Assembly: GCA_046582475.1 (NCBI GenBank)
Contig: JAYGEH010000280.1
Coordinates: 1 to 16,541 of the forward strand
Direction: 5' to 3'
Length of the DNA: 16,541 nt
Origin: Rhodospirillales bacterium
GTDB lineage: Bacteria > Pseudomonadota > Alphaproteobacteria > Rhodospirillales > UBA2165
This document shows positions 1 through 16,541 of the stretch, piece by piece. A program made the translations under genes and the position numbers. The notes under the pieces are model-generated. The model ran no database searches, was not told the origin of the DNA, and saw only the letters and a program-made list of their open reading frames with translations. Position 1 is the stretch's first letter. The number at the start of each line of letters is the position of its first letter.

Positions 1-135
1 ACGATCTTGCTTGCGTCGCGTCCACCGACATTCAATGACCGCTTCGGAACCAGGCTGTGCGGAAACGCTTTCCGGCTTATCAGCCTGGCGGTCCTGTGGG
101 TTCATCCGATCTGGCAAGGCGAATTTGTTGGGTTT

Positions 136-300
136 TCAAGATTTAGCCGCCTGCATGGCCTGGATCAATGGCCTGACCCCCATGATGTTGATGACCCGAT
201 TGAGATTATAGGCGAGCACGTGCAGGCTCATCTCGGTGCCGACCCGGCAGGGCAGAGATATTCGCCGGTCTCGGTCAAATAGCGAAAGTCCTGCTTGCCG
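136..300 (-). pseudogene. Remnant of an IS5/IS1182-like DDE transposase. Two adjacent fragments sit in different frames, consistent with an internal deletion. The rest of the element, if any, lies left of the window or is degraded.
   Basis: Minus-strand translation of 300->228 gives '...GKQDFRYLTETGEYLCPAGSAPR*'. This matches the F-x-Y-x(4-5)-Y-x-CPAG mid-protein motif typical of IS1182/IS5-type transposases. One frame over, 300->136 gives '...EMSLHVLAYNLNRVINIMGVRPLIQAMQAAKS*'. This matches the L-x-LAYNL-x-R C-terminal helix found in IS4/IS5/IS1182/IS1380 DDE transposases, about 19 residues before the stop. The two motifs are normally ~200 codons apart. Here they are ~25 codons apart and out of frame with each other. 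Motif recall is from memory; no HMM search was run. Confidence 0.35.
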
Positions 301-470
301 TGGCGGCCTCTCGCCTTGCTCCCCGACGTCAGGGGTTTGGGAATATAAACGATAGGGTCGGTGCCGTCACAGGCCAGTATCTCCTCGCCTTTGTAGTAGC
401 CACGATTCAGCGTCCAATAGACCGGTCCTTGGGCAGAGGGACGGATTTGACGGGCCGCGGGCTGAATACC

Positions 471-500
471 TTGTCTAGCAGCGTGCACTATCTGTATCTT
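471..500 (+). promoter_or_regulatory. Candidate sigma70-type promoter for the amidohydrolase gene. The -35 would be TTGTCT at 471-476, the spacer 18 nt, and the -10 TATCTT at 495-500.
   Basis: This is the only reasonable -35/-10 pair with 17-18 nt spacing in the 100 nt upstream of the GGGAGG RBS at 544-549. The hexamers are weak, at 4/6 each. Confidence 0.2.
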
Positions 501-554
501 GGGCGTTCAGCTCAATGGTCAGGCGCATCGAAAAACATCATCAGGGAGGTTGGC

Positions 555-1427
555 TTGGGCACATTGATCGGTGGACTCATTCAAATGTCCCTCAAGGGAG
601 ATACCGGCCAGGAACCGGCGGCGATAAGGGATGTAATGTTGGAAGCCCATCTGCCGCTGATCGAACAGTCGGGCAAGGCTGGCGTTCAAGTTCTTTGCCT
701 GCAGGAAGTGTTCACCCAACCCTATTTTTGCCCGAGCCAAGATGCCAAATGGTACGCCGCCGCCGAAACTATCCCGGAAGGCCCGACGGTTTCGTTGATG
801 CAGGAATTGGCGAAAAAACATACCATGGTCATCGTCGTTCCCATCTATGAGGAACACATCACCGGCGTTTATTACAATACCGCCGCGGTGATCGATGCGG
901 ATGGCTCCTACCTCGGAAAATATCGAAAGACCCACATTCCGCAGGTTGCCGGATTCTACGAAAAGTTTTTCATCAAGCCGGGGAATTCCGGCTGGCCCGT
1001 ATTCGATACGGCCTACTGCAAATTGGGCGTTTACATATGTTACGACCGCCATTTTCCGGAAGGCTGGCGGGCCTTGGCCATGAACGGCGCCGAATATATC
1101 GTCAACCCGTCGGCGACGGTCGCGGGCCTCAGTCAATATTTATGGGAACTGGAGCAACCAGCCGCCGCCGTCGCCAACGGCTGTTACATCGGCGCCGTGA
1201 ACCGAGTTGGGACCGAGGCGCCCTGGGATATCGGTCAATTTTATGGCTCCAGTTATTTCGTAAATCCGCGCGGCCAAATCATTGCTCAGGCTTCCGCCAC
1301 CGAGGACGAATTGCTGGTCGCCGAAATGGACTTGGATTTGATCCGCGAAGTGCGCGATTTGTGGCAATTCTTTCGCGATCGCCGCCCGGAAATGTACGCG
1401 TCTCTATCGGCGGTCGACGGGGTTTAG
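555..1427 (+). CDS. Nitrilase-superfamily (CN-hydrolase) amidohydrolase, closest in character to N-carbamoyl-D-amino-acid amidohydrolase / beta-ureidopropionase (DCase-like). The proposed start is TTG at 555 with a GGGAGG RBS at 544-549. The ORF track extends the frame to 300, but that N-terminal stretch has no homology.
   Basis: The E-K-C catalytic triad is in the expected contexts: 'VLCLQEVF' (Glu), 'GKYRKTHIP' (Lys) and 'GVYICYDRHFPE' (Cys). The C-terminus 'LLVAEMDLDLIREVRDLWQFFRDRRPEMY' matches the DCase C-terminal 'DLDRCRELREHIFNFKQHRQPQHY' pattern. The first beta-strand 'LIGGLIQ' aligns with DCase 'ILAVGQQ', so the ATG at 585 would truncate the fold. TTG-555 sits 5 nt after GGGAGG. The same TCAGGGAGG-N5-TTG context recurs at the hydantoinase gene at 16388-16401. 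Confidence 0.88.
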   Translation: MGTLIGGLIQMSLKGDTGQEPAAIRDVMLEAHLPLIEQSGKAGVQVLCLQEVFTQPYFCPSQDAKWYAAAETIPEGPTVSLMQELAKKHTMVIVVPIYEEHITGVYYNTAAVIDADGSYLGKYRKTHIPQVAGFYEKFFIKPGNSGWPVFDTAYCKLGVYICYDRHFPEGWRALAMNGAEYIVNPSATVAGLSQYLWELEQPAAAVANGCYIGAVNRVGTEAPWDIGQFYGSSYFVNPRGQIIAQASATEDELLVAEMDLDLIREVRDLWQFFRDRRPEMYASLSAVDGV

Positions 1428-1470
1428 CAATCAAAATTAAACGGGAAACCATTTTTAGGGAGATTACGGA

Positions 1471-2502
1471 ATGATCGATGAGCCAAGCCATTCACAACGG
1501 CGGCCTTTGGCGGGGACGCCCTACCGGCCGAGGCCTCTGGTAACCAATTCTCCGATCACCAGCACCGCGCCGGCAAGTTCGCTGGCGCGCGGCGGCGGCA
1601 AAAAGGAAATTCTGTGCGCATTTGGCATCGATGTGGATGCGGTGGCCGGCTGGCTCGGGTCCTACGGCGGTGAAGATTCGCCCTGCGATATATCCCGCGG
1701 CCTTTTCGCCGGCGAAATCGGAGTGCCGCGCCTGGTGCGCCTGTTTGACCGTATGTCCATCCCCACCACGTGGTTCATACCCGGCCATTCCATCGAAACC
1801 TTTCCCGAGCAATGCAAAACCGTCGTCGAAGCCGGCCACGAGATCGGCATGCATGGCTATTCCCACGAAAATCCCATTGCCATGACGCCGGAGCAGGAAG
1901 AGGCGGTCATGGACAAATGCATCGATTTGATCGACCGGCTTGCCGGAAAGCCGCCGTCCGGTTACGTGGCGCCCTGGTGGGAGTTCAGCGGCGTGACCAA
2001 CGAATTGCTGCTGAAAAAGGGATTTAACTACGACCACAGCCTGATGAATGACGACTTTCATCCCTTTTATGTGCGCGTCGGCGACCGATGGACGAAGATC
2101 GACTATTCGAAACACCCGGACGAATGGATGAAACCCCTGGTCAGGGGCGAGGAAACGGATCTGGTCGATATTCCGGGCAATTGGTATTTGGACGATCTGC
2201 CGCCGATGATGTTCATCAAGGCGGCGCCCAACAGCTTCGGCTTCGTCAATCCGCGCGATATCGAGGAGCTGTGGCGCGACCAGTTCGATTGGGTCTACCG
2301 GGAATACGACTATGCCGTCTTTGCCCTGACCATCCATCCCGATGTTTCGGGACGGCCGCAAGTACAGTTGATGCTCGAGCGCATATTCGCACACATCAAT
2401 AGCCACGCCGGTGTGCGCTTTTGCACCTTCGATGAAATCGCCAACGATTTCCGCAATCGGTATCCGCGCGGCGGAGAGGCCGCGCAAACGGCCGCCGAAT
2501 AG
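1471..2502 (+). CDS. Polysaccharide-deacetylase (NodB-homology) family hydrolase, similar to PuuE-type allantoinase and other cyclic-amide hydrolases.
   Basis: A '[10 protein letters not shown]' D-x-D motif and a '[12 protein letters not shown]' H-x3-H motif are present. The overall length and the C-terminal '[25 protein letters not shown]' segment resemble PuuE 'SIGLHCRLIGRPARMAALERFIQYA'. There is a GGGAGA RBS 8 nt before the ATG at 1471. The gene lies 43 nt downstream of the previous gene. Confidence 0.85.
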
Positions 2503-2516
2503 GCGCGCCCGAGCCC

Positions 2517-2855
2517 ATGTGCAGCCTTTGCGGCATGCTCGGCGGGCGCCGGCACTGGACCGAAAGCGCCAGCAATCCCAGCGCCTTTGCGCACCAGTCC
2601 GATCGCCCGACAATCCGGCGCGAGCGTCAGCAGCGGACGCGTCTGGTCAATCTCGTGCTCGCCCATTACGGCTTGACCCTGGCCGACTGGCCGCCGGCAA
2701 AATACATCCTCGGCAACGCCAAGGGCGGAACGCACTTGGTCGATAACCTCGGCGAATTGTGGCCGGCGGCTGATAGGCTTCTGAACGAAGCCTGTGATCC
2801 GCTCGATCGATCGCTGCTGCGCGCATTGTCGGCATCCCAGGGGGATGGAAATTGA
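2517..2855 (+). CDS. Small hypothetical protein (112 aa) with an N-terminal CxxC ('MCSLCGMLGGRRHW'). It is translationally coupled to the downstream COG0523 GTPase.
   Basis: The ORF has GC-rich third codon positions like neighbouring genes. It begins 14 nt after the deacetylase stop. Its TGA stop at 2853-2855 overlaps the TTG start of the next gene at 2852-2854 in a TTGA overlap. No family was recognised. No obvious SD is present. Confidence 0.5.
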   Translation: MCSLCGMLGGRRHWTESASNPSAFAHQSDRPTIRRERQQRTRLVNLVLAHYGLTLADWPPAKYILGNAKGGTHLVDNLGELWPAADRLLNEACDPLDRSLLRALSASQGDGN

Positions 2856-3922
2856 CCGACTACGCAACCCTGATACCGGTCTCGGTTGTTACCGGTTTTC
2901 TAGGCAGCGGCAAGACGACGCTGCTGAAAGACTTGTTGGCATCGCCTAGACTCCGTGAAACCGCTGTCCTGATCAACGAGTTCGGCGAAATCGGTCTCGA
3001 TCATCACTTGCTGCAACATGTCGCCGAAAGCACGTTATTGTTAAACAATGGCTGCCTCTGTTGCGCCGTCCGGAGCGATTTGACGCAAGCCTTGCGTGAC
3101 CTATTGTCACGCCGGGAACGAGGGGAAATTCCATATTTCCGGAGGGTGGTCGTCGAGACTTCGGGACTGGCCGATCCGGTGCCGATCGCCTACACGATAC
3201 TCGCCGATCCCATACTGCAAAATCATTTCCGGCTGGGAAGGATCGTCACCACGGTGGATGCGGTCAATGGCATGGCCACGTTGGCGGGCCACCCGGAATC
3301 GATCAAACAGGTGGCAGTTGCCGACCGGCTGATCCTGACCAAGACCGAGCTTTGCGAGAGCGCAACTGTCGAGGCGCTGATCGCCAAATTGCGGCGCCTC
3401 AACGGCTCGGCGCCGATCGTAAGAGCGGAAGCGGGCGGGCTCGATCCCGAGATGTTGGTCGGCGAAGATATGTTGGGCGCCAAAACAGGGTCCGGCGAGG
3501 CCGCCAAATGGCTGGCGGCGGACGACGCCAACATTTTGGATTTGGACACCCACGACCACCGCCACGCCGAAGGCGGCATTTATTCCTTTTGCCTGACCTT
3601 CGACGGTCCTCTGGATTGGGCCGCGTTCGGCATATGGATGAGCATGCTGCTTCATCGTCATGGTGAAAATGTGTTGCGGCTCAAGGGTTTGCTCAATGTC
3701 GCCGGCGCGGCGGCACCGGTACTGATCAACGGCGTCCAGCACATCGTCCATCCGCCGGCCCATCTGGACGCCTGGCCCGACGGCGACCGCCGCTCGCGCA
3801 TAATATTCATCCTGCGCGATCTTAAACGCGAGGAGATCGAAGCATCACTCGCCATATTCAATCGGCTCGCCCATGCGCCGCCGGCAGCGAGCCATCGCGA
3901 CCGGGCTCTGGGCATGGTGTGA
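2852..3922 (+). CDS. COG0523 / CobW-family G3E GTPase, a putative zinc/metal chaperone of the ZigA/YeiR/YciC type.
   Basis: Walker A 'GFLGSGKTT' is present. The hallmark COG0523 'GCLCC' motif appears as 'NNGCLCCAV'. 'VVETSGLADP' acts as the switch/Walker B region. The CobW_C-like C-terminal domain has a His-rich stretch 'LDLDTHDHRHAEGG'. The start codon is TTG. Confidence 0.9.
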   Translation: MTDYATLIPVSVVTGFLGSGKTTLLKDLLASPRLRETAVLINEFGEIGLDHHLLQHVAESTLLLNNGCLCCAVRSDLTQALRDLLSRRERGEIPYFRRVVVETSGLADPVPIAYTILADPILQNHFRLGRIVTTVDAVNGMATLAGHPESIKQVAVADRLILTKTELCESATVEALIAKLRRLNGSAPIVRAEAGGLDPEMLVGEDMLGAKTGSGEAAKWLAADDANILDLDTHDHRHAEGGIYSFCLTFDGPLDWAAFGIWMSMLLHRHGENVLRLKGLLNVAGAAAPVLINGVQHIVHPPAHLDAWPDGDRRSRIIFILRDLKREEIEASLAIFNRLAHAPPAASHRDRALGMV

Positions 3923-3929
3923 GGATCGC

Positions 3930-4472
3930 TTAGCCCGATTCGCCGGAATTTCTCAAATGCGGTGGGCGCTGGGGATGCCAGCCGAGACGAAACGCCCTGA
4001 CAACAAAGTGCAGCAAATAGATCAATATTGACAGGATGACCAAGGTCAGTATGCCGAGCAAATTGGAGCCGAACGCCGCGTCGATGATGGGTCCGCTGTT
4101 CATAAGGTGTTCGGCCAGCATCTCAATGGCTTGCAGGATCGCGCCGGCGCATAAAATCAGGGAAATCAGGATCGTCGTTTGCAAGGTGTCAAACACCAAC
4201 GTCTCGGCATCCAAATCACCGACGTTGCGGATAATGTTTTTGCGGAAGGATTGCCAGTGGGCAATGGCGTAACCGACGACACCGATCAAGGAGGCAAACC
4301 AAAACACCACATTGTTGAAATGGACATTGGGGATATGTTTAACCAGATAGGCTTCGAACGGCGGATAAAACAGCAGGAATATCAGCAGTATTACGATAAC
4401 GATCAGGCGGATCCAAAATTTCGGACGACCCACGAAAATGCCACCATTTTCGGACGCGGAAATTGCCATCAA
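3930..4472 (-). CDS. Hypothetical integral membrane protein (~180 aa, 4 predicted TM helices). It is convergent with the GTPase gene, with a 7 nt gap between stops.
   Basis: Four hydrophobic segments are present: 'IRLIVIVILLIFLLFYPPF', 'VVFWFASLIGVVGYAIAHW', 'TTILISLILCAGAILQAIEML' and 'LLGILTLVILSILIYLLHFVV'. The region is visibly AT-richer than its flanks. No family was recognised and the start codon is uncertain. Confidence 0.5.
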   Translation of the reverse strand: MMAISASENGGIFVGRPKFWIRLIVIVILLIFLLFYPPFEAYLVKHIPNVHFNNVVFWFASLIGVVGYAIAHWQSFRKNIIRNVGDLDAETLVFDTLQTTILISLILCAGAILQAIEMLAEHLMNSGPIIDAAFGSNLLGILTLVILSILIYLLHFVVRAFRLGWHPQRPPHLRNSGESG

Positions 4473-4621
4473 ACCAGCTAATATTCTAACATTGCGAATT
4501 ATCAGCCCGCATCGTATATCAAACTGCGTTCAAGTCAACGCGCCCGATTTTGGCAAAAATGTCGGTCCGAGCCGTTCATTTTCGATCAAATGAGAGTGCA
4601 ATTCGGATTCAAATGGATTGG

Positions 4622-4682
4622 GCCGGAGTCTATTTTAATCTATGATCCAATTGATCGATATCGGCTCCGGAAGAAAATCCGG
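4622..4682. promoter_or_regulatory. Operator-like palindromes in the divergent intergenic region between the membrane-protein gene and hyuA. An inverted repeat CCGGAG(4623-4628)...CTCCGG(4665-4670) flanks an AT-rich core. The core contains the palindromes ATCGAT and CGATATCG (4654-4663). Immediately after comes the hairpin CCGGA-agaaaa-TCCGG (4667-4682).
   Basis: Read directly from the sequence. Three TCCGG/CCGGA half-sites lie within 60 nt, upstream of the hyuA start at 4727. The promoter hexamers themselves could not be assigned confidently. Confidence 0.3.
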
Positions 4683-4726
4683 CTATTGTTGCGGGTATTT
4701 ATTTTAACAGGGATAGCGCGAATATC

Positions 4727-6793
4727 ATGGGCTGCCGTCTGGGCATCGATGTGGGAGGAACCTTCACCGACTTGTTGTTGTTTAACGACACAACGGGCGC
4801 CATCAATATTTATAAAACACCGTCCACACCCGAAGACCAATCGGTCGGAATTCTGATCGGAATTCAGAACCTGATTGCGGAAAACGCATTGAATATCGGT
4901 GATATCGATTCCCTTTTGCATGGAACCACCATTTCGACAAATATCGTTTTGGAAGAAAAAGGGGCGCGGGTCGGATTGCTTGTTACCGAAAATTTCGAAC
5001 AAGTTTTGCACCTTGCCCGCTCGCAAACTCCAGGGCCGCTGGCCGGTTGGATGATCATGATGAAACCGGATCCGCTGGCCGATCTCGAACACACCATTGG
5101 CATCAAGGAACGGATCGATGCCCATGGCGAGGTGGTTCAGAGCATGGATGAGGATCATGCCCGCGAATCGATCATGGCGCTTCTCGACGCGGATGTTGAA
5201 TCGCTCACCGTTTCGCTACTCCATTCCTATGCAAATCCGGTTCACGAAAAACGCCTAAAGGCGCTCATTGGTGAATTGGATGCCGATATTCCGATTTCAT
5301 TGTCTTCCGAAATTCTTCCGGAATTCCGGGAATACGAGCGCACGCTCGTTACCGTCATGAATGCCTATGTGGGTCCATCCATGCGGCGGTACTTGAGTAA
5401 TTTCGAGGAAAAGCTGAGCGCCATCAACTTTGCACCGCATGTCAATATCGTCCGTTCGGACGGCGGCCTGATGAGTGTCCAGCGGGCATCGGAATCACCG
5501 GTCCACACCATGTTGTCGGGACCGGCCGGCGGCGTATCGGGCGCCGCCCTTTTTTCATCCTTGGCCGGCCATCCCGATGCCTTGGGCTTCGACATGGGCG
5601 GCACATCGACCGACGTATCGTTGATCCAGAACGGCACCCCCAATATTTCCCGGCAAACCACCTTGGGATACTATCCCATCAAAGTGCCGTCGGTGGATGT
5701 GCATAGCGTCGGTGCCGGCGGCGGTTCGATCGCCCATGTGCCGATGACCGGCGCCCTGCGTGTCGGCCCGGAAAGCGCCGGCGCGGTGCCTGGTCCCGCG
5801 GCTTACGGCAAGGGCGGCGATCAGCCCACGGTGACCGACGCCAATATCGTACTGGGGCGGTTGCCGCACAGTCTGCTCGGCGGCGAAATGTCGCTCGATA
5901 TCAAGGCGTCAGAAGAGGTTGTATCCGAGATCGCCCGCTCCTTGGGTCTGGACATGTATCAGGCCGCCGCCGGCATTTTAGATATCGTCAACGAAAATAT
6001 GTTCGGTGCACTGCGCTTGGTGACCGTGCAAAAAGGGCTGGATCCGAGAGATTTTGCGATGGTCGCCTTCGGCGGCGCCGGTCCCTTGCATGGCAACGCG
6101 ATGGCAATACTGGCGGGCTGCTTTCCGGTCATCGTGCCGCCAACGCCTGGCGTGCTGTCCGCGCTCGGTTTTCTGCATTCCGATGTCAAAAATGAATTTG
6201 CCCAGACCTATGTGCGCAATATCGACGAAACCGACGGCGCCCAGATTGTTGAAAAATTTGCGAAATTGGGGCGCGAAGCCAGAACCTGGCTCCAGGAGGA
6301 AGGCATATCCGATACCGCCCAGAACCTGCGTTACGAAGCCGATGTCCGCTATTTTCGCCAGGGCTACGAATTTGCAATGGATGTCAATCCCGAGACGCTG
6401 ACCAATGGCGGTCTCGAAGGATTAGCGTCTCGATTTGGCGCATCGCACGAACAATTGTACGGCTTCAAGCTGGAACAGCCGGTCGAACTGGTCAATTTGC
6501 GCGCCATCGGCACCGGCGAAGTGGGAAAAATCGAATTCCCAAAGTTCGACAAGGGTCCCCAGGACCCGTCGGCGGCGGTGGTCGACCAGCACCAAGTCTA
6601 TTTCGATGGTAATTTTGCGATGACCAATATTTACGGCCGTGACAAATTGACCGCCGGCAACCGTCTCGCCGGCCCTGCCGTGATCACGCAAAAGGATTCC
6701 ACGACAATCATCCATCCCGGCCACGCCGGGGTGGTTGACGAATATTTGAGTATCCTGATTTATCCCGATGCACTTGTTCCCGGAGACATGTAG
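4727..6793 (+). CDS. hyuA: ATP-dependent hydantoinase/oxoprolinase family, A subunit. The family includes N-methylhydantoinase A, HyuA, the acetone carboxylase beta subunit and the 5-oxoprolinase A subunit.
   Basis: The N-terminus 'MGCRLGIDVGGTFTDLLLF' is the classic Hydantoinase_A ASKHA-fold start. A second glycine-rich nucleotide loop appears as 'ALGFDMGGTSTD'. The length of 688 aa is typical. The TAG stop at 6791-6793 lies 3 nt before the next ATG. Confidence 0.92.
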   Translation: MGCRLGIDVGGTFTDLLLFNDTTGAINIYKTPSTPEDQSVGILIGIQNLIAENALNIGDIDSLLHGTTISTNIVLEEKGARVGLLVTENFEQVLHLARSQTPGPLAGWMIMMKPDPLADLEHTIGIKERIDAHGEVVQSMDEDHARESIMALLDADVESLTVSLLHSYANPVHEKRLKALIGELDADIPISLSSEILPEFREYERTLVTVMNAYVGPSMRRYLSNFEEKLSAINFAPHVNIVRSDGGLMSVQRASESPVHTMLSGPAGGVSGAALFSSLAGHPDALGFDMGGTSTDVSLIQNGTPNISRQTTLGYYPIKVPSVDVHSVGAGGGSIAHVPMTGALRVGPESAGAVPGPAAYGKGGDQPTVTDANIVLGRLPHSLLGGEMSLDIKASEEVVSEIARSLGLDMYQAAAGILDIVNENMFGALRLVTVQKGLDPRDFAMVAFGGAGPLHGNAMAILAGCFPVIVPPTPGVLSALGFLHSDVKNEFAQTYVRNIDETDGAQIVEKFAKLGREARTWLQEEGISDTAQNLRYEADVRYFRQGYEFAMDVNPETLTNGGLEGLASRFGASHEQLYGFKLEQPVELVNLRAIGTGEVGKIEFPKFDKGPQDPSAAVVDQHQVYFDGNFAMTNIYGRDKLTAGNRLAGPAVITQKDSTTIIHPGHAGVVDEYLSILIYPDALVPGDM

Positions 6794-6796
6794 GTC

Positions 6797-7216
6797 ATGG
6801 CCGATTTCAATCCGCTCAGTCAATCGATCTCGTTCAAGGATATTCTGAAATCGAACAAGAAACAGTTCGACAAGATGTTCGAAGATCAAATGAACGCCGC
6901 CGGGCTTCGGCGGGTTTCGCACCGGCCCGCGACCCTTGAGGATCTGGAATCCGATGGCGCCGGCAACGGCAACGAAGGATTGGATGCGACCAATGTCACC
7001 CAATTCCTGAACGAGAAATTCGGCGCCAACTGGTCGTCCGAGGTGGTCGAGCATAATAACGAACGCGGTATGGTCACCGTGCTTTGCAAACTATCGGTCA
7101 ACGGCTCGTCGAAAATGCAGTTTGGCTCGGCGCGCGCCAACGGCGATCTGGGCGGCGCGCTGCAAAAGGCGACCAACGAAGCCTTGCTGCAATGCGCACA
7201 GAACTTCGGTTTCGAA
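6797..7216 (+). other. Rad52/Rad22/Sak-family single-strand-annealing-protein-like domain, forming the N-terminal ~140 aa of the HyuB ORF. It is followed by a disordered P/A/E-rich linker at 7217-7375.
   Basis: 'GLDATNVTQFLNEKFGANWSSEVVEH' aligns with Rad52/Sak 'YIDARAVQDRLDEVFGPENWS.E...EH'. 'GMVTVLCKLSVNGSSKMQFGSARANGDLGGALQKATNEALLQCAQNFGF' aligns with Rad52 '[53 protein letters not shown]' and with Sak 'YLCTLSIFIDGV..SKSDG..GGLSGAFKRAAVMWGVG'. This corresponds to the beta-hairpin, the G..G loop and the K/R-x-A-x3-A-x-KR-A-x3-FG helix. The linker reads 'PGPAAAPAAEPVPARSKEPAAGQEAG'. The alignment is from memory, not an HMM search. Confidence 0.5.
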
Positions 7217-9151
7217 GATGGCGCGGAGGGTGCCGTTCAAGAACCGCTTTCCGGCCCGCAAGCCCTTTCCGAGACTGAAGAGACGCCGGTATTGGATAAA
7301 CCCGGTCCGGCGGCGGCACCGGCAGCCGAGCCGGTTCCCGCCCGGAGCAAAGAACCAGCGGCGGGGCAAGAGGCCGGCCTGGATACCATTGTCTTGGATC
7401 TCATCGAAAACGCCCTGCGCAATGCCCGCCATGAGATGGATGTGGTGCTGTTCCGCTCGGCGATGTCGCCGGTCATTCGCGAACAGCACGATGAATTTCC
7501 CATGATCACCGATGCCAAGGGGCGCATGATCGTTGGTCAATTCGGCTCCTATATTACCGAAATGCTGAAGGATCAAAGTTTTGATCTATTGCAAGGCGAT
7601 GTCATTTTGCAAAGCGATCCGTTCAAGTGTGGCGGCGCCATAAGCCATATCAACGACTGGATGGTGTTGGTACCGGTATTTTTCGATGGCGAGTTGGTGG
7701 GATTCTCCTCGATGTTCGGGCATATGATGGATGTGGGCGGGCCGGTGCCCGGCAGCATGCCGACGGCGGCAACTTCCATTTATGGCGAAGGCATGCGCAT
7801 TCCGCCGATCAAAATATATTCCAAGGGGGCGTTAAACCAGGCGGCGCTCGACATTCTCATGAACAATACGCGGACGCCGGAAATGAACTTCAGCGATTTG
7901 ATGGCGATCATCGCCGGATGCCGAGCCGGCGAAAAGCGGATTATTGAAATGTGCGCCCGCTTTGGTAAGGAAACCTATAAAGCGGCTTGCGAAGCGTTGC
8001 TGGAACGGACCAACCGCGCCATGCGCCAGTTGATTGTCCAGAACCTTCCCGAAGAACCCGCCTCGTTCGAAGATTACGTCGACGATGACGGCTTGGGCAA
8101 CGGGCCCTTCAAAATGAAGATCACGATTTGGCGCGAGGGCGAGCACGCCTATTTCGATTGGACCGGCACCTCGCCGCAAGCGCCCGGCCCGATTAACTTT
8201 TACCTCCATGACGGTATGTTCAAGATGTTCATCGGCATCTACATGATCATGGTGTTCGACCCCCAGATTCTGTTCAACGACGGATTTTACGACCTCATCC
8301 ACGTCACCCTTCCGGAGGGATCCTTGCTGCACCCGGATTTCCCGGCGGCGCTTGGATGCCGCACCCATGCCTTGGCCCGGCAATTCGACGTGCTCGGCGG
8401 CGCGCTCAGCAAAAACGCACCGGAAATGGCGACGGCGGCCGGCTACGGCTCCAGCCCGCATTTCATATATTCGGGCGTCGATGCAAAGGGCCGGCCGTTC
8501 CAACTCATGGAAATTCTCTACGGCGGTATTCCCGGGCGTCCGGTCGGTGACGGCATGGACGGGCATTCCTGGTGGCCGTTGTTCGAAAACATCCCGACCG
8601 AATATCTGGAAACTTATTATCCGCTGCGCATCGAAAGCTACAAAAGCATCGCCGATACCGGCGGGGCGGGGCAGCATCGCGGCGGTAACGGCATTGAAAA
8701 AATTTACCGGCTTCTCGAAGATGGGGAAATTTCCATCCACGACGACCGCCATTTAACCCAGCCTTGGGGTATTCTTGGCGGCCAGCCCGGGGCCTATTCC
8801 GATAAAGTGCTGGTGAGAAAAAACGGTGCCGAGGAACCTTTGCCGGCGAAAGTGGATAATGTCAGGGTTCACAAAGACGACCGGATAATATTCCGCACCG
8901 CGGGCGGCGGCGGCTGGGGGGACCCCTTGGAACGCGAACCGTCGAGGGTGCGCAATGATGTTGCGCGAAATTTGATGTCTGCGGAAATGGCTCACGACGC
9001 CTATGGCGTTGTGTTGACGGGAGACGGGTATCAGCTCGATTTACGGGCCACCGAGGAGAACCGGGAAAATTTGAGGCGCAACAGGAAGGCGCTGCCGCAA
9101 TATGACTTTGGTGAAATGAAAACCGGCGGAAAATTGCACGCAACCGATTAA
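6797..9151 (+). CDS. hyuB: Hydantoinase B / N-methylhydantoinase B (HyuB) family subunit with an atypical ~195-aa N-terminal extension. The extension is a Rad52/Rad22/Sak-like domain plus a Pro/Ala/Glu-rich linker. The gene is translationally coupled to hyuA.
   Basis: The Hydantoinase_B region begins near aa 195 with 'GLDTIVLDLIENALRNARHEMDVVLFRSAMSPVIREQHDEF'. Further Hydantoinase_B blocks are 'GDVILQSDPFKCGGAISHINDWMVLVPVFFDGELVGF', 'GPVPGSMPTAATSIYGEGMRIPPIKIY', 'ADTGGAGQHRGGNG' and 'RTAGGGGWGDPLEREP'. The ATG at 6797 lies 3 nt after the hyuA stop, preceded by GGAGA. The frame is open from 6797 with no stop. Confidence 0.9.
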   Translation: MADFNPLSQSISFKDILKSNKKQFDKMFEDQMNAAGLRRVSHRPATLEDLESDGAGNGNEGLDATNVTQFLNEKFGANWSSEVVEHNNERGMVTVLCKLSVNGSSKMQFGSARANGDLGGALQKATNEALLQCAQNFGFEDGAEGAVQEPLSGPQALSETEETPVLDKPGPAAAPAAEPVPARSKEPAAGQEAGLDTIVLDLIENALRNARHEMDVVLFRSAMSPVIREQHDEFPMITDAKGRMIVGQFGSYITEMLKDQSFDLLQGDVILQSDPFKCGGAISHINDWMVLVPVFFDGELVGFSSMFGHMMDVGGPVPGSMPTAATSIYGEGMRIPPIKIYSKGALNQAALDILMNNTRTPEMNFSDLMAIIAGCRAGEKRIIEMCARFGKETYKAACEALLERTNRAMRQLIVQNLPEEPASFEDYVDDDGLGNGPFKMKITIWREGEHAYFDWTGTSPQAPGPINFYLHDGMFKMFIGIYMIMVFDPQILFNDGFYDLIHVTLPEGSLLHPDFPAALGCRTHALARQFDVLGGALSKNAPEMATAAGYGSSPHFIYSGVDAKGRPFQLMEILYGGIPGRPVGDGMDGHSWWPLFENIPTEYLETYYPLRIESYKSIADTGGAGQHRGGNGIEKIYRLLEDGEISIHDDRHLTQPWGILGGQPGAYSDKVLVRKNGAEEPLPAKVDNVRVHKDDRIIFRTAGGGGWGDPLEREPSRVRNDVARNLMSAEMAHDAYGVVLTGDGYQLDLRATEENRENLRRNRKALPQYDFGEMKTGGKLHATD

Positions 9152-9185
9152 ATCGGCAGGCAAGTCTCGATTGGTTACGGATAAT

Positions 9186-9236
9186 TTGAATAAGATCAAC
9201 AAACGTTAATACGACCCAAAAGGGAGGTTCAAGACA
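9186..9236 (+). promoter_or_regulatory. Translation/transcription initiation region of the flotillin gene. A strong Shine-Dalgarno AGGGAGG lies at 9221-9227, 9 nt before the ATG at 9237. A candidate -35 TTGAAT is at 9186-9191 with TAATAC/GTTAAT -10-like hexamers downstream.
   Basis: The 85-nt gap after the hyuB stop is AT-rich. The SD is unambiguous. The promoter hexamers are weak and their spacing is suboptimal. Confidence 0.35.
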
Positions 9237-11792
9237 ATGGTTGAATTGGCCATCGTACTCTTCGTTTCGGCGATAATTCTCCTCGCGATTCTCTATATTA
9301 TCTCGATCTGGGTGTACAAACGCGCGCCGGCCAACATGGGCTTCGTTCGAACCGGGTTCCTGGGCACCAAGGTTTGCCTTGGCCGCGGCGCGATGGTGCT
9401 ACCGGTATTTCACGAAATCTCCTGGGTATCGCTGGAGACCATCAAATTGATCGTCAGCCGCACCCGCGATCAGGCGGTTCTGACCTCCGATAAAATTCGC
9501 GTCGACATTTCAACCGAACTTTATGCCCATGTCGGGCGTACCGAGACGGATTTGCTTGCCGCAAGCCGCAGTTTGGGAGAGAAGACATTCGATGCCGAAA
9601 AAGTACGAAACCTTTTGGAAGCGAAGATCGTGGGTGCCATCCGCAGTTACGCCGCCACCAAAACACTGAGCGAGCTACACGAAAACCGGGACGCGTTCGG
9701 GGAGGCTCTCAAGGACAATGTGGTCGAAAGTTTCAAGGCCAACGGCTTGGATCTTGAGGAAGTGACGGTCGTTACTCTCGAACAATCGGGCAAGGAATTT
9801 TTCAAAACCGACAACATTTTCGATGCCGAAGGTCTGAAGATCATCACCGAGATCACCTCTGACGCCAAGCGCAAGGTGCACGAAACCGAAAAACGCACAA
9901 CCGTCGCCATTCGCCAGAAAGATCTGGATACGCAGGTGGACCTGCTTGACATCGATCGCCAGGAAGCCAATGCCCGCGCCAACCAAGACAAGGCGATTTC
10001 CAACGAACAAGCGCTGCAACTAGGGGAAAAGCAGGTCTATGTGCTTGATCAGCGGATGATCGTCGAGGCCAAGGAGATTGAAAACGAGGTCGATTTGGAG
10101 CGTCTCAGGACCGAGCGCGACATCGCCTTGACGGAAGAGGCGAGGAAGCGGGAAACCTCCGATATTCGCATCGGCTTGGCGTTGGAACAGGAACGCCGGG
10201 ACCGGGAAATCGCCCTCATCCACAAGACAAAGGAAGAGGAACTTGCCGAGGTTCAACGAAAATTGGATCTGGAGAAAGCGGAAAAGGATCGCCAGATACA
10301 GCTGATTGCCAAGGAACAAGAACGCCAGCAATCCGATATTTTGCGCACCACCGAAGTCTTGAAATCAGAAGAAGAGGCCCGCAAGGAGCGTCATTTGGCC
10401 GAGGAGGTTGCGGCGCTGCAAATGCGCAAACAAAGTTTGCAGACGACGTTGGAAAAACTCGAACTGGAAAAAGAAGAGGCGATTGCCGAAGCCTCGCAGG
10501 AAAAAGAGATTTCCAACGAAAAAGCGCGCGTACTGAGCGAACAGCAACGCTTTATATTGGATCAGCGCTGGGAAGTCGAACAGGAGGAAATCATTAAGGA
10601 ACTGGCGCTGGAAAAGGAGAAAATTAAAAGGGATGCCGAAATTATTGAAGAATCGAAGGCGCGTGAAGTGGCCGAAATCAAGCGCACATTGGCACAGGAA
10701 ATTGAGGAACAGGAACGGCAGATCACGATAATCGAAAAGGAAAAAGAACGCGAAATTGCAGATATCCAACGCTTCCAAGCCCGCGAACAGGAGGAGCGCG
10801 ACCGCGAGATTGCCTTTGCGCGGAAAACCAAGGAACTTGAAAATGCCGAGGCGGACCGCCTCAAGGCGACCGCGGAGAAGGAAAAAGCCTTGAAAGCCGT
10901 TGATTCGGTGCGGGTCCTTGCCGATGCGGAGGTGGAAAAGGAAGTGGTGCGCATCGGCTCCGAAAAAGAAGCGGAATCGCGCCGCATCGACGAAGAAAAC
11001 AAAGCGCAAATCACCCGCATGCATATGATCACCCAGGCCGAAGCCCGCAAACTTTCGTCCGAACAGGAGGCAGAGGCCACCATTACCCGGGCGAAGGCGA
11101 CCAGCGAAGCCCAGAAGATAACTGCCGAGGGCATGGAAGTGGAAGCCGGCGCCGAAGGCCGGGCCGAAATGGAGATCGACACGCTGCGCATCGAAAATAC
11201 GCAACGGATGTTGGAAGCCGAAGCGACCGGCTTGGAGGCAAAGGCGGGGGCGCTGAAAAAATATAACGATGCGGCGACATTCCTTGAACTCGCCAAGCTG
11301 CAGATCGAAGCCGACCGTGACGTCCATATCGATCAGGCAAAGGCCATGGGAAGCGCGCTTACCGGGGCCCAGATCCGCATGTATGGCGGCGGTGATGACA
11401 CCGTCGATACCATACGCAAAATGTTCACGTCGGGCTTTTCGATTGGCGAGGCGCTGGAAGGCATGGCCCAGTCGCTGCCGGAAGGTTTACGGTCGCGCTT
11501 TGCCGAAAACGGCATTCGCGGTTTGTTGGGCCGCCCAATTGGCGGCAGCCAGTTCGTGGAAATCGCCCGCCGGTTGACGGAACTGGTGGATGATACCATG
11601 CCCACCGAAGCCGATCGGGCCCTATCGTTTGTTGCGGCATTGGAAAAATTGGAAGACGCGGCGGGCGACGATGCGCTCGGCATCAAGGCGGTCGATATGC
11701 TCAAAGAGGCGAATGAGGGCGGTGGGTTCGACGATGTTCCGTTCGAATCGGTTTGGGTTTTCCTGCAAGCCGCCCTCAAAATCGCCGGCTGA
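9237..11792 (+). CDS. SPFH/Band-7 flotillin-family membrane-scaffold protein (YqiK/FloT-like). It is unusually long at 851 aa, with an N-terminal TM helix, an SPFH domain, an expanded E/A/K/R-rich coiled-coil region and a flotillin-type C-terminal domain.
   Basis: The N-terminal TM segment is 'LAIVLFVSAIILLAILYIISIWVY'. The SPFH core is 'VRTGFLGTKVCLGRGAMVLPVFHEISWVSLETIKLIVSRTRDQAVLTSDKIRVDIS'. About 450 aa of heptad-like EA-rich repeats run from aa ~240 to 700. The C-terminal region is 'AKAMGSALTGAQIRMYGGGDDTVDTIRKMFTSGFSIGEALEGMAQSLP'. Confidence 0.88.
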   Translation: MVELAIVLFVSAIILLAILYIISIWVYKRAPANMGFVRTGFLGTKVCLGRGAMVLPVFHEISWVSLETIKLIVSRTRDQAVLTSDKIRVDISTELYAHVGRTETDLLAASRSLGEKTFDAEKVRNLLEAKIVGAIRSYAATKTLSELHENRDAFGEALKDNVVESFKANGLDLEEVTVVTLEQSGKEFFKTDNIFDAEGLKIITEITSDAKRKVHETEKRTTVAIRQKDLDTQVDLLDIDRQEANARANQDKAISNEQALQLGEKQVYVLDQRMIVEAKEIENEVDLERLRTERDIALTEEARKRETSDIRIGLALEQERRDREIALIHKTKEEELAEVQRKLDLEKAEKDRQIQLIAKEQERQQSDILRTTEVLKSEEEARKERHLAEEVAALQMRKQSLQTTLEKLELEKEEAIAEASQEKEISNEKARVLSEQQRFILDQRWEVEQEEIIKELALEKEKIKRDAEIIEESKAREVAEIKRTLAQEIEEQERQITIIEKEKEREIADIQRFQAREQEERDREIAFARKTKELENAEADRLKATAEKEKALKAVDSVRVLADAEVEKEVVRIGSEKEAESRRIDEENKAQITRMHMITQAEARKLSSEQEAEATITRAKATSEAQKITAEGMEVEAGAEGRAEMEIDTLRIENTQRMLEAEATGLEAKAGALKKYNDAATFLELAKLQIEADRDVHIDQAKAMGSALTGAQIRMYGGGDDTVDTIRKMFTSGFSIGEALEGMAQSLPEGLRSRFAENGIRGLLGRPIGGSQFVEIARRLTELVDDTMPTEADRALSFVAALEKLEDAAGDDALGIKAVDMLKEANEGGGFDDVPFESVWVFLQAALKIAG
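9978..10346 (+). repeat. Copy 1 of a divergent ~120-aa tandemly duplicated coiled-coil module inside the flotillin gene (aa ~248-370).
   Basis: The protein-level repeat reads 'AISNEQALQLGEKQVYVLDQRMIVEAKEIENEVDLERLRTERDIALTEEARKRETSDIRIGLALEQERRDREIALIHKTKEEELAEVQRKL'. Its counterpart is copy 2, 'EISNEKARVLSEQQRFILDQRWEVEQEEIIKELALEKEKIKRDAEIIEESKAREVAEIKRTLAQEIEEQERQITIIEKEKEREIADIQRF'. Shared anchors are ISNE, LDQR and ERRDREIA/EERDREIA followed by KTKE. Confidence 0.6.
10491..10871 (+). repeat. Copy 2 of the duplicated coiled-coil module (aa ~419-545).
   Basis: See copy 1. The 'EISNEKARVLSEQQRFILDQRWEVEQEE...EQEERDREIAFARKTKELENAEADRLKA' segment parallels 'AISNEQALQLGEKQVYVLDQRMIVEAKE...EQERRDREIALIHKTKEEELAEVQRKL'. 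Confidence 0.6.
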
Positions 11793-11819
11793 CCGCCGAC
11801 GCCAGCCGGACACCAACCG

Positions 11820-12917
11820 ATGCCCAATTATGATGTCATTCTCGAGAACGTTAACAAGACGTTCGACGGCGACGTTCAAGCGGTCATCGATTTCAACGCC
11901 CAAATCGAGCACGGCGAATTCGTCGCCCTGCTCGGCCCCAGCGGCTGTGGTAAGACCACCATCTTGCGTATAATCGGCGGATTGGAGGAAGTCACAAGCG
12001 GCAGAATATACATCGCCGGCAATGACGTAACTGATCTGCCGCCATCGCACCGGGATACCGCGATGATGTTCCAAAGCTTTGCGCTTTTCCCGCATCGAAC
12101 GGTTATGCAGAACGTCGAATTTTCCTTGAAAATGAAGGGCATGTCCAGGGACGAGCGGGCACCACTGGTGTGGGACATGCTTGGCATGGTCGACCTGACC
12201 GAGCTGGCTCAGCGCCGGCCGAGCGACCTTTCCGGCGGACAGCAGCAGCGCGTGGCGCTGGCGCGTGCGCTCATCGCGCGTCCGACTGTACTGTTGCTGG
12301 ACGAGCCACTCGGCGCCCTCGATTTCAATTTGCGCAAATCCATGATGGTGGAGCTCAAAAAAATCCAGCGCGATCTGGGCATCACCTTCATCATGGTTAC
12401 CCACTCCCAGCAAGAAGCCCTTTCGATGGCCGACAACGTGATCGTCATGTCCGACGCGGTGATCCAGCAGATCGGAAGCTCAAGGAAAATTGCCGAAAAT
12501 CCGCGTACAAAATTCGTCGCCGAGTTTATAGGCAACAACAATATATTCGGCGGCGTCATTAAATCGCGCAGCGGTTCTATCGTCTTCATGGAATCGGGTG
12601 AGCATGTATTTTACGTCCGAGTGCCGGAACATACCCGCCATGTAACCGTAGGGCGCCAAGCCCATTTCTCTGTTCGTGCCGATCTCATGCGCACCGGCGA
12701 TCCCAACGGCATGGCCAACCAAATAACAGGAAAATATATCACTACCGAATTCATGGGTTCGCTGGAAACGGACGTTTTCGAGGTCGGCGAAGGTCTGATC
12801 GTCCAAATTGAGCAGCATCGTCAGGCATCGGATCGCATGTACAAAATGGGTGAAGTCGAAACCATCTCATGGGGTGCGGAATCTGGTGTCCTCTTGGACC
12901 AGGCAATGCCGGACTAG
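11820..12917 (+). CDS. ABC transporter ATP-binding protein of the PotA/MalK type, with a C-terminal TOBE/regulatory domain.
   Basis: Walker A is 'GPSGCGKTT' and the Q-loop is 'MMFQSFALFPH'. The ABC signature is 'LSGGQQQRVALARAL', Walker B is 'VLLLDEPLGALD' and the H-loop is 'IMVTHSQ'. A ~120-aa C-terminal extension follows. The gene starts 27 nt after the flotillin stop, with no obvious SD. Confidence 0.9.
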   Translation: MPNYDVILENVNKTFDGDVQAVIDFNAQIEHGEFVALLGPSGCGKTTILRIIGGLEEVTSGRIYIAGNDVTDLPPSHRDTAMMFQSFALFPHRTVMQNVEFSLKMKGMSRDERAPLVWDMLGMVDLTELAQRRPSDLSGGQQQRVALARALIARPTVLLLDEPLGALDFNLRKSMMVELKKIQRDLGITFIMVTHSQQEALSMADNVIVMSDAVIQQIGSSRKIAENPRTKFVAEFIGNNNIFGGVIKSRSGSIVFMESGEHVFYVRVPEHTRHVTVGRQAHFSVRADLMRTGDPNGMANQITGKYITTEFMGSLETDVFEVGEGLIVQIEQHRQASDRMYKMGEVETISWGAESGVLLDQAMPD

Positions 12918-12932
12918 CGGCCTGTGTCTCGG

Positions 12933-13760
12933 CTACCGTGATCTGCGGTATAAAAACATATAAACCGCAACGAACAAGGCGATTAGCGACAGCGAAAATA
13001 CCGTCGTGGCGGTGCCCAAAGCGAACAGCGTGGGCCGAATTCTCTGGGTCATCGACGCATTGATATCCAGCGGCAGCGTGTTGAATTCGCCGGACAATAG
13101 CGAGGTGCGGGCAAATTCATCGTAAGACAGCGTGAATCCGAATAATCCGGCGGCGACGACGCCCGGCGTGATCAGCGGCAGCGTGATTTCCTTGAACACG
13201 GTCCATTCGCTGGCTCCCATGTCGCGAGCCGCCTCTTCCAAGCGCCCATCGAACCGGTTGAACACGGCCATCATCACCAAAAATCCGAAGGGCAAGGTCC
13301 AAACCACATGCACGCCCAGGCCCGACGACCACCAGGCCACCGGGATACCGATTTCCGCCATTAATATGGCCAAGCCAAGACTTAGAAGAATACCCGGAAT
13401 CATCAACCCGGACATGATGGTGTAAAACAAAACCCCCGAACCCCAAAATTTCTTGCGGAATGCCATTGCCAGCATGGTTGAAAACAGCGCCGTGATGATC
13501 ATGACGACAAGGGCCAAGACCAGCGACCGTCCGAGGGCACCTTGCAAATCGCCGACGGTCGATGGCTCGATCAGTTTTTCGTACCAATACAAGCTGAAGC
13601 CGCGCATGGGAAAGCTGGTGCCGCCGCGCCGTCCCTGGAACGACAACACGAACATGGCGATCATCGGACCATAAATAAAAACCAGGAAAAAAGCGTAGTA
13701 AACGGAATAACCGGATTTGATCCACGCCTTCCTGCATTTTTCCGGTGTCCAGCCTGCCAT
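12933..13760 (-). CDS. ABC transporter permease, PotC/PotI-like, a binding-protein-dependent inner-membrane component.
   Basis: Six hydrophobic segments are present. The EAA loop is 'EEAARDMGASEWTVFKEITLPLITPG'. The ATG lies 3 nt after the upstream permease stop, with a GGAAGG SD. The stop is only 15 nt from the convergent ATPase stop. Confidence 0.88.
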   Translation of the reverse strand: MAGWTPEKCRKAWIKSGYSVYYAFFLVFIYGPMIAMFVLSFQGRRGGTSFPMRGFSLYWYEKLIEPSTVGDLQGALGRSLVLALVVMIITALFSTMLAMAFRKKFWGSGVLFYTIMSGLMIPGILLSLGLAILMAEIGIPVAWWSSGLGVHVVWTLPFGFLVMMAVFNRFDGRLEEAARDMGASEWTVFKEITLPLITPGVVAAGLFGFTLSYDEFARTSLLSGEFNTLPLDINASMTQRIRPTLFALGTATTVFSLSLIALFVAVYMFLYRRSR

Positions 13761-13763
13761 GGC

Positions 13764-14750
13764 TCAAAGTTCCTTCCGGATATTGACGATTTTCAAAATG
13801 ATAACCACGCCGATCATCATGCTGATCATCAGCATGATGGCGTTCACGGCGGCGAACGGATAATTGGCGGTGCCGTAATAATTGAGGATAACGGTGCCGG
13901 CGGTGCTCGTTTTGCCGCCATAAACGACGACCGCGGTGGCGAATTCACCCATCAGCAGGACAAAAATGAAAATCATGCCGATGGCAACGCCGGGAAGGGA
14001 CAGAGGACCGATTATCTCGCGGAATATCTGAAATGGCGTGGCGCCCATGTCGCGCGCTGCTTCGAGTATTTCGCGGTCGATCTTGACCAGCGAAAAGAAC
14101 ATTGGACCGACAGACAGCACCACGTAGAGCTGAACCAGAGCCACGGTGTAGCTGAGTTCGGAATACAGAAATATGCTGACCGGATTATCGACGATGCCCA
14201 GCGAGACCAGGATATTGTTGATCAGTCCCCGGCGGCCCAGCATGGGCAACCAGGCTACCGCGCGAATAAGATAGCTGGTCCAGAACGGCACCATGCACAT
14301 GAGGAACAGCGTCATCTGCCATTGGAAGGAACGAACCTGCATGCCTAGAAAATAGGCGATGGGATACCCGATGATGAGGCAGTAAAGCATGACCTCCAAA
14401 GCGAAAAAAATGGTTGAACCCAGTGTCTTTACGAAGACGCTGGGTGTCAGGAACTTGTCGGCGGAAGGATCGAAAAACCCTTCGGAAAGGAAATATTCGG
14501 CGTAGTGCTCCAATGTCCCGTCGGGAACCATGCCGGCATTGGAGGTCTTCCAGAAGCTGAAAACGACGATGCCCGCCAGGGGCAGCAAGAGAAATACCAA
14601 CAGCCATAATGTTGCCGGCGCGATCAGCCAGCCAACGGAAAAGCCGCCGTCCATCCGATATTCCCGGGCTTCAGATTCGGCGCTTTCCATGGGGCCCGCA
14701 GGTTGATCGCCGATCAAACCGGTGTGTTCGGGCCGCTCGGATAGTTGCAT
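13764..14750 (-). CDS. ABC transporter permease, PotB/PotH-like. The N-terminal start is uncertain. Internal Met candidates lie at ~14690 and ~14654.
   Basis: The EAA loop is 'LEAARDMGATPFQIFREIIGPLSLPG'. Multiple TM segments are present. An AGGA lies ~10 nt upstream of the ATG at 14750. Confidence 0.82.
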   Translation of the reverse strand: MQLSERPEHTGLIGDQPAGPMESAESEAREYRMDGGFSVGWLIAPATLWLLVFLLLPLAGIVVFSFWKTSNAGMVPDGTLEHYAEYFLSEGFFDPSADKFLTPSVFVKTLGSTIFFALEVMLYCLIIGYPIAYFLGMQVRSFQWQMTLFLMCMVPFWTSYLIRAVAWLPMLGRRGLINNILVSLGIVDNPVSIFLYSELSYTVALVQLYVVLSVGPMFFSLVKIDREILEAARDMGATPFQIFREIIGPLSLPGVAIGMIFIFVLLMGEFATAVVVYGGKTSTAGTVILNYYGTANYPFAAVNAIMLMISMMIGVVIILKIVNIRKEL

Positions 14751-14832
14751 GCCGTGGATGTCCTGACTTGGTTATTCTTCTGGGTAGCGGCGGTGCACCC
14801 AAGCCAAAAGTCGTCTCCGCCTTGACGGCGAA

Positions 14833-14861
14833 GGACCGGCGCGAATATTTCCGGCCGGTCC
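14833..14861. other. Perfect 8-bp inverted repeat GGACCGGC-(13 nt)-GCCGGTCC in the 154-nt gap between the binding-protein gene and the first permease gene.
   Basis: Read directly from the sequence. No U-tract follows on the transcribed (minus) strand. An intergenic stabiliser or attenuator hairpin is therefore more likely than an intrinsic terminator. Confidence 0.4.
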
Positions 14862-14904
14862 TTTAACCTACCCCCGGCTCGTATCCCGGTGGCGTTACTC
14901 CGGG

Positions 14905-16191
14905 CTAAGCGGACAGGAACTCGGTCCAGCGCTTGACCAGGTAATTATTTTCCTTCATCAGCGAGTTCCATACGGCGATGTTATTGAAACGCGCTTCGTA
15001 GGAACCGCCATCGCGAACGTGGCCTTTTTTTACGATGGTTGTACCAAACGGATCGTTGAGATCTTTTGCCGCCGGTTTGCCCAGGTACCAGAAATCCCAT
15101 TCCGCCGGTTCGAGATGCTTTTTGACGTTGGTGATCTCCGACATGTAGTAGCCCTGGCGGGCGACGAATGCACCTGCCCAGCCGTCCAGCCACCAGTTTA
15201 TGTACTCGTAGGCCTGGTCCAGCTTCTTGCCCGACACCTTGGCGGAAATCGATAGACCGCCGTGCCAGCCGCGCATTCCTTCCTTCGGCGAGGCATAGGT
15301 GACCGGAACGCCTTCGGCGCGAATCGCGGTCACCGCCGGCGACCACATGCTTTCCAGCACCACTTCGCCGCTGACCATCAAATTCACCGACTGACCGAAG
15401 GTTTCCCAGAAGGCGCGGAAATGACCTTCCTTCTTCTTCTGAATTAGGATTTTCATCATGGCGTCGATTTCTTGGCGGCTCATGTCGCCCTTGTCCTTGA
15501 ACTTGACCAGACCCATTGCCTCAAGGCCCAAGGCGGCATCCATGACACCGATTTGCGGTGTGTTGATCAAGGCGACCTTGCCCTTGAAATCGGGGCTGAA
15601 CAATTCCGCCCAGCTATCGATCTTGCGGCCGGTCTCCTTGGGGTTGTAGCCGATGGAATCGGCGTTGTGCCACGCCGGAACCATGGTGATGTACCGGGAC
15701 GGCCCCTTAACCATTTTACCGGCCTTGTCCACCCACAGGTGCCTGAACGGTGCATCACCCTGGCCGAATTTTGACGATGGCGTGAGTTTCCCGGTTTTCG
15801 ATAAGTTGGTGACCTTGTCCCATTCCTTGACGCGCTTGGTATCGATCGGTTGCCAGACCTTGGACGGCCACATCACATCCATGTCGTTGTAGTAGCCTTC
15901 GGCGATCTCGTACTGGCCGTTCTGGTTCAGCATCTTGCCGAACATGGCGCCGTAACCGAGCGCTTGTCCACGAATCTTAAAGCCGATGTCTTTCGCCGCA
16001 CGGCCTTGGATTTCATTGATGATGCTGACACCCAGCCCGACGCTGCGGATGGGATCCGCGGCCAGGACGATATTCGGAAAACCGCCGGTAAAGGCGCTCG
16101 CCGCCACGGTGCCCGCCGCGGTGGCGACAAACCTGCGGCGTGTTATGGCCGTTTTGAGCGTTTTGACGGATTTAATTTGACTATTTTTCAT
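14905..16191 (-). CDS. Periplasmic substrate-binding protein of an ABC importer, PotD/PotF-like (spermidine/putrescine-type fold family), with a twin-arginine (Tat) signal peptide.
   Basis: The N-terminus 'TRRRFVATAAGTVAASAFTGGFPNIVLAADP' has an RRxF Tat motif, a hydrophobic core and an AxA-like site. The length of 428 aa is typical. A perfect SD, AAGGAGG, lies 7 nt upstream on the minus strand (plus coordinates 16199-16205). Confidence 0.88.
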   Translation of the reverse strand: MKNSQIKSVKTLKTAITRRRFVATAAGTVAASAFTGGFPNIVLAADPIRSVGLGVSIINEIQGRAAKDIGFKIRGQALGYGAMFGKMLNQNGQYEIAEGYYNDMDVMWPSKVWQPIDTKRVKEWDKVTNLSKTGKLTPSSKFGQGDAPFRHLWVDKAGKMVKGPSRYITMVPAWHNADSIGYNPKETGRKIDSWAELFSPDFKGKVALINTPQIGVMDAALGLEAMGLVKFKDKGDMSRQEIDAMMKILIQKKKEGHFRAFWETFGQSVNLMVSGEVVLESMWSPAVTAIRAEGVPVTYASPKEGMRGWHGGLSISAKVSGKKLDQAYEYINWWLDGWAGAFVARQGYYMSEITNVKKHLEPAEWDFWYLGKPAAKDLNDPFGTTIVKKGHVRDGGSYEARFNNIAVWNSLMKENNYLVKRWTEFLSA

Positions 16192-16280
16192 TTCGATCCT
16201 CCTTTTGAATTTGCGTAGCCTATGTCACATCATGATACTCGATTTTCGAAATTTAACATCCAAACAGAATAAAAGCAGAA

Positions 16281-16308
16281 TTCAATTCTTCGTCAGACCC
16301 GTATAATA
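16281..16308 (+). promoter_or_regulatory. Candidate promoter for the hydantoinase gene. A consensus -10 TATAAT sits at 16303-16308, with a weak -35 TTCAAT at 16281-16286 and a 16-nt spacer.
   Basis: A perfect TATAAT lies in an AT-rich divergent intergenic region, ~90 nt upstream of the TTG start. Confidence 0.3.
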
Positions 16309-16398
16309 GGCTGGATGGATATGAAACGCAAAGTTCATTAGGATAACGCCGGGAATGCCACAAGCGAACCGGAAGCCAGCATTTTCAGGGAGGATCGG

Positions 16399-16541
16399 TT
16401 GAGCGTACTCATAAAGAATGGCCGCATCGTGACGGCCGCGGACGATTACCATGCCGACATTTTTATCAACGAAAACAGCGTCGATCTGATTGGCCGCAAT
16501 ATTTCGATCGAGGCCGACCATGTCATCGACGCCGCCGGCAA
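16399..16541 (+). CDS. N-terminus of a dihydropyrimidinase / D-hydantoinase-type cyclic amidohydrolase (metal-dependent amidohydrolase superfamily). It has a TTG start and is truncated by the window end. It is absent from the ORF track.
   Basis: Translation from TTG-16399 gives '(M)SVLIKNGRIVTAADDYHADIFINENSVDLIGRNISIEADHVIDAAG'. This matches the canonical dihydropyrimidinase/hydantoinase start pattern, for example 'LLIKGGTVV.ADG...ADVLVEDGKIAAIG.NL.....VIDATGKYV'. A GGGAGG lies at 16388-16393, 5 nt before the TTG, the same context as the amidohydrolase gene at 555. Confidence 0.75.
   Translation, partial: MSVLIKNGRIVTAADDYHADIFINENSVDLIGRNISIEADHVIDAAG

Follow-up and report, generated by a model that had tools for sequence, protein, structure and literature searches.

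A Rad52-family core fused to hydantoinase subunit B in alphaproteobacterial catabolic operons: a possible exapted assembly module

Known HyuB and CapB proteins begin directly with the Hydantoinase_B fold (CapB has been modelled from residue 1; PMC8453981). In the window analysed here, a 16,541-nucleotide stretch from a Rhodospirillales bacterium (contig JAYGEH010000280.1), the hyuB gene has an N-terminal extension, unlike these proteins. The original prediction described it as a Rad52/Sak-like single-strand-annealing domain fused in frame to the enzyme. To our knowledge, every known Rad52-superfamily protein acts on DNA or RNA. What, then, does such a domain do on a subunit of an ATP-dependent ring-opening amidohydrolase? 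Both the in-frame fusion and the homology are upheld by profiles, predicted fold and conservation, but the annealing label is not, as the hairpin is absent and the groove residues are not kept.

A translated and maintained extension of HyuB

The ORF at 6797..9151 of the forward strand encodes a single protein of 784 aa (Table 1). Its frame is uninterrupted and its ATG (6797) lies 3 nt downstream of the hyuA stop TAG (6791-6793), both as originally read. The GGAGA-ATG start arrangement is common to 47 orthologues, at 3-23 nt past the hyuA stop. As expected for a Hydantoinase_B fold starting near aa 195, PF02538 matches aa 196-710 over profile positions 1-519 of 519 (E 1.2e-148); because the profile is matched from position 1, the 195 aa before it are a true extension.

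Table 1. Features of the window around the fused hyuB gene
Feature	Position	Strand	Basis or remark
PuuE-like polysaccharide-deacetylase-family hydrolase	1471..2502	+	Pfam, NCBIfam
orf112	2517..2855	+	
CobW/COG0523 GTPase	2852..3922	+	Pfam, NCBIfam
orf180, small multi-pass membrane protein	3930..4472	-	Hydrophobic sequence; divergent, upstream of hyuA
hyuA, hydantoinase/oxoprolinase A subunit, 688 aa	4727..6793	+	Pfam Hydant_A_N, Hydantoinase_A, Hydant_A_C
GGAGA, Shine-Dalgarno-like site	6782..6786	+	10 nt 5' of ATG 6797; read from sequence
N-terminal leader, aa 1-37, conserved	6797..6907	+	Alignments A1, A2, A5
Variable segment, aa 38-62, low confidence	6908..6982	+	pLDDT <50, dN/dS 0.21
Rad52-family core, aa 63-140, 78 aa, α-β-β-β-α	6983..7216	+	
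Pro/Ala/Glu-rich disordered linker, aa 141-195, 55 aa	7217..7381	+	pLDDT ~30
Hydantoinase_B catalytic subunit, aa 196-784 and stop codon	7382..9151	+	PF02538
Flotillin-like SPFH protein, 851 aa	9237..11792	+	Pfam Band_7; weak FloT match
PotA-like ABC transporter ATPase	11820..12917	+	Pfam ABC_tran, TOBE_2; NCBIfam PotA-like

The leader carries the motif S-x-(S/T)-F-D-D-L-L-K-x-N-K-x-Q-F-D (also in the A4 consensus), is common to fused HyuB and free-standing paralogues, and is predicted to form amphipathic helices at aa 13-19 and 21-34 (AF2, pLDDT 59-80). The variable segment contains a small conserved motif (H-R-P-x-T-x-x-D-L-x-S) and sits where true Rad52 proteins carry the beta-hairpin. The core consists of a helix (64-75), three strands (79-89, 92-101 and 104-113) and a bridging helix (118-141). 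All motifs on which the Rad52 assignment had been based are present: LDATNVTQFLNEKFGANWSS (aa 62-81), VTVLCKLSV (93-101), NGDLGG (115-120) and ALQKATNEALLQCAQNFGF (121-139). VTVLCKLSV, taken for the Rad52 beta-hairpin, is actually the second of the sheet's three strands, and the hairpin itself is missing. Of the ~140 aa thought to be Rad52-like, aa 63-140 are so, whereas aa 1-62 are the family-specific leader and the variable segment.

Linker length varies from 32 to 54 aa in the orthologues, with a pairwise identity of 31%. In a full-length AF2 model, the core keeps a pLDDT of 87-91 versus ~30 for the linker, and no docking of the N-domain on HyuB is evident; the mean pLDDT of 64.5 is low overall, so the model says nothing on contacts between the two.

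About 50 of the 61 GTDB species-representative MAG loci have the fusion in frame, and the only exceptions are indel-prone long-read MAGs. It is carried by >120 database orthologues (740-792 aa) and by 44 of 44 metagenome loci. Divergent fused HyuBs also exist, such as L068, in which the HyuB part is only 45% identical. The hosts are mainly uncultured Alphaproteobacteria from marine and soil environments. Databases list numerous "standalone" entries of 150-230 aa, as would fit two genes joined by an assembly or annotation artefact. However, their C-terminal tails are the HyuB start read out of frame and their sources are long-read assemblies, in which hyuA and hyuB are split too, while all complete short-read loci are fused. 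The artefact explanation is refuted, and a separate small gene was ruled out; in practical terms, such spurious "standalone" proteins arise from frameshifts in long-read MAGs.

A non-functional prophage relic, or a region left untranslated by a start near 7379, is similarly improbable. The nearest relatives of the core are phage-type single-strand-annealing proteins (SSAPs), and the AAGAGG-N5-CTG motif suggested as an internal start exists at 7368-7381. However, CTG is a rare start codon and is here the in-frame codon of L195, which belongs to the conserved HyuB N-terminus. The upstream Shine-Dalgarno site and ATG are conserved, whereas no internal start codon in the linker is conserved among the orthologues, and internal initiation was ruled out. 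Over 582 pairs, the leader and the core are constrained nearly as strongly (dN/dS 0.13 and 0.14) as HyuB (0.09), whereas the linker is relaxed (0.55); this selection effectively refutes both variants, and the fusion is kept even where the HyuB part has diverged to 45% identity. We show that HyuB aa 1-195 are a translated, selectively maintained module made of leader, variable segment, core and tether.

Rad52 kinship and DNA-binding features of the core

With the window sequence, the top Pfam match of the N-terminal module is PF04098 Rad52_Rad22 (18-18.9 bits, E 0.0015-0.0028), just below the gathering score of 20.3, and no other Pfam family matches it. The orthologue P0109 has a precomputed PF04098 match. 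Searching 1.84 billion representatives with the family profile A2, we detected 37 standalone proteins (E 1e-11 to 1e-8), with matches spanning the core only; 36 of these pass the threshold for PF04098 (best E 2e-19). A dedicated HMM built from these bona fide Rad52 proteins gave 78.8 bits for the window, which bears out the Rad52-family assignment, and 38.6-87.3 bits for 26 of 26 diverse fused domains. The core and the bacterial Rad52s have the motifs LN--FG--W, WS-EVVEH, KMQFG(S) and A--(D/E)AL--CA--FG in common. No match was found by hhalign between the family alignment (Neff 1.8) and the single human RAD52 sequence, and the A1 HMM against PDB sequences returned AcrIF5 only (E 0.058), which is at chance level.

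The AF2 model of the core resembles the Rad52 N-terminal domain, as anticipated, with a bridging alpha-helix lying across a beta-sheet of three strands. Its best structural matches are Rad52-type proteins, with 16-23% identity over 73-90 residues to the N-terminal domains of human RAD52, yeast Rad52 and Mgm101, followed by the RNA-binding folds of dsRBD, uS5 and HPF. A generic dsRBD-like alpha-beta-beta-beta-alpha fold with no specific Rad52 kinship is nevertheless refuted by the 78.8-bit score against an HMM of Pfam-verified Rad52s, by the long identical motifs and by the reciprocal profile matches at E 1e-11; moreover, no family member has a dsrm or Ribosomal_S5 Pfam match. These sequence comparisons establish the core as a genuine homologue of the Rad52 family.

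The nearest relatives of the core match phage SSAP families (PHROGs 37405, 1097 and 3290), which makes a prophage origin plausible. The proposed footprint of a captured prophage gene is thus tenable as an origin but, given the strong purifying selection on the domain, wrong if a relic is meant. An SSAP gene of a phage or prophage is the most likely source of the module, whose acquisition would predate the diversification of its HyuB clade.

The features that Rad52 proteins use to bind DNA are largely lost. In an HMM alignment of complete N-domains, matches of the fused domains to the Rad52 HMM begin only at position 83-98 and leave the hairpin part uncovered; the match of human RAD52 begins at position 53 and includes the hairpin. 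Two AF2 models likewise predict no hairpin and no strands within aa 1-62, with pLDDT values under 50 at aa 36-62. The hairpin motif has been described as essential for annealing (PMC11783212). Of the human groove set (R55, Y65, K152 and R153), the residues on the hairpin are absent in the fused domains. At the equivalents of human K144, K152 and R153 and at the Arg of "RLNEAF", K/R is found in 33-36 of 37 genuine bacterial Rad52s, versus 8/26, 12/26, 14/26 and 3/26 of the fused family, respectively; the window has Q123, L131 and Q132 at groove positions. At the R153 equivalent, K/R is kept in 32 of 44 free paralogues versus the 14 of 26 fused domains, and this partial retention makes some nucleic-acid affinity possible. 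Acidic net charge and pI were dropped as evidence against DNA binding, since the cores of true bacterial Rad52s are no less acidic (net charge -1.5 versus -1.0 for fused cores). Having lost the hairpin and the conserved groove basic residues, the fused domain is, to judge from its sequence, not a canonical annealing protein, and because these DNA-binding features are lost, the core looks like a reused recombinase fold.

The domain might still bind single-stranded nucleic acid, either as a trigger enzyme regulating its own operon or mRNA or as a nucleic-acid tether, which would be a new type of trigger enzyme. This is consistent with true homology to ssDNA-binding Rad52 proteins, with the intact floor of the DNA groove, made of the bridging helix and the sheet, with the partly kept R153 equivalent and with RNA-binding folds as next-best structural matches; net charge gives no counter-argument. 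We consider it unlikely, as the hairpin is absent and the K144, K152 and RLNEAF-Arg equivalents are unconserved. Furthermore, a free copy beside another hydrolase ill fits an autoregulator, and neither an Rfam element nor an obvious operator was found; riboswitches and other RNA elements were ruled out by Rfam. The suggestion of a nucleic-acid-binding module is thereby weakened. Pfam and NCBIfam revealed no recombination, phage or defence genes near fused hyuB, and the exonuclease, SSB or phage neighbours typical of Rad52 SSAPs are absent from the fused loci. PADLOC gave no matches, which ruled out a defence-system context.

Conserved neighbours and a candidate assembly role

The translationally coupled partner hyuA is directly upstream of fused hyuB in 46 of 46 large loci. 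Its nearest NCBIfam is CapA, with a score far below the cut-off. HyuB is nearest to CapB (caprolactamase), and is equivalent neither to CapB (242 bits versus a cut-off of 1000) nor to ApcD of acetophenone carboxylase (137 versus 1500). The SPFH gene adjoins fused hyuB downstream in 45 of 46 loci and in the divergent L068; in the reverse test, starting from SPFH, fused hyuB is upstream in 44 of 44 loci. The SPFH protein has an N-terminal TM helix, Band_7, a long E/K/R coiled coil and a conserved C-terminal domain. An ABC ATPase gene follows SPFH in 46/46 and 66/66 loci. The small membrane protein orf180 is present in 46/46 loci (61% identity; 53% for the L068 homologue) and has no Pfam, NCBIfam or PADLOC match. 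The upstream genes (1471..3922; PuuE-like, orf112 and CobW) are kept in 44-46 of 46 loci. As annotated from sequence, the gene context is catabolic and membrane-related, and the conserved 8-10 gene module is flagged as a candidate for nitrogen-compound catabolism.

We also detected a free leader-plus-core paralogue in about 40 of the 46 large loci, starting 10-14 nt past an isochorismatase-family gene. The residues conserved in both the fused and the free family are all structural, and no polar site common to the two was seen. This makes it improbable that the core is an allosteric small-molecule sensor of HyuAB comparable to the beta-beta-beta-alpha regulatory domain of isopropylmalate synthase: its polar residues are not kept in the free paralogues, several of these (in the motifs WS-EVVEH and KMQFG) go back to the Rad52 clade itself, and the long tether, predicted to be disordered, would offer no fixed contact with the catalytic domain.

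From the losses described above and the gene context, we infer, with a probability of about one half, that the domain has given up DNA annealing and now serves, by exaptation, in protein assembly or tethering. Known members of the Rad52 fold self-assemble into rings or filaments. The Rad52 core would oligomerise with itself and/or with the free paralogue encoded beside the isochorismatase-family amidase, and a partner common to both paralogues would be bound through the leader helix that they share. From this hub, the (HyuA-HyuB)2 enzyme would be suspended by the flexible linker. The outcome would be a clustering of the ATP-dependent ring-opening enzyme, possibly with the next pathway amidase, perhaps at the membrane, beside the ABC importer, orf180 and the co-conserved SPFH scaffold. 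Among the three roles originally suggested, oligomerisation or scaffolding appears to fit best. If the domain oligomerises, it offers a natural instance of a recombinase ring turned into an enzyme-clustering scaffold, which may also serve to recruit clients to a bacterial flotillin; little is understood of which clients such flotillins have and how they recruit them.

On the window's own contig and at Rhodospirillaceae-type loci, no free paralogue lies within reach, so a hetero-oligomer cannot be obligatory. The subunit interfaces of RAD52 rings are completed by the hairpin and by helices after the bridging helix; as these elements are missing here, ring formation may be lost too. The co-conservation with SPFH is seen inside a single syntenic clade and could stem from inheritance of the operon, not from physical contact. 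More speculatively, and rather doubtfully, this could be the first Rad52-superfamily domain without a nucleic-acid role: a ring or filament hub, derived from a domesticated phage annealase core, that builds an SPFH-organised membrane-proximal metabolon of the amidohydrolase and, via the free paralogue, the next amidase beside an ABC importer.

Comparison with known systems

Like HyuAB, CapAB and 5-oxoprolinase, the locus encodes a hyuA-hyuB pair in which the Hydantoinase_A and Hydantoinase_B domains are both full-length. Small subunits are known to be added to the (αβ)2 core in this family: CapAB is (αβ)2, acetone carboxylase (αβγ)2 and acetophenone carboxylase (αα'βγ)2 plus ε (PMC8453981). 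Pfam and NCBIfam gave no match of aa 1-193 to acetone carboxylase gamma or to the Apc beta and epsilon subunits, and unlike these small subunits the module is covalently tethered and has a free paralogue.

With bacterial and phage Rad52 SSAPs (PF04098; phage "Rad52/59/22"), the core shares the homologous helix, three-stranded sheet and bridging helix. Unlike them, it is without the beta-hairpin, the conserved groove Lys/Arg/Tyr and the region C-terminal to the bridging helix, has a novel leader and is fused to a metabolic enzyme or encoded beside a hydrolase gene. Human RAD52, yeast Rad52 and Mgm101 are DNA-binding rings that use R55, Y65, K152, R153, R156 and the hairpin, features that are absent or unconserved in the fused family. 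The locus thus presents a Rad52 core fold without its DNA-binding apparatus, under purifying selection and tied to catabolic hydrolases. Whether or not nucleic acid is still bound, it represents an unannotated domain family that abundant uncultured Alphaproteobacteria of marine and soil habitats have in fused and free form.

The trigger enzyme PutA is likewise an enzyme with an N-terminal domain of a DNA-binding family, and is also membrane-associated. Unlike PutA, the fused protein has unconserved binding residues, no operator was found, and its domain is of the Rad52 instead of the ribbon-helix-helix type; a Rad52-type domain in a trigger-enzyme role is without known precedent.

The SPFH neighbour resembles FloT/FloA and HflK/C in its N-terminal TM helix, SPFH domain and long coiled coil; it is much longer than FloT, and an NfeD-like partner was not recognised. 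Literature searches gave no report joining hydantoinase or oxoprolinase with Rad52, in agreement with the original statement that no such fusion is described, nor hydantoinase with flotillin, and we found no description of a strict SPFH pairing with a Rad52-like-domain catabolic enzyme. A 2024 structural survey of >10,000 Rad52-superfamily members does not mention enzyme fusions (PMC11783212). A precedent for a Rad52-derived motif in another domain context is RDM1, which has a function distinct from RAD52 (PMC11783212); there, the motif is combined with an RRM and the protein still binds nucleic acid, whereas the partner in the fused protein is an ATP-dependent amidohydrolase subunit.

Extent and selection of the Rad52-like::hyuB fusion

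The window is a complete contig of 16,541 bp. The gene that follows hyuA in it is one open frame without interruption, and its product is titled 'MAG: hydantoinase B/oxoprolinase family protein [Rhodospirillales bacterium]' at NCBI. The Pfam Hydantoinase_B profile is matched over its whole length from residue 196 (aa 196-710, profile positions 1-519 of 519, E 1e-148), so the first 195 residues are a genuine extension. The fused-gene ATG lies 3 nt beyond the hyuA stop and behind a GGAGA motif, and both ATG and motif are kept across orthologues. A possible start at an internal CTG, raised in the original prediction, is disfavored because this codon (L195) belongs to the conserved HyuB N-terminus and no start codon within the linker is conserved among the orthologues.

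Searching with aa 1-193 recovered 48 homologues, most of them annotated as 150-230-aa 'standalone' proteins. Their C-terminal tails are the HyuB start read out of frame (for example, '...GSTRFRSI' is RLDTVSLDLI in a shifted frame), and at the locus of one such homologue hyuA and hyuB are split as well. With each GTDB species represented by a single genome, 61 loci were found, every one a metagenome-assembled genome (MAG), mostly from Alphaproteobacteria (Xanthobacteraceae, Rhodospirillaceae) with single bins of Acidiferrobacteraceae, SAR324, and Ruegeria. About 50 of these have the N-terminal domain and HyuB in a single frame (742-794 aa) that directly follows hyuA, and the loci lacking an in-frame fusion are long-read assemblies frameshifted inside hyuB too. 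The in-frame fusion is also present in more than 120 orthologues of 740-792 aa in the protein collection and in all 44 metagenome loci reached via the neighboring SPFH gene. A two-gene state or an assembly artefact is effectively refuted by the out-of-frame tails and the species loci.

Indels present in long-read MAG assemblies, both in the GC-rich linker and within hyuA and hyuB themselves, have put many spurious small 'standalone' proteins, with tails read out of frame, into public protein collections. Affected entries include the homologues P0003, P0006, P0015, P0026, P0039, P0045 and others, and the loci L001, L013, L023, L048, L054, L059, and L060. In a JGI metagenome contig (L069, Ga0310122_10012630), the C-terminal region of the SPFH protein is 100% identical to that of the window at the protein level (tblastn), so the source organism of the window, or one very close to it, has been sampled independently.

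Pairwise dN/dS over 582 unsaturated pairs was 0.13 for the leader (aa 1-37), 0.21 for the variable segment (38-62), 0.14 for the core (63-140), 0.55 for the linker (141-195), and 0.09 for HyuB. By these regional values the extension is translated and functional, and the linker acts as a relaxed tether. Together with the conserved upstream start, the leader and core values effectively refute a non-functional relic or an untranslated region.

A divergent Rad52-family core

The Rad52-type motifs quoted in the original prediction all occur in the window where it placed them. AlphaFold2 modeled aa 1-150 with a confident core (pLDDT about 90; helix 64-75, strands 79-89, 92-101 and 104-113, helix 118-141), less confident leader helices (13-19 and 21-34), and a low-confidence segment at aa 36-62. 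The full-length model reproduced the same fold, with a linker pLDDT of about 30. Six RAD52 chains head the Foldseek ranking, and the top match in a viral fold library is an uncultured-phage protein titled 'DNA repair protein Rad52/59/22' (E 1e-5, 28% identity). As the structural margin is small, the question was decided by sequence evidence.

In Pfam, PF04098 is the best match of the window, just under threshold (18-18.9 bits vs 20.3). With a family profile of 26 diverse N-terminal domains, 488 proteins were recovered from 1.84 billion representatives, including 37 standalone proteins of 175-320 aa matched in the core only (E 1e-11 to 1e-8). PF04098 is above threshold in 36 of these 37 (best E 2e-19), and they match phage single-strand-annealing protein (SSAP) PHROGs too. 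An HMM built from their N-termini recognized all 26 fused domains (38.6-87.3 bits; window 78.8 bits), with LNE-FG--WS-EVVEH, KMQFGS, and A--(D/E)AL--CA--FG as shared motifs. The profile and HMM results thus identify the core, at the level of sequence, as a bona fide but divergent Rad52-family domain, as had been predicted, and effectively refute a generic dsRBD-like fold.

The core is closest to a bacterial/phage clade and so probably arose when an SSAP gene was captured from a phage or prophage. The suggestion of a captured prophage gene is plausible as to origin; taken to mean a mere relic, it is contradicted by the dN/dS of leader and core. The sole PDB sequence match of the family profile, the anti-CRISPR AcrIF5 (E 0.058, 'KM--G-ARA--D-GAA--A---A'), is probably due to chance.

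The label 'single-strand-annealing domain' is not supported. The Rad52 superfamily is defined by a sheet-plus-bridging-helix motif and a β-hairpin, both considered essential for annealing (PMC11783212). The hairpin is missing from the fused domains. Neither AlphaFold2 model has strands ahead of residue 79, and alignment of the fused domains to the Rad52 HMM starts only beyond the hairpin, a stretch that human RAD52 does match. At the positions matching human K144, K152, and R153 and at the 'RLNEAF' Arg, 33-36 of the 37 true bacterial Rad52s carry K/R; the same four positions are unconserved in the fused family, and the window has Q123, L131, and Q132 there. The annealase signature has thus been lost. 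Rad52 proteins have a further region after the bridging helix, where the fused protein has its disordered linker. A trigger-enzyme role, or some remaining affinity for nucleic acid, would fit the Rad52 kinship; with the hairpin missing and the groove residues unconserved, we regard it as unlikely. The gene context of fused hyuB shows no recombination, phage or defence genes and no Rfam element. Net charge was dropped as an argument against DNA binding because true bacterial Rad52 cores are equally acidic.

Gene module and free-standing paralogue

The fused gene keeps strict synteny with genes for a membrane scaffold and a transporter. The module (PuuE-like deacetylase-family hydrolase, orf112, CobW, minus-strand small membrane protein, hyuA, Rad52-like::hyuB, SPFH protein of about 850 aa, PotA-like ATPase) keeps its order in 44-46 of the 46 large loci. 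The SPFH gene is always directly 3' of fused hyuB and 5' of the PotA-like ATPase. By its domain layout its unusually long product is flotillin-like; no NfeD-like partner was recognized, and no literature on such an 851-aa SPFH protein was found. The conserved orf112 has an N-terminal CxxC (MCSLCGMLGG) and no family match; its product may partner the CobW GTPase in a metal-related role. The CN_hydrolase gene has a weak match (29% identity) in only 11 of the 46 loci; most have an isochorismatase-family gene near the module in its place. The listed GTG ORF begins about 100 aa ahead of the domain and is probably over-extended.

Features of the window and of related loci
Feature	Position	Strand	Remarks
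CN_hydrolase	300-1427	+	N-carbamoylputrescine-amidase-like; listed GTG ORF
orf112	2517-2855	+	112 aa; between deacetylase-family hydrolase and CobW; 44/46 loci
Small membrane protein	3930-4472	-	conserved, multi-pass, no family assignment; divergent, upstream of hyuA; 46/46 loci
GGAGA	6782-6786		ahead of fused-gene ATG
hyuA stop	6791-6793		TAG
Rad52-like::hyuB	6797-9151	+	784 aa
AcrIF5 match	7091-7186		aa 99-130
Internal CTG	7379-7381		codon L195
SPFH protein	9237-11792	+	851 aa; N-terminal TM helix, Band_7, ~450-aa E/K/R coiled coil, conserved C-terminal domain (11154-11789)
Free paralogue, L064	8001-8579	+
Free paralogue, L001	1204-1725	-
Free paralogue, L068	5974-6423	-
Free paralogue, about 40/46 large loci	roughly 3200-3700	-
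Unfused HyuB, L068	3100-4992
Fused HyuB, L068	10001-12289
Small membrane protein paralogues, L068	7188-7646; 19562-20023		two copies

A second, free copy of leader and core (150-190 aa), found in about 40 of the 46 large loci and in the divergent locus L068, has no Pfam domain and stops precisely with the bridging helix. Still beside the module, it starts 10-14 nt after an isochorismatase-family gene and is translationally coupled to that gene; the domain also exists, by duplication, as a separate protein encoded next to a second hydrolase. No free copy was found within reach on the window contig or in Rhodospirillaceae-type loci. Fused and free families share the leader motif S-x-F-D-D/E-L-L-x-x-N/S-K/R-x-Q-F-D/E and, beyond the leader, only structural core residues. 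Allosteric ligand sensing by the N-terminal domain seems improbable beside this pattern, in which the two families have no polar site in common.

L068 still has the fusion together with hyuA, the membrane protein, the ABC genes, and an SPFH protein of 58% identity; it also has an unfused hyuAB pair without an SPFH neighbor. Its unfused HyuB is nearer to the HyuB part of the window (52% identity) than its fused HyuB is (45%). Either the fused lineage is fast-evolving there, or the history of the fusion is not one simple clade.

Proposed role of the domain

A disordered tether attaches a modular, selectively maintained, N-terminal Rad52-derived domain to the enzyme; for the Rad52 superfamily this context is unprecedented and apparently non-recombinational. 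The literature searched contained no paper connecting Rad52 to a hydantoinase or oxoprolinase, or flotillin to a hydantoinase, and a structural survey that covered over 10,000 SSAPs makes no mention of enzyme fusions (PMC11783212). We propose, with a probability of about 0.5 for the reading as a whole, that the Rad52-like core would serve as an oligomerization hub and the leader as a helix docking onto a common partner, so that the (HyuA-HyuB)2 enzyme would be clustered, perhaps at the flotillin-like scaffold. Such an add-on has a precedent in this enzyme family, where accessory subunits are known on an (αβ)2 core built round a β-β dimer (PMC8453981).
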